This document shows, piece after piece, positions 1 to 59,637 of a stretch of 59,637 nt of DNA (position 1 is the first letter of the stretch; the number at the start of each line of letters is the position of its first letter). Both the position numbers and the translations under genes were made by a program. Location: the NCBI GenBank assembly GCA_965225945.1, contig CBDDBZ010000015.1, positions 1-59,637 of the forward strand, read 5' to 3'. The stretch comes from Alphaproteobacteria bacterium (GTDB taxonomy: Bacteria > Pseudomonadota > Alphaproteobacteria > GCA-2731375). The notes beneath the pieces are model-generated. The model ran no database searches and was not told the origin of the DNA. It was given only the letters and a program-made list of their open reading frames with translations.

Positions 1-174
1 CTTTGCTTTTCAAGGGTGTAACAAAATGGCCCCGGCTCGTCCGCGCCGAGCGGCGCTGATAGGCTTGCCCTTTCCGGACGCGTGGCGGGAAGCGGAGATG
101 GCCGGGCTCGGTGGGGCCGAGTGCGCTCGCCGGCACGCTCGCGCGACACGAATGTCGAGATCCTGGCCTATCTC

Positions 175-1351
175 CTAGCGATTTCAACTCCCACATGGCG
201 CGATCGAGGCCGGCGAGGGTCAGCGGGAACATCCGGCGGCCCATGATCTGCTCAAGCATCTCCAGCGAGGGCGTATAGCGCCAATGGCGCTCGGGAACCG
301 GATTGAGCCAGACCGCATGCTTGAAGGGTCCAGCATGCGGGTCATCCAGACTTGGCCCGGTTCCTCGTTCCAATGCTCGACGCTGCCGCCGGGATAGACC
401 ACCTCGTAGGGGCTCATCGTCGCGTCGCCGACGAAGACCAGCTTCCAGTCGGGCCCGTAGGTGTGCAGCACCTGCCAGGGTCGCGATCACCTCGGCGTGG
501 CGGCGACGGTTATCCTTCCAGACCCGCTCGTAGAGGCAGTTGTGGAAGTAGTAATATTCCAAATGCTTGAACTCCGTCCGCGCGGCCGAGAACAGCTCCT
601 CCAAGGTGCGGATGTGGTCGTCCATCGAGCCGCCGACATCGAGCAGTAGCAGCACCTTGATGGCGTTCCTGCGCTCGGGCCGCATCTGGATGTCGGATAT
701 AGCCGCCGTTTTCGGCGGTCGACTTGATGGTGCCGTCGAGATCCAATTCGTCCGGCGAGCCCTCGCGGGCGAAGCGCGAAGGCGCCTGAGCGCCACCTTG
801 ATATTGCGGGTGCCGAGCACCACCGAATCGTCGAAATTGCGGTATTCCCGCTTGTCCCAGACCTTGACCGCGCGGCGATGGCGCGAGCCTTCCTGGCCGA
901 CGCGGATGCCCTCGGGGTTGTAGCCGTAGGCGCCGAAGGGCGAGGTGCCACCGGTGCCGATCCACTTGTTGCCGCCATGGTGGCGCCCTCCTGCTCCTCC
1001 AGGCGCTTCTTGAACGCCTCCATGAGCTTTTCCCAACCGCCCATGGCTTCGATCTGGGCTTTCTCCTCGTCGGTCAGGTAGATTCCGTGAGTTTGCGCAG
1101 CCATTCCTCCGGGATCTCGACCCCGACCGCGTCGTCCTCCGGCTCCAGCCCCTTGAAGACCTGGCCGAAGACCCGGTCGAACTTGTCGATGTTGCGCTCG
1201 TCCTTCACCAGGGACGCGCGGGAGAGGTAATAGAACTTCTCGACGCTGTATTCGGCGACGCCGGCCTTCATGGCATCCATCAGAGTCAGGTATCCTTCAG
1301 GCTGACCGGCACCTTGCCCTTTTTCAGCTCGTAGAAGAAATCGATCAGCAT
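175..1351 (-). CDS. VWA domain-containing (CoxE-like) protein, broken by several frameshifts
   Basis: Pieces in different frames join into one protein: MLIDFFYEL start, FYYLSRASLVKDERNIDKFDRVF, GGWEKLME, LDLDGTIKSTAENGG, VFVGDATMSPYE, WNEEPG. It lies directly downstream of a MoxR ATPase. Boundaries are approximate. Confidence 0.8.
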
Positions 1352-1374
1352 CGGATGGTCTCGCGGTCGCGGGA

Positions 1375-2225
1375 TCAGTTCCCTGGCTCTCTCGCCGCGC
1401 GAGGAACGCCAGGCGCTCGAAGAGGTGCACGTCCTGCTCGTTCTTCAGCAGCGCGCCGTGCAGCGGCGGGATCAGGCTTCCTCGGATCCTTGCTCCGCAG
1501 GACCTCGGGCGAGATGTCGTCGACCATCAGCAACTTCAGCCAATCCAACAATTCCGAGGTCGAGGGCTTCTTCTTCAGTCCCGGGACCTCGCGGATCTCG
1601 TAGAACACGTTCAGCGCCTCGCGCACCAGGTCCTTCAGGATCGAGGGATGATGCACGGCGATGATCTCCAGCATCGTCTCGCGCTCGGGGAAGCGGATGT
1701 AGTGGAAGAAGCAGCGGCGCAGGAAGGCGTCCGGCAACTCTTTCTCGTTGTTCGAGGTGATGACGACGATCGGGCGGTGCCGCGCCTTGACCTCCTCGCG
1801 GGTCTCGTAGACGTGGAATTCCATCCGGTCGAGCTCCAGCAACAGATCGTTCGGGAACTCGATGTCGGCCTTGTCGACCTCGTCGATCAGCAGCACCGTC
1901 GTCTCGTCGGCGACGAAGGCCTCCCAGAGCTTGCCGCGCACGATGTAGTTGGAATGTCGTGCACGCGCCCGTCGCCGAGCTGCGAATCGCGCAGCCTGGA
2001 GACCGCGTCGTATTCGTAGAGCCCCTGCTGCGCCTTGGTGGTGGATTTGATGTGCCACTCGATCAGCGGCTTATCCAGCGCCTTGGCGATCTCGTGGGCG
2101 AGGATGGTCTTGCCGGTGCCGGGCTCGCCCTTGACCAGGAGCGGCCGCTCGAGGGCGATCGCGGCGTTGACGGCGACCATCAGATCCTCGGTCGCGATAT
2201 AGGTATCGGTGCCGGAAAATTTCAT
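1375..2225 (-). CDS. MoxR-family AAA+ ATPase (frameshifted)
   Basis: Walker A GEPGTGKT in ORF 1887..2264; Walker B LLIDEVDKAD and ITSNNEKELPDAFLRRC in ORF 1375..2058. Frameshift near 1955 and another near the C-terminus. Confidence 0.88.
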
Positions 2226-2331
2226 GGTGGCTCTTCGGTGCTGGCGTCCGGGGCGGGCGGACAATAGGGCGCGGCCCGCCGGCGCGCAAGACGAGGCGCG
2301 CCGGCCGGGGCCGGAAGCTGGGGGGCGGACG

Positions 2332-2625
2332 TCAGTCCTTGTTCGCAGCCTCGAAGGCGGCCTTCTGCTCCGCCGTCGCCTCGCGCTGATACTTGGCCTT
2401 CCACTCCGAAAAGGGCATGCCGTAGACGATTTCGCGCGACTGCTCGCGGCTGAGTTCGATGCCGCTCTCGCCCGCCGCGTCCTGGTACCAGTTGGAGAGG
2501 CAGTTGCGGCAGAAGCCGGCGAGGTTCATCAGGTCGATGTTCTGCACGTCGGTGCGTTCGCGCAGGTGAGATACCAGACGGCGAAAGGCCGCCGCCTCCA
2601 ATTCCACACGTGCCTGGTCGTCCAT
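2332..2625 (-). CDS. DUF1244 family protein
   Basis: ELEAAAFRRLVSHLRERTDVQNIDLMNLAGFCRNCLSNWY...IVYGMPFSEWK signature; AGGAG upstream of ATG 2625. Confidence 0.85.
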   Translation of the reverse strand: MDDQARVELEAAAFRRLVSHLRERTDVQNIDLMNLAGFCRNCLSNWYQDAAGESGIELSREQSREIVYGMPFSEWKAKYQREATAEQKAAFEAANKD

Positions 2626-2961
2626 GCCTCGTCTCCTTCGAAGGGAAGATTTGCGTCTCGTTCCGAAAATAGACTGCCCGGCGCCATCTCGCCAGGGGTG
2701 TCGGCGAGGGGTGTGCGGCCGGGTCGGGAGTCGGCACGAATTTATTACCCGCCGGACGCGCCGGCGAGACGATCGGCGATGGCATTCGCCGCGCCGAGCG
2801 CTTACAACCGGCGCTTCCCTCACCGGAGCCTTCGGCTCCTCTCCGCTCGGCCGCGAGAGGGCGATGCAACCTGGTGCCGCGGGTTCGCCACCCGAACCGG
2901 GCGAAAGCCGACACGGTCGGCGCCCCGACCTCGAGCCGAATAATTCTCTGAGGTTCATGCC

Positions 2962-3552
2962 ATGAGTCACGACACCTGGGCGCATCGAATGGTACGGCCC
3001 GCCGTCAGACCGCTGGCGCGGACCGCCATCGCGCCCAATCACCTGACCTGGCTCCGAATCGTGAGCGGTATCGCGGCGGCGGTCGCCCTCGCGCAAGCCG
3101 ACAGGAGCTGGCTCCTGGCTGGCAGCGCGCTCTTCCTCGCCTCCTTCCTGCTCGACCGGGCCGACGGCGAACTCGCCCGGCTTTCCGGCAAGGCAAGCGC
3201 CTTTGGTCACAAACTCGATCTGGTCGGCGACGGCTTGTGCAACGCACTGGCCTTCGTCGGCTTGGGGCTCGGCTTGCGGCACGGTGGTTTAGGTCCGTGG
3301 GCGATTCTCATGGGGCTGGTGGCCGGGCTCTCCGTGGTCGGCGTGCTGGCGATGGTCTGGCGCATCGAGAGGTTGCGGGGCGAGCGGTCGGGCGAGCTGA
3401 GCTCGGTGGGCCTGTTCGATGTCGACGACGCCATTCTGGCGGTGCCGGTCTTCATCTGGCTCGGTCTCGAGGAGGTCCTGTTGATCTTGGCCGCGGTCTC
3501 AGCCCCGCTGGTTTGCGGCGGCTTGATCATCAAATTACGCCGACGGCTCTAG
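2962..3552 (+). CDS. CDP-alcohol phosphatidyltransferase family protein
   Basis: PNHLT plus D-x2-DG-x2-AR-x8-G-x3-D-x3-D motif (DRADGELARLSGKASAFGHKLDLVGD); hydrophobic helices. Confidence 0.88.
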   Translation: MSHDTWAHRMVRPAVRPLARTAIAPNHLTWLRIVSGIAAAVALAQADRSWLLAGSALFLASFLLDRADGELARLSGKASAFGHKLDLVGDGLCNALAFVGLGLGLRHGGLGPWAILMGLVAGLSVVGVLAMVWRIERLRGERSGELSSVGLFDVDDAILAVPVFIWLGLEEVLLILAAVSAPLVCGGLIIKLRRRL

Positions 3553-3666
3553 CCACGACGCGCGACCCGGCCGAACCACCCATTCTCCCGTCCCGCCACG
3601 CATGGAAACGTAGCCTCGGCGCGGCCTTCGAGGGGGTTCCGGGCGAGCAACCGGGCCGGATCGGGG

Positions 3667-4083
3667 TCAGCCCGGCATCTTGTCGAAGGCCTTGGCCGCT
3701 TCGTTCAGGAGCGTCGAAGGCAATTTCCGCGAGACGAAGACGTTGGCCTTCGGCTCGAACCAGCTCGCGTCGTCGATGACACCGACGCGCACGCTACGGC
3801 GCTCGGGCGAGGCACTGTTGGCACCGAACAGCTGAGAGCCGCAGTTCGGGCAAAAATACTTGGTCATGGTCGATCCGCGATCGCTCTCGTGCTGGTAGCT
3901 CGCCGGCTCGCCCTTGCTCACGCTCAGCGCTTCCACCGGCACCATGACCAGGCTGGCGAAGGCGCTGCCGCCGGCGCGCCGGCAATCGTCGCAATGGCAG
4001 TTGGCCTGCATGATCGCGTCGCTGCTGCTCGAGAGTTCGATCTCGCCGCAGAGGCAGCGCGCGGTGAATCCGGTCATCTCCAT
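3667..4083 (-). CDS. GFA (glutathione-dependent formaldehyde-activating-like) family protein
   Basis: CLCG, CHCDDCRR and FCPNCGS zinc motifs. Confidence 0.9.
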   Translation of the reverse strand: MEMTGFTARCLCGEIELSSSSDAIMQANCHCDDCRRAGGSAFASLVMVPVEALSVSKGEPASYQHESDRGSTMTKYFCPNCGSQLFGANSASPERRSVRVGVIDDASWFEPKANVFVSRKLPSTLLNEAAKAFDKMPG

Positions 4084-4288
4084 TCCTCCTCTGGTTCCGG
4101 CGGTTCACCGCCGACGTTCCTCGCAAGATCACCGAAGTCGCCCTCGAAGTCCAACCTCGTTTCGGCCCGAGGCTTCGGCCCTACATTGCCCGGGGCGGGG
4201 GCGCCGGTATTGCCGCGCCCTTCACCGCCGGCGGCGATCGGGCTATCCTCGGCCCAACGGAATCGAAGCGGAACGGAGGCCAGCGCGA

Positions 4289-5158
4289 ATGACCTATCGA
4301 CAAATCGAGGTCCACCCGCTCTCGGGCGCGCTCGGCGCCGAGGTCCGGGGCGTCGACCTGGCCGAGGTGGACGACGCGAGCTTCGCCGAGATCCACCGTG
4401 CCTGGCTCGATCACCTGGTGCTGTTCTTCCGCGACCAGGAGCTCTCGAGCGAAGCGCAGATGGCCTTCGCCCGGCGCCTCGGGCCGCTTCACGTCCACCC
4501 CTACCTGGTCCCCGCCGAGGGCCACCCGGAGGTGATCGAGATCGTCAAGCAGCCGGGCGATAGCCAGAACTTCGGCGGCACCTGGCACTCCGACCTCACC
4601 TATCTGGAAAGCCCGATGAAGGGCGCGATGCTGCTTGCGCGCGAGGTGCCCGAAGCCGGCGGCGACACGCTGTTCGCCAACATGTATCTCGCCTACGAGA
4701 GCCTCTCGCCCGGCTTTCGCCGGCTATTGGCGGGGCTGGTCGCCATCCACAACGACCGCGCCACCGGCTTCTATGACCGCGACCGGGTCGGCACCATGGC
4801 AGTCCTCGAGAGCGCCGAGGCCAAGCACGCGGCCGAGGGGCCGAGCTGGTTCGCCCATCCCGTGGTCCGCAGCCATCCCGAGACCGGGCGCGACCTGCTG
4901 AACGTCAACGCGGCGGTGACGCTTCGATTCGAGGCTATGAGCGAGGCCGAGAGCCGGCCGATCCTCGATTATCTCTTCCGCCATATCAAGCGGCCGGAAT
5001 TCACCTGCCGTTTCCGCTGGGAGGCGGGCTCGGTGGCGCTCTGGGACAACCGCTGCACCCAGCATCGCGCGATCAACGATTATGCGGGCAAGCGCCGGGT
5101 GATGCGCCGCGTGCTGATCGCCGGCGACCGGCCGTTCCAGCGCGCGGCGGCGGAATAG
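4289..5158 (+). CDS. TauD/TfdA family alpha-ketoglutarate-dependent dioxygenase
   Basis: LGAEVRGVDL, WHSD (HxD), GGDTLFANM, HPVVRSHPETG, WDNRCTQH; GGAGG RBS before ATG 4289. Confidence 0.92.
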   Translation: MTYRQIEVHPLSGALGAEVRGVDLAEVDDASFAEIHRAWLDHLVLFFRDQELSSEAQMAFARRLGPLHVHPYLVPAEGHPEVIEIVKQPGDSQNFGGTWHSDLTYLESPMKGAMLLAREVPEAGGDTLFANMYLAYESLSPGFRRLLAGLVAIHNDRATGFYDRDRVGTMAVLESAEAKHAAEGPSWFAHPVVRSHPETGRDLLNVNAAVTLRFEAMSEAESRPILDYLFRHIKRPEFTCRFRWEAGSVALWDNRCTQHRAINDYAGKRRVMRRVLIAGDRPFQRAAAE

Positions 5159-5217
5159 GGTTTCCGCCCGGGCCACCCGGCGAACCGAAACCACACCTCG
5201 AGGGGAGGGAAACGCCC

Positions 5218-5994
5218 GTGCAGCCGGAGCTCATCAAGACCGAGCTGGTCGAGGATACCATCGCCCTGGTGAGGCTCGACAACCCGCCCGTCAACGCCCA
5301 CAGCCAACAACTGCTCGAGGAGATCGCCTGGACCTTCGACTCGCTGAGCGACCGGGAGGATGTCCGGGTGGTGGTTCTCACGGGCGAAGGCAAATGTTTC
5401 TGCGCCGGCGCGGACCTCAAGGAGCGGGTCGGCGCGAAGCGCCGCGACGGCGACCACTGGCAAAATAGCCGTCGCGCGCGCGAGGCCTATCACTCCATCA
5501 TGGAATGCCGGAAACCGGTCATCGCCGCCATCAACGGCCCCGCGCTCGGCGGCGGTCTTGCGCTCGTCGCGTCGTGCGACATCCTGCTCGCCAGCGAAGC
5601 GGGCTGCATCGGCCTGCCGGAGATCACCGTCGGGCTTCTGGGGGGCGGGCGCCATGCTCAGCGCCTGTTCGGCGATTCGCGGCTGCGCCGGATGATGCTG
5701 ACCGGCTTGCGCGTGTTCGGGCCCGAGTTGTATCGCCTCGGCGTCGTCGAGGACTGCACCGCGCCCGAGGAACTGCTGGCCGAGTCGCTTGCCATCGCGC
5801 GTGAAATCTCGGCCAAGAGCCCGATGGCGGTCAAACTGGCCAAACACGCGCTCAATCAGATCGAGGAAATGAGCCTGCGGGACGGCTATCGCTTCGAGCA
5901 GTCGATGACGGGCGAGCTGAGCGGAAGCGAGGATTCCAAGGAAGCGATGCGCGCCTTCGTCGAAAAGCGCGAACCGGTCTTCAAGGGGCGCTGA
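5218..5994 (+). CDS. Enoyl-CoA hydratase/isomerase (crotonase) family protein
   Basis: FCAGADLKE, KPVIAAINGPALGGG, LPEI, C-terminal AFVEKREPVFKGR. Confidence 0.9.
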   Translation: MQPELIKTELVEDTIALVRLDNPPVNAHSQQLLEEIAWTFDSLSDREDVRVVVLTGEGKCFCAGADLKERVGAKRRDGDHWQNSRRAREAYHSIMECRKPVIAAINGPALGGGLALVASCDILLASEAGCIGLPEITVGLLGGGRHAQRLFGDSRLRRMMLTGLRVFGPELYRLGVVEDCTAPEELLAESLAIAREISAKSPMAVKLAKHALNQIEEMSLRDGYRFEQSMTGELSGSEDSKEAMRAFVEKREPVFKGR

Positions 5995-6168
5995 AGGCGG
6001 CGGGCCGCGAATTATTATTTGGCGTTACGGACAAGGGAAAGCCTTGGCGGGCAATTGACGCGCGGCACGTCTTGAACCGCGATCCTCGACGTTTTGGGCC
6101 AATTCGACCGACCACCGTGTGGAAGACCACGAACGGCGCGCCATCCAGGTCAAACGAGGAGTTTCGTA

Positions 6169-7092
6169 ATGACGAAAAACACAATCGAGTTCGGCACGGC
6201 GTTGCGTTCACCCTATGACGTCGCGCGATTGTCTCGCCAGATCGAGGCCCTCGGCTTCGACATCCTCGGTTGCGGCGAGCATGTCAGCTTCCATGGCGAC
6301 ACCGCCAATGGTTTCATCTCGCTTTCGGTGGCGGCCGGCGCGACGAGGGATATTCGTCTGATGAGCACGATCACGCTGGTGCCGCTCTACCCCGCCGCCC
6401 TGCTCGCCAAGATGGGCGCGGCGCTCGACGTCGCCTCGGGCGGACGCTACACCATGGGCGTCGGCGTCGGCGGAGAGTTTCCGAATGAATTCGAGGCCTG
6501 CGGCATACCGCTCAGCGAGCGCGGATTGCGAACCGACGACGCGCTCGAGGTGCTCACGCGGACCTGGACGGCAAGCAACGTCACCTACGACGGCCGCTAC
6601 ACCAAGCTGGAGAATTTCAGCCTGAAGCCGTTGCCGATTCAGAAGCCGCGCCCGCCGATCTGGGTCTCTGGACGCACCAACGCCGCGATGGGCCGCGCGG
6701 CGAAATACGCCGACGGTTGGCTGCCCTACATGTACACGCCGGAACAGCTCGCCGAGAGCATTGCCACGATCCGCGCGCGAGGCGAAGACCAAGGTCGTGA
6801 CATGACCGATTTCACCTTCGGAATGTATATCTTCACCGCCGTCCATGAGGAGAACGAGCGCGCCGTGAGCTTCGCCGTCGATCGACTGAGCAAGCAATAT
6901 TCGCAGGACTTCACCAAGCTGGTGGGCAAATACGCCTTGGCCGGGGACCCTCGGCACTGCCAGGCGCGCCTACGCGAATACATCGATGCCGGGGCGAGCA
7001 CGATTTTCGTATCGTCGGCCTGCCCGGACGATTACCTCGACACGAACCTGGAGATGATCGCCTCGGAGATTATCCCCGCGTTTCGTCCATAA
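6169..7092 (+). CDS. LLM class flavin-dependent oxidoreductase
   Basis: GEHV, PAALLAKMGAALDVASGGR, GVGVGGEFPNEFEACG, PIQKPRPPIWV, RAAKYADGW. Confidence 0.9.
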   Translation: MTKNTIEFGTALRSPYDVARLSRQIEALGFDILGCGEHVSFHGDTANGFISLSVAAGATRDIRLMSTITLVPLYPAALLAKMGAALDVASGGRYTMGVGVGGEFPNEFEACGIPLSERGLRTDDALEVLTRTWTASNVTYDGRYTKLENFSLKPLPIQKPRPPIWVSGRTNAAMGRAAKYADGWLPYMYTPEQLAESIATIRARGEDQGRDMTDFTFGMYIFTAVHEENERAVSFAVDRLSKQYSQDFTKLVGKYALAGDPRHCQARLREYIDAGASTIFVSSACPDDYLDTNLEMIASEIIPAFRP

Positions 7093-7227
7093 GGCAGGCA
7101 CAAGCTGCTTGCGAATAACTTCCACATGTCCGGAAATGCGGGTGTCGCCTACGGGTCTGGTCAGGAATCGTGCGCCCACCGGATGCACGCGGCTCATGGA
7201 CCGCTGGTAAATGGAATACTGCCCGAA

Positions 7228-7480
7228 GAAAAGGGGTCATTCTCCTTTTTAACTGGTTTGCATGGCCGGCCACGGGGTCTCGGGGTGGACTCAAGGCCGA
7301 GCCGACGGGCGGTGCGCGGACCCCAACGATCGGTGCCGAACGGCGTCCCGCGATCGACGCCGTGACGAGGCGCCGCGAGTTGCGCCGCCGGTTTCGCGCG
7401 CCCGCCGGAGGCACGGCCGCGAGGCATGCGCCGATCCCAACGCATCCGTTCCGCCGAATAAAGTACAATGACCCCTTTTC
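7228..7480. repeat. Non-coding element bounded by inverted repeats (REP/MITE-like)
   Basis: gaaaaggggtcatt (7228-7241) and its exact reverse complement aatgaccccttttc (7467-7480); the match extends inward imperfectly (ctccttt versus gtacttt). Confidence 0.55.
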
Positions 7481-7572
7481 CGCCTCCTAGTGTACCGACT
7501 CTAACGCCTGTCGCCCACGAGCGACTTTTTCGAGTATGGCGGTGGCGGAAGCGGTCCATACGAAGGGTTTTG

Positions 7573-8677
7573 CTTGCCTATCCGGTTAACGCCCATGACC
7601 GCTACATGTAGGGTGCCGCCACTCTCCCGAGTAAAGCTCGGCATAGGTTGGAGCAGAGGTGTCGCCCGCGATGCCGAGCAATGAGCGGAAGGCGTTGAAC
7701 GGGTAGAACCGCCTGTTGAAGCGGAAGGTGAACTCGTTGAGGTAGGCTTGTAGGTGCTGGTGGCTAACGCCGTGGTGGATACCGATCAGCCACGTCTTCA
7801 GGTTGGCGAAAACCAGATGGATGATCGGCAGGTATTGCTCGGCAACCTCTGGATCACCACACTCGGCAACAGCGAAGTGCTCATAGCCGCGCTTACCGAG
7901 GCCAGCATAGCCGCTCCAATCGTCAGTAACGATCAGCGATCCCGGCGCGACGGTGCTCTCGACGAACCCACAGAGCGACTCGGCGCTACGGTCGAGCACG
8001 ACGGCGAGCCGAACGCGTCCGGCATAGCGTCCGTCTTTCCGGTTGTCGAGCTTGGTGCCCGGCTTTCGATGACGCACCTCGATGGCACAGGAGACGAGAA
8101 CCTTGTGGTGAACACCACGGCCTTCCCCACGCGTTCGCCCGCCAACCCAGGTTTCGTCCACCTCAACATGGTTCTTGGGCTGTCCACCGATCCTGTCTTG
8201 GTTGGGCCGCACCATGCCCGAGCGGAGCTTGTGGAGAATTTGAAAGGCCGTCTCGTAGCGCGAAAGACCAAGTTGCCGCTGAAACTGCACGGCGGACATG
8301 CCGGGCGTCTGACTGGCGACCAGATAAGCGGCCCAGAACCAGACGTTCAGCGGAGTGTGGCTACGCTCCATCACTGTTCCCACCGTCAGCCCGGTGTTCT
8401 GGCGGCACTTGCGGCAGCGCAGGACGCCAGGGCGGTTTTCAAAGTGGCACGGCTCTCCCGCCGTGCCGCAGTGCGGGCAGGCAAAGCCGTCTCCCCAGCG
8501 GGCTTTCTCCAGGTAGGCGGCGCAGGCCGCATCATCGGGGAAAAGTCGCTGGAACTCGGGTAGCGAATGCGGGAATGGGAGATCGGCGCGGTCGAGAACA
8601 TCCATGGCGCGCTCCCCTATATCCGGTTTGCGCCCATTCTAGCCCTAGTGGGTGTGGGTGTAAACCGGATAGGCAAG
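7573..8677 (-). mobile_element. IS1595-family insertion sequence, complete copy
   Basis: About 23-bp imperfect terminal IRs cttgcctatccggttaacgccca / tgggtgtaaaccggataggcaag enclosing the transposase. Confidence 0.9.
7586..8605 (-). CDS. IS1595-family transposase
   Basis: Zn ribbon CPHCG...CRKC, VEVDETWVGG, IVTDDWSGY, HLQAYLNEFTFRFNRR. Confidence 0.93.
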   Translation of the reverse strand: MDVLDRADLPFPHSLPEFQRLFPDDAACAAYLEKARWGDGFACPHCGTAGEPCHFENRPGVLRCRKCRQNTGLTVGTVMERSHTPLNVWFWAAYLVASQTPGMSAVQFQRQLGLSRYETAFQILHKLRSGMVRPNQDRIGGQPKNHVEVDETWVGGRTRGEGRGVHHKVLVSCAIEVRHRKPGTKLDNRKDGRYAGRVRLAVVLDRSAESLCGFVESTVAPGSLIVTDDWSGYAGLGKRGYEHFAVAECGDPEVAEQYLPIIHLVFANLKTWLIGIHHGVSHQHLQAYLNEFTFRFNRRFYPFNAFRSLLGIAGDTSAPTYAELYSGEWRHPTCSGHGR

Positions 8678-8698
8678 CAACGAACCAGGACCACCGCA

Positions 8699-9203
8699 GT
8701 GCGTCATCGAAAGCCGGGCACCAAACTCGACAACCGGAAAGACGGACGCTATGCCGGACGCGTTCGGCTCGCCGTCGTGCTCGACCGTAGCGCCGAGTCG
8801 CTCTGTGGGTTCGTCGAGAGCACCGTCGCGCCGGGATCGCTGATCGTTACTGACGATTGGAGCGGCTATGCTGGCCTCGGTAAGCGCGGCTATGAGCACT
8901 TCGCTGTTGCCGAGTGTGGTGATCCAGAGGTTGCCGAGCAATACCTGCCGATCATCCATCTGGTTTTCGCCAACCTGAAGACGTGGCTGATCGGTATCCA
9001 CCACGGCGTTAGCCACCAGCACCTACAAGCCTACCTCAACGAGTTCACCTTCCGCTTCAACAGGCGGTTCTACCCGTTCAACGCCTTCCGCTCATTGCTC
9101 GGCATCGCGGGCGACACCTCTGCTCCAACCTATGCCGAGCTTTACTCGGGAGAGTGGCGGCACCCTACATGTAGCGGTCATGGGCGTTAACCGGATAGGC
9201 AAG
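8699..9203 (+). mobile_element. Truncated inverted copy of the same IS1595 (3-prime 505 bp)
   Basis: Reverse complement of 7573-8077, with one visible synonymous difference (8725 versus 8051); ends in the same terminal IR. Confidence 0.92.
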
Positions 9204-10375
9204 GGTTTTGGATCGGCATTGTGGTGCTCGAGGTATTCCTGAATGGCTGTTTCGAGTTCGGCGACGCTCTTGAACACGCCGCAACGGATTTGATCGCTGG
9301 TGATCAGGCCGAAGAAGCGTTCGACCTGGCTGAGCCAGGAGGCGGATGTCGGAGTGAAGTGCATATGGAAGCGAGGATGTTTTGCCAACCACGCCTTGAC
9401 CTTGGGATGCTTGTGGGTGGCGTAGTTGTCGGCGATCAGATGCAGGTCGAGCTTCTTGGGCGTCTCGGCGTCGATACGGCGCAGGAATTTCAGCCATTCC
9501 TGATGGCGGTGCCGCTTCATGCAGTGGCCGATGACCTTGCCGGTGGCGACGTCGAGCGCGGCGAACAATGTCGTCGTGCCGTGGCGCTTGTAGTCATGCG
9601 TCATGGTGCCGGCTCGGCCCTTCTTGATCGGCAAGCCGGGCTGTGTGCGGTCGAGCGCCTGGATCTGGCTCTTCTCGTCGACCGAGAGAACCAGCGCCTT
9701 GTCCGGCGGATCGAGATAGAGACCGACGATATCGCGCACCTTCTCGACGAAGTGTTCGTCATTCGACAGCTTGAAGGTCTTCACCAGGTGCGGCTTGAGG
9801 CCGTGCGCCTTCCAGATCCGCTGCACGCTGGTGTAGCTGAGGCCGACGGCACGGGCCATCTTGCGGATGCTCCAATGCGTCGCCGCCTCCGGCGTCTCGT
9901 GCAAGGTCTTATGCACAACCCGCTCGATCACCTCGGCGCTCAGCGGCGGCTTGCGTCCCGGTCGCGTCGCATCGCGGCGCAGTCCGGCGATGCCTTTGGC
10001 AAGGTAGCGCTCCTGCCAGCGCCACACCGTCACCTTACTTTTGCCGACCAACCGGACGATCGTCATCGTGCCGATCCCGTCAGCCGACAGCAACACGATC
10101 CGTGCCCGCCAAACCAGCTTCTGCGGCGTGTTCCGCCCAGAAACCAACCCTTCCAGCGTCGCCCGCTCCGCGGGAGACAGCCAGATGCATGCCAATGTCT
10201 TCGTCATTCCCCCAGAATCGCAGAACGCAAGCCCTTTGGGAAACTTTTGTTAGGATCGGAACACTAGAGAGGAATTGATCGTAATCACCGACAGAAATTC
10301 CATTTTCGCGAAACGGATTTTCCCCCTGCCACCGAGAACTCGCCTTGCGAGGCCATGCCAAACCGGGGACCGCCG

Positions 10376-11284
10376 CTAACCGGCCTCCTCCGGCGGCAGA
10401 CGGACCTCGACGCCGGCGCGCTCCTCTTGCAGGGTCAGCACCTTGGAGGTGTCGAAGCCGCCCCAGCCGCGCGCCATCGCCGCGCGCAGCTCGCGCTCGC
10501 AGATCGCCGCCAGCTCCATCGGCACCCCCGTCTCGGCCGCCAGCCCAGCCGCCAGGCCGAGGTCCTTGGCCGCCAGCGCCAGGGCGAAGCGGGGCTCGAA
10601 ATCGCCCCTGAGATAGGTCTCGCGCAACCGCACCTTGAGGTTGCTCATGCGGCCGAGCGCGCCTTGGGTGAAGACCTCGACCAGTACCTCCGGCGCGACG
10701 CCGGCCTTGACGCCGGTGGTCCAGCATTCCGCCATGACGAGATCGAGGGTGAAGGAGGCGCTGTTGTGCAGGATCTTGGCGACGCAGCCGCTGCCGATGG
10801 CACCGGTGTGGATGATCCGCTCGGCGATCGCCTCGAGGTACGGCCGCGCGCGGGCCACCGCCGCCCCCTCGCCCCCGACCATCACCAAGAGATCGCGGAT
10901 CCGCGCGCCCTCGACGCCGCCGCTCACCGGCGCGTCGAGCATGGCCACGCCCTCCGCGGCGAAGGCCGCGTGCACACGGCGCGCCAGCGCCGGCGCGTTG
11001 GTGGTGTGATCGATGAAGAGCATGCCCGGCCGCGCGCCCGCGAGGAGCCCATCGGGGCCCAGCGTCACCGCCTCCATCTCCGGCGGCCCCGGCAGGCAGG
11101 TGACGACGACGTCGCAGGCCTCGGCCACCTCGGCGGGTGAATGGGCACGCCTCGCCCCCGCCGCCGTCAGCGAGGCGCCGGCATCGGCGCGGCGGTCGTG
11201 GACCACCAACGCGTTGCCGGCGGCGAGGAGCTGGTGCGCGATGGGCGTCCCGATGTTGCCGGTGCCGATGAAGCCCGTGGGCAT
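10376..11284 (-). CDS. NAD(P)-dependent oxidoreductase, 3-hydroxyisobutyrate dehydrogenase / beta-hydroxyacid dehydrogenase family
   Basis: GFIGTGNIG, LDAPVSGG, GSGCVAKILHN, FALALAAKDL. Confidence 0.9.
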   Translation of the reverse strand: MPTGFIGTGNIGTPIAHQLLAAGNALVVHDRRADAGASLTAAGARRAHSPAEVAEACDVVVTCLPGPPEMEAVTLGPDGLLAGARPGMLFIDHTTNAPALARRVHAAFAAEGVAMLDAPVSGGVEGARIRDLLVMVGGEGAAVARARPYLEAIAERIIHTGAIGSGCVAKILHNSASFTLDLVMAECWTTGVKAGVAPEVLVEVFTQGALGRMSNLKVRLRETYLRGDFEPRFALALAAKDLGLAAGLAAETGVPMELAAICERELRAAMARGWGGFDTSKVLTLQEERAGVEVRLPPEEAG

Positions 11285-11300
11285 GGCGCGCGCGCCCGAT

Positions 11301-12422
11301 TCAGAGAGCGTAGAGCCGACGGGAGTTGTCCCAGAGGATCTTTCGCTTGGCTTCCTCCGCGAGTTCGAGATCCAGGAACAGGTTCATCGCTTGCGGGTAT
11401 TTCGCGTCGCCATGGGGGTAGTCGGTGGTGGTCACCAGGCAGTCGTCGCCGATCACGTCGACCACGTGGGCGACGAAGTCCTCGTCACACTCGACCGCGC
11501 AGAAGCCCTGCCGGGCGAAATATTCCGAGGGCTTCAGCTTCAGGTCAGCCATCTCGCCATAGGGCCGGCGCCAAACATAGTGGTCGTCCATGCGGTCGAG
11601 CCAGAACGGCAGCCAGCCGCACTGGCCCTCCAGGAAGGCCATGCGAAGGCGGGGGAAACGCTCCATCACGCCGCCCATGATCACGTCCATGCAGGTCAGC
11701 ATCTGCTCGACCGGATGGGTCGAGATATGGGCGATGCCGAGCAGTTGGAAGCGGTCGGTGCCCGCCGCCTTCATGCGGCTGCCCGTGGTCTCGTGGAAGC
11801 CGACGGCGATGTCGAGATCCTGGCAGGTGGCCCAGAGCGGGTCGTAGTAGGGATCGTGCCAGGCCCGGTCGTTGAACAGGTTGGGGCGCAGGAAGATCGC
11901 CTTCATCTCTAGATCGCGGACCGCGCGCTTGGTCTCCTCGACCGCCGTCTCCACGTCGTGCGGCGAGACCGCGGCGGCGCCGAATAGGCGCTTGGGGTCG
12001 GCGGCCTGGATATAGTCGTACAGCCAGTCGTTATAGGCCCGGCAGACGGCGGCGGCGAAGCGCGGCTCCATCCGCTCGAAGGCGATGGCATACATCCCCG
12101 CGGTCGGATAGAGCACCGCCAGGTCCAGCCCCTCCTTCTCCATCGCGATCACCTGCGAGGGCGGATCGAAGTCGCGCGCGATCTCTTCCGCGTAGCGCTT
12201 CGCCATCGCCTCCTCTTCCGCGTCGCTCTGCGCGGGCCAGTCGCCGCCCGGAATCGTCGCCATCACCTCGCCCTCGACGACGGTGCGGATGTCCCAGCGG
12301 CGCTCGCTCAGCCGCTTGGGCGCGCGGTCGCGAAACTCGGCATCGATGTAACGGTCCCAAAGATCGACCGGCTCCATCACGTGCATCTCCGCATCGATGA
12401 TCTGGAATCCCCGCTTGGCCAT
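11301..12422 (-). CDS. Amidohydrolase_2 family protein (decarboxylase/hydratase-like)
   Basis: IIDAEMHVMEP, RAYNDWL, GFHE, FLEGQCGWLPFWLDRMD, TDYPHGD, KILWDNSRRLY. Confidence 0.88.
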   Translation of the reverse strand: MAKRGFQIIDAEMHVMEPVDLWDRYIDAEFRDRAPKRLSERRWDIRTVVEGEVMATIPGGDWPAQSDAEEEAMAKRYAEEIARDFDPPSQVIAMEKEGLDLAVLYPTAGMYAIAFERMEPRFAAAVCRAYNDWLYDYIQAADPKRLFGAAAVSPHDVETAVEETKRAVRDLEMKAIFLRPNLFNDRAWHDPYYDPLWATCQDLDIAVGFHETTGSRMKAAGTDRFQLLGIAHISTHPVEQMLTCMDVIMGGVMERFPRLRMAFLEGQCGWLPFWLDRMDDHYVWRRPYGEMADLKLKPSEYFARQGFCAVECDEDFVAHVVDVIGDDCLVTTTDYPHGDAKYPQAMNLFLDLELAEEAKRKILWDNSRRLYAL

Positions 12423-12562
12423 GGCTCGTCCTCCGCTTCCCGTCGCGATGTATCCTTCGATTTTCCACGCCTAACCTCGAAGAGTCCAATCGAGGCGATA
12501 TCGCGGCTCCGATGGGCTATGATGGCGGGGCTCGCAACGGGCAAACCCTGAGGAGAATGAAC

Positions 12563-13306
12563 ATGGCCATCCGCAAGCGTATCGGGGTGTTGATCCCCTC
12601 CACCAACACGAGCTGCGAGGCGGACTTTCAAATGGTCGCGCCGAGCGACGTGACCATCCACGGTCAACGTCTCTGGCTGACCAACGACGCCCGAGGCGAT
12701 TCCGCCATGGAGCGGATGAACGCCGAGATCGAGAGTGGCGCCCGCTATCTGGCGACCGCGAAGGTCGACGTCGTCGCCTACGGCTGCACCACCGGCAGCT
12801 TCTACAAGGGCCCCGGATGGGACCGCGACATGATCGCGCTGATGGCCCGAGAGGCGGGCGTGCCGGCCGTCGCCACCAGCCCCTCGGTGGTCGAGGCTTT
12901 GCATCACTTCGGCGCCCGCAAGATCTCCGTCGCCAGCCCCTATCCCGCCTGGAACAACGAGAAGCTCGAGGCCTATATGGAGGCGGCCGGCTTCGAGGTA
13001 CTGAACGTCGAGGGCGAGCCCTGGGCGGCCGAGGCCGGCGCCCAGGGGATCAACGACCAGGACCCCGAGGTCGTGGTCGAGTTCGCCGAGCGGGCCTGCC
13101 GGCCGGAGGCCGACGTGCTGTTCTGTTCCTGCACCGCGTGGCGCTCGATGGAGGTGGTGGCGGAGCTGGAGCGCCGCACCGGCAAGCCGGTCGTGACCTC
13201 CAACCAAGCCACCGTGTGGGCCGCCTTCCGCGCCCTCGGCATCGACGCCCCGATCGAGGGCTACGGAAGCCTGCTGGCGGACCGGGAGACGCGCAAAGCG
13301 GCATGA
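12563..13306 (+). CDS. Maleate cis-trans isomerase / Asp-Glu racemase family protein
   Basis: IGVLIPSTNT, YGCTTGS and SCTAW (two catalytic Cys), GKPVVTSNQA; AGGAGA RBS. Confidence 0.88.
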   Translation: MAIRKRIGVLIPSTNTSCEADFQMVAPSDVTIHGQRLWLTNDARGDSAMERMNAEIESGARYLATAKVDVVAYGCTTGSFYKGPGWDRDMIALMAREAGVPAVATSPSVVEALHHFGARKISVASPYPAWNNEKLEAYMEAAGFEVLNVEGEPWAAEAGAQGINDQDPEVVVEFAERACRPEADVLFCSCTAWRSMEVVAELERRTGKPVVTSNQATVWAAFRALGIDAPIEGYGSLLADRETRKAA

Positions 13307-13318
13307 TCTCGGCGCCGC

Positions 13319-14455
13319 TCAGCCGAGTGCGCGCATCACCGCGTCGACCAGGCGCTCGGCATAGGGGCTGGCGCCCGGGCCGGGGGCGAGTCGGTTGGGG
13401 GTGAAGCCGAAACCGAGGCGGCGGTTCGAATCGGCGAAGCCCAAGGCACCGCCGATGCCGGTATGGCCGAAGGACGCGGGGTTGCCGCTGAAGGGCGCGT
13501 AATCGTTGGCCAGGCGAAAGCCCCGCGCCATCCGGCAGTCGAGGCCGAGCGCGTCGACATGGCGCCAGCGTTCTTCCACCGCGATTCCCGCCATCCGCCG
13601 GCTCAGCAGCCGTTCGCCCTCGCCGCGAAGGTCGTCGGCCAGCACGGCGTAGAGGCGCGCCACCCCTCGCGCGCTGCCATGACAGTTGAAGGCGGGCATC
13701 TCCGCGGCGCGGAAACGCTCCGTGTTGAAGTCTTCCTCGCCCGGGCCGAGCGGCAGCGGCGCCCAGCAGCGCCCGATCAGGCTATCCGAGTCGGTGATCG
13801 CCTCCAGCAGCGGATCGCCCGGCGTCCAAACCACGTCCGCCGTCGCCGCGCGGGCCTCCGCGTCGAGGCCGAAGGCGAGCGCGATGTCCAGCGGCTCGGC
13901 GATGTCTTCGCGGACCGCCTGGCCGAGGCTTCGCCCGTCGACCCGGCGGAAGATCTCGCCCACCAGGTGGCCGTAGGTGAAGGTGTGGTAGCACCCGCCC
14001 TCGCCCGGCGGCGTCATCGGGCGCGCCGCCTGGATCGCCTCGACCATGGCCGTCCAGTCGTAGGCGGCGCCGCGGGGCGCGCCGAAGGCGCCGGGCAGCC
14101 CCGCCTGGTGCGAGAGCACATGGTCGATGGTCGTGGCCTCCTTGCCGGCCCTAGCGTATTCCGGCCAATACTCGGCCACCCGATTTTCCAGCCCGACCGC
14201 GCCAGAATCGATCAGCCGCAACAGCGGCAGCGCCGCCACGGGCTTGCCGACAGAGAAGACGCAGACGGTCGTGTCCTCTTCCCAAGGCTCGCTGCGCGCG
14301 CCGTCGCGATGCCCGCCCCATAGGTCGACCACCAATTCGCCGTCCACCATCACGGCCACGGCCTCCCCGAGCTCTTGCCCGTCGGCGAGGTTGGTGGCCA
14401 GGGCCTCGGCCACGGCCTCGAAGTCCGGATGACAGTGGCCCGTGACGTCGGTCAT
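13319..14455 (-). CDS. Serine hydrolase (beta-lactamase fold, family VIII esterase-like)
   Basis: VDLWGG, FSVGK (SxxK), LSHQAGL, YHTFTYG, FGHTGIGG. Confidence 0.9.
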   Translation of the reverse strand: MTDVTGHCHPDFEAVAEALATNLADGQELGEAVAVMVDGELVVDLWGGHRDGARSEPWEEDTTVCVFSVGKPVAALPLLRLIDSGAVGLENRVAEYWPEYARAGKEATTIDHVLSHQAGLPGAFGAPRGAAYDWTAMVEAIQAARPMTPPGEGGCYHTFTYGHLVGEIFRRVDGRSLGQAVREDIAEPLDIALAFGLDAEARAATADVVWTPGDPLLEAITDSDSLIGRCWAPLPLGPGEEDFNTERFRAAEMPAFNCHGSARGVARLYAVLADDLRGEGERLLSRRMAGIAVEERWRHVDALGLDCRMARGFRLANDYAPFSGNPASFGHTGIGGALGFADSNRRLGFGFTPNRLAPGPGASPYAERLVDAVMRALG

Positions 14456-14538
14456 GCTCGGCCCCTCCCCAGGCCGGAGTATGGTGCCAGCGGTGCGCGT
14501 CGGGTAGTACGCACGGGCGCGCTGGAGGAGGTGAGGTG

Positions 14539-15564
14539 ATGAGCGAGATCGAATATGGACTGTTCGTGCGCGGCCAGTACCGCGCCGGCGACGACATGGC
14601 GAAACGCTTCGAGGAAGTGTTGGCGCAGGTCCGGCTCGCCGACCGGCTGGGCTTCGCCGATCTCCTCACCGGCATGCATTACGCCGCCGCACCGTTGCAG
14701 CAGTATCAATTGATTCCGCTGCTCGCCCGCCTGATGGCGGAAACCGATTCCATGCGCATCATCACCGGGATCGTCCTCTTGTCGCTCCATAAGCCGCTCG
14801 ACATGGCCGAACAGCTCGCCACCCTCGACGTGATGTCGGGTGGCCGCCTGGTGTTCGGCGCCGGCCTCGGCTACCGCGAGGTCGAGTTCAAAGGCTTCGG
14901 CACCACGCAATCGGAACGCGTGCCCCGCCTGGTCGAGAACCTGGTGGCGATCAAGCGACTCTGGACCGAGGACGCGGTCACGATGAAGGGCTCCCACTTC
15001 GAATTGATCGACGCGACCGTATCGCTGAAGCCGCTACAAAAGCCGATGCCGCCGATCTGGTTCGGCGCCAACGCCGACGGCGCGGTGCGCCGGGCGGCCG
15101 AGCTGGCCGACACCTGGTTCATCAATCCGCACCAACGCATGGCGACGATCGAGCGCCAGCTCTCGCTCTACAACCAGGCGCTGGAAGAATTCGGCAAGCC
15201 GCCACCCGCCGAGCTGCCGTTGATGCGGGAGATCTTCGTCGCCTCCAGCCGCGAGGAGGCAACCCGTCTCGCCCGGCCCTATCTCGAGGAGAAATACAAG
15301 GTCTACCACCATTGGGGTCAGGACAAGGCGATGCCGGCGGACGACGCCGACCTGTCGCTCGATTTCGACGAGCTGACCCGCGACCGTTTCCTCTTCGGCT
15401 CGCCCGACGAGGTGGCGGAACAGATCATCGGCTACAAGCAGCGGCTCGGCGTCACCCGGATGATCCTCTCCGTTCACTGGGTCGGCATGCCGCACGCCCA
15501 AGTCGAGGACAGCCTGCACCTCTTCGCCGAGGAAGTGATGCCGAGGGTGAAACAAGGGCTGTAG
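14539..15564 (+). CDS. LLM class flavin-dependent oxidoreductase
   Basis: AEQLATLDVMSGGRLVFGAGLGYREVEF, KPLQKPMPPIWFGA, FGSPDEV. Confidence 0.9.
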   Translation: MSEIEYGLFVRGQYRAGDDMAKRFEEVLAQVRLADRLGFADLLTGMHYAAAPLQQYQLIPLLARLMAETDSMRIITGIVLLSLHKPLDMAEQLATLDVMSGGRLVFGAGLGYREVEFKGFGTTQSERVPRLVENLVAIKRLWTEDAVTMKGSHFELIDATVSLKPLQKPMPPIWFGANADGAVRRAAELADTWFINPHQRMATIERQLSLYNQALEEFGKPPPAELPLMREIFVASSREEATRLARPYLEEKYKVYHHWGQDKAMPADDADLSLDFDELTRDRFLFGSPDEVAEQIIGYKQRLGVTRMILSVHWVGMPHAQVEDSLHLFAEEVMPRVKQGL

Positions 15565-15601
15565 CCGGCCCGGAGCGCTTGCCAGGGAGCAAGGACGGGG
15601 G

Positions 15602-15988
15602 TCAATGCGCGCCCTCGCCGAGCTTGGCGGGGACCTCGCGGTAGAAGCAGCTGAGGTAGCCCTTGCCGCAGACCGGATGCTCGGGCACGGTCTCGAAGAC
15701 CACGGTGTCGTCGTCGCAATCGACCAGGACACGAGATATGCGGACGAACTTGCCGTCCTCCTCCCCCATCCGCCAGACTCGGCCGAGGGTGCGGCGATAG
15801 AGCGTCAGAAGACCGCTCTCGCAGCTCGCCCGCCAGGCCTCCTCATTCATGAAGCCGACCATCAGCACCTCGCGGCTATAGGCGTGCTGCACCACGCAGG
15901 GCACCAGGCCGCCCATCTTGTCGAAGTCGAGGGGGATGGGCTCGAAGCTCTCGCCCGGACCCGCGGAATCCTCTATCACTTCGGTCAT
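15602..15988 (-). CDS. hisI: Phosphoribosyl-AMP cyclohydrolase-like protein (divergent HisI paralog)
   Basis: DFDKMGGLVPCVVQ, VLMVGFMNEEA, DCDDD and SCFY match HisI; CHTG is changed to CGKG and WxKGETSG to WRMGEEDG. Start overlaps the upstream stop (ATGA). Confidence 0.8.
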   Translation of the reverse strand: MTEVIEDSAGPGESFEPIPLDFDKMGGLVPCVVQHAYSREVLMVGFMNEEAWRASCESGLLTLYRRTLGRVWRMGEEDGKFVRISRVLVDCDDDTVVFETVPEHPVCGKGYLSCFYREVPAKLGEGAH

Positions 15989-17271
15989 CGCTCGCTCCTC
16001 CCGCACGCCGGTGGCGCGCCGGCGAGGGTATTCTTGTGGATGCGCCCGGCCTTGGCGACCAGACGCACTCGGCTCGCCTGGCCCAGGCTCCAAATATCGT
16101 CCAGGGGATCGCCGTCGAAGGCCACCAAGTCTGCGATTTGGCCGGCTTCCAAGGTTCCCAGATCGGAATAGCCGAGGAAATCGGCCGCCGTCGAAGTGGC
16201 GGCGACGATCGCCTGCATCGGCGTCATGCCCAGGTAGTCGACCATGTAGCCGAGCTCGATCAAGTTTTCGCCGGTCAGCAGGCGGTGCGACTGATCGGTC
16301 CCCATGGCGACCTTGACACCGCGCCTGACGGCCTCCCGGAAGAGCGGGATCTGGGCCTCCAGGCCGGCCATGATGCGGGCTTCCTTGCTGGTCTCGTCCG
16401 CCAGCTCCTGCCCGGCCCAGGCCTTGTCGCGCCGGCGCCGCTTATGGCCCTCCGGAATCAGCGCCAGCGTCGGCACCCACCAGGTGCCTTGGGCCAACAT
16501 GGTCTCGATACATTCCTCGTCCAGGAACCAGCCGTGCTCGATCGAGCGGGCGCCGCCTTCGAGGGCGTTCTTGATCCCCTGCAAGCCTTCCGCGTGGACC
16601 GCCACGTAGGTGCCCTTGGCCTCCGCCTCGGCGACGGCGGTGGCGATCTCCTCGACGCTGAACTGCACCTCGTCGTAATCATCGGTGACCGACGTGACGC
16701 CGCCCGTGGTGCAGACCTTGAGGAAATCGGCGCCCCGCATCAAAAACTCGCGGCAGACCCGGCGCATCCCATCCACCCCGTCGGCGATGTTGTTGGGCAG
16801 CCAGAGGCGTTTCGGTACCGGGAAGCCGGCTGGTACGAAGACGTCGCCATGCCCGCCGCTCTGGCTGATCATGGCGATCGAGACCTGCAGGCGCGGTCCG
16901 GGAACGATGTCCTCGGCGATCGCCTGGCGAAAGCCGGCATCGGCCCCGCCGGTATCGCGCGCGGTGGTAACGCCGCAGTCGAGCGTCGCCCGCAACAATT
17001 GCTGAGAGCGGAAAATGTTGTAGGTCGGATGGTTCTTGAGGTGGGAGCCGTAGTCGCGCGCCCGATAGGCGCAATGCAGGTGGCAGTCGACGAAGCCGGG
17101 GAGGATGGTAGCGCCCGCGACGTCGATCACCTCGGCGCTGGCCGGTACCGTCACGGCGCTCGCCGGACCGGCGGCCACGATCCGGCTTCCCTCGACCACG
17201 ACGACGCCGTCGGCCGCCGGGTCCCGGCCGCTTCCGTCGATCAGTCGGCCGCCGAGTACCGCCCAGCTCAT
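15985..17271 (-). CDS. Metal-dependent amidohydrolase (Xaa-Pro dipeptidase-like subgroup)
   Basis: PGFVDCHLH, GVTTARDTGG, FLKVCTTGGV, VHAEG, IEHG, MGTD, GTLEAGQIADLV. Confidence 0.9.
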   Translation of the reverse strand: MSWAVLGGRLIDGSGRDPAADGVVVVEGSRIVAAGPASAVTVPASAEVIDVAGATILPGFVDCHLHCAYRARDYGSHLKNHPTYNIFRSQQLLRATLDCGVTTARDTGGADAGFRQAIAEDIVPGPRLQVSIAMISQSGGHGDVFVPAGFPVPKRLWLPNNIADGVDGMRRVCREFLMRGADFLKVCTTGGVTSVTDDYDEVQFSVEEIATAVAEAEAKGTYVAVHAEGLQGIKNALEGGARSIEHGWFLDEECIETMLAQGTWWVPTLALIPEGHKRRRRDKAWAGQELADETSKEARIMAGLEAQIPLFREAVRRGVKVAMGTDQSHRLLTGENLIELGYMVDYLGMTPMQAIVAATSTAADFLGYSDLGTLEAGQIADLVAFDGDPLDDIWSLGQASRVRLVAKAGRIHKNTLAGAPPACGRSER

Positions 17272-17293
17272 GCTTCGCGTTCCCTCGTCGTCG

Positions 17294-18022
17294 TCATGCG
17301 TATTTCAGTGCCTCGTCGGCGAAGCGTCGCGCCATCGTCTGGGGGCGGCGCGCGCGCAGGATGGCCCGGCCGATGATGGCATAGCGCCGGCAACCCTCGG
17401 CCGCGCCGAAGGCCTCGTCGATTTTGCCACCGAGGGCGCCGATCCCCGGCAGGAACATCCAGGGGGTCTCGAAGTGCCGGCGCACCATGCGGACATGGCG
17501 GCGAACGGTCTTGGGATCGTTGGCCGGCACGATGACATGATCGACGCCGACGCCCGTCGCCTCCTCCAGGATGCGGCCGAGCGCGCCGTCGTGGACGAAG
17601 CCCCCGTGACGGGCGCGGTATTCCGGATAGGGCAGCTCGCCGCCGACCAGCGGCGTCATGCCCCGGTTCCGCGTTCGCCTGGCGAACTGGCGCACCGCCT
17701 CGCGGCCCGCGAGCGGAAACAGCACCAGCCCGTCGGCGCCGGCCTCCCCGCAGACCTTGGTGAAGCCGTCCGACATCGAGGGGATGTCCGTTCCCGCCTT
17801 CTGATGGTCGTAGAGCACCGGCAGGTCGGAGAACTCGCGCACCACGGCGATCGCCCGATGCAGGCCATGGCGGAGCGCCACCACCGCGCCGAGCTTGAAG
17901 CCGACGACGCCCGGGACCGGCGCCAACGCCTCGACGATCCGGCGCATGCGGTCCAGGTCGTCGACGTCGAGCGCCGGGATGATGCCGGCGCTCGCTGCGA
18001 TCAGGGGCTTGGATTTGGCCAT
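17294..18022 (-). CDS. Orotidine-5-phosphate decarboxylase / HUMPS-like barrel (atypical motif)
   Basis: IIPALDV, GFKLG, YDHQKAGTDIP (variant of DxKxxDIP), LPGIGALGG, IIGRAILRA phosphate-binding motif. Confidence 0.78.
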   Translation of the reverse strand: MAKSKPLIAASAGIIPALDVDDLDRMRRIVEALAPVPGVVGFKLGAVVALRHGLHRAIAVVREFSDLPVLYDHQKAGTDIPSMSDGFTKVCGEAGADGLVLFPLAGREAVRQFARRTRNRGMTPLVGGELPYPEYRARHGGFVHDGALGRILEEATGVGVDHVIVPANDPKTVRRHVRMVRRHFETPWMFLPGIGALGGKIDEAFGAAEGCRRYAIIGRAILRARRPQTMARRFADEALKYA

Positions 18023-18044
18023 CGTCGACCTCGGCGGTCGCCGG

Positions 18045-18935
18045 CTAGTCACCCGCCGCGCGGCGCTCGGCGATGATGCGGCGCGCGCTCGGCTTGATCT
18101 CGCCCATGTCCATGGAGACATCGATCACGGTGACGCTGTGGGTGAGCGCGCCGACCGAGATGATGTCGACCCCAGTGGCGGCGATCGAGAGGATCGTCTC
18201 CTCGGTGATGCCGCCCGAGGCCTCGGTCGGCACCTGGCCGTCGACGATGGCGAGCCCCGCCTTCATGTCCTCCAGCGTCATGTTGTCGAACATGATGACG
18301 TCGGCGCCGGCGTCGAGCGCTTCGCGTACCTGATCCAGGGATTCGCACTCGACCTCGATCTTGAAGGTGTGCTGCGCGCGCTCCTTGAGGATTTGGACCG
18401 CGGCGGTGAGGCCACCCGCTGCCTTGATGTGGTTGTCCTTGACCAGGATCGCGTTCTGCAGGCCGAATATGTGGTTGTGGGCGCCGCCGATCCGGACGGC
18501 GTATTTCTGCAACAGACGAATGCCGGGGACGCCCTTGCGTGTATCGGTGATGCGGGTGCCGAAGGGCTTCACCAGCTCGACGTAGCGCCGGGTCTTGGTG
18601 GCGATGCCGCTCATGTATTGGATCCAATCGAGCGCCACCCGCTCGATCGAGAACAGCACCCAGGCCTTGGTCCGGATATGCATCAAAATGTCGCCCGGCG
18701 ACACCGCGTCGCCGTCCTGGACCCGCCATTCGATCTCGGCGTCGGGATCGAGCATCCGGACCGTCTCGTCGGCCAGCAGCAGACCACAGACGATGCCGGC
18801 CTCCTTGACGTAGATCTGCGCCTCGCCGGGTTGCACATCGTCGACCAGGAAGCCGCCGGTGGTATCGCCCGGATAGAGCTCCTCCTCCAGCGCCCGCTGG
18901 ATCGCGGGCCTGACGAGAAAGCGGTTGATCTGCAT
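18045..18935 (-). CDS. nadC: Quinolinate phosphoribosyltransferase-like protein (divergent NadC paralog)
   Basis: GDTT, ERVAL, SGIATKT, DTRK, KYAVRIGG, KDNHI, IEVECE, IMFDNM, EASGGIT, ISVGALTHS; NHR is changed to NHI. Confidence 0.88.
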   Translation of the reverse strand: MQINRFLVRPAIQRALEEELYPGDTTGGFLVDDVQPGEAQIYVKEAGIVCGLLLADETVRMLDPDAEIEWRVQDGDAVSPGDILMHIRTKAWVLFSIERVALDWIQYMSGIATKTRRYVELVKPFGTRITDTRKGVPGIRLLQKYAVRIGGAHNHIFGLQNAILVKDNHIKAAGGLTAAVQILKERAQHTFKIEVECESLDQVREALDAGADVIMFDNMTLEDMKAGLAIVDGQVPTEASGGITEETILSIAATGVDIISVGALTHSVTVIDVSMDMGEIKPSARRIIAERRAAGD

Positions 18936-19001
18936 GCCTCTCTCCCCCCGGGCGAATGGCCTGGTTCGTAGTCTAGTCGCGGATCGAGCTCCCCCGCAAT
19001 C

Positions 19002-19793
19002 TCACCGAAACGGTGCCAGGGCCAAGGTGGCGCCGGCGCGGAGGTGGTCGTATTCGGTCATCCGGGCCGGGCCGAAGATCTGGATGCCGCGCGCCCGCAT
19101 CGCCTCGTATTCGGCGCCGTCGCGGGGCCCGACCGCCGCCTCCACCGCGACCCCCTTGGCGAGCGCGCTCGCCACCACCCCTTCCATCGCCGCCAATAGC
19201 GTGGGATCGTCCCAACCGCCCGGCGTTGCCATGTCGGCCGCGAGATCGCCCGGGCCGAAGACGATGGCATCGACGCCGTCGACCGCCATCAACGCCTCGG
19301 CGTTCTCGATGCCGAGGGCGGATTCGATCTTCAGGATCACACACGTCGCCGCGTTGGCATCGGCCCGGTAGGTGGCGGAATCCTCGATCCAATAATCGGC
19401 GTTGGGGCCATGCGCCAGGGCCCGCACACCCAACGGCGGATACTTGGTGAAACGCACCAGATCCTCGACCTGGGCCACGGTCTCGGCGTGGCAGAGGCAG
19501 CAGCCGAGCGCGCCGGCGTCGAGCAGGCGGCCGATCTCGGCCCGATTCACCCCCGGGATGGTGACCACCGGGGAGAGGCCGGCGTCCCGCGCCATCACCA
19601 GGAAGTTCGTCAGGGTTTCGGGATCGTGGAGGATGTGTTCGGTCTCCACGAACAGCAGGTCGAAGCCGAGTTGGGAGACGATTCTGACCACCGAGGGGCG
19701 CAGCGCCTCGAAGACGTTGAAGGCGATCACCGGCCCCCCGTTTCTCAGGATCTCCTTGGCGCGATTGCGGATCGTGGGACCGTTCTCAGCCAT
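19002..19793 (-). CDS. HpcH/HpaI aldolase/citrate lyase family protein
   Basis: ETEH, LLDAGA, KYPPLGVR, KIES, FGPGDL; GGAGG RBS before ATG 19793. Confidence 0.85.
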   Translation of the reverse strand: MAENGPTIRNRAKEILRNGGPVIAFNVFEALRPSVVRIVSQLGFDLLFVETEHILHDPETLTNFLVMARDAGLSPVVTIPGVNRAEIGRLLDAGALGCCLCHAETVAQVEDLVRFTKYPPLGVRALAHGPNADYWIEDSATYRADANAATCVILKIESALGIENAEALMAVDGVDAIVFGPGDLAADMATPGGWDDPTLLAAMEGVVASALAKGVAVEAAVGPRDGAEYEAMRARGIQIFGPARMTEYDHLRAGATLALAPFR

Positions 19794-19895
19794 CGCCGGA
19801 CCTCCGTTGTCGCGTGGGGCTTGGCGGGAGGATACGAAATTCCGGGCGAGCGGGCGAGCGGGGCGGCACGGGGAGTCGCCTTTTATGGCGATTGG

Positions 19896-21118
19896 CACAG
19901 TACACGACTCGTTCATGCTGGCTTTGGCCTGGGCACCTGGACTGGTGGTTTTCCGGGGACGAGGAAACGAATCAGCTCAATGGCTTGACGCCTGTCGATA
20001 GGATTGACGAGCTGTCGCCTTATCCACTCGAAACCGTATCGGAAGATGGATTTTGCCATCCTTTTGTGGGTTTTGAGGCGGATCGGCTCGGCCTCGTGGA
20101 GCCAATCGCCGACTTTGTGCGCCCAGCAGAAGGTGATGGAAAGGACGGCGGTGAGCTTGGAGATGCGCTCCGGGTCGGTCATGTGGGTGTCTTCGAGGTT
20201 GAAGCCACGGGTTTTCAAGGCGGCGAAGAGGGTCTCGATTTGCCAGCGCTGGGCGTAGATGGCCAAGGCCTCCTCGGGCGCGTCGTTGGTCACGACGATC
20301 AACAGTTCGCCGGTCTTGAGATGGAGCGCGGCGACGAAGACGGGCCTGGCCTTGGGTTTTCTGGCCTCCGAGAGGCGCCTGGCGTTGGAGAGGATGCGGC
20401 TTTCCCCGGGTTTGAGGTCGCGAAACAGCTCCCTCGCCTTGACCATGCGACCACGCGTGTTGGCGATCTTGATGTTGGATCGGATGCGGATGTGAAAGGG
20501 GATGGCCTTTTCCTGCAACCATGCCAGCCAGGCGTCGCCGATGAATTCCCGGTCGGCCAGGAGGCTGGCGATCTTGTCGACCCCGAAGAGCCGGAGGACG
20601 TGTTCGAGGATCGCGATCCGCTCCTTGGTATTGGAATTGCCCGCCTTGTCGAGCACCCGCCAGCACACGGGAATGGCGATGGCGCGGTTGACGATGCCGA
20701 TCATCAAGATGTTGACGTCGCGGCGACCCAGCCGCCAGTTGGTCCGGTCCATGGTCAGCCGCCACGGCCCCGCCTGGAGCCCCATCATCGCGACCAGGAA
20801 CTCGGCGAGGCGATCGTAATCGAAATCGACTTGCTCGAAAAACCGTTGCAGGCGCCGATAGTTGGAGCTGGATCGCGCGCGCCCCGGAAAGTGGCAGGCC
20901 AAGTGAGAGAGGTTCACCGTCCGGGCGACGAACACGCCGAAGACCAAGACGCAAAGGCTCTCCAGACGGCTCTTGCGAAAGGCGAAGCCGCATCGTAGCG
21001 TCTCACGCAGGGCGTTGATCGGGTTGTCTCGCATGATTTCCCTCTTGACTCGTCGTGGAGTGAATCGGGAATCCTACAACCTTTTCAACGTCCTACGTAA
21101 ATGCCGTCGTGTACCATG
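19896..21118 (-). mobile_element. IS4-family insertion sequence
   Basis: Imperfect 13-bp IRs cacagtacacgac / gtcgtgtaccatg; 9-bp target duplication ggcgattgg at 19887-19895 and 21119-21127. Confidence 0.9.
19913..21034 (-). CDS. IS4-family DDE transposase
   Basis: NYRRLQRFF, MDRTNW, LADREF, YAQRWQIETLFAALKTRGFNLE (YREK-type signature). Confidence 0.92.
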   Translation of the reverse strand: MRDNPINALRETLRCGFAFRKSRLESLCVLVFGVFVARTVNLSHLACHFPGRARSSSNYRRLQRFFEQVDFDYDRLAEFLVAMMGLQAGPWRLTMDRTNWRLGRRDVNILMIGIVNRAIAIPVCWRVLDKAGNSNTKERIAILEHVLRLFGVDKIASLLADREFIGDAWLAWLQEKAIPFHIRIRSNIKIANTRGRMVKARELFRDLKPGESRILSNARRLSEARKPKARPVFVAALHLKTGELLIVVTNDAPEEALAIYAQRWQIETLFAALKTRGFNLEDTHMTDPERISKLTAVLSITFCWAHKVGDWLHEAEPIRLKTHKRMAKSIFRYGFEWIRRQLVNPIDRRQAIELIRFLVPGKPPVQVPRPKPA

Positions 21119-21168
21119 GGCGATTGGTATAAATTATTGCGTTGGAACATCGTCGGGGAGGGACGCGC

Positions 21169-23184
21169 ATGCGCGATCTGGTGCGGCTGGAGCTGATCCG
21201 GGAATCGCTGATCGCCGTGGTCAACGAAATGCGGGCGAACGTGATCCATTCGTCCTATTCTTCCGTGCTCTACGAAGGCCACGACTTCTCCTGCGCGCTG
21301 ATGACCGCCGACGGCCGCCAGATCGCCCAGTCGCTGGACGACCATCCGATCCACATCTTCGCCGTGCCCTATTCGACCGTGGAGGTCGCCACCGCCTTCG
21401 CCGGCGACATCCACGAGGGCGACATCTTCCTCCATAACGACCCCTATACCGGCGGCACCCACCTGAACGACATTCTGATGCTCCATCCCGTCTTCCACGA
21501 GGGCCGGCCGACGATCTTCACCGCCGTCCGCTGCCACTGGGGCGACGTCGGGGGCATGACGCCCGGCTCTCTCTCCGGCCAGGTTACCGAGATCATCCAG
21601 GAAGGCATCCGCATCACGCCGACGCGGATCTGTCACAAGGGGGAGATGAACGAGGCCTTTCTGGAGTTGATGTTCAACAACATGCGCACCAAGGCCGAGC
21701 GGATGGGCGACTTCAACACCATGCTCGGCACCACGCGCAAGGCCGCCGAGCACATCGAGCGGCTGTTCCAGCGCTTCGGCGGCGCCGTGCTGCTGGACGG
21801 CATCGAGGAACTGATCGCCCGGGCCGAGGCGCAGATGCGCGCCCGCATCGCCGAGCTTCCCGACGGCGTGCACCACGCCGAAGGCTATATCGAGAGCACC
21901 GGACCGACGCCGGAGCCGCTCTACGCGCGGCTCGAGCTCACCATCGAGGGTGACGAGATCACCGCCGACTTCACCGGCTCCTCGGCCCAGACCGCCGGTC
22001 CAACCAACATCGGCCCGTCGATGGCGATCAACTCCCTCGGCACCATCGTGAAATCGTTCCTCGACCCGACGACGCCGATCAACCACGGCTCCTTCGCGCC
22101 CCTTACCGTGATCGCGCCCGAGGGCAGCTTCACCAACGCGCGCTATCCCGCCCCCTGCGGCGCCATGGCCGAGGTCAAGCATCTGCTGGACGCGCTAGTC
22201 GCCAGCGCGCTGGGCGAGGCGGTGCCGGAGATGAAGATCGGCGACCACAAGGGCGGCGCCAACCACACCTACATCTCGGGCCCGGAGCCCACCGGCGAGG
22301 GCATCTATCTGCTGTATGAATGGCCGGCCGGCGGCACCGGCGGCACCGAGGGCGTCGACGGCAACCACGCCATGCGCTTCTACACTGAGGGCGATTTCAG
22401 CTCGCTCCACTCCGCCGAAGTGGTGGAGAGCCGCTTTCCGCTCAGAATCGAGCGGAGCGAGCTGCGCGAGGGCTCCTGCGGCGACGGGCGCTTTCGCGGC
22501 GGCCTCGGCATGCGGCGCGAGGTGCGTCTGGTGGGCGAGAAGGCCGTGCTCTCGGTGGTCTCGGAGAAGAACGTGATCCCGCCCTACGGGATCGACGGCG
22601 GCGGCAACGGCGCCGGCAACCGCTTCACCGTGATCCGCGACGGCGAGGTGATCGAGCCCTCGGCCGTCCCGGGCAAGATCTCCGGCTTCCCGCTCCGGTC
22701 CGGCGACGTGGTGCGGGAGGAATCCTCCGGCGGCGGCGGTTATGGCGACCCGCTGAGCCGCGAATTGGACCGCGTCGCCCGCGATCTCCGGCTCGGCTAC
22801 CTCGACCCCCGCCAGGCCGAGCTGCGCTATGGCGTGGTCCTGGACGAGGACGGCGCGATTCACCCGGCGGCCACGGAGGAATTGCGGGCGCGACTCCGCG
22901 ACGCGCGCGTCCACGTCACGCTGGAGGCCGCCAACGACGACCTCTTCGACGGACCACGGCGGCAATACCGCCTGCCGGGGGAAATCGCGGCGCGGCTCGG
23001 CGTGGCGGCGGGGCAGATGGTCGAGCTCAGGGCGGAGCATGGTCCCGGGGTCAGGGGCTGGGTGGAGATCGACGCGGCGGCGGCCGAGGGCATCCCCCTC
23101 GGCCCGGCGGGCATGCGGCTGCTCGGGGCCGCGCCGGGTGACCGCGTCGAGGTCCGTGCCGTTCGCCGCTCACCCACCCTCTAG
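21169..23184 (+). CDS. Hydantoinase B/oxoprolinase family protein with C-terminal extension
   Basis: DFSCAL, NDPYTGGTHLND, HWGDVGGMTPGS, GDGRFRGGLG, GGGGYGDP. Confidence 0.92.
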   Translation: MRDLVRLELIRESLIAVVNEMRANVIHSSYSSVLYEGHDFSCALMTADGRQIAQSLDDHPIHIFAVPYSTVEVATAFAGDIHEGDIFLHNDPYTGGTHLNDILMLHPVFHEGRPTIFTAVRCHWGDVGGMTPGSLSGQVTEIIQEGIRITPTRICHKGEMNEAFLELMFNNMRTKAERMGDFNTMLGTTRKAAEHIERLFQRFGGAVLLDGIEELIARAEAQMRARIAELPDGVHHAEGYIESTGPTPEPLYARLELTIEGDEITADFTGSSAQTAGPTNIGPSMAINSLGTIVKSFLDPTTPINHGSFAPLTVIAPEGSFTNARYPAPCGAMAEVKHLLDALVASALGEAVPEMKIGDHKGGANHTYISGPEPTGEGIYLLYEWPAGGTGGTEGVDGNHAMRFYTEGDFSSLHSAEVVESRFPLRIERSELREGSCGDGRFRGGLGMRREVRLVGEKAVLSVVSEKNVIPPYGIDGGGNGAGNRFTVIRDGEVIEPSAVPGKISGFPLRSGDVVREESSGGGGYGDPLSRELDRVARDLRLGYLDPRQAELRYGVVLDEDGAIHPAATEELRARLRDARVHVTLEAANDDLFDGPRRQYRLPGEIAARLGVAAGQMVELRAEHGPGVRGWVEIDAAAAEGIPLGPAGMRLLGAAPGDRVEVRAVRRSPTL

Positions 23185-23207
23185 CGTCTCCTCGCCCGAG
23201 TAGACCG

Positions 23208-25247
23208 ATGTCCCAACGACAACTTCTGATTGGGATCGACGTCGGCGGCACCTTCACCGACGTGCTGTGCTACGAGGCCCGAACCCAGACGCTACTGGCG
23301 GCCAAGGTGCCGTCGATCCCCGGCAGCCAATGGCGCGGCGTGCTCGACGCGCTGGATGCGCTCGGTGTCGATCGCGGCGACATTTCCGCCTTCGTCCACG
23401 GCACCACCATCGCCACCAACGCACTGCTGGAGCGCAAGGGCGCCAAGACCGGCATGGTCACCACGGAGGGCTTCCGCGACGTCATCGAGATCGGCCGCAC
23501 CCGCCGGCTGGTGGGGGGCCTGTTCGACATCAAGTTCGTTCGCGCAGCACCTATCGCCGAACGCGACGTCCGCCTCGAGGTGCCGGAACGCACGCTGAGC
23601 GACGGCACGATCGAGTCCGACATCGGCGACTTCGACTTCACCGAGATCGTGGAGATCTTCCGCGCCAAGGGCGTGGAGAGCATCGCCGTCTGTTTCCTCA
23701 ACGCCTATGTCGACGACACCACCGAACGGGCCGCTGCTGAGCGACTGGGGGCCCTGATGGCGGAAGTGCCGATCACCACCTCGGCCGCCGTGGTCCGCGA
23801 GCGGGGCGAATACGAGCGCTTCTCGACCGCCGTGCTGAACGCCTATCTGACGCCGGTGATGACGGGCTATCTCGACACGCTGGCGGGCGAGCTCGAGGCG
23901 AGCGGCGTTGCCGCGCCGGTCAACATCATGGGCTCCAACGGCGGCGCCATGACGCTCGAGCGGGCGGCCGGCCTGGTCGCCGCCACCTTCCTCTCCGGCC
24001 CCGTGGGCGGCGTCAACGGCGCGCTCCGGGTTGCCGAGCTCGCCGGCATCGAGCACTGCATCACCTTCGACATGGGCGGCACCAGCACCGACGTCGCGCT
24101 GGTCCACGACTTGGAGCCCCGGATCAGTCATGCCAACCAGGTCGACGCCTATCCCCTGCAGATGCCGCAGCTCGACATCCACACTATCGGCGCCGGCGGC
24201 GGCAGCATCGTGTGGGTCCGCCCCGACGGCACGCTGGAGCTGGGGCCCCAAAGCGCCGGCGCGGTGCCCGGTCCGGCCTGCTACGACCGGGGCGGCGCGG
24301 CGGCCACGATCTCCGACGCCAATCTGCTGCTCGGCCGCCTGCCCACCGACCGCGCGCTCAGTGGCGGCCTGAAACTGGCCTCGGCGCCGGCGATGCGGGC
24401 CTTCCGCGATCTCCTCCCGGCGCTGGGCGGGGGGGCGGGCGATCCCGTGCGCCTGGCCGACGGCGTGCTCAGAATTGCCGTCGCCAAGATGGCGGGGGCA
24501 GTGCGCGAGGTCTCGGTCCACCGGGGCCTCGATCCCCGCGACTTCACCATCGTCGGCTTCGGCGGCGCGGGGCCGATGCACGTGTTGCTGGTCGCCGACG
24601 AGCTGGCGATGGAGCGCGCGATGGTGCCGCGCTACCCGGGCCACCTCTCGGCGCTGGGACAGCTCCTAGCCGATCGCCGCCACGACTTCGTGCTGGCCTG
24701 GGGGGGGCGGCTCGGCGAACTCTCGATCGATGATTTGGCGACGCGGGTGGCCGGCATGCGGGCCGAGGCGACCGGCCTGCTGGAGGCCGACGGGATCGCG
24801 GGCGAGCGGATCCGCCACCGGGTGACGCTCGACATGCGCTACTCCGGCCAGTCCTTCACCCTCGCGGTGCCGTGGGACGACGCCAGCACCGAGTGGACGC
24901 CGTTGCGCCGGGCCTTCGATGCCCGCCACGAGGAGACCTTCGGTTATGCCGACACGGAGAACGACGCGGAGATCGTCAATATCCGGCTGGTGACACTCGG
25001 CCTCGTGGACAAGCCCGACCTCGCTTTCCGGACCGAGGCCGTCGGCGACGGGTTACGCGAGACCCGTCCCGTCTGGTTCGACGACGACTGGGCCGACTGC
25101 CCGATATACGATCGCGACGGAATCGCGGCGGGCGTCACCTTCGAGGGCCCCGCGATTGTCGAGGAGGCGGGCGGCACCACCGTGGTCCCGCCCGGCTGGC
25201 GGGTCCGGGTGCATGCCTCGGGCGCCCTCGACTGCCGCCGCCGGTGA
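23208..25247 (+). CDS. Hydantoinase A/oxoprolinase family protein (ATP-binding subunit)
   Basis: GIDVGGTFTD, HGTTIATNALLERKG, LSGPVGG, DMGGTSTD, IGAGGGS, GPQSAGAVPGPACY, FGGAGPMH. Confidence 0.93.
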   Translation: MSQRQLLIGIDVGGTFTDVLCYEARTQTLLAAKVPSIPGSQWRGVLDALDALGVDRGDISAFVHGTTIATNALLERKGAKTGMVTTEGFRDVIEIGRTRRLVGGLFDIKFVRAAPIAERDVRLEVPERTLSDGTIESDIGDFDFTEIVEIFRAKGVESIAVCFLNAYVDDTTERAAAERLGALMAEVPITTSAAVVRERGEYERFSTAVLNAYLTPVMTGYLDTLAGELEASGVAAPVNIMGSNGGAMTLERAAGLVAATFLSGPVGGVNGALRVAELAGIEHCITFDMGGTSTDVALVHDLEPRISHANQVDAYPLQMPQLDIHTIGAGGGSIVWVRPDGTLELGPQSAGAVPGPACYDRGGAAATISDANLLLGRLPTDRALSGGLKLASAPAMRAFRDLLPALGGGAGDPVRLADGVLRIAVAKMAGAVREVSVHRGLDPRDFTIVGFGGAGPMHVLLVADELAMERAMVPRYPGHLSALGQLLADRRHDFVLAWGGRLGELSIDDLATRVAGMRAEATGLLEADGIAGERIRHRVTLDMRYSGQSFTLAVPWDDASTEWTPLRRAFDARHEETFGYADTENDAEIVNIRLVTLGLVDKPDLAFRTEAVGDGLRETRPVWFDDDWADCPIYDRDGIAAGVTFEGPAIVEEAGGTTVVPPGWRVRVHASGALDCRRR

Positions 25248-25286
25248 CGATGGCGTAAGCCGCGTCAGCGGATCATGCTCTAAGGG

Positions 25287-25586
25287 CTACGGCAGGTGGT
25301 TGCGGCCGGGCCCAGGCCGGCGCGGTTTCGGCACGGCGGTGAATTGATAGCAGATGATGGCGCCGATGGCGGCGACGCCGGCGTTGGCCATGCCGATGCC
25401 CAAGATGGTCGGCGACCAGGCGACCCAGAGGAGGAGCGGCGTCACCGCGAGCTGCAGCCCGAAGAAGGTGAAACCATGCATGGCCCAGCGCTCCCGGGGG
25501 CTCTCCTCGTAACGCTGGGCCTCGTAACGCTGGGCCTCGTAACGCTGGGCCTCGTATCGATGCGACATCTCGCCTCGCTCCGCCAC
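25287..25586 (-). CDS. Small hypothetical membrane protein with YEAQR repeats
   Basis: Two hydrophobic segments after an in-frame pentapeptide repeat; start uncertain. Confidence 0.45.
   Translation of the reverse strand: MAERGEMSHRYEAQRYEAQRYEAQRYEESPRERWAMHGFTFFGLQLAVTPLLLWVAWSPTILGIGMANAGVAAIGAIICYQFTAVPKPRRPGPGRNHLP
25505..25556. repeat. 15-bp tandem repeat, 3.5 copies
   Basis: cctcgtaacgctggg three times plus cctcgta. Confidence 0.92.
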
Positions 25587-25692
25587 CGGCGCCGCCCACT
25601 CTAACCCAGCCGGGCCGAAGGCGAAAGCGGGCTTGGGTTCGCGTCGGCGAAGCGGCTATCATTGTCAATCGTGGCGTGGCCCAGGGGCATCG

Positions 25693-26226
25693 ATGACCGG
25701 CAATGAACTGCTGAGCGGGCTCTATGCCTGGCTCGATGCCATGGCGCTCCCCGCGCTCGCGCTCGGCTTTGCCGTCCCCGTTCTCGGCACCGGGCTCGCC
25801 TGGGTCGGCAAGTTGGGCGACAGCGAGGCCGACGGCCGACTGATCGCCAATCTGTTCATTGGCCTCGCGCTGATCCTGGTGCTGCTCGAGGTCGCGGCGA
25901 TCGCCGTCGCCGTTTCGGTGCTCGATGCCGATCCGTTGCAAGCCGACATCGCCCTCCTGGCGGCGCCGGTGGTCGCCGTCGTGGGCTCGATCCTGGGGAT
26001 CGGGCGGGTCTTCCCGCTGAACCAGCTCGCCTCCTGGCGCAGCTTCACCGACATCGGCGCCTTCATCCTCGGCTGCGCCGTGTTGATCTGGCTGTTTTCC
26101 AAGTTCCGCGGCTGGGGGATCATCTTCTTCGGCGGCATTCCGCAGCTCGTGATCATCGCCGTGCTGGTCTTTTTCGTCTTGAAGCGGCTCTACACTCGCG
26201 CCTTCCGCCGCGATTCCCAGTCCTGA
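25693..26226 (+). CDS. Hypothetical multi-pass membrane protein
   Basis: About five hydrophobic helices; GC3-rich codon pattern; sits 25 bp before the next gene. Confidence 0.7.
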   Translation: MTGNELLSGLYAWLDAMALPALALGFAVPVLGTGLAWVGKLGDSEADGRLIANLFIGLALILVLLEVAAIAVAVSVLDADPLQADIALLAAPVVAVVGSILGIGRVFPLNQLASWRSFTDIGAFILGCAVLIWLFSKFRGWGIIFFGGIPQLVIIAVLVFFVLKRLYTRAFRRDSQS

Positions 26227-26251
26227 CGAAGCCGGCCCCCGGAGACTTCCC

Positions 26252-27322
26252 ATGGCGCTGACCACGACGACCATCGGGTCCTATCCCAAACCGGCCTACG
26301 TCGCGATCCCGGACATGTTCCAGGACCGCGTGGAAACGATGAAGAACCCGACGAGGGGCTACGCCGAGGCGGTGCGGGCGCTGGGCGCCGACGCGGAGGC
26401 GGTCTTGGCCCAGGGCACGCGCGAGGCGGTGCTGGATCAGGTCGGCGCCGGCGTCGACATCCCGACCGACGGCGAGATCCGGCGCGAGAACTACATCCAC
26501 TATCACTGCCGCCACATCGACGGGATCGACTTCGACGACCTGACCCTGACGCGGGTCCGCGACGGTGCCTATGCCGATGCGTTGTTCCCCACCATCACCG
26601 GGCCGGTCGGCGCCGGGGCGCCCTTCCTGGCGCGCGACTGGAAGCTCGCGCAGTCGTTCACCGAGCGGCCGGTGAAAATCACCGTGCCCGGGCCGATGAC
26701 GATCGGGGAGACCATCGCCGATGCCCACTATGGCGACCCGAGGCGCCGCGACGCCGCGCTGGCCGAGGCGGTGAACGTGGAGATCCGGGCGCTGGCCGAG
26801 GCCGGCTGCCGGCACGTGCAGGTCGATGAGCCGCTCTTCGCGCGCAGGCCCGAGGACGCGCTCGCCTACGGCTTCGAGAACCTGGAGCGCTGCTTTCACG
26901 GGCTTCCCGAGGACGTCATCCGCACCGTTCACATGTGCTGCGGCTATCCGGACATGCTGGACAACCCGGATTTCGTCAAGGCACCCAAGGACTCCTACGC
27001 CCGGATCGCCGACGCCATCGAGGACTCGGTGATCCAGGCGGTGTCGATCGAGGATGCCCACCGGCCGAACGACCTTTCGCTGCTGGAACGCTTCCGGACC
27101 ACGACGGTGATCCTCGGCGTCGTCGCAATCGCCTCCAGCCGGGTCGAGACGGTGGAGGAGATTCGGGCCCGGCTCGCCGAGGCGCGGGAACACATCGACG
27201 CCCGCCGACTGATCGCCGCGCCGGATTGCGGCCTGGCGATGCTGGGTCGCGATCTCGCGCTCGAAAAGCTCGCCAACCTCTGTCGCGCGGCGCATGATCC
27301 GGGCGGAGGAGCCGAAACATGA
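26252..27322 (+). CDS. Cobalamin-independent methionine synthase II family protein (single-barrel core MetE-like)
   Basis: TTIGSYPKP, TDGEIRRE, KITVPGPMT, VQVDEP, HMCCGY (HxC), PDCGL; no N-terminal MetE barrel. Confidence 0.88.
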   Translation: MALTTTTIGSYPKPAYVAIPDMFQDRVETMKNPTRGYAEAVRALGADAEAVLAQGTREAVLDQVGAGVDIPTDGEIRRENYIHYHCRHIDGIDFDDLTLTRVRDGAYADALFPTITGPVGAGAPFLARDWKLAQSFTERPVKITVPGPMTIGETIADAHYGDPRRRDAALAEAVNVEIRALAEAGCRHVQVDEPLFARRPEDALAYGFENLERCFHGLPEDVIRTVHMCCGYPDMLDNPDFVKAPKDSYARIADAIEDSVIQAVSIEDAHRPNDLSLLERFRTTTVILGVVAIASSRVETVEEIRARLAEAREHIDARRLIAAPDCGLAMLGRDLALEKLANLCRAAHDPGGGAET

Positions 27323-27924
27323 CGACACGAGCGGAAATGCCCGAGTGGGGTGGCGACGCCGAGGCTTTCGTCGACGGCCTCTTGCGCTGGCTGGCCGAGG
27401 CCGGCAAGTCCCACTACGACGCGGAGGTGTCGCAGCTCGAGCACGCACTGCAAACGGCGGCCCGTGCCGTCGAGGACGGGGCCGACGACGAAGCGATCGC
27501 CTCGGCGCTGCTGCACGACGTCAGCCATCTGGTGATCGGCGAGCACCGCGGCCGCGCCGACTTCCTGCGACGCGACGAGGGCCACGAGGCGGTGGGCGCC
27601 CGGTGGCTGGCGCGCGTCCTGCCGCCGAGCGTGACCCGGCCGGTCGGGCTGCACGTGCCCGCCAAGCGCTATCTCTGCGCCATCGAGCCCGCGTATTGGC
27701 ATGGCCTGTCGGTTGCGTCGAAGGCGAGCCTGGAACTCCAAGGCGGCCCGCTGGGCGAGGACGAGGCCCGGACCTTCGCGGCGCTCTCCGGCGCCGAGAC
27801 GGCGGCCCGCCTGCGCCGCTGGGACGACCGGGGCAAGGTCGCGGGCGCGAAGGCACCCGGGCTGGAGACCCACCGCGACCGGCTGTTGGCTATCGTGGGG
27901 GCCCGGGACGCCGAGGGCGCGTAG
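27319..27924 (+). CDS. PhnZ/TmpB-like HD-domain diiron protein
   Basis: VSQLEHALQTA, ALLHDVSH, GHE, LHVPAKRYL, SLELQGG, LRRWDD-GK; ATGA overlap with the upstream gene. Confidence 0.85.
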   Translation: MTTRAEMPEWGGDAEAFVDGLLRWLAEAGKSHYDAEVSQLEHALQTAARAVEDGADDEAIASALLHDVSHLVIGEHRGRADFLRRDEGHEAVGARWLARVLPPSVTRPVGLHVPAKRYLCAIEPAYWHGLSVASKASLELQGGPLGEDEARTFAALSGAETAARLRRWDDRGKVAGAKAPGLETHRDRLLAIVGARDAEGA

Positions 27925-28341
27925 GCAGGCGCCACGCCATGTCGGGCACAATTGAGATGGCGCCGGCCGTGGCGCTATTTTGGGCCGCGTTTCTCGATCG
28001 GATCGAAGATGCGGAGGATGCCCGGGCGCGATGGTACGACGTCTTCAGCATCGGCGACGACGCGGCGGCGGCGGACGCCGGCGCACGCCTCATCCTCACG
28101 GGCGCCAAGACGGCGACATCGTCCTTGTTCTGGGAATACGAAGCGAGCGGTGCTCGTCCGCCTTTTGAGGGCGCGCTCAGCATCCTGCTCGATGGCAAGG
28201 CGGTGCCGATCTGCGTCGTCGAGACCACCTAGGTCGAGGTCATGCCGTTCCGCGCGGTCGACGGGGAATTTGTCCGCGACTATGGCGAATGGGACGGCAC
28301 GCTCGCGACTTGGCGCGAGGAATGTTGGGCCTTTTATGTAA

Positions 28342-29366
28342 GGCTCAATTCGTGAATTGTATGCGTCACCTTGTTACGGCGGCGGCGAGGCAGGCTCGGT
28401 CATTGGCGCCGGGGGCGAGGCCGACGAGGTGGAACCAGCTCAGGTAGTTGTCCAGATAGCGGGTGGCGATGCCGCGGCGGGGACGCAGGAAGTCCTTCAA
28501 CCGGCTGTGGCGGCTGTTCACCGTCTGCACATGCAGATCGCCCCGAACCCGTTCCCCCATCGAGCGGTTGAGTGCTTCGTGGCTCACCCCGAGCGCGGCG
28601 GCGCACGGTGGGTAGCTCGCGCCGCCGTCGGAGACCAGCAGGGCGTCCTTCGCGACCACCGGGTCGAGGGCAGCCGTGAGCGCCGCCGCATCGACCCTGG
28701 GCAGCACCGCGCTGACCGTCGTTCCGCTCCGGTCCGCCGCCATGAGAACCGGTACCTGCTCGCGCGAGAGGCCGCGCTTCTTCGCCTTGCCGCCCCGCCG
28801 CCGTGCCTTGCGCCCCAGCCCGCGCGCGCCCTTCCGGCTCTCCAGGACGTAGGTCTCGTCCGCTTCCACGATCCCCTTGAGCACCTCCGAATCGCTCCGC
28901 GCCGCCGCCAGAAACCGGTGACGCCAGCGGAACGCCGTGCTCACCGCCACGTCGCAGCGCGCCGCCGAGGCCTTCACCGTCTCCCCCTTCGCCAGCGACG
29001 CCCCGAACGACAGCCAGCGTTCCTTGTGGTGCAAGCCCGACAGCGGCGTACCGCTCAGCGCGTTGAAGGTCCTGCCGCAGCCCTTGCACTGGTAGCGCCG
29101 CAGACCCCGCGCCATACCGCGCGAAACCGCCCCTTCGCTCGCGCAGTGCGGACAGCGCCGGGCCTCGTCCACACCAAGCTCGATCGCGGCCTTCGATGCC
29201 TCGCCCTCGCTCCGGCCCGACAGCACCGCGAGCGCCTCGCGCCGCTGCGCGCGCGTCAGCCCGCGCGCCGCCGAAAGCCACACCTGGAAACCCTTGCCGT
29301 CCATAACCCAACCTCCTGACGTTCCAGGCACTCTATCACTAATGCATACAATTCACGAATTGAGCC
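28342..29366 (-). mobile_element. IS1595-family insertion sequence (second, different type)
   Basis: Perfect 23-bp IRs ggctcaattcgtgaattgtatgc; 8-bp target duplication ttatgtaa at 28334-28341 and 29367-29374. Confidence 0.95.
28366..29304 (-). CDS. IS1595-family transposase
   Basis: CPHC...YQCKGC, AFRWRHRFL, VEADETY, LVSDG, HVQTVNSRHSRLK, GIATRYLDNYL. Confidence 0.92.
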   Translation of the reverse strand: MDGKGFQVWLSAARGLTRAQRREALAVLSGRSEGEASKAAIELGVDEARRCPHCASEGAVSRGMARGLRRYQCKGCGRTFNALSGTPLSGLHHKERWLSFGASLAKGETVKASAARCDVAVSTAFRWRHRFLAAARSDSEVLKGIVEADETYVLESRKGARGLGRKARRRGGKAKKRGLSREQVPVLMAADRSGTTVSAVLPRVDAAALTAALDPVVAKDALLVSDGGASYPPCAAALGVSHEALNRSMGERVRGDLHVQTVNSRHSRLKDFLRPRRGIATRYLDNYLSWFHLVGLAPGANDRACLAAAVTR

Positions 29367-29435
29367 TTATGTAAAGCAATGCATCGATTTCGACCGCGAG
29401 CCGACCCCCGATATGCCGCTGGTCCTCGAGCGATT

Positions 29436-29909
29436 TCAGGTGACGTATCCGACGATGGAATAGCCGGCTCGGCTTTCTTTCAACCGCCGTTCGATTTCCT
29501 CGGCGATCGCCTCTGGCGGCGCGGCGATGGAGACGGTGATCGCCGGCTCGTTCGGGCCTAGCGGCTGCAAGGTCCGGAGTTGGCTGGCCAGCAGGCTCGG
29601 CGGCATGTCGTGGTCCCGGCGAGCCGCCAGCCGCTCGGCGATCAGCCCTTCGGCGCCCGTCAGATGGACGAAAACGACCTCGCCGCCCGCCGCCAGGATG
29701 TGGCGATAATCGGCCTCGAGGGCGGAGCAGGCGAGCGCGGCGAGCCAGGGCGCGCGGTCGGCGTCGTCCAACGGCTCGCCCCTGGCCATCTTGGCGACGT
29801 TCGCCGGCGGGTGGTGGGCATCGCCCTCGACGAAGCGGGCGCCCAGGCGCCAGGCCGTCATCCCCGGCCCACCGCCCGCGACCCCGTCGCCCGGCCCCGC
29901 CTCGGCCAT
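29436..29909 (-). pseudogene. gntK: Degenerate gluconokinase
   Basis: EGDAHHPPANVAKMARGEPLDDADRAPWL, ACSAL and MPPSLLASQL are present; the P-loop GKS/T is lost (GVAGGGPG) and the segment between WLAAL and ACSAL is missing. Confidence 0.65.
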
Positions 29910-30156
29910 GAAAATCCGCCCGATCCCCGCGCGAACCGAACCGAGGATGGGCCGGAAAGCGGCCCAAAAACCACGGAAAACGACAGCGGCGCGCGAAGTG
30001 GTGGCGCAGCGTCGCATTCGAGATGATTTAAGTCGCTCGAAAGATAGTCGTGGTATTCGGCTAAGCCTAAATGACTTAACGGTTTTTTGGTGTTTTCGTT
30101 GCACCGTGTGTGCTGTCTCTCGATTCTGCTTCTCATCAGCGAAGGAGTGGGTGGTG

Positions 30157-30876
30157 ATGGCCGAAGACGACGATCTGGACCTCCGGGACCTCGACGACGA
30201 AGAACTTACCCAGCAGATGCACGACGACCTCTATGACGGCCTCAGGGAAGAGGTCATGGAGGGGGTCGATATCCTGCTGGAACGCGGCTGGTCTCCCGAC
30301 AAAGTGTTGGCCAAGGCCCTGGTCGAGGGCATGCGGATCGTCGGCATCGACTTCCGCGACGGCATCCTCTTCGTGCCGGAGGTGTTGCTGGCGGCCAATG
30401 CCATGAAGGGCGGCATGGGGATCCTGCGCCCGCTGCTGGCCGAAACCGGCGCTGCCCAGGTCGGCAAGATGGTGATCGGCACCGTCAAGGGCGACATCCA
30501 TGACATCGGCAAGAACCTCGTCTCGATGATGATGGAAGGTGCCGGCTTCGAGGTCATCGACCTCGGCGTCAACAACCCGGTCGAGAACTATCTCGCCGCG
30601 TTGGAGGAGCACCAGCCCGACATCCTCGGCATGTCGGCCTTGCTGACCACGACGATGCCTTATATGAAGGTGGTGATCGACGAGCTCGCCGCCCGGGGCT
30701 TGCGCGACAATTACATCGTACTGGTCGGCGGCGCGCCGCTGAACGAGGCGTTCGCGGAGGCTATCGGCGCCGACGGCTATTGTCGCGACGCCGCCGTTGC
30801 CGTGGAAACCGCCCAGGACTTCATGCAGCGCCGCCACGACCAGCCGGCCCCGCTGCTCGCCGTCGCCGGCGCCTGA
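30157..30876 (+). CDS. Corrinoid (B12-binding) protein, MetH cap plus B12 domain
   Basis: LFVPEVLLAANAMK, GTVKGDIHDIGKN (DxHxxG), GMSALLTTTM, VGGAP. Confidence 0.93.
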   Translation: MAEDDDLDLRDLDDEELTQQMHDDLYDGLREEVMEGVDILLERGWSPDKVLAKALVEGMRIVGIDFRDGILFVPEVLLAANAMKGGMGILRPLLAETGAAQVGKMVIGTVKGDIHDIGKNLVSMMMEGAGFEVIDLGVNNPVENYLAALEEHQPDILGMSALLTTTMPYMKVVIDELAARGLRDNYIVLVGGAPLNEAFAEAIGADGYCRDAAVAVETAQDFMQRRHDQPAPLLAVAGA

Positions 30877-30915
30877 CGCCGGCGTCGACGAAGCCCGAGG
30901 ATCCGGAGAGAGGCC

Positions 30916-31563
30916 ATGGCCGGTGCCCGAGACGGCGCCGGGGCGAAGGCGCCTCAGATCGCCCGGGCGGCGCGGCGCACGCTGATCGTCACCTGCGGCG
31001 CGTTGGCCCGCGAGGTCTTGGCGATCATCCGGGCGAACGGTCTCGAGCATATCGAGGTGACGGCGGTGCCGGCCGAGTTACACAACCGGCCGGAGCGGAT
31101 CCCCGAAGCGGTCCGCGCCAAGATCCGCGCCCACCGCGCTTCCTTCGATCGCATCCTCGTCGCCTATGCCGATTGCGGCACCGGCGGCCTGCTGGACCAG
31201 GTCCTGGCGGAGGAAGGGGCGGAGCGGATCGAGGGCCCCCACTGCTATGCCTTCTATGCCGGCCAGACGGACTTCGCGGCACTGGCCGAGGAGGAGCCGG
31301 GAAGCTTCTACCTGACCGACTACTTGGTTCGCCACTTCGACACGCTGATCATCGAGGGTCTCGGCCTCGACCGCCATCCCGAGCTTCGCGACATGTACTT
31401 CGGCAATTACGAGCGTGTGGTCTATTTGGCGCAAACCGAGGATCCGGCGCTCGAACGGGGCGCCCGGGCGGCGGCGGACACCCTCGGCCTCGGCTATGCT
31501 TATTGCCGGACCGGCTACGGGGAGCTCGAAAGCTTCCTCCGGGCCGGTGCGGCATGTGGATAG
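30916..31563 (+). CDS. DUF1638 domain protein
   Basis: CGALARE, LHNRPERIP, YADCGTGG, GPHCY, FYLTDYL, YFGNY; typical position next to a corrinoid protein. Confidence 0.85.
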   Translation: MAGARDGAGAKAPQIARAARRTLIVTCGALAREVLAIIRANGLEHIEVTAVPAELHNRPERIPEAVRAKIRAHRASFDRILVAYADCGTGGLLDQVLAEEGAERIEGPHCYAFYAGQTDFAALAEEEPGSFYLTDYLVRHFDTLIIEGLGLDRHPELRDMYFGNYERVVYLAQTEDPALERGARAAADTLGLGYAYCRTGYGELESFLRAGAACG

Positions 31564-31583
31564 AGTCCACTAAGGGGCGAGCC

Positions 31584-31892
31584 ATGGCGGCGCTGACCAT
31601 CGTCTACTGGCGCGACATTCCGGCGCAGGTGATCGTCAAGGCCGGGCGCAAGCAGGCCCGGCGCCAGCTCGGGAATCGCTTTCAGGAGGCGATCGACGAG
31701 GCGGCGATGCGGGCTGGCCTCCATGGCTCGGACGACTATCTCGAGGCCTGGCGGCGCTCGGCGCCGAAGGATTGTGGCGAGAATGTCGAGGCCGAGGCCG
31801 AGGCGGCACGCGCGCGGCTCGAGGCCGAGTATGACGAGGTCGCTCTGGGCGCCCTGGTGATGGCGGGCGGCCGGGCGAGTGGCGAGGCGTAG
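31584..31892 (+). CDS. Virulence_fact (CvfA/B/C-like) family small protein of corrinoid clusters
   Basis: IVYWRDIPAQV, RFQEAIDEAAM, DDYLEAWRR. Confidence 0.8.
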   Translation: MAALTIVYWRDIPAQVIVKAGRKQARRQLGNRFQEAIDEAAMRAGLHGSDDYLEAWRRSAPKDCGENVEAEAEAARARLEAEYDEVALGALVMAGGRASGEA

Positions 31893-31940
31893 AGCCATGG
31901 CCGTCGCGTTCGAGCCGGCCCGAGACGCGGGAGCGGCCCC

Positions 31941-32843
31941 ATGAGCCGAACCGTCCTCTCCTCCGCCAGCCGCGAGGTCGTCATCGGCTTCGAGCAACCC
32001 TTTCGCATTATCGGCGAGCGGATCAATCCGACCGGCCGCAAGAAGCTTTCCGCCGCCATGCTCGAAGGCGACTATTCGATGGTCGCGACCGATGCGATCG
32101 CCCAGGTCGAGGCAGGCGCCCACATGCTGGACGTCAACGCCGGCATTCCCTTGGCCGACGAGCCCCGGATCCTGGCCGAGTGCATCCAGCTCGTGCAGAG
32201 TCTCACCGATGTGCCGCTCTCGATCGATTCCTCGATCGTCGAGGCGCTGGAGGCCGGGCTCGCGGTCTATCAGGGCCGCGCGCTGGTCAACTCCGTGACC
32301 GGCGAGGAGGAACGGTTGGAAGCCGTCCTACCGCTGGTGAAGAAGCATGATGCCGCCGTCGTCGCCATTTCCAACGACGAGACCGGCATCTCCGAGGATC
32401 CGGACGTGCGCTACGAGGTCGCCCGCGGCATCGTCGAGCGCGCCGCTGATCATGGCATCAAGCGCGAGGACGTGGTGGTCGACCCGCTGGTGATGCCGGT
32501 GGGTGCCATGGGCCTGGCGGGGGTCCAGGCCTTCCGCATCGTCCGTCGCCTGCGCGAGGAGTTAGGTGTCAACACCATCTGCGGCGCCTCCAACATCAGC
32601 TTCGGCTTGCCCAATCGACACGCCATGAACGCCACCTTCCTGGCGATGGCGATGGGTGCCGGCATGACCTCGGCGATTCTGAACCCGCTGCATCTCGAGG
32701 AGGCGAGCTCGATCATGGGGGCCGACGTGTTGCTGGGCCACGATCCCGACTGCCGGCGCTGGCTCGCCAAGTTCCGCGAGCCGGCCGCCGAGGGCGACGA
32801 GCGGAGCGCGCGCCGCGAGGGACGCCGCCGCCGGCGCGGCTGA
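31941..32843 (+). CDS. Methyltetrahydrofolate:corrinoid methyltransferase (pterin-binding domain)
   Basis: IIGERINPTGRK, LDVNAG, PLSIDSS, LVNSV, VDPLV, GASNISFGLP. Confidence 0.92.
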   Translation: MSRTVLSSASREVVIGFEQPFRIIGERINPTGRKKLSAAMLEGDYSMVATDAIAQVEAGAHMLDVNAGIPLADEPRILAECIQLVQSLTDVPLSIDSSIVEALEAGLAVYQGRALVNSVTGEEERLEAVLPLVKKHDAAVVAISNDETGISEDPDVRYEVARGIVERAADHGIKREDVVVDPLVMPVGAMGLAGVQAFRIVRRLREELGVNTICGASNISFGLPNRHAMNATFLAMAMGAGMTSAILNPLHLEEASSIMGADVLLGHDPDCRRWLAKFREPAAEGDERSARREGRRRRRG

Positions 32844-32847
32844 TGGC

Positions 32848-34857
32848 ATGAGCCGGGAGGCCCTCGTCGTCTTCACCCCGTCGGGCCGGCGGGGCCGCTT
32901 CGAATTCGGCACCGACCTGCTGGCGGCGGCGCGGAGCCTGGGCGTCGATCTCGATAGCGTCTGCGGCGGGCGCGGCATCTGCGGGCGGTGTCGGGTCAGG
33001 ATCGGCGAGGGCGCCTTCGCCAAGCATGGCATCGAATCGGCCGCCGGCCATGTGAGCCCGGAAGGCGAGGCGGAGGCCCGCTGCCGTGCTCGGCGTGGAA
33101 TCGACCCGGGCCTCCGGCTCGGCTGCCAGGCCCGAATCGCCGGCGACGTCGTGGCCGACGTGCCGCCCGAGGCCCAGGTCCACCGCCAAGTCGTCCGCAA
33201 ACGCCCCGAGGCGAGGCCCATCGAGGTCGATCCGGTCGTCCGCCTGCACTACGTCGAGGTGGCGGAGCCGGACATCGCCAAGCCGAGCGGCGATTTGGAG
33301 CGCTTGGTCGAGGCGCTGGCGGCGCAATGGGGCCTGGGCGCGCTGGCCCTCGACCCGCTGATCCTGCCCGGCTTGCAGGAGACGCTGCGCGAGGGCGCGT
33401 GGTGGGTCACCGTGGCGGTCCGGGAGGAAGCCCGGATCGTTGCCGTCTGGCCGGGCTTCCACGAGCGCGCATTGGGTGCCGCCGTCGATATCGGCTCCAC
33501 CACCATCGCCGCGCATCTGACCGACCTGGCGACGGGCGAGGTGATCGCCGCCGCCGGCGCGATGAACCCGCAGATCCGCTTCGGCGAGGACCTGATGAGC
33601 CGGGTCTCATACGCGATGATGAACCCGGGCGGCGTCGAGGAAATGACGGCGGCGGTGCGCGAATGCACTGACGAACTATTGAGCGAGGTCGCCGAGGCTG
33701 CCGGCGTGGCGGCCGCCGACATCCTGGAGGTCACCATCGTCGGCAATCCCGTCATGCACCACCTCTTCCTCGGGATCGATCCGGTGGAGCTCGGCGGCGC
33801 GCCCTTCGCGCTGGCGCTGGCCGGCGCCTTCTCGGCGCCGGCCCGGCGGCTGGGCCTGAGCGTCAATCCGGGGGCGGCGCTCTACGCGCTGCCGTGCATC
33901 GCGGGCCACGTCGGAGCCGATGCGGCGGCGGTGGCGCTCTCGGAGGGCCCGCACTTGGGCGAGGAGATGACGCTGATCGTCGACGTCGGCACCAACGCCG
34001 AAATCCTGCTCGGCAACCGGGGCCGGCTCTTGGCCTGCTCCTCGCCGACCGGTCCCGCCTTCGAGGGGGCGCAGATCTCCGCCGGCCAGCGCGCCGCCCC
34101 CGGCGCGATCGAGCGGGTGCGGATCGATGCCGAGACCCTGGAGCCCCGCTTTCGCGTGGTCGGCGTCGAGGCCTGGTCGGACGAGGCGGGGTTCGCCGAG
34201 GCGACGGCCGCCACCGGCATCACCGGAATCTGCGGCTCCGGCATCATCGAGGCGATCGCGGAGATGTTTCTCGCCGGAATCCTGGCCTCGGACGGGGTGA
34301 TCGACGGCGCCATGGCCGAACGCTCGGCCCGGATCGAGGCGGACGGGCGCACCTACGCCTATCGCCTGACCGAGGGCCCGCCCGAGATCCGCGTGACCCA
34401 GAACGACGTCCGCGCGATCCAGCTCGCCAAGGCGGCGCTTTATGCCGGTGCCCGGCTGCTGATGGACCGGATGGAGGTGGATTCGGTCGAGCGCATCGTG
34501 CTGGCCGGCGCCTTCGGCAGCAACATCGATCCGGTCCACGCGATGGTCTTGGGGATGATCCCGGATTGCGACTTGGCCAAGGTCGGCGCGGCCGGCAACG
34601 CGGCCGGCACGGGCGCCCGCATCGCTCTCGTCAACCGCGCCGCGCGGCGCGAGGTCGAGGCCCTGGCGCGCCGCATCGAGAAGGTGGAGACGGCGGTCGC
34701 GGCGGACTTCCAGGTCCACTTCGTCGCCGCCATGGCCATCCCCCACGGCACGGCGGCCTATCCGAACCTGGCGAAGGCCGTGCGACTCCCGGCGCCCAAG
34801 CCCCCCCGCCAAGCTTCGGGCGAACGCCCCCGCCGCCGTCGGCGTCGCGAGGGTTGA
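32848..34857 (+). CDS. ASKHA-type reductive activator of corrinoid proteins (RACE/RamA-like, DUF4445) with 2Fe-2S domain
   Basis: CGGRGICGRC...RLGCQ, DIGSTT, NPQIRFGEDLMSR, DVGTNAE, GPAFEG, GICGSG, LAGAFG, GNAAG. Confidence 0.92.
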   Translation: MSREALVVFTPSGRRGRFEFGTDLLAAARSLGVDLDSVCGGRGICGRCRVRIGEGAFAKHGIESAAGHVSPEGEAEARCRARRGIDPGLRLGCQARIAGDVVADVPPEAQVHRQVVRKRPEARPIEVDPVVRLHYVEVAEPDIAKPSGDLERLVEALAAQWGLGALALDPLILPGLQETLREGAWWVTVAVREEARIVAVWPGFHERALGAAVDIGSTTIAAHLTDLATGEVIAAAGAMNPQIRFGEDLMSRVSYAMMNPGGVEEMTAAVRECTDELLSEVAEAAGVAAADILEVTIVGNPVMHHLFLGIDPVELGGAPFALALAGAFSAPARRLGLSVNPGAALYALPCIAGHVGADAAAVALSEGPHLGEEMTLIVDVGTNAEILLGNRGRLLACSSPTGPAFEGAQISAGQRAAPGAIERVRIDAETLEPRFRVVGVEAWSDEAGFAEATAATGITGICGSGIIEAIAEMFLAGILASDGVIDGAMAERSARIEADGRTYAYRLTEGPPEIRVTQNDVRAIQLAKAALYAGARLLMDRMEVDSVERIVLAGAFGSNIDPVHAMVLGMIPDCDLAKVGAAGNAAGTGARIALVNRAARREVEALARRIEKVETAVAADFQVHFVAAMAIPHGTAAYPNLAKAVRLPAPKPPRQASGERPRRRRRREG

Positions 34858-34860
34858 CGC

Positions 34861-35556
34861 CTACAACAACTGCGGCTGCTCCGGCTCCGGCGGCTCGACA
34901 ACCATCTTCTCCAACGGAACGAGACACGCCGCGTCGTCGTTCCTCGGGCTGTTCACGCGGCGGTCGACCTTGAAGGCGACGAGCGCCGGGTCGGCGAAGG
35001 GCACCAACACCTCCGCGCCTGCCTCGCCCGCGAGCCACGGGCCATACACCTCGGGCGGCAGAATCACCGGCATGCGGTGGTGGATCGGGCGCAAGGCCTC
35101 GTTCGCCTCGGTGGTCAGGATGGCGAAGCTCTCGACCTCCGCCGCGCCCTCGGGGCGCCAGCGTTCCCAGATGCCGGCGAAGGCGAAGGGCCGCGCGTCC
35201 CGGAAGGTGATGCGGTAGGGCTGCTTGGCACGCCCCTCCGTCCGCCACTCGTAGAATCCGTCGGCCGCCACCAGGCAGCGGCGCATGCGATAGGCGGCGC
35301 GGAAGGAGGGCTTCTCGGCCACCGTTTCGCTTCGCGCGTTGATCATCTTCTGGCCGATCTCGATTCCCTTCGCCCAGGACGGCACCAAGCCCCAGCGCAA
35401 CAGCACGATCTCCCGCACCGAGCCGGCTTCCCGGATCACGGCGGCGGATTGCGTCGGAGCGATGTTGTAGCGGGGCGCGAGATTGCCGCCGCCCACGGCC
35501 TCGAAAGTTTGGCGCACCCATTCCACCGGCGAGGTCAGGCTGTAGCGTCCACACAT
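34861..35556 (-). CDS. SOS response-associated peptidase (SRAP/HMCES, YedK-like)
   Basis: N-terminal MCGRY, RYNIAPTQ, WGLVP, INARSET, RCLVAADGFYEW, IHHRMPVIL. Confidence 0.93.
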   Translation of the reverse strand: MCGRYSLTSPVEWVRQTFEAVGGGNLAPRYNIAPTQSAAVIREAGSVREIVLLRWGLVPSWAKGIEIGQKMINARSETVAEKPSFRAAYRMRRCLVAADGFYEWRTEGRAKQPYRITFRDARPFAFAGIWERWRPEGAAEVESFAILTTEANEALRPIHHRMPVILPPEVYGPWLAGEAGAEVLVPFADPALVAFKVDRRVNSPRNDDAACLVPLEKMVVEPPEPEQPQLL

Positions 35557-35566
35557 GGCCCGAGCC

Positions 35567-36484
35567 TCAATCGCCCCGGAGCCAGCCTCGGGCGAGCTGG
35601 TGGGCGATGGAGAGCGGCGGTGGCATCCGCGTCGCCTCCTTGTCGCCCCAGGCCTCGACCATCGCCTGGATCTCGTCTCGAGTGAACCAGCGGGCGTCCT
35701 GCAGCTCCTCCCGGTCGAGGTGGATCTCCGTGCTCTCGGCATGGGCGAAGCAGCCGATCATCAAGGAGCAGGGGAAGGGCCAGGGCTGCGAGGAGTGATA
35801 GCGCACCCGGCCGACCGTGATTCCCGCTTCCTCCCCGACCTCGCGGCGGACCGCCTCCTCGATGTTCTCCCCCGGCTCGACGAAACCGGCGAGCGCCGAG
35901 AAGACGCCCGGATCGAAGCGCGGCTGGCGCCCGAGCATGACGTTCCCGGCCTGGTCGATGACCAGCATGATGGTCACCGGATCGGTGCGCGGGAAATGCT
36001 GCGCCCGGCAGTCCTCGGCCACGCAACCGCGCATGTAGCCGGCCTCGCGTGGCTCGGTCGGGCGGCCGCAGACGGCGCAGAAGCCGTGCCGGGCATGCCA
36101 GTCGAGCAGCGAGCGCGCTTGGCTCAGCACGGCGGCCTGGTCGCCCGCCGCCTGCATCGCCACCGAGCGCACGTCCAGGTAACGCCCGGCCTGCGAGAAG
36201 GCGCTGGGATCGGCGGCACGGGTGATGTCGATGGCGAAATGCGGCGCGTCGTCGTGCAGCCCCAGAAGCACCACCATGGCACCCTCGGCCACGAAATCTG
36301 CCACCGCCTCGCCGCTTTGCCAGGCAATCTCCACCTCGTCCTCGACGCGCATCAGGGCGCGAAGCTCTGAGAGCACGACATAGCGCGCGTCGGGCCGGCG
36401 CTTCTGCGCCGCCAGCCAGACCTCGTCGCGCCGGATATGGCCGGCGCGATCGAACCATCCGCCGGCGAAGGTATGGGTGTGCAA
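35567..36484 (-). CDS. nudC: NAD(+) diphosphatase NudC
   Basis: FCAVCG, FPRTDP, LAGFVEPGENIEEAVRREVGEEAG Nudix box, SQPWPFP; probable TTG start behind GGAGG. Confidence 0.92.
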   Translation of the reverse strand: MHTHTFAGGWFDRAGHIRRDEVWLAAQKRRPDARYVVLSELRALMRVEDEVEIAWQSGEAVADFVAEGAMVVLLGLHDDAPHFAIDITRAADPSAFSQAGRYLDVRSVAMQAAGDQAAVLSQARSLLDWHARHGFCAVCGRPTEPREAGYMRGCVAEDCRAQHFPRTDPVTIMLVIDQAGNVMLGRQPRFDPGVFSALAGFVEPGENIEEAVRREVGEEAGITVGRVRYHSSQPWPFPCSLMIGCFAHAESTEIHLDREELQDARWFTRDEIQAMVEAWGDKEATRMPPPLSIAHQLARGWLRGD

Positions 36485-36729
36485 ATCGTCGACCTCCCGC
36501 TCGTCGGCCCGGGCGGGCCGCGTTCCGACGCGGGCGAGCCTGCCACAGCGGGCAAGCGGGGACAACGAAGGGCCATGGGGAAGGGCCGTCGCTTCAATCG
36601 ACGGTCGGGCGAACCTGTCCGGCTGGTACGACGGTTTTGGCCGGCGCGATTCGATGCGCGCCACGGTCCCACCCGACTTGCCGCCCCCGCACCTGGACCC
36701 GCGCCGCGGCCGACGAGGGGCCGAGGCGC

Positions 36730-38661
36730 TCACTCGCCCACGATCTGATCCTCGAGGCTCTCAGCGAAATCCGTGACCTCGCGCCGCTCCCGGTCGGGAA
36801 CCGAGAGCGCCTCCAGGGCCGAGCGGAGGATGACGCCAAAGATCTCCCAATCGCGCGCGGCGATGTCGAGATGGCTGTGGGCCGCCCTCATGTCGCGCCC
36901 GACGTAGCTGGCAGGGCCACCGGTCACACTCGAGAGATAGGCCACCAGCAGTTTCTCCTCGCGCAGCACGCCATAGGTGCTGCGCCCCCGCCAGAAGCGA
37001 CCCAACTCGGGGTGGGAGACGGCGCGGCCGAACAGCTCGCGCACGAAGGTGGCGATCCCCCGGTTGCCGCCGAGCCGGGCATAGAGCGATGCCGGGTCGG
37101 GGCGGCGGATGTCGAGCGCCTTCATGCGCGATCTGAGTTTCGAGGCCGAGATGCCGAGAATCGAAGCGCCGCCGCCGTCTCCCGCGATGCGCCAGCCCGC
37201 CGCCTCCAAGGCGGCGACGAGATTGTTGCGCTCGAGTTCCTCGAACTCGGCGGCGCTGTAGAAGCCCCGGGCCGGGATCTGCTCTTCCGCCATCGGGGCG
37301 CGGGCGGGAAACGATATCGCGCTGCCGGGCAAGGCCTCGTCGAGCCGCAAGGGTCCATCGCCGGAGAGGATCAAGGCTCGCTCGGCCATATTGCGCAATT
37401 CGCGCACGTTGCCCGGCCAGTCGTACTTCAACAAATGGTCGAGATCGGCCGTCGATACGCGCGGTGGAGGCATGCCGAGGCTGCTCGCGTGCTCCGCCAG
37501 GAAGTGGTCCACCAGGACCCCGATGTCCTCGGGGCGGGCGCGGAGCGGCGGCACTTCGATCGGAAACACGCTCAGTCGGAAGAACAGGTCGCGGCGAAAC
37601 TCGCCGGCCGCCACCCGCTCGGCGAGACTCCGGGTCGTGGCGGCGACGAAACGCACGTCCGCCTGACGCGTTCGGCCGTCTCCCAGGCGTTCGTAAGTGG
37701 CGTCTTGCAGCGGCCTCAGCAGCTTGGCCTGGGCTTCGCCCGGAATGTCCGCGACGTGATCGAGGAACAGCGTGCCGCGATCCGCCGCCTCGAGCCGGCC
37801 GGCCATCTCGCGGCCGACGCCGGGATGTGCCCCCGCCGAGCGCCCGAAGAATTCGGCTTCGAACACCTCGGGCGGGATCGAGGCGCAGTCGACCTTGACG
37901 AACGGCCCGTCGCGACGGCGGCTCTGCTCATGCAGGAATTGGGCGATCAACTCCTTGCCGACGCCGGACTCGCCTTCGATCAGCACGGTGGCGTCGGTCG
38001 CCGCGACCGCGCCGATCTGATCCAGCAGCCGTTCGAAAAGCGGGCTCGCATGGATCAGCCGAACCGCCTCGCCATGCCGCGCGCCTGGTGCGCCCGGGCG
38101 CCCGCCGCCGGCCTCGCCGTCGCGCGCGACCCGAAAGGCGCGCACCGGCTCGGCGATGTTCTTGACGACATGCTCGCCCAGAAATTCGAACCCGGCCTCG
38201 AGCCGATGGGCGACACCATCATGCACCATGCCGGAAACGGCGATACCTCCGGGGTCGGCCGGACTCTCCAATCGGGCGGCGATGTTCACGCCGTCGCCAT
38301 AGACGGTGCCGTCCGGCTTCTCGATGATGTCGCCGAGATGAACACCGATGCGAAAGCGCATTTTGCGCTCGTCCGGCAGGGTCGCGTTATCGCGGGCGAG
38401 CGCCGATTGAATCTCGACGGCCGCCCGCGCGGCGCCGATGGCCGTGTCGAACACCGCCAGCACGGCGTCGCCCGCCATGTTCTCGACGCGCCCCTGATTG
38501 GCGTCGACGCGCTCGCGAAACACCAGGCGGCAGAGGTCGAGCCTGGCGACGGTCGCCCGCTCGTCGTGTTGCATGAGGCGGGAGTAGCCGACGACGTCGG
38601 CCACGAGGATGGCCGCCAATCTCTGTCTTATCAGGATCTCCGTCACGCCGATCGCCCCCAT
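36730..38661 (-). CDS. Fusion of class III nucleotide cyclase, sigma54-type AAA+ domain, Fis-like HTH and group I truncated globin
   Basis: ADVVGYS/GDA/GVNIAARLE; GESGVGKE, FRRDLFFRL, WPGNVRELRN; ASILGISASKLRSRM; SLYARLGG...GGPASYVGRDMRAAH. One continuous ORF; start uncertain. Confidence 0.85.
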   Translation of the reverse strand: MGAIGVTEILIRQRLAAILVADVVGYSRLMQHDERATVARLDLCRLVFRERVDANQGRVENMAGDAVLAVFDTAIGAARAAVEIQSALARDNATLPDERKMRFRIGVHLGDIIEKPDGTVYGDGVNIAARLESPADPGGIAVSGMVHDGVAHRLEAGFEFLGEHVVKNIAEPVRAFRVARDGEAGGGRPGAPGARHGEAVRLIHASPLFERLLDQIGAVAATDATVLIEGESGVGKELIAQFLHEQSRRRDGPFVKVDCASIPPEVFEAEFFGRSAGAHPGVGREMAGRLEAADRGTLFLDHVADIPGEAQAKLLRPLQDATYERLGDGRTRQADVRFVAATTRSLAERVAAGEFRRDLFFRLSVFPIEVPPLRARPEDIGVLVDHFLAEHASSLGMPPPRVSTADLDHLLKYDWPGNVRELRNMAERALILSGDGPLRLDEALPGSAISFPARAPMAEEQIPARGFYSAAEFEELERNNLVAALEAAGWRIAGDGGGASILGISASKLRSRMKALDIRRPDPASLYARLGGNRGIATFVRELFGRAVSHPELGRFWRGRSTYGVLREEKLLVAYLSSVTGGPASYVGRDMRAAHSHLDIAARDWEIFGVILRSALEALSVPDRERREVTDFAESLEDQIVGE

Positions 38662-38771
38662 GCGCATGCGTACCCCGTGCGACCAAGTTATCAGAATAGG
38701 CCGACACTTTATATCCGACCGCATTCGGCCGCCGCGATGCGATAATGTTCGCCCGTGAGGGGAGTGGAGAC

Positions 38772-39404
38772 ATGGCCAAGGAACTGGAGGGCTTCGTCGC
38801 CCGGTTGACGGCGCTCGGCGGGGGGTCGGGGGAATCGCGCGCGCTCTATGACGACTGGGCCGCGACCTACGAGCGCAACCTCGAAGACGACTGTGGCTAC
38901 ATCGCGCCCGCGATCGCCGTGGCGGCCTTCGCCGCGCATTGCACCGACGGGGACGCGCGGATCCTGGATCTCGGCTGCGGCACCGGTCTGGTGGGCCAGG
39001 CGCTTGCGGCAGCGGGCTTTCGGCGGATCGACGGCGTCGACATCTCGCCTGGCATGCTGGCGGAGGCCCGCGCCAAGGGGATCTACGGCCGGTTGACGAT
39101 TGCCGATCTGACGGCGCCCCTGGACCTCGGTGAGAACACCTACGACGCGGCGATCGGAGTCGGCTGCTTCGGCGGCGGCCATGCCGGGCCGCAACACTTG
39201 GGCGGCATGATTCAAGCCGTGCGGCCCGGCAGCCTGCTGGTCTTCTATATGAACGTCATTCCCTATGAAGAGGACGACTACCCCGCGCACTTCGCCCGGC
39301 TGGAGGCGGCAGGGCAATGGCGGGTGCGGCTGACGGAGGGCTCGAACTACATGGAAGCGCTGGACCGGCCGGGTTGGGTCGTGGTGGCGGAGCGGACGCG
39401 ATGA
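38772..39404 (+). CDS. Class I SAM-dependent methyltransferase
   Basis: YDDWAATY, ILDLGCGTGLVG, GVDISPGML. Confidence 0.9.
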   Translation: MAKELEGFVARLTALGGGSGESRALYDDWAATYERNLEDDCGYIAPAIAVAAFAAHCTDGDARILDLGCGTGLVGQALAAAGFRRIDGVDISPGMLAEARAKGIYGRLTIADLTAPLDLGENTYDAAIGVGCFGGGHAGPQHLGGMIQAVRPGSLLVFYMNVIPYEEDDYPAHFARLEAAGQWRVRLTEGSNYMEALDRPGWVVVAERTR

Positions 39405-40378
39405 CGGCGGCGGTGCCCGACGACCTGCTGATCTGGGACGCGCACGCGGGCTTCGAACTGCGGAGCCTCGCCGATCTCGAGACCGTCGCGGCCTGGAAGG
39501 ACGCTGGGGTGAATTTCCTCTCGGTCAACGTCGGCTACGACGTCAGACCCTGGCAAGCGACGGTCAAGGCCCTGTCGCTGGCCCGCGACTGGGTGCGGCG
39601 GACCGAGGGCTATCGGCTGGTCGGCACGGTGGAGGAGATGGCGCGCGGGCGGGCGGCGGGCGAGCTGGCCATCGCCTTCGACATAGAGGGCATGAATGCC
39701 CTCGACGGCGCGCTCGACATGGTGCGCTTCTATTACGACCTGGGCGTCCGCCAGATGCTCTTCGCCTACAACCTGAACAATCTCGCCGGCGGCGGCTGCC
39801 ACGACGAGGACCCGGGGTTGAGCGAATTCGGCCGTGCCGTGGTGGCGGAGATGAACGCGGTGGGCATGGTGATCGACTGTTCCCACACCGGCCACCTGAC
39901 GACCATGGAGGCGATGGCATGCTCGGCCAATCCCGTCGTCTTCTCCCATTCGAACGCCCGGGCGTTGCGTGACCACGAGCGCAACATCCGCGACGACCAA
40001 GCCCTTGCCTGCGCCGAGACCGGCGGCGTCGTCGGGGTCAACGGGATGGGTCTCTTCATCGGCGAGGACGATATTTCGACGCCCGGAATCGTCGACCATG
40101 TCGAATATTATCTCGACCTGATCGGACCCGAACACGTCGGCCTCGGACTCGACTATTTCCACGAAACCGGCGATACGGCGAGCTTCAACGAGACCGTGGC
40201 GGCGAACGATCGCTTCTGGCCCAAGGCGCAATATCCGGGCGGCGCCGTGCGCTGCGCGGCGCCGCGACAATTGCGCGCGATCGCCGTGGAGCTGGGCCGG
40301 CGCGGGCACGGCGAAGCGGTAGTGCGCGCCGTCCTCGGCGGCAACTTCCGCCGCGTGGCCGGCGAGGTCTGGAAATAG
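39401..40378 (+). CDS. Membrane dipeptidase (peptidase M19) family protein
   Basis: DAH, DIEG, GLSEFGRAVVAEMN, IDCSH, FSHSN, RNIRD, HVGLGLD, LGGNFRRV. Confidence 0.9.
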   Translation: MTAAVPDDLLIWDAHAGFELRSLADLETVAAWKDAGVNFLSVNVGYDVRPWQATVKALSLARDWVRRTEGYRLVGTVEEMARGRAAGELAIAFDIEGMNALDGALDMVRFYYDLGVRQMLFAYNLNNLAGGGCHDEDPGLSEFGRAVVAEMNAVGMVIDCSHTGHLTTMEAMACSANPVVFSHSNARALRDHERNIRDDQALACAETGGVVGVNGMGLFIGEDDISTPGIVDHVEYYLDLIGPEHVGLGLDYFHETGDTASFNETVAANDRFWPKAQYPGGAVRCAAPRQLRAIAVELGRRGHGEAVVRAVLGGNFRRVAGEVWK

Positions 40379-40391
40379 TCGGGCGCGTCGG

Positions 40392-40628
40392 CTAGGGGTG
40401 CTTACTGGCGCGCGCGAGGGCGCGGTCGCGGACGCAGGTCTCGTAGGTCGGGGTGGCGGGGGAAAGGCCGTCGAAGCGACAGGATTCGGCCGCCTTGCCG
40501 TAGGTGTCAGGCACATAGCGGTTGAGGCCCGGGCCCGGATTGCGCACCGGCTCGGGCACGCCCCCGGCGGTCTGGCAGGCGGCCAGCAGCAGAACGGCGG
40601 CGGCGGCGAGCGGAAGACGGTACGTCAT
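40392..40628 (-). CDS. Small putative lipoprotein
   Basis: Signal peptide ending in lipobox LLAAC; two further Cys residues. Confidence 0.6.
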   Translation of the reverse strand: MTYRLPLAAAAVLLLAACQTAGGVPEPVRNPGPGLNRYVPDTYGKAAESCRFDGLSPATPTYETCVRDRALARASKHP

Positions 40629-40715
40629 GGCGCGACTCCGTTGGTGATTTCGCTCCGAATCTTGGCCTTGTCCGGCGCTCCGGGCAATTCGCGTTTGCGT
40701 GAACGAGACGGGTCG

Positions 40716-42125
40716 CTATGCGTCGTCCTCGGCGAGGAAGCGTCTGACCTCCTCCAGGAAGCGGGGCCAGGCGGGCTCCTCCTCCAGGATCAGGTGATTG
40801 CGGCCCTCCAGCGCGACGAAGCGGGCGTTCGGGATCCCCGCCGCCATCCGTCGTCCCCGCTCGAACGGCACGATACCGTCGTCCCGGCAATGCAGCACCA
40901 GGGTCGGCACCGAGACGTGGCCGAGCAGATGCGACACGTCGACGTTGCTGGAGACGTCGCGCAGGCGCACCGCGTTCTCGGGCGAGACGGTAATTCGCTG
41001 CAACTTGTTGAACCAGTCCATCTGGTCTTGCGTGGCGCCCGGGATGAACAGCGAGGTAAAGAATTGCCGGAACGCCGGATTGTCCTGGCCCCAGCCCTGC
41101 AGGATCATTTGTCTGTAAGTGTCGGCTTGCTGTCGGTCCGCCTCCGAGTCGGTGCGTCGCGCGCCTTGGGCGAAGCCGCCATAGAGCACCAGGCGGCTGA
41201 CCCGCTCGGGATGGCGGGTGGCATAGGCGATCGAATAGGAGCAGCCCTGCGAGATGCCAATCAGGGGGAAACGAGCGAGACCGGCGGCCTCGATCACCGC
41301 CGCCATGTCGTCGACCATGCTGTCGAAACTGACCTCCGCCACGTCCCAGTCGGAAAGACCGGTGGCCCGCTGGTCGAAGCGCACCAACGTGCGCTCCGCC
41401 GCGAATTCCCGAAGCAGATGACGCCAGATCGGGCTTTCCCAGTCGTGTTCCAAGTGGTTTATCCAGTTGGGCGCCTTGACCAGCGGCGGCCCGCTGCCGA
41501 CCACGGCATAGGCGATCTGGACGCCGCCCGTCGAGGTGCAGAAGCGGATCTGCTGCTGGATCTCGGCCTCGGGCGTGCCCGCGGCCGTTGCCTCGTCCTC
41601 GGCGCGCCACTGCCAGGCTTGCACCGGGCGGCTGATGTTCTTGAGTTTTTGCGGCCCGAGATCCTCGAAGCCCAGATCGAGCCGATTTTCGATGCTCTGG
41701 CGGACCACGTCGGAGACGCAGATGCCGCCCGGCGCCGCCAGCGCCTCCAGCCGCGAGGCGACGTTGACGCCGTCGCCGAGGATGTCGTCGCCCTCGATCA
41801 CGATATCGCCCAGGTTGATGCCGATGCGGTAGCGGATGCGTTCATCTTCGCCGACGCCGGCCTCGCGCCCCGCCATCGCGCGCTGGATCTCGGCGGCGCA
41901 GGCGACGGCGTCCACCACGCTTGCGAACTCGACCAACATGCCGTCGCCGGTGGTCTTGACGATGCGCCCCCCATGGGCGGCGATGGTGGGATCGATCAGC
42001 TCGTCGCGGTGGGCGCGCTGGCGGGCGATGGTGGCGCTCTCGTCGGCCTCCATCAGCCGCGAATAGCCCACCATGTCGGCCGCGAGAACGGCCGCCAGCC
42101 GACGTTCCCCGCGCGCTGCCACCAC
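40716..42125 (-). CDS. Class III adenylate/guanylate cyclase fused to a C-terminal alpha/beta hydrolase
   Basis: AADMVGYS, VKTTGDG, GDGVNVASRLE; hydrolase GISQG, RDDGIV, GRNHL. Confidence 0.88.
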   Translation of the reverse strand: MVAARGERRLAAVLAADMVGYSRLMEADESATIARQRAHRDELIDPTIAAHGGRIVKTTGDGMLVEFASVVDAVACAAEIQRAMAGREAGVGEDERIRYRIGINLGDIVIEGDDILGDGVNVASRLEALAAPGGICVSDVVRQSIENRLDLGFEDLGPQKLKNISRPVQAWQWRAEDEATAAGTPEAEIQQQIRFCTSTGGVQIAYAVVGSGPPLVKAPNWINHLEHDWESPIWRHLLREFAAERTLVRFDQRATGLSDWDVAEVSFDSMVDDMAAVIEAAGLARFPLIGISQGCSYSIAYATRHPERVSRLVLYGGFAQGARRTDSEADRQQADTYRQMILQGWGQDNPAFRQFFTSLFIPGATQDQMDWFNKLQRITVSPENAVRLRDVSSNVDVSHLLGHVSVPTLVLHCRDDGIVPFERGRRMAAGIPNARFVALEGRNHLILEEEPAWPRFLEEVRRFLAEDDA

Positions 42126-42221
42126 CGGGATCTCCTTCGAGGTCGATATGATAAGGAGTCTACGAACCGCCGTCCGGGGTGTCCACACGAGGGCGGCGAG
42201 CGCTGTCCCCCAAGCTCCGCC

Positions 42222-42983
42222 TCAGGCGTTGATGCCGGCGGCGATGTAGCCGCCGTCGACGTTCAAAACATGGCCGGTGATGTAGCTCGCCTGCTCGGAG
42301 GCGAGATAGAGCACCGCGTCCGCCATCTCCTCCACCAGGCCGTAGCGCGCGAGCGGGATCGCCTCGCGGTAGGCCTTGCGGGTCGCTTCCGTGTGGCCGC
42401 GCTCGGTGAGCGGCGTGTCGACCGGGCCGGGGCCGATGGCGTTGACCCGGATGGCGTGGGGGGCCAGCTCCACCGCCATCTGCCGGGTGAGCTGGATGGC
42501 GGCCCCCTTGGAGGTGCCGTAGGCGACGCGGCCCCAGCCCGCCCGCTGGCCGGAGATCGATACGGTGTTGACGATGGCACCGCCCTCGCCTTGGGCCACC
42601 ATGCGGCGCGCCGCCGCCTGGCCCGTCAGGAAAACCCCGGTGACGTTGACCCTGAGCACCCGCTCGAAATCCTCTAGCCCCATGTCGAGCAGGCTCCCCC
42701 GCCCGCTGATGCCGGCGTTGGCGACAGCCACGTCGAGGCGGCCGAAGGCCTCGACCGTCTCGGCCACCATCCGCGTCGCATCGCCCGCGTCGCCGACGTC
42801 GGCTGGAATTGCGATCGCCCGGCCGCCCGCGGCCTCGATCTCGGCCACCGTCTCCCCCGCGCCCGCTTCGTTCAGGTCGACCACGCCGACGCCAGCGCCC
42901 TCGGCGGCGAAGGCGCCCGCGATCGCCCGGCCGATGCCGCTGCCCGCGCCGGTGACCAACGCCACCTTGTCCCGAAACCGCAT
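42222..42983 (-). CDS. SDR family oxidoreductase
   Basis: TGAGSGIG, ANAG, YGTSK (YxxxK), VNAIGPG, VDGG. Confidence 0.93.
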   Translation of the reverse strand: MRFRDKVALVTGAGSGIGRAIAGAFAAEGAGVGVVDLNEAGAGETVAEIEAAGGRAIAIPADVGDAGDATRMVAETVEAFGRLDVAVANAGISGRGSLLDMGLEDFERVLRVNVTGVFLTGQAAARRMVAQGEGGAIVNTVSISGQRAGWGRVAYGTSKGAAIQLTRQMAVELAPHAIRVNAIGPGPVDTPLTERGHTEATRKAYREAIPLARYGLVEEMADAVLYLASEQASYITGHVLNVDGGYIAAGINA

Positions 42984-43052
42984 GCCGCCCCTCCCTCGCC
43001 ACGGCCGTCGCGTTGTGCGGGGCCGGTTGGTACGTTAAGAATCCCAGTTAAT

Positions 43053-43338
43053 CATAGGCGAGCCCGTCGGGCTCGCGCCAACGGAGGCATAGGCGAGCCC
43101 GTCGGGCTCGCGCCAACGGAGGCATAGGCGAGCCCGTCGGGCTCGCGCCAACGGAGGCATGACCGCCTGCATCGTCGGCTGGAGCCATGTCCGTTTCGGC
43201 AAACTGGAGAATCGCGATCTCGAAAGCTGGTCGTCGGTCGTGGCATAGGCGAGGTCGGGCTCGCGCCAACGGAGGACGTCTCGCATGACCGCCTGCATCG
43301 TCGGCTGGAGCCATGTCCGTTTCGGCAAACTGGAGAAT
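43053..43338 (+). repeat. 35-bp palindromic tandem repeat (3 copies plus 1 degenerate) and a duplicated thiolase 5-prime end
   Basis: cataggcgagcccgtcgggctcgcgccaacggagg at 43053, 43088 and 43123, degenerate copy at 43244; the 54 bp at 43159-43212 recur at 43285-43338. Confidence 0.9.
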
Positions 43339-44412
43339 GCGCTGGCCGACGCCGGCGTCGGGCCGGAAGACGTGGATGAGATCTTCCTCGGCACCTTCAA
43401 CGGCGGCATGGACCCACAAGACTTCGCAGCCAGCCTGGTGCTGCAGGCCGACGAGCGGCTGCGCTTCACGCCCGCGACCCGGGTCGAGAACGCCTGCGCC
43501 AGCGGCTCCGCCGCGATTTACCAGGGGGTTTCCGCGATCGCCGCCGGCCGCGCCCGCACCGTGCTGGTGGTCGGCGTCGAGAAGATGACGGCGCTATCGT
43601 CGCGCGAGGTCGGCGAGGTCTTGATCAAGTGCTCCTACGTCAAGGAGGAGAACCGCGACGGCATGTCCTTCCCCGGACTCTTCGGCAGAATTACCGAGCT
43701 CTACTATCAGCGTTACGGCGAACAGAGCGAGGCGCTGGCCCGGATCGCGGCGAAGAATCACAAGAACGGCTCGCTCAACCCTTACGCCCACATCCAAAAG
43801 GACCTGGGTTACGATTTCTGCCGTGAGGTCTCGGAGAAGAACCCCTATGTCGCCGGACCGCTGAAGCGGACCGACTGCTCGATGATCTCCGACGGCGCCG
43901 CCGCCCTGGTGCTGACCGACGTGCAATCGGCGCTCGGCATGAAGAAGGCCGTCGCCTTCCGGGGCATGGCCCATGTCAACGACCTGCTGGCCATGTCCAA
44001 GCGCGACATCGTCGCCTTCGAGGGGCCGGAGCGGGCCTGGAAGCTGGCGCTGGGCGAGGCGGGGCTCGATCTCCTCGACCTCGACCTGGTCGAGACCCAC
44101 GACTGCTTCACCAGCGCCGAGCTGATCGAATACGAGGCGATGGGCCTGACCGAGAAGGGCCAGGGCGCCCGGGCCATCCTGGAGGGCTGGACCGAGAAGG
44201 ACGGCAAGTTGCCGGTCAACCCCTCCGGCGGTCTCAAGGCCAAGGGCCATCCGATCGGCGCCACCGGGGTCTCGATGCACGTGATGGCGGCGATGCAGGT
44301 GACGGGCGAGGCCGACGCCATGCAGATTGCGAACGCTCGGCTCGCCGGCGTCCTCAACATGGGGGGCGCGGCCGTGGCCAGCTACGTCTCCATCCTCGAG
44401 CGCCTGCGCTGA
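43285..44412 (+). CDS. Thiolase (SCP2-type acetyl-CoA acetyltransferase)
   Basis: RVENACASGSAA, HDCF, VNPSGGLKAKGHPIGATG, NMGG; the 5-prime end is probably mis-assembled. Confidence 0.88.
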   Translation: MTACIVGWSHVRFGKLENALADAGVGPEDVDEIFLGTFNGGMDPQDFAASLVLQADERLRFTPATRVENACASGSAAIYQGVSAIAAGRARTVLVVGVEKMTALSSREVGEVLIKCSYVKEENRDGMSFPGLFGRITELYYQRYGEQSEALARIAAKNHKNGSLNPYAHIQKDLGYDFCREVSEKNPYVAGPLKRTDCSMISDGAAALVLTDVQSALGMKKAVAFRGMAHVNDLLAMSKRDIVAFEGPERAWKLALGEAGLDLLDLDLVETHDCFTSAELIEYEAMGLTEKGQGARAILEGWTEKDGKLPVNPSGGLKAKGHPIGATGVSMHVMAAMQVTGEADAMQIANARLAGVLNMGGAAVASYVSILERLR

Positions 44413-44428
44413 GCCGGGCCGCCCGACC

Positions 44429-45430
44429 ATGAGCGATCGTTTCAAGGCGCTGTGGGCAACTGAGAACGACGAGGGCAAGGCCGAGGTGAGCGTGCGCGAG
44501 CTCGGCGCCGAGGATCTGCCGGAGGGCGAGGTCACCGTCGCCGTGCGCTACAGCACCGTCAACTACAAGGACGGCCTGGCGGTGATGGGCAACAAGAGCC
44601 GGATCATGCGCCGCCTGCCGATGGCGCCGGGGATCGATTACGCCGGCATCGTCGAGGCCTCCGACTCGGCCGCCTTCTCGGTTGGCGACGAGGTCGTGCT
44701 GACCGGCTGGGGGGTGGGGGAGGTCCACTCCGGCGGCTTTGCCCAGCGGACCCGGGCCAAGGCCGACTGGCTGGTGCGCCGGCCCGAAGCGCTGACGCTG
44801 CAACAGACCATGGCGATCGGCACCGCCGGCTTCACCGCCATGCTGTCTGTGCTGGCGCTGGAGGAACGCGGTGTCACGGCGGACAAGGGGCCGATCCTGG
44901 TGACCGGCGCCGGCGGCGGCGTCGGCGGCATCGCCATCACGCTTCTGGCCGAGCTCGGTTACGAAGTCTGGGGTCTCACCGGGCGGGAGAGCCTGGCCGA
45001 CTATCTGAGGGGCCTGGGCGCCGCCGGTATCGTGCCGCGGGCCGAAATGACCGAGGCCGGCCGGCCGCTCGCCACCGAGCGTTGGGCCGGCGGGATCGAC
45101 GCGGTCGGCGGCCAAGTGCTGGTCAACCTCCTGGCCGCCACGCGCTACGGCGGCGCGATCGCTGCCTGTGGCCTCGTCGGTGGCCTCGAATTGCCGGCGA
45201 CGGTGATGCCGTTCATCCTCAGGGGCGTCGACCTGCTGGGGATCGAGTCGGTCTATTGCCCGGCGCCGAGGCGAAGCCAGGCTTGGGACCGCCTCGCCCG
45301 GGACCTGCCGCTCGACAAGCTCGACCGGATGACCAGCGTGCACCCGCTCGCCGAGGTGCCGGCGCTGGCGGCGCAAATCCTGAAGGGCCAAATCCAGGGC
45401 CGCGCGGTGATCGACCTCGCGAGCGACTAG
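44429..45430 (+). CDS. acuI: Acryloyl-CoA reductase AcuI/YhdH family (MDR)
   Basis: YSTVNYKDGLA, PGID, GWGVGE, IGTAGFTAML, TGAGGGVG, VMPFILRGV-LLGIESV. Confidence 0.88.
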   Translation: MSDRFKALWATENDEGKAEVSVRELGAEDLPEGEVTVAVRYSTVNYKDGLAVMGNKSRIMRRLPMAPGIDYAGIVEASDSAAFSVGDEVVLTGWGVGEVHSGGFAQRTRAKADWLVRRPEALTLQQTMAIGTAGFTAMLSVLALEERGVTADKGPILVTGAGGGVGGIAITLLAELGYEVWGLTGRESLADYLRGLGAAGIVPRAEMTEAGRPLATERWAGGIDAVGGQVLVNLLAATRYGGAIAACGLVGGLELPATVMPFILRGVDLLGIESVYCPAPRRSQAWDRLARDLPLDKLDRMTSVHPLAEVPALAAQILKGQIQGRAVIDLASD

Positions 45431-45516
45431 CCCGGCGCCGAGACGGCCGTCCTTTCCTGATCTCGCCCCGGCGGGAAATCGGGACGAGGGCGTGGATGGC
45501 AACCGCAACGCGACAC

Positions 45517-45548
45517 TTGACAGATAATTTTTTGCGGGCAATTCTAAT
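45517..45548 (+). promoter_or_regulatory. Possible sigma70 promoter of higBA
   Basis: Perfect TTGACA at 45517-45522 followed by an AT-rich stretch before ATG 45554; the -10 element is not clear. Confidence 0.35.
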
Positions 45549-45553
45549 TGTAG

Positions 45554-45854
45554 ATGAAGATTCGAAGCGTGAAGCATAAGGGCCTGCGGCGCCTGATCGA
45601 GGACGGCGACGCGGCCGGGCTTCACGCGGAATACGTCGATAAAATCCTCAAGATGATCGCCTTCCTCTAGGACATGGAGCATGAGGACGAGCTGCGGACC
45701 GTGCGAACCTGGAAGGCCCACCGGCTCACGGGCGATCGGAAAGGGACCTGGAGCCTGTTCGTCAGCAAGACCTGGAGCCTGTTGGCGGCTCACCTTCGGC
45801 ATCGACCAGGCCGAAATCGAGCTCATCGACCTGGATTATGAAGACTACCACTAA
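45554..45854 (+). pseudogene. higB: HigB (RelE/ParE-type) toxin, inactivated
   Basis: MKIRSVKHKGLRRL...FL* (TAG 45668-45670)...WKAHRLTGDRKGTWSL, a frameshifting duplication, then WRLTF...LDYEDYH*. Confidence 0.85.
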
Positions 45855-45865
45855 AGGAAGTGCCC

Positions 45866-46198
45866 ATGACCGAAGCGACCAACTACAGGCTGAAGAACCC
45901 GCCCCATCCAGGCGGTTTCGTGCGCACCGAGATCATCGAGCCGATGGCGTTGTCCGTTACCGAGGCCGCGCGCGGGCTCGGCATCACCCGCCAGGCGCTT
46001 TCGAAATTCCTCAACGAGAGCGCCTCGCTGTCGCCGGAAATGGCGCTGCGCATCGAGAAGGCGTTCGGCGTGAGCATGGACACGCTCATGCGGATGCAGA
46101 ACAGCTACGACATCGCCCAGGCTCGCAAACGGGAAGGGGACATCAAGGTGCCCCGCTTCGCCGGCAAGGCACGGACCGCACGGCCGGAGCTGTTCTGA
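45866..46198 (+). CDS. higA: HigA family antitoxin (HTH)
   Basis: NPPHPG, LSVTEAARGLGITRQALS, LSPEMALRIEKAFG. Confidence 0.92.
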   Translation: MTEATNYRLKNPPHPGGFVRTEIIEPMALSVTEAARGLGITRQALSKFLNESASLSPEMALRIEKAFGVSMDTLMRMQNSYDIAQARKREGDIKVPRFAGKARTARPELF

Positions 46199-46328
46199 CC
46201 GCGGCGAAACCCAGATAGCGCGCGGCCGCCGCCGGCTTCGGCCTGCCGACGGTGCCGATCCAGGCGGGTCTACCTCTGCCCCAAGCTCGCCGCCTTCGCC
46301 GAGGCGCACGGGCCGGGCTGAAGGGCCG

Positions 46329-47714
46329 CTATTCCGCCGCTTCCTTGGATGCGCGCTCGGTGAGGCGGTCCAGCGCCCGGGCGAAACGGTCGAACATGTC
46401 GTCGATCTGATCCTCGGTGATGATCAGGGGCGGACAGAAACCGATGGCGTCGTCGGGCAGCGCGCGCAGGATCAGCCCCTCCTCCTGACACAGCGCCTGC
46501 AGCTTCGGCGCCATCTTCAGCGCGGGATCGAAGCGGGCGTGGGCGGCCTTGTCGGGGCTGAGCTCGAGAGCGCCGATCAGGCCGACGCCCCGGGCCTCGC
46601 CGACCAGGGGATGGCCGGCGAAACCCTCGAGCCGCTGCTGGAAGCGGGGTGCCACGCGGCGCACATGGGCGATGATCTCCCGCTCCTCCATCAGCTCGAG
46701 CGTACGCAGCGCCACCGCCGCGCAAACCGGATGGCCGGAATAGGTGAAACCGTGGCCGAAGATGCCGAGCGAGGCACTCTGCGCCCTGAGCGCCTCGAAG
46801 ATCTCCTCCGAGATCAGCACCGCCGAGATCGGCAGATAGGCCGACGACAGCGCCTTGGCGCAGGTCAGGATATCGGGCTCGATCTCGAAAGTCTCCGAGC
46901 CCCACCAGTTGCCGGTCCGCCCGAAGCCGCAGATCACCTCGTCCGCCACCATCAGCACTTCGTGCTTCCTCAGCACCGCCTGGATCTTGGGGAAATAGCT
47001 CTCGGGCGGGACGATGACGCCGCCGGCGCCCATCACCGGCTCGGCGATGAAGGCGGCCACGGTCTCCGCTCCCTCGGCCTGGATCATGTCGTCCAGTTCC
47101 TCGGCCAGGCGGGTGGCGTAGTCCGCCTCGCTCTCGCCCGCTTCCGCGCCGTGGTAATAATGGGGACAGGCGGCGTGCTTGATCCGCTCGATCGGCAGGT
47201 CGAAGGCGTTCTGGGCGTAAGGGAGGCCGGTGAGGCTGCCCGACGCCACGGTGACACCATGATAGCCCCTGAGCCGCGAGATGATCTTCTTCTTCGAGCT
47301 CCGGCCCCTGGCGTTGTTGAAGTACCAGACCATCTTCACCATGGAATCGTTGGCTTCCGAGCCCGAGTTGGCGAAGAACACCTTCGAGAGCGAGGGCGGC
47401 GCCACGCCCAACAACTTCTCCGCCAGGTCGATCAGCGGGCCGGTCGATTTGCCGGCGAAGGCATGGTAGAAGGGCAGGCGTTCCATCTGCGCCGTCGCCG
47501 CCTTGATCAGCTCACGCTCGTGGAAGCCGAGGGAGGTGCACCAGAGCCCGGCCAGGCCCTCGATATATTCCTTGCCGCCGTCGTCGTAGACGAAAATGCC
47601 CTTGCCGGAATCGATGATGTGCGGCCCGACGTCGGGGTGCTGGTCCAGGTTGGTGTAAGGATGCAGCACGTTGGCGATGTCGCGGCTGGCGGGGGAATTG
47701 CCGAAGTCGGTCAT
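46329..47714 (-). CDS. Class III (omega-amino acid) aminotransferase
   Basis: LHPYT, GLAGLW, NSGSEAND, YHG, FIAEPVMGAGG, DEVICGFGRTG, AKALSS, HGFTYSGHP. Confidence 0.93.
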   Translation of the reverse strand: MTDFGNSPASRDIANVLHPYTNLDQHPDVGPHIIDSGKGIFVYDDGGKEYIEGLAGLWCTSLGFHERELIKAATAQMERLPFYHAFAGKSTGPLIDLAEKLLGVAPPSLSKVFFANSGSEANDSMVKMVWYFNNARGRSSKKKIISRLRGYHGVTVASGSLTGLPYAQNAFDLPIERIKHAACPHYYHGAEAGESEADYATRLAEELDDMIQAEGAETVAAFIAEPVMGAGGVIVPPESYFPKIQAVLRKHEVLMVADEVICGFGRTGNWWGSETFEIEPDILTCAKALSSAYLPISAVLISEEIFEALRAQSASLGIFGHGFTYSGHPVCAAVALRTLELMEEREIIAHVRRVAPRFQQRLEGFAGHPLVGEARGVGLIGALELSPDKAAHARFDPALKMAPKLQALCQEEGLILRALPDDAIGFCPPLIITEDQIDDMFDRFARALDRLTERASKEAAE

Positions 47715-47954
47715 GGCTCCGCTCCAATCCAATTGGGGCTCGGTATCGGCCTTCATTTCACGCCTCGGGCGGGAGCGAGTCAAAGAGTCCGACTTGCAAT
47801 TCCCCGAGGCCGGCAAGACTCGCCGATGGCGACGTTTCGCTCGGACAGGTAAAGAATCCCTCGGGCTCGCGCGGCGCGCCTTGCGGGCCGGGCGCGCATG
47901 CGACAGAATCCCCCCGCCGGCCAGAGGGCGGGGCGTAGCGGAGAGGCAGAGACG

Positions 47955-50237
47955 ATGAACGAGGCGAGCAAGACTTTCAAATGGATCGGCACCCGCCCGG
48001 TGCGTCCCGACGGGGTCGAGAAGGTGAACGGCAAGGCCAAGTACGGCGCCGATTATATCTTCCCCGGCATGCTGACCTGCAAGGTTCTGCGCAGCCCCCA
48101 CGCGCACGCCCGCATTCGCTCGCTCGACACCTCGAAGGCCGCGGCCCATCCCGGCGTCAAGGCGGTGATGACGGCCGACGACCTGCCCGACCAGAAGTTC
48201 GAATACATCGGCCCCGACCGGGTGCAGGTGAACTTCCATCACGTCACCCGCAACATCATGGCCAGGGAAAAGGCGCTTTACGAGGGCCACGCCATCGCCG
48301 CCGTCGCCGCCACCAGCGAGCGAATCGCCGAGGAAGCGCTGGAGCTGATCGAGGTCGACTACGAGGTCCTGCCGCATGTGATCGACATCCGGGACGCGAT
48401 AAAGCCCGACGCGCCGCTGCTCTGGGACGACATGATCACCCGCGGCCTCGATCTCGCGCCCAACACCTCCTCCAACGTCGCCAAGCACGCCGAGTTCGGT
48501 CACGGCGACATCGAGGCCGGCTTCGCCCAGGCCGACGAGATCGTCGAGATGGAGTTCACCACCGAGCCGGTCCATCAGGGCTACATCGAACCGCACGCCT
48601 GCGTCGCCATTTGCAACGCCGACAGCCAGGCCGAGATCTATAGCTCGAGCCAGGGCCACTTCGTGGTCCGCGCCCTCACCGCCAAGATCACCGGCATGCG
48701 AACGGGCGACATCCGCGTCATCCCGGCGGAGATCGGCGGCGGCTTCGGCGGCAAGACCGTGGTCTATCTCGAGCCGCTGGCCCTGGTCCTGGCGCGCAAG
48801 AGCGGGCATCCGGTCCGCGCGGTGATGAGCCGGACGGAGACCTTCAAATGCTCCGGCCCGACCTCGGGCGGGCTCATGCGGGTCAAGATCGGCGCCACCT
48901 CGGACGGGCGGATCACCGCGGCCGACGGCAACTTCGCGCTGCAGGCCGGCGCCTTCCCCGGTTCGCCCATGATGGGCGCCGCGATGTGCGCCTTCTCCTG
49001 CTACGACCTGGAGAACGTGCGCGCTACCGGTCAGGACGTGGTGACCAACCGACCGAAGGCTGCCGCCTACCGGGCGCCGGGCTCGCCCATTTCGGCCTTC
49101 GGGGTGGAGAGCGTGCTCGACGTCCTGGCCAAGAAGCTGGGGCTGTGTCCGTTGAAGTTCCGGCTGAAGAACGCGGCCAAGGAGGGCACGCGCATGCCCT
49201 TCGGGCCGACTTACAACCGGATCGGCTATGTCGAGACGATCGAGGCGCTGTTGGCCCACGAGCACTACGCAGCACCGTTGGGCGAGAACCAGGGCCGGGG
49301 CATCGCGTCGGGCTATTGGTTCAACGCCGGCGGCGAATCCAGCGCCACCGTGCACGTCAACGAGGACGGCACGGTGACGGTGGCGACCGGCAGTCCGGAC
49401 ATCGGCGGCAGCCGTGCCTCGATGGCGCTGATGGCGGCCGAGACCTTGGGCATCGACTACGACCAGGTGCATTCGATCGTCGCCGACACCGCCTCCGTCG
49501 GCTACACCCACGTCACCGGCGGCAGCCGGGTGACGATGGCCACCGGCCTCGCCGTGATCCGCGCCGCCGAGGACATCATCCGCCAGTTGCGGGAACGGGC
49601 GGCCAAGCTCTGGGACGTCGACGTCGAGGGCGTGCTCTGGGACGACGGCCACGCCAAGCCGGCGAGCAGCAACGTCGGCGATTTCGAGCCGATGTCGTTC
49701 GCCCATATCGCCGCGACCCGGGCGACCACGGGCGGACCCCTGGGCGCCGCGGCCTCGGTCAACGCGACCGGCGTCGGCCCCGGCTTCTCCACCCAGATGT
49801 GCGACGTCGAGGTCGACACCGAGACCGGCAAGGTGACGGTGCTGCGCTTCACCGCGGCCCAGGACGTCGGCAGGGCGATCCACCCGAGCTATGTCGAGGG
49901 CCAGATCCAGGGCGGCGTGGTGCAGGGTATCGGCTGGGCCTTGAACGAGGAGTACATTTATAACGACAAGGGCCTGCTCGATAACGCGAGCTTCCTCGAC
50001 TACCGGGTACCCGTGGCCTCCGACCTGCCGATGATCGAGGCGATCATGGTCGAGGTGCCGAACGAGAATCACCCTTACGGCGTCAAGGGCGTCGGCGAGG
50101 TGAACATCTGCCCGCCGATGGCGGCGATCGCCAACGCCATCGAGGATGCGGTGGGCGTGCGCCTGCAGGCGCTGCCAATGTCGCCGCCCCGGCTGTCGGC
50201 GGCGCTCGACGCGGCGGCCGGCGGCGACGACGACTGA
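47955..50237 (+). CDS. Xanthine dehydrogenase family molybdopterin-binding large subunit
   Basis: RSPHAHARI, HQGYIEPH, IGGGFGGK, AYRAPG, QIQGGVVQGIG, KGVGE. Confidence 0.92.
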   Translation: MNEASKTFKWIGTRPVRPDGVEKVNGKAKYGADYIFPGMLTCKVLRSPHAHARIRSLDTSKAAAHPGVKAVMTADDLPDQKFEYIGPDRVQVNFHHVTRNIMAREKALYEGHAIAAVAATSERIAEEALELIEVDYEVLPHVIDIRDAIKPDAPLLWDDMITRGLDLAPNTSSNVAKHAEFGHGDIEAGFAQADEIVEMEFTTEPVHQGYIEPHACVAICNADSQAEIYSSSQGHFVVRALTAKITGMRTGDIRVIPAEIGGGFGGKTVVYLEPLALVLARKSGHPVRAVMSRTETFKCSGPTSGGLMRVKIGATSDGRITAADGNFALQAGAFPGSPMMGAAMCAFSCYDLENVRATGQDVVTNRPKAAAYRAPGSPISAFGVESVLDVLAKKLGLCPLKFRLKNAAKEGTRMPFGPTYNRIGYVETIEALLAHEHYAAPLGENQGRGIASGYWFNAGGESSATVHVNEDGTVTVATGSPDIGGSRASMALMAAETLGIDYDQVHSIVADTASVGYTHVTGGSRVTMATGLAVIRAAEDIIRQLRERAAKLWDVDVEGVLWDDGHAKPASSNVGDFEPMSFAHIAATRATTGGPLGAAASVNATGVGPGFSTQMCDVEVDTETGKVTVLRFTAAQDVGRAIHPSYVEGQIQGGVVQGIGWALNEEYIYNDKGLLDNASFLDYRVPVASDLPMIEAIMVEVPNENHPYGVKGVGEVNICPPMAAIANAIEDAVGVRLQALPMSPPRLSAALDAAAGGDDD

Positions 50238-50311
50238 CGCCGCGTCGTTCAGGCGGCCTTCGGCGGCCCGCCCGCATGCCGGCTGACGCACGCCAGATTT
50301 GAGGAAACGAC

Positions 50312-51550
50312 ATGACCGCTGAAGCCTTCGGCCCGTTGCAGGGCGTCAAGGTGATCGATCTCACCCACCAGATGGCCGGGCCGACCTGCGGCCTCTTCCT
50401 CGCCGACATGGGCGCGGACGTCATCAAGGTCGAGAAGATCGGCGTCGGCGACGACACCCGGCGGATGTCGCCGCCGGCGATCGCCGGCGAAAGCGCCGCC
50501 TTCATGATGATGAACCGCAACAAACGCGGCGTCGTCCTCGATCTCAAGAGCGCGGGCGGCGCTGAGGTGCTGCGGCGCATGCTGGCCACCGCCGACGTGG
50601 TGATCGAGAACTACCGGGCCGACACCATGGCCAAGCTCGGCCTCGCCTACGAGGATCTAGCCGAGGAGAACCCGGGCCTGATCTACGGCTCGATCTCCGG
50701 CTTCGGCAAGACCGGGCCCTATGCGAACCGCGGCGGCTTCGACCTGATCGCCCAGGCGATGAGCGGGATCATGAGTTGCACCGGCGAGGGCGGCGGACGC
50801 CCGCCGGTCAAGGTCGGGCCGCCGATCTGCGACATCACCGCCGGCCTGCTGCTGGCCATGGGCGTCCTCGCCGCCTATAGCCATCGTCTCAAGACCGGTC
50901 GCGGGCAGGCCGTCGAAACCTCGCTGCTCGAGGCCGGCATCACGCATACCTATTGGCAATCGGCGATCTGCCTCGCCACCGGCGTGGCCCCGGGGGCGCT
51001 CGGCACCGGCCATCCGCTGAGCGCGCCCTACCAGGTGGTGGCGACGGCCGACGGCCACATCGTCATCGGCGCCGCCAACACCAAACTCTGGATCGGCCTC
51101 CTGGAGCTGTTGGATTTGCAAGCGCTGGCGGAAGACCCCCGCTTCCGGGAGAACAGCGACCGGCGCGACAACGTCGATGCCCTGATCCCGATCCTGGAGC
51201 AACGATTCGGGACCAAGAGCTCGGCCGAGTGGCTCGACCTCCTGGCCGAGAACGGGATCCCGGCCGGACCGATCCACGACGTCAAGCAGATGCACGAGGA
51301 CCCGCACACGCTGGCCCGCGAGATGGTGGTCGAGGTCGACCATCCCGTCGCCGGCCCAGTCAAGACCATCGGTCATCCGCTGAAGTTCCAGGCGACGCCC
51401 GCCAAGGTGGCGACGGCCGCGCCCGTCTTCGGCCAGCACACGGCCGAGGTGCTGCTGGAATACGGCTATGGCGAAGGCGAGATCGAGGCGCTGTCGGCCC
51501 AGGGCGCGATCCATCTGGGCGAGGCGCCGCGCCGTGCGGCGGCCGAATAG
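50312..51550 (+). CDS. CaiB/BaiF (family III) CoA transferase
   Basis: AGP...LADMGADVIKVE, GDDTR, NRNKR, ISGFG-TGP, GFDLIAQAMSG, GQHT. Confidence 0.93.
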   Translation: MTAEAFGPLQGVKVIDLTHQMAGPTCGLFLADMGADVIKVEKIGVGDDTRRMSPPAIAGESAAFMMMNRNKRGVVLDLKSAGGAEVLRRMLATADVVIENYRADTMAKLGLAYEDLAEENPGLIYGSISGFGKTGPYANRGGFDLIAQAMSGIMSCTGEGGGRPPVKVGPPICDITAGLLLAMGVLAAYSHRLKTGRGQAVETSLLEAGITHTYWQSAICLATGVAPGALGTGHPLSAPYQVVATADGHIVIGAANTKLWIGLLELLDLQALAEDPRFRENSDRRDNVDALIPILEQRFGTKSSAEWLDLLAENGIPAGPIHDVKQMHEDPHTLAREMVVEVDHPVAGPVKTIGHPLKFQATPAKVATAAPVFGQHTAEVLLEYGYGEGEIEALSAQGAIHLGEAPRRAAAE

Positions 51551-51583
51551 GTCTGAGATTTTCAACCTGAAACGAGGCCCTCC

Positions 51584-52378
51584 ATGCCCAGCAGCACTGA
51601 GAGGATGACCGCCGAGAAGAAGGACGGCATCGGCTGGATGATCTTCAACAATCCGGCGCGATTGAACGCCGTTTCCCTCGACATGTGGCAGGCGGTGCCG
51701 AAGATCATCGCGGACTTTGCGGCCGACGACGAGGTCCGCGTCGTGGTGGTCACCGGCGCCGGCGGCAAGGCCTTCGTCTCGGGCGCCGACATCTCCGAAT
51801 TCGCGGAGAAGCGGGACAGCCAGGAGGCGATCGCCGAATACGATGACGCCGGCACGCGGGCGCACGCAGCACTCGGCGGGATCGAGAAGCCGACCATCGC
51901 GATGATCCGGGGCTACTGCATCGGCGGCGGCATGGCGGTGGCGCTGGATTGCGACCTCAGGATCGCCTCGGAAGGCAGCCGCTTCGCCATTCCCGCCGCC
52001 AAGCTCGGCCTCGGCTACGGCTTCGACGGCATCGCCCGGCTATCCGATCTGGTGGGTCCCGCCGTCGCCAAGGAAATCTTCTATACCGCGCGGCAGTTCT
52101 CGGGCGAGGAGGCGCTGGCGATGGGCCTGATCAACCGCCTGGTGCCGGCCGGCGTGCTCGACGCCTATATCGAGGACTATGCCCGGACCATCGCCTCAAA
52201 CGCGCCGCTCACCATCCGCGCGGTGAAGTTGGCGGTCGCGCAATACCTCAAACCGGAAGCGATGCGCGATCTCGACTCGGTCCAGGCGGCGGTCGAGGCC
52301 TGCTTCGCCAGCACCGACTACATCGAGGGCCGCACCGCCTTCATGGAAAAGCGCAAGCCGGCGTTTCAGGGGCGCTAG
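51584..52378 (+). CDS. Enoyl-CoA hydratase/isomerase family protein
   Basis: AFVSGADISEF, KPTIAMIRGYCIGGG, IPAAKLG, AFMEKRKPAFQGR. Confidence 0.9.
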   Translation: MPSSTERMTAEKKDGIGWMIFNNPARLNAVSLDMWQAVPKIIADFAADDEVRVVVVTGAGGKAFVSGADISEFAEKRDSQEAIAEYDDAGTRAHAALGGIEKPTIAMIRGYCIGGGMAVALDCDLRIASEGSRFAIPAAKLGLGYGFDGIARLSDLVGPAVAKEIFYTARQFSGEEALAMGLINRLVPAGVLDAYIEDYARTIASNAPLTIRAVKLAVAQYLKPEAMRDLDSVQAAVEACFASTDYIEGRTAFMEKRKPAFQGR

Positions 52379-52408
52379 GAGGACCGCTCGGCCCGGCGGC
52401 GAAGCGCT

Positions 52409-53392
52409 TCAGATCAGCTTTCCGATGCGTTCGATGTTCGCCAAGGCTTCCGCCTGTTCCAATCCCGGCCATTGCATCCGCATGATGAAGTGATCGCTGC
52501 CGGTGATCTCCGCGCATTGCTGGAGCTGGTCGCGCACCTCGACCCCATCGCCGATCAGGAAACGCGAGGCAGAGAATTCGTCGAAGGCGGTCTCGAAGTT
52601 TCCGGCGGCGGCGTTCTCCTGCCCCCAGGAAGCATAGGCGGCGTATTTCGCCAGCAAGGGTCCCAGGGAGGTTTCCCGGGCGTGGGCCGAAGTGCGACCG
52701 ATGAAGCATTCCCGAATGATCGGGCATTCGACGTCGGCAGCGAGACCCAAACGCCCGCGCTCGTCCCGGTAAGCGGCGATGAGGCGGGCCAGCTCGTCGA
52801 ACGACGTCGTCGGCGCGGCGAGCCACGCGTCCGCGAGGCGGGCGGCACGGCGCACCGCCGCCTCGACATCGCCACCCAGCCATATCGGCGGCCTGGGCCG
52901 TTGCTTGGGCCGCACGCTCGCGACGGCGCCGTCGAGCTTGAAGTAACGTCCTTCATGGCTGACCGATTCTTCCGTCCAAAGCCGTTTGACGAGCTCCAGC
53001 CCTTCACTCAGGCGGCCGACACGGTTCCCCATGGCCACGCCCGTAGCCTGAAATTCCTCCGGCCGATAGCCGAGGCCGGCCGCGAGCACATAGTTGCCGT
53101 CCGAGAGCCAGTCGAGCGTCGCCGCCTCTTCCGCCACCAGCACCGGGTTCATCATCGAGAGCAGCAGGACGCCGGGGCCGATTTGCATGCCGGCGGCATC
53201 CTCGGCGAGCCGGCCCAGCAACGGCACGGTCTGGAACATGCCCATCGGGCCACAGACCAGATGCTGTCCCAGCAGCAGCGAGGAAAACCCGTTGTCCCTC
53301 GCGGTTCGGACCTGCTGGCGCAGGTCGGCCAAAACCGTCGCGGGATCCTCGCTCGCGCGCCATTGCGAGGCGGTGAACATTCCAATCCGCAT
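52409..53392 (-). CDS. LLM class flavin-dependent oxidoreductase
   Basis: GQH, NPVLVAEEAATLD, GLGYRPEEF, PKQRPRPPIWLGG, RAARLAD. Confidence 0.9.
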   Translation of the reverse strand: MRIGMFTASQWRASEDPATVLADLRQQVRTARDNGFSSLLLGQHLVCGPMGMFQTVPLLGRLAEDAAGMQIGPGVLLLSMMNPVLVAEEAATLDWLSDGNYVLAAGLGYRPEEFQATGVAMGNRVGRLSEGLELVKRLWTEESVSHEGRYFKLDGAVASVRPKQRPRPPIWLGGDVEAAVRRAARLADAWLAAPTTSFDELARLIAAYRDERGRLGLAADVECPIIRECFIGRTSAHARETSLGPLLAKYAAYASWGQENAAAGNFETAFDEFSASRFLIGDGVEVRDQLQQCAEITGSDHFIMRMQWPGLEQAEALANIERIGKLI

Positions 53393-53555
53393 GTCATCCT
53401 CCCTTGGGCGTCCCGCCCCACCATATATCCTTCAGGCGAAGCGACGACTTGAGAAAGGCGACGGTATCCACATTTATCCCCGCCGAACACGCCGCGACGA
53501 TGGCAGCCTGTGTCCGGGTCGGCGAACGACGCGCTCCCGGCTTGGGCAATCGCGA

Positions 53556-55082
53556 TCAGACCTCGGGCGGACGCCACCTGACGAGAATGATCAGCGGTGC
53601 CACGGCAAGCGCGGTCAGCGTGTACATGTAGAAGGCATCGATATAGCCGATCATCGCGGCCTGCCGGTGCACTTCGCCGCCGATCGCGGCGAGGCCGAGC
53701 GTCGAATCGGGATTCCAAGCTCCGAGCAAGAAGGAATATTTCAAGGTTTCGTTGAACGGCGACACGCCCTCGGCGATTTCGGCGTAGTTCACCTTGGACA
53801 TGTGGATCACCAAGGCGACCGAGAGCGAGACGTGAATCGAGCTGCCGATGTTGCGGAACAGATGGAACATCGCCATGCCCTCGGGCAATTGGCGCGGATT
53901 CAACGTGGCGAAGGTCACCAGCGTCAGCGGCACCCAAAGGAAGCCGACGCCGAGACCTTGGAGAAAACTGGTCCAGGCGATGTCGAAGGTGGTGACGTTG
54001 ATATCGAACCCGGTCATCGCCAGGCCGGCAATACCTTGAAAGCCGAAGCCGCAGACCAGCCAAATCCGAGGGTCGGCCCGGTGGCCGAAGAACATGCAGA
54101 TAAAGCCCAACAGCGTGCCGAGGCTGCGCGCGGCGAGCAGCAGGCCGATCACCGAGTCGGGATAGCCCTTGAGGCCCTGCAACAGCGACGGCAGCAATAC
54201 CATCGGGGTGAAGTTCAACATGCCGAATATGATCGTCAGCAGCAGGCCGACGGTGAAATTGCGGTCGAGGAAGAGGCGGGGATTAATGAAGGGATTGTCC
54301 GAAGTCAGGATGTGGACGAAAAAGAGATAGATGGCGATGAGGGCGACGACCGCTTCCAAGAGGATTTCGTTGGAATCGAACCAATCCGCCCGTTCGCCCC
54401 GATCGAGCATGAATTGGAAGGCGGCGATCGCCACGGCAAGGGCGATGAAACCCGTCCAGTCCAGGCGGATCCGGCTGGTGCTATCGCCGACCCGCACGAA
54501 CGTCCAAATTCCGGCGAAGACGATGCAGCCGAGCGGCACCATCATGAAAAACACCCAACGCCAGCTATAGGCCTCGCTCAGATAGCCGCCGAGGGTCGGC
54601 GCGAAGACCGGCCCCAGCACCACCCCCATGCCGTAGACGGCGGTTACCGTGCCGTGGTTCTTCCTCGGGTAGCTTTCGAGGATGATGGCTTGGGCGAGCG
54701 GGGCCAGCGGCGCGCCGAAGAAGCCCTGGACGAAGCGGAGAACCACGAGCTCGGCGAGCCCGGTGGCGAAGCCGCAGAACAGCGTCGCGACGGTGAAGCC
54801 GCTGATCGCGAGGATCATGGTCCCCCGCCGCCCGAAGCGCGCCGCCAGCCAGCCCGTCATCGGCGTGGCGACGGCGGTGGCGACGATGTTGAAGGTCACG
54901 ACCAGGGCGATCTGGTCCTGCGTCGCTGCGAGCGCGCCCTGCATTTGCGGCAGCGAGACGTTGGCGATGGTGATCGTCATGGCGTAGAGCGCCACGGCCA
55001 TGGTCAGCGTGATCAGGACGGCCGCGCGCCGGAAGGCGGAGATCCTCGGCGCCCCGTCGTCGGCTTCGCTCACGCTGCTCAC
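53556..55082 (-). CDS. DHA2 (EmrB/QacA-like) MFS efflux permease
   Basis: TIANVSLP, GWLAARFGRR, RFVQGFFG, GPVFAPTLGG, SWRWVFF, FRNIGSS; about 14 hydrophobic segments. Confidence 0.9.
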   Translation of the reverse strand: MSSVSEADDGAPRISAFRRAAVLITLTMAVALYAMTITIANVSLPQMQGALAATQDQIALVVTFNIVATAVATPMTGWLAARFGRRGTMILAISGFTVATLFCGFATGLAELVVLRFVQGFFGAPLAPLAQAIILESYPRKNHGTVTAVYGMGVVLGPVFAPTLGGYLSEAYSWRWVFFMMVPLGCIVFAGIWTFVRVGDSTSRIRLDWTGFIALAVAIAAFQFMLDRGERADWFDSNEILLEAVVALIAIYLFFVHILTSDNPFINPRLFLDRNFTVGLLLTIIFGMLNFTPMVLLPSLLQGLKGYPDSVIGLLLAARSLGTLLGFICMFFGHRADPRIWLVCGFGFQGIAGLAMTGFDINVTTFDIAWTSFLQGLGVGFLWVPLTLVTFATLNPRQLPEGMAMFHLFRNIGSSIHVSLSVALVIHMSKVNYAEIAEGVSPFNETLKYSFLLGAWNPDSTLGLAAIGGEVHRQAAMIGYIDAFYMYTLTALAVAPLIILVRWRPPEV

Positions 55083-55258
55083 GCTGGAGGTTCTCCGGTT
55101 GAACCGGCTTCACGCCTCGGCGAGGCGAAGGCGGAAGGTCGGGCGCTTTCGGGTTGGTCCCGCCGCCCGCGTCGGCTTCGATCGACTTCTCCGAGATGAC
55201 CTGGACGACCGCCTGTTCCGTGCCTCGCAGACTAGGCATTCGGGCGCTCGATGACAAT

Positions 55259-55304
55259 CCGGAGGTCGTGGCCGGAGGTCGTGGCCGGAGGTCGATGCCT
55301 CCGG
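55259..55304. repeat. 13-bp tandem repeat ending in a small hairpin, in a divergent intergenic region
   Basis: ccggaggtcgtgg twice plus ccggaggtcg, followed by atgcctccgg, whose cctccgg pairs with ccggagg. Confidence 0.6.
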
Positions 55305-55412
55305 GTCTCGGTATTGCCGCCGAGCCGCGCTCGCGGCCGAGCGGGACAAGCCGAGGACGCGGCGCTATACCATGCGGCGGGACGTGGCGAGCACGCTTCG
55401 GGGAGGCGAGGA

Positions 55413-57101
55413 ATGACGCGGACGAGTAACCAGCGCTCGGGCGGACAGCTCCTGGTTGACCAGCTCGAGGTCCATGGTGTCGACATGGTGTTCTCGGTGC
55501 CGGGGGAAAGCTTTCTCGCCGCCCTCGACGCCTTCGCCGATCACGAGGACTCGATTCGGCTGGTGACCTGCCGGCACGAGGCGGGCGCCGCCAACATGGC
55601 GGAGGCCTACGCCAAGATGACCGGCAAGCCCGGTGTCTGCTTCGTGACCCGCGGCCCCGGCGCCTGCCACGCCAGCGTCGCCCTGCACACGGCGTTTCAG
55701 GACTCGACGCCGGTGGTGCTGTTCGTCGGCCAGGTGGCCCGTGACATGCGCGAGCGCGAGGCCTTCCAGGAGATGGATTTTCGGCGATTTTTCTCCGAGC
55801 TCTCCAAGTGGTCGGCGGAGATCGACGATGCCGCGCGGATCCCCGAACTGGTGAGCCAGGCCTTCCACCGGGCGACGGCGGGGCGGCCGGGGCCGGTGGT
55901 GCTGGCGCTGCCGGAGGACATGCTGCGCGACAGAACCGGGGTGGCGGACGCGCGGCCCTACCGGCGGACCGAGGCCCATCCCGGACCCGGCGACATGGCC
56001 GCCTTGGCCGCCCTGCTGGGCGAGGCGTCCCGGCCTATGATGATGCTCGGCGGCGGCACCTGGTCGGCCCGCGCCGTCGCCGACATCACCCGCTTCGCGG
56101 AAGCCTTCCAACTGCCGGTCGCGACCGCCTTCCGCAACCAGGACCGCTTCGACAACAACCATCCGAACTATGCCGGCGAGGTCGCCATCGCCAGCAACCC
56201 GGCGCTGATCGACCGCGTCAAGGAGGCCGACCTGCTGCTCCTCGTCGGCCCCAGGCTCGGCGAGCAAACCTCGCAGGGCTATGGCCTGATCGAGATCCCG
56301 AGCCCGAGCCAGCCGGTGGTCCACGTGCATCCGGGCGCGGAGGAGCTGGGCCGCGTGTTTCGGCCTGAGCTGGCGATCAACGCCTCGATGACCGCCTTCG
56401 CTTCGGCCGCGGCGGCGCTCACGCCGAGCGCCCCGCCCGAGCGGGCCGCGTGGAGCGAGACGGCGCGCCAGGACTATCTCGCCTGGCAGGTGATCCAGCC
56501 TTCCGTCGGCGAGCTGGACATGGCGCATGTGATCGAGGTGCTGCGCGAGACGCTGCCCGCCGACACGGTCATCGCCAACGACGCCGGCAACTTTTCCGGC
56601 TGGGCGCACCGCTATCTCCGCTTCTCGGTCTACCCCAGCCAGGTGGGCCCGACCAGTGGCGCCATGGGCTACGGCGTGCCGGCGGCGATCGCGGCGGCGG
56701 CCGCGGCGCCGGATCGCCAAGTCGTCGGCTTCGTCGGCGACGGCGGCTTTCTGATGAGCGCGGCCGAGATCGCGACCGCCCTGCACCACGGCTTCAAGGC
56801 GCTGCTGTTGGTCGTCAACAACAACCTCTACGGCACCATCCGCATGCATCAGGAGCGCGAGTATCCCGGCCGCCACCCCGGCACCGATCTCACCAACCCG
56901 GATTTCGCCGCCTTCGCGCGTTCCTTCGGCGCCTTCGGCGAGGTGGTGGAGCGGAACGAGGACTTCGCCCCGGCGCTGACGCGCGCGCTCGCCGCCGATC
57001 GGATTGCGGTGCTGGAGCTCAGGGTCGCGCCGGAGGCGATCACCACCGGCGCGACCCTGACGCAAATCCGCGAAACCGCGCTGGCGCGGGCGAGGGGGTG
57101 A
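55413..57101 (+). CDS. Thiamine pyrophosphate-binding enzyme (acetolactate synthase-like)
   Basis: VPGESFL, CRHEAGA, TRGPG, GRPGPV, SGAMGYG, GDGGF...NN TPP motif. Confidence 0.92.
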   Translation: MTRTSNQRSGGQLLVDQLEVHGVDMVFSVPGESFLAALDAFADHEDSIRLVTCRHEAGAANMAEAYAKMTGKPGVCFVTRGPGACHASVALHTAFQDSTPVVLFVGQVARDMREREAFQEMDFRRFFSELSKWSAEIDDAARIPELVSQAFHRATAGRPGPVVLALPEDMLRDRTGVADARPYRRTEAHPGPGDMAALAALLGEASRPMMMLGGGTWSARAVADITRFAEAFQLPVATAFRNQDRFDNNHPNYAGEVAIASNPALIDRVKEADLLLLVGPRLGEQTSQGYGLIEIPSPSQPVVHVHPGAEELGRVFRPELAINASMTAFASAAAALTPSAPPERAAWSETARQDYLAWQVIQPSVGELDMAHVIEVLRETLPADTVIANDAGNFSGWAHRYLRFSVYPSQVGPTSGAMGYGVPAAIAAAAAAPDRQVVGFVGDGGFLMSAAEIATALHHGFKALLLVVNNNLYGTIRMHQEREYPGRHPGTDLTNPDFAAFARSFGAFGEVVERNEDFAPALTRALAADRIAVLELRVAPEAITTGATLTQIRETALARARG

Positions 57102-57107
57102 GGAAGC

Positions 57108-57139
57108 CGGGCTCTCCGGGGCATGGCCCGGAGAGCCCG
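57108..57139. terminator. GC-rich hairpin between convergent genes
   Basis: cgggctctccggg-gcatgg-cccggagagcccg, 13-bp stem; no clear U-tract. Confidence 0.5.
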
Positions 57140-57187
57140 TGATCGCGGTCGCCGGTCAGACCCCGGGAGATCCGGAATTTTGTTCTA

Positions 57188-59637
57188 TTAGTTGTCCTTC
57201 GTACAGGAGGCGACCGTACAGGCAATCCCGTTCAGGCTATGCACCGTGAGCTTGTAGGTAGCGGTCTTCGAGAAGTTAATGATCTTGTAGGGGGCTTCAC
57301 CCTTACCATTGGTCACCTGGTCCACTTCAAAGTGCGGGCAGCCTTCATAGCGACAGAAGCTAGCGTTGACCATAACGCCGGAGACGGGCGGATTCACCTT
57401 CACGGTGCCCGTCAGTCCCTTACCCTTTACCGAGAACGTTATGCTCCCCACCGCCATGGTGCCGCCACCGCCAACGCTGACCGAGACGTCCTGAATGACG
57501 AAGTCGTTGCCATCCTTGTCGGTCACGGTCAGATTGACCGGGTAGGTGCCGGTCGAGCTGAACGTATAAGACGGGTTTTGCGCGGTCGATGTACCTTCGC
57601 TACCGAAGTCCCAGGTCCAACCCGTGATTGCGTCACCGTCCGTCGAGCTTGAGGGGTCGGCAAAGCTGCAGGCAAGATCGGTGCAGCTATAGGTAAAAGA
57701 AGCCACCGGCGGGGTCGGGACCGAAGTAGTCGTGCAGAGCCCTTCCGGGTTCTTGCCGCCATAGACCTCGATGCAGACGGTATCGGTGTCGGACAACGCC
57801 GGATTTCCGTTGTCGGTGACGGTGAGTGTCACATAGTGGACGCCCTTGCCGAACGGTTGCGAGATATCGATGCCCGCGGAGATGAACGTCCCGTCCGTCC
57901 ATGCGAAATTGCCGGGGTTCAATGAGCCGTCAACATCGTAAGATTGGCTTCCGGAGAATTGGAGCAACACCTCCGCGTTTTTGCCTTTTGGAGCCTTGAT
58001 GGCCAAAGCGTCGAGCCAGTTGAGCGAAACCGGATCCTGTACCTTCGCTTGCGCCACCGGTCGTTGGTTTGCTGCCGGCGCGGGCGCGGTCACGGTGATC
58101 GTCACCATGGCGCTGTCGGTGGCGCCGTCGTTATCCGTGACCGTCAGGGTGACATCGGTCTGGCCATCGGGCAGCGCGACCGTCGGCGTGGCACCACTGG
58201 CGCTCCCACCCGACCACGACCAGGCATAACTGACGATCGGGCCGTCGCTATCGTAGGAACCACTGCCGTCGAGCGCGACCAATTCGCCATCGTCAACCGT
58301 CCGGTCGACGCCCGCGTCGGCGATGGGCGCGCTGTTGCCCAGCGTCGTTCGCGTCTGGCCGACGGCGAGGGGGCCGGTGGATATTTCGTAAACGAAGGTA
58401 CCGGTCGGCGAATCCGCCGCGCCGGAAAAGACCTGCAGCAGGTAGTTGCCCGTTACCGACGAGGTCTCGATCAACGTTTCCTGTCGGCCGACCGGGAAGG
58501 GAGCGTTGCCACAATTGGTATCGACCGCGCAGGTACTTAGATCGACCTCGAATCCGACCGGATCGTAAAGCCGGACGTCCAGATCCGGGCGCCATTCGTA
58601 GCCGAGCAAACAGACATTGAATATAAACCCGCCGATGCATTCCGCCTCTCCGTCGATCGCCACCATGACGTTCAGCGGAACGTCGTAGCCGGTGGCATCG
58701 TTGCCGGCGGGGATCGGTACGTCGGTAATCGGGGCCGCCAGGGTGTCGAAATACTGGTAGGTCGGGAAGGCCGTCTGGGTCGGCGTCGCGATGGCCGTAT
58801 CCGCCAAACCGACGGAGGCCTGGACGTCGATCAGTCCCTGACCGTATTCGTCGTCCCTTCTGCGGATTGCCGAGCGCATCCGTGGGACCCCGATCCTGCG
58901 CCGTGTCGTAGAGCATCTGCTTGACTTGCGCGGGCGTGAGATTGGGATTGGCCTCCAACATCAGCGCGACGGCACCGGCGACGTAGGGCGCCGCCATCGA
59001 GGAGCCGCTGCCGAACGCATAGGAGTAATCACCGCCCCAGTAAGCGGACAGCACCCCCACGCCCGGGGCCACGATATCGGGTTTCACGCGATTGTCCGCT
59101 GTCGGCCCACGACTGGAAAACGGCGCCAGGAAGACCCCGCCGTCGGAGGCGAGATTTATGGGCTCACCGTTACCGGCCAATGTCGTGCCGACGGACCACT
59201 CGGCGACGGCGCCGACGGTGATCGCCTCCGCCGCCGCCGAAGGGCTGCCGATCGAATAGGGTGTCGGACCGGCGTTGCCAGCGGCGACCACCACTACCTT
59301 GCCGGAATTGAGCACGGCGTTGTTGACCGCCGTGCTGAGAGCGTCCAGGCCGTCCGAGCTTACGGAATCGGTGAGGCCTCATGTTGATGACGTCGACGCC
59401 GGCCTGCCCTGCGCACCACTGGACGCCGGCAATGACGTCGGGGCTAGTGCCGGTACCGTTCGCCGCGAGGGCCTTCACGACGTAAATATCAGCCTCGGGC
59501 GCGACGCCATAAAGCATCTCGTCGAGGTTGGCGCCGTTGTTGTCGCAACCACCGGCGGCGATGCCGGTGACATGCGTTCCGTGCGAGTGATCGTCCTCGA
59601 CGCTGCCGCCGTCGATGGTGTTGATGGAGGCGACGAC
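57188..59637 (-). CDS. S8 (subtilisin-like) serine protease with C-terminal PKD domains; 5-prime end outside the window, two frameshifts
   Basis: HGTHVTGIAA, GVAPEA, VAAGN, FSSRGP, KPDIVAPG, GSSMAAPYVAG; PKD-like APIADAG...SYAW and PVASF...WTWDFG. Extra bases near 59377 and 58857. Confidence 0.88.

Follow-up and report, generated by a model that had tools for sequence, protein, structure and literature searches.

In the PyrE and PyrF pair, a heterocyclic acid is N-phosphoribosylated and then loses the neighbouring carboxylate. HisG and HisI of histidine synthesis N1-phosphoribosylate a purine ring and then open it by hydrolysis. In the URC pathway, the uracil catabolism of Lachancea kluyveri, the heterocycle is broken down via ribosylated intermediates; URC6 belongs to the phosphoribosyltransferases, and URC1 is homologous to cyclohydrolases. 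According to the accessible part of PMC7530994, these two turn uracil into ribosylurea and 3-hydroxypropionate. Here we describe an alphaproteobacterial operon that encodes relatives of PyrF, HisI and NadC (the latter of NAD synthesis). On balance, we read it as a local variant of a widespread PRPP-dependent pathway in which an N-heterocyclic carboxylate is processed at the level of the nucleotide. Our literature searches turned up no account of such a route. The likeness to the URC pathway is one of logic only; as far as compared, the two have no enzyme family in common, and URC works on a pyrimidine and lacks a decarboxylase step.

The window, that is, the whole stretch of DNA analysed, is 59,637 nucleotides long. 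The operon and the insertion sequence next to it were located as follows; PyrFl is our name for the OMP-decarboxylase-like protein of the operon.

19002..19793, minus strand: HpcH/HpaI-family protein, 263 aa (Pfam HpcH_HpaI PF03328, 83.7 bits)
18045..18935, minus strand: NadC-like type II phosphoribosyltransferase, 296 aa (QRPTase_C, 198.7 bits; QRPTase_N, 54.7 bits)
17294..18022, minus strand: PyrFl, OMP-decarboxylase fold, 242 aa, motif YDHQKAG (Pfam OMPdecase PF00215, 38 bits; gathering score 27)
15985..17271, minus strand: amidohydrolase, 428 aa (Amidohydro_1, 157 bits)
15602..15988, minus strand: HisI-like PRA-CH domain protein, 128 aa (PF01502, 66.7 bits)
19896..21118, minus strand: IS4-family insertion sequence, transposase ORF 21034-19913 (NCBIfam transpos_IS4_2, 264 bits)

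The gene set could be read directly from the ORFs, and their junctions agreed exactly with the layout given in an earlier note on this DNA: five co-oriented genes separated by 66, 22 and 22 bp, with a 4-base ATGA overlap at the last junction. All five genes start with ATG, and each start codon is preceded by a purine-rich Shine–Dalgarno-like stretch. Judging from spacing and strand, the five genes are predicted to be co-transcribed. The absence of nadA, nadB, pyrE and his genes nearby, also claimed before, was borne out for the annotated ORFs between 9092 and 27924. The IS4 element lies 102 bp upstream of the first operon start codon and belongs to a group of more than 20 genomic copies listed by BLAST, mostly near-identical. 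Homology to the congener G007 stops near the HpcH start. We conclude that the element lies outside the pathway and has replaced the native upstream region.

The NadC-like protein resembles NadC of NAD synthesis in having both Pfam domains, in scoring above the TIGR00078 nadC equivalog cut-off (300.4 vs 198.4) and in keeping most active-site motifs. It differs from it in its separate long-branch clade, in the loss of the arginine of the NHR motif, in the lack of linkage to nadA or nadB and in being an extra copy in other genomes. A distinct clade, for which the earlier note had proposed a test by trees, was recovered directly: the cluster NadCs were monophyletic on a long branch (47/47, SH-aLRT 99). 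In the window, the NHR motif reads NHI. The Arg position is occupied by Ile, Leu or Met in 46/46 cluster NadCs and by Arg in 4/4 canonical paralogs from cluster-bearing genomes. According to the accessible parts of PMC4726147 and PMC3633916, this Arg contacts the 3-carboxylate of quinolinate, and the human R161A variant is reported to have about 20% capacity left. The 3-carboxylate pocket (human R138, H160, R161 and K171) is incomplete in the NadC-like protein, in which Ile stands for R161; the other three residues are retained, as is the Arg of the ER motif. Given the equivalog score, three of four pocket residues, the ER arginine and the residual capacity of R161A, quinolinate may still be a substrate, which weighs against our preferred reading.

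PyrFl scored far under the pyrF equivalog cut-offs (PRK13813, 56.4 vs 208; TIGR01740, 18.6 vs 92.3). Its AlphaFold model (pLDDT 91.9) aligned in Foldseek with the OMP decarboxylase of M. thermautotrophicus at a TM score of 0.81-0.89 and 21-24% identity. The accessible part of PMC12395307 gives the catalytic tetrad of OMP decarboxylase as K42, D70, K72 and D75', and describes a bond from the backbone N-H of S127 to O4 of the intermediate. PyrFl has invariant or nearly invariant counterparts of K42, D70, D75 and the phosphate-binding R203. Its DxKxxD motif has grown to DHQKAGxD, and whether Q74 or K75 corresponds to K72 depends on gap placement. The positions of S127 and of Q185, the latter presumably a uracil-contacting residue, are Pro and Leu in the window's PyrFl. 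This change was seen directly in 72/72 bacterial loci with at least one cluster partner gene (Pro with Leu or Met), and Thr and Gln are retained in 15/15 archaeal stand-alone or OPRT-fused relatives. Pro lacks the N-H that bonds O4. By these residues, the cluster PyrFl proteins retain the ribose and phosphate binders and have lost the uracil-contacting residues.

We also found seven fusion proteins with PyrFl-family domains within longer chains. One of them was compared with solved structures and has an orotate phosphoribosyltransferase-like N-terminus (E = 9e-37). The locus shares with PyrE and PyrF the OMP-decarboxylase fold, the equivalents of K42, D70, D75 and R203 and, in the nearest PyrFl cousins, fusion to an OPRT-like domain. 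Unlike in that pair, the transferase is of the type II NadC-like kind, PyrFl has the expanded motif, replaced uracil-contacting positions and missed pyrF cut-offs, and a canonical pyrF is present elsewhere in the genome.

The HisI-like protein was under the hisI equivalog cut-off (90.6 vs 126). Aligned with 6j22 and with the genome's own HisI, it conserves three Cys and the DCDxD motif, which we take to be the metal-binding residues. It reads C-G-K-G vs C-H-x-G, with Gly for the His after the second Cys; this His is missing in 10 of the 15 readable cluster sequences, the window's included. As in HisG and HisI of histidine synthesis, a PRA-CH protein with three Cys and DCDxD stands downstream of a phosphoribosyltransferase, but HisG and other his genes are absent, the hisI cut-off is missed, and a CinA/PncC-type protein can stand in its place (see below). 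Among solved structures, the amidohydrolase comes closest to the group of prolidase, Arg-carboxypeptidase and ochratoxinase.

The HpcH-like protein missed the TIGR02311 equivalog (98 vs 368.8). It has Thr in the column of HpaI Arg70, which is presumably the catalytic Arg. This residue, T78, is invariant in 14/14 subfamily sequences, and E157 and D183, which we assume to be metal ligands, are invariant in the subfamily as well. The protein belongs to a distinct subfamily of the HpcH/HpaI family. The earlier note had claimed altered specificity residues in the aldolase, NadC, PyrF and HisI relatives, and we saw changes in all four: NHI in the NadC-like protein, Pro/Leu and DHQKAGxD in PyrFl, C-G in the HisI-like protein and Thr in the HpcH-like protein.

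In a collection of genomes from 185,579 species, 489 of 524 pattern-matched stretches encoded a PyrFl relative. The counts per locus given here refer to the best-scoring 80 of these 489, many of which lie on short contigs and many of which are close kin. Within these 80 loci, we observed directly a NadC-like gene in 58, an aldehyde dehydrogenase in 49, an amidohydrolase in 46 (orthologs with 53-67% identity in 45-46), a CinA gene in 34, a CobW-type GTPase in 27, nucleotidase-type HAD phosphatases of two types in 36 (26 and 10) and a HisI-like gene in 15. NadC-like and PyrFl genes were on the same strand in 58/58 cases, with NadC-like directly upstream in 45/58; HisI-like was directly downstream of PyrFl in 14/14 loci. 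In the congener G007, all five genes recur as an operon (78-92% identity) within different flanks. PyrFl was found in only 1 of 40 relatives, which argues against a housekeeping role. Because of the G007 operon and because dozens of loci far apart in phylogeny have the core genes together on one strand, we consider the linkage to be beyond chance. Sequence matches place the cluster in hundreds of bacterial species, the culturable Xanthobacter flavus among them.

The conserved co-location of five families that had been anticipated stood only in part. NadC-like, PyrFl, amidohydrolase and HisI-like genes recur together across phyla. HpcH-like is present in the G007 operon (78% identity) but in 0/80 other PyrFl loci (best 80 of 489), and the genome G012 has it in the absence of the cluster, so that its membership of a conserved set was not borne out. 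We conclude that this first operon gene is a local addition and not conserved, that aldehyde dehydrogenase replaces it elsewhere, and that the end of the pathway consequently differs between lineages, a point against our preferred reading. HisI-like, for its part, is mostly replaced by a CinA/PncC domain (TIGR00199, 112.6 vs 68.9). The two are mutually exclusive, with 0/80 co-occurrences (best 80 of 489), and the distribution of the HisI-like type on the PyrFl tree requires five changes, at least four of them forced by well-supported branches. If the HisI-like protein opens a ring, a CinA-type amidase is hard to explain as its stand-in, which we likewise count against that reading.

Loci with another transferase and the fusions to OPRT domains reinforced the association of PyrFl with a phosphoribosyltransferase. 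NAMPT-like transferases occur in five loci; the cyanobacterial one is above the equivalog cut-off, and those of Bacillota are divergent (165 vs 405). In two Bacillota loci, the NAMPT-like gene lies directly upstream of PyrFl and HisI-like, and in Aneurinibacillus these three are followed by genes for a PRPP synthetase, a nucleoside hydrolase and a HAD phosphatase. Against our preferred reading, marine gammaproteobacterial loci had no phosphoribosyltransferase within 8 kb.

The NadC-like protein could instead be an ordinary quinolinate phosphoribosyltransferase of housekeeping NAD synthesis, which would convert kynurenine-derived quinolinate to NaMN while the neighbouring paralogs are unrelated or redundant. 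Its nadC equivalog score agrees with this, and so does the gene content of the host: the genome (96.55% complete) has no other QRPTase_C match and no match to NadA, NAPRTase or NAMPT, and contig C29 carries a kynurenine-pathway cluster with TDO, FAD monooxygenase, kynureninase and 3-hydroxyanthranilate dioxygenase. Tistlia consotensis likewise has the cluster NadC only and no NadA. However, 3-hydroxyanthranilate dioxygenase is encoded by the congener G006 (98% complete) and by six more genomes from its family, none of which gave a match to NadC, NadA or NAPRTase; kynurenine genes in this family therefore do not come with NadC. Among 30 relatives, NadC and NadA coincide in the same 9 genomes, and the sole exception, G007 (NadC, no NadA), carries the cluster as the window's own genome (G000) does. 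In four of five other cluster-bearing genomes, the cluster NadC stands beside a canonical copy with the NHR motif. The loss of the 3-carboxylate-binding Arg across the clade also argues against a housekeeping role, which would leave the invariable same-strand linkage to PyrFl unexplained. We consider it very unlikely. The earlier note had looked to canonical nadC, pyrF and hisI elsewhere in the host as a sign that the operon holds neofunctionalised paralogs and not housekeeping copies. Canonical pyrF and hisI (contig C36, 121.7 bits) were indeed located elsewhere, in keeping with neofunctionalisation; for NadC, the operon copy is the only one, which goes halfway towards one of the refutations named in the note, but the nadA data and those from the relatives oppose a housekeeping role for it.

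Two further readings were weighed. A heterocyclic acid and PRPP might yield a non-canonical nucleotide, nucleoside, cofactor or natural product, to be freed by HAD phosphatases or nucleoside hydrolase. Every core enzyme is of biosynthetic-family descent, and the gene order in Aneurinibacillus, the frequency of nucleotidase-type HAD genes and the CobW-type metallochaperones are consistent with such a synthesis. Yet the neighbours are those of uptake and catabolism (Liv-type ABC importers, aldehyde dehydrogenase, MocR, molybdenum hydroxylase), and tailoring, export or resistance genes were not seen in the annotated loci. The variable pathway end, moreover, suits a feed of carbon into central metabolism better than one defined product, and we regard biosynthesis as unlikely. 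Alternatively, the genes might serve pyridine-nucleotide turnover, with NMN, NaMN or damaged pyridine mononucleotides as the compounds disposed of, in place of a foreign heterocycle; the NadC-like, NAMPT-like and CinA proteins would channel bases and amides into a single ribotide, for PyrFl and the hydrolases to destroy. The recurrence of NAD-metabolism types with PyrFl (NadC-like in 58, CinA/PncC in 34 and NAMPT-like in 5 loci) points this way, and the marine loci, with no transferase nearby, would fit a pathway that starts from a ready-made nucleotide or nucleoside. It is difficult to reconcile with a NadC clade that has lost the residue contacting the nicotinate 3-carboxylate and with the strong divergence of the Bacillota NAMPT-like proteins. 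Going by the mechanism described in PMC12395307, OMP-decarboxylase chemistry would take the carboxylate beside the ribosylated nitrogen and leave the 3-carboxylate of NaMN in place. Turnover thus seems quite doubtful.

For the PRPP-dependent processing of an N-heterocyclic carboxylate, which we prefer, we infer the reactions from family membership, and the substrate, the order of the steps and the direction are deduced along with them. As substrate, a pyridine-type ring with a carboxylate adjoining the ring nitrogen is the most likely. The NadC-like enzyme, with its pocket short of one 3-carboxylate Arg, would move 5-phosphoribose from PRPP onto the ring nitrogen. PyrFl, combining OMP-decarboxylase machinery with a hydrophobic, non-uracil base pocket, would then strip the carboxylate beside the ribosylated nitrogen, so that these two steps would parallel PyrE and PyrF. 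Next, the HisI-like zinc hydrolase and the amidohydrolase may act hydrolytically on the activated ring itself or on an amide or amidine that it bears; a CinA/PncC-type hydrolase would take the place of the HisI-like protein in most other species. This step would release nitrogen and leave a carbonyl product, which would pass to the HpcH-like protein here and to aldehyde dehydrogenase elsewhere, while HAD nucleotidases or nucleoside hydrolase could recover the ribose.

The pathway probably runs in the catabolic direction. Often found nearby are Liv-type ABC importers with a binding protein, MocR-type regulators and a molybdenum hydroxylase, and a metagenome-assembled Desulfovibrio genome carries the full cluster; all of these hint at catabolism. 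If this reading is true, the operon represents an undescribed phosphoribosyl-dependent route for N-heterocycles that would be present in hundreds of bacterial species.

The operon consists of five minus-strand genes, each with an ATG start and a purine-rich ribosome-binding stretch 5' of it. The first four genes are separated by gaps of 66, 22 and 22 bp, and the amidohydrolase and HisI-like genes overlap in an ATGA; the earlier note had described this arrangement correctly.

Genes of the operon and the neighbouring insertion element
19793-19002, minus strand, HpcH-like gene, 263 aa
18935-18045, minus strand, NadC-like gene, 296 aa
18022-17294, minus strand, PyrFl gene (OMP-decarboxylase family), 242 aa
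17271-15985, minus strand, amidohydrolase gene, 428 aa
15988-15602, minus strand, HisI-like gene, 128 aa
19896-21118, IS4-family element, ~1223 bp, 102 bp 5' of the operon's first start codon

All five proteins passed the Pfam gathering scores. The NadC-like protein also passed the curated nadC equivalog cut-off (300.4 vs 198.4). Scores below the equivalog cut-offs were obtained for PyrFl (56.4 vs 208 and 18.6 vs 92.3 for pyrF), the HisI-like protein (90.6 vs 126 for hisI), the HpcH-like protein (98 vs 368.8) and the amidohydrolase (265 vs 500). The earlier note had asked for canonical nadC, pyrF and hisI elsewhere in the genome (G000; 96.55% complete, 5.58% contamination). A second and far better OMPdecase match was found on contig C31 (179.7 vs 37.8 bits) and a second PRA-CH match on contig C36 (121.7 vs 68.5 bits), but no other nadC: the operon NadC is the sole QRPTase_C match in G000.

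The native upstream region of the operon is gone because the IS4-family element lies only 102 bp upstream. By BLAST, this element has more than 20 copies across the contigs of the genome, mostly near-identical, and it looks like a recent expansion. Scans for promoters, terminators and IS inverted repeats gave no signal above shuffled expectation. The element separates the operon from divergent hydantoinase/caprolactamase-like genes. That region (21142-27924) encodes caprolactamase/oxoprolinase-like HydB and HydA (271 and 489 bits, far under equivalog cut-offs), a 197-aa ORF without a family assignment, a PhnZ-like oxygenase with an HD domain (188 bits vs 214.6) and a short MetE-like protein, and may be another catabolic unit.

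Four RNA-library runs, drawn from two or more studies, contained exact pieces of the HpcH-like, NadC-like and amidohydrolase genes, and one metatranscriptome contig (18723-19154) spanned the HpcH-NadC junction. The operon contigs had a depth of just 2-4 and flanking genes were covered too; DNA carry-over is possible, so transcription is not proven, and gaps in coverage carry no information either. The sequence of the IS4-family element occurred in metatranscriptome contigs at a depth of 58-67. Part or all of the operon was found in 20 public runs from nine studies, and runs labelled sponge metagenome and marine sediment metagenome held 38-73% of sampled operon words.

A word-based protein search identified 552 PyrFl relatives among 4821 candidates, with YDHQKAG as the invariant motif. 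In a pattern scan of one genome per species (185,579 species), 489 stretches encoded a PyrFl relative. The best 80 of these were retrieved together with flanks of up to 8 kb, and profile searches were run over all ORFs. A first tblastn count gave 57 loci with the NadC-like gene, 45 with the amidohydrolase and 15 with the HisI-like gene; the profile counts are given below.

Partner genes in the best 80 of 489 stretches encoding a PyrFl relative (counts describe a sample and not natural frequencies: the loci are top-ranked, many are short contigs and many are close kin)
NadC-like: 58/80
Aldehyde dehydrogenase: 49/80
Amidohydrolase ortholog: 46/80
CinA/PncC-domain protein: 34/80
CobW-type GTPase: 27/80
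HAD phosphatases, two kinds: 26/80 and 10/80
Liv-type ABC transporter parts: 19/80 and 14/80
HisI-like: 15/80
Molybdenum hydroxylase large subunit: 12/80
MocR-type regulator (PdxR-like by score, 421 vs 320): 9/80
NAMPT-like transferase: 5/80
HpcH-like: 0/80

The NadC-like gene was on the same strand as PyrFl in 58/58 loci and directly upstream of it in 45, and the HisI-like gene stood directly downstream of PyrFl in 14/14. Of the five families whose conserved co-location the earlier note asked to be checked, the NadC-like, amidohydrolase and HisI-like genes recur with PyrFl, but the HpcH-like gene does not. Carriers include Pseudomonadota, Actinomycetota, Bacillota, Acidobacteriota, Cyanobacteriota, Rokubacteria, Thermodesulfobacteriota and archaea. 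Close to the window's genome the distribution is patchy: PyrFl was present in one of 40 relatives, the congener G007, which has the same five genes in unchanged order (78-92% identity). Its flanks are unlike those of the window: transposases precede the operon there and a Liv-type transporter follows it. In the window, the genes on both sides of the operon belong to unrelated families. As pathway members, the window neighbours (Amidohydro_2, Amdase/EutA-like, luciferase-like oxidoreductase, beta-lactamase-like esterase and caprolactamase-like HydAB) were not supported, with at most one weak match each across the 80 loci.

A Desulfovibrio metagenome-assembled genome carries PyrFl, aldehyde dehydrogenase, CinA, amidohydrolase and NadC-like genes, and no oxygenase belonged to the conserved gene set of the 80 loci. 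Marine gammaproteobacterial loci combine a dihydroorotase-like amidohydrolase, PyrFl, a HisI-like gene and a Liv-type transporter, with no transferase gene within the flank of up to 8 kb. In Burkholderiales-type loci (L044, L058, L059, L063, L069, L078, L084, L085) the cluster is divergent from the molybdenum hydroxylase large subunit; a SoxA-like cytochrome c gene nearby probably reflects an unrelated sulfur-oxidation context. The heterocycle may be a substrate of the molybdenum hydroxylase ahead of its phosphoribosylation.

With no occurrence in the 80 loci, the HpcH-like gene was rejected as a core member of the cluster. Its subfamily is large (622 matches in 8000 scored candidates), and all 14 aligned sequences have Thr in the column of Arg70, the catalytic arginine of HpaI. 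Among 300 genomes of the class, a single one (G012) had an ortholog, there without PyrFl or NadC; on its contig C95 (locus L106: 206-2425) the gene adjoins a class IV aminotransferase and an RraA-like aldolase. A metagenome scan returned one 1149-bp contig with no gene context. We conclude that the function of the HpcH-like subfamily is independent of the PyrFl cluster.

The distinct NadC clade anticipated in the earlier note was recovered by a tree of 47 cluster and 13 canonical NadCs (from relatives and the same genomes). All 47 cluster NadCs formed one clade (SH-aLRT 99, branch length 1.74) in this quick maximum-likelihood search, in which branches are long. The Arg of the NHR motif is replaced by I, L or M in 46/46 cluster NadCs and is present in 4/4 canonical paralogs. 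Further clade-specific changes are ALN to ALD, TRKT to TRKG and LLDN to MFDN; the remaining pocket residues are retained. This Arg (R161 in human and pig, R162 in M. tuberculosis) helps to hold the 3-carboxylate of quinolinate and NaMN, and human R161A is reported to keep ~20% of its capacity (PMC4726147, PMC3633916).

The AlphaFold model of PyrFl (pLDDT 91.9) aligned with the M. thermautotrophicus OMP decarboxylase at TM 0.81-0.89 and 21-24% identity. In the sequence alignment PyrFl keeps the equivalents of D20, K42, D70, D75 and R203, and the DxKxxD motif is widened to DHQKAGxD. The positions of S127 and Q185 are occupied by Pro and Leu/Met in 72/72 bacterial loci with at least one cluster partner gene, and by Thr and Gln in 8/8 archaeal stand-alone and 7/7 longer fused relatives. 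The split between the bacterial cluster type and the archaeal/fused group had a support of 99 (FastTree). In OMP decarboxylase the S127 backbone N-H bonds O4 of the reaction intermediate (PMC12395307); proline has no such N-H. The bacterial cluster PyrFl is probably a derivative with a non-uracil pocket.

One of the seven fused proteins (P0241-P0247) was checked, and its N-terminal domain matched orotate phosphoribosyltransferase (E = 9e-37); three of the seven have a precomputed phosphoribosyltransferase domain. The orotate phosphoribosyltransferase match suggests that the DHQKAG branch probably includes true OMP decarboxylases. Additional OMPdecase matches were found in three of four archaeal genomes examined, the fourth having the PyrFl type only. 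The uracil contacts are retained in P0241-P0247 and in loci L051, L052, L060, L062, L065, L066, L075 and L079. Archaeal stand-alone proteins of the DHQKAG type occur in Methanosarcinales, ANME-1, Bathyarchaeia and Thermoproteota, and in a Thermoproteota metagenome-assembled genome this type is the only OMPdecase match. The branch that retains the uracil contacts may represent true OMP decarboxylases or UMP synthases of a type not recognised so far. ESM Atlas returned OMPdecase-named clusters only and pointed to nothing further.

In the HisI-like protein the DCDxD motif and the three Cys are conserved. Of 15 readable cluster sequences, five keep the His that follows the second Cys and 10 have lost it, among them the window protein, which reads C-G-K-G. 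Informing the mechanism (ALTERNATIVES), HisI-like and CinA/PncC genes co-occurred in none of the 80 loci. On the PyrFl tree the HisI-like state required five changes, at least four of them forced by well-supported branches, and the HisI-like/CinA swap therefore occurred repeatedly. This suggests that the two hydrolases occupy the same slot. The closest solved relatives of the amidohydrolase (prolidase, Arg-carboxypeptidase and ochratoxinase-type) cut N-acyl amide bonds; a role as an enamidase-like ring hydrolase was not supported, the closest solved structures being of the carboxypeptidase/ochratoxinase type. The phosphoribosyltransferase varies as well: it is usually NadC-like, and a very divergent NAMPT-like protein replaces it in Aneurinibacillus and Alicyclobacillus. 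In Aneurinibacillus, PyrFl and HisI-like genes are followed by genes for PRPP synthetase, an inosine-uridine nucleoside hydrolase and a Cof-type HAD phosphatase.

The operon NadC is the only copy in G000 and could, as a secondary function, help to make NAD from quinolinate supplied by the kynurenine pathway. Contig C29 (locus L107: 4137-9768) carries a kynurenine-pathway cluster with genes for tryptophan 2,3-dioxygenase, an FAD monooxygenase, kynureninase, 3-hydroxyanthranilate dioxygenase and a DHDPS-family protein, and the operon NadC could therefore serve NAD synthesis. NadA, NAPRTase and NAMPT had no match in the G000 genome search. However, NadC and NadA were confined to the same nine of 30 relatives, with the sole exception of G007, which has NadC without NadA; among the relatives examined and the window's own genome, G007 and G000 are the only two carrying PyrFl. 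The congener G006 (98% complete) and six family members encode 3-hydroxyanthranilate dioxygenase but had no NadC, NadA or NAPRTase match. Moreover, the cluster NadC is an extra copy in four of five other cluster-bearing genomes examined, and two of those four have nadA no more than 3 kb from the other copy. Taken together, these findings argue against NAD synthesis as the main role of the operon NadC. Across the family genomes (G006-G023 range), seven had 3-hydroxyanthranilate dioxygenase without a NadC, NadA or NAPRTase/NAMPT match, and seven more lacked all four.

We propose that the NadC-like or NAMPT-like transferase would phosphoribosylate the ring nitrogen of a heterocyclic acid, and that PyrFl would then strip the carboxylate adjoining the ribosylated nitrogen, the same position as that targeted by OMP decarboxylase. 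Water would next be added to the ring so activated, or to an amide or amidine that it bears, by the amidohydrolase and a zinc hydrolase of the HisI-like or CinA type, which would free the nitrogen. The carbonyl product would be oxidized by aldehyde dehydrogenase or, in the window's genus, pass to the HpcH-like protein, and the ribose would be recycled by phosphatases or a nucleoside hydrolase. The phosphoribosyl-dependent pathway read from the operon in the earlier note stands in outline, but the HpcH-like gene is a local add-on and the HisI-like protein one of two interchangeable hydrolases.

A ring that lacks both the 3-carboxylate of quinolinate and the carbonyl oxygens of uracil is suggested by the lost Arg of the NadC-like protein and the hydrophobic PyrFl pocket; acids of the picolinate type would fit as a candidate substrate class. 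A catabolic rather than a biosynthetic role is favoured by the importers, the regulators, the aldehyde dehydrogenase and a distribution that is patchy and island-like. It is possible, though less likely than not, that the cluster performs an oxygen-independent cleavage of pyridine-type rings, in which an alpha-carboxy N-heterocycle (e.g. picolinate or a pyridine dicarboxylate) is phosphoribosylated to an electrophilic ribotide, alpha-decarboxylated and opened with water by the HisI-like or CinA-type hydrolase and the amidohydrolase. The ring would yield phosphoribosylamine together with an oxo-acid or unsaturated aldehyde, for oxidation by aldehyde dehydrogenase or cleavage by the HpcH-like protein.

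PyrE with PyrF parallels the first two steps, and HisG with HisI the proposed ring hydrolysis, but neither is the same system. The same applies to the yeast URC pathway, a precedent in which a base is degraded via ribosylated intermediates (PMC7530994). In the literature outside subscription journals and supplements, we found no description of NadC-like, OMP-decarboxylase-like, HisI-like or CinA genes together, and none of a picolinate or NaMN mononucleotide decarboxylase. As indexed, the paper on the dipicolinate 'dip' cluster contains no phosphoribosyltransferase term (PMC11472048). We regard the operon as a solid lead to an undescribed pathway, whose steps we infer.

Annotation pipelines call the cluster genes nadC, pyrF and hisI, which inflates the apparent capacity for NAD, pyrimidine and histidine synthesis; G000 is an example, as its only 'nadC' is of the cluster type and nadA is missing. 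NadC, PyrF, HisI and the HpaI-type aldolase are textbook biosynthetic enzymes that appear here as specialised paralogs, each having lost one residue by which the classical substrate is defined; as a set, three of the four recur in at least eight bacterial phyla. OMP decarboxylase is a model enzyme for extreme catalysis, and the PyrFl family would represent its retuning for a base other than uracil. The lead is testable, with candidate enzymes, diagnostic motifs and the culturable carriers Xanthobacter, Tistlia, Aneurinibacillus and Alicyclobacillus. N-heteroaromatic compounds are degraded by oxygenase-dependent and reductive routes, and Desulfovibrio is a genus of strict anaerobes. If catabolic, the cluster would account for the oxygenase-free use of pyridine carboxylates by bacteria, anaerobes among them; oxygen-independent ring cleavage, if true, would be a third general strategy of N-heteroaromatic degradation, shared by several hundred species, one of them a Desulfovibrio.
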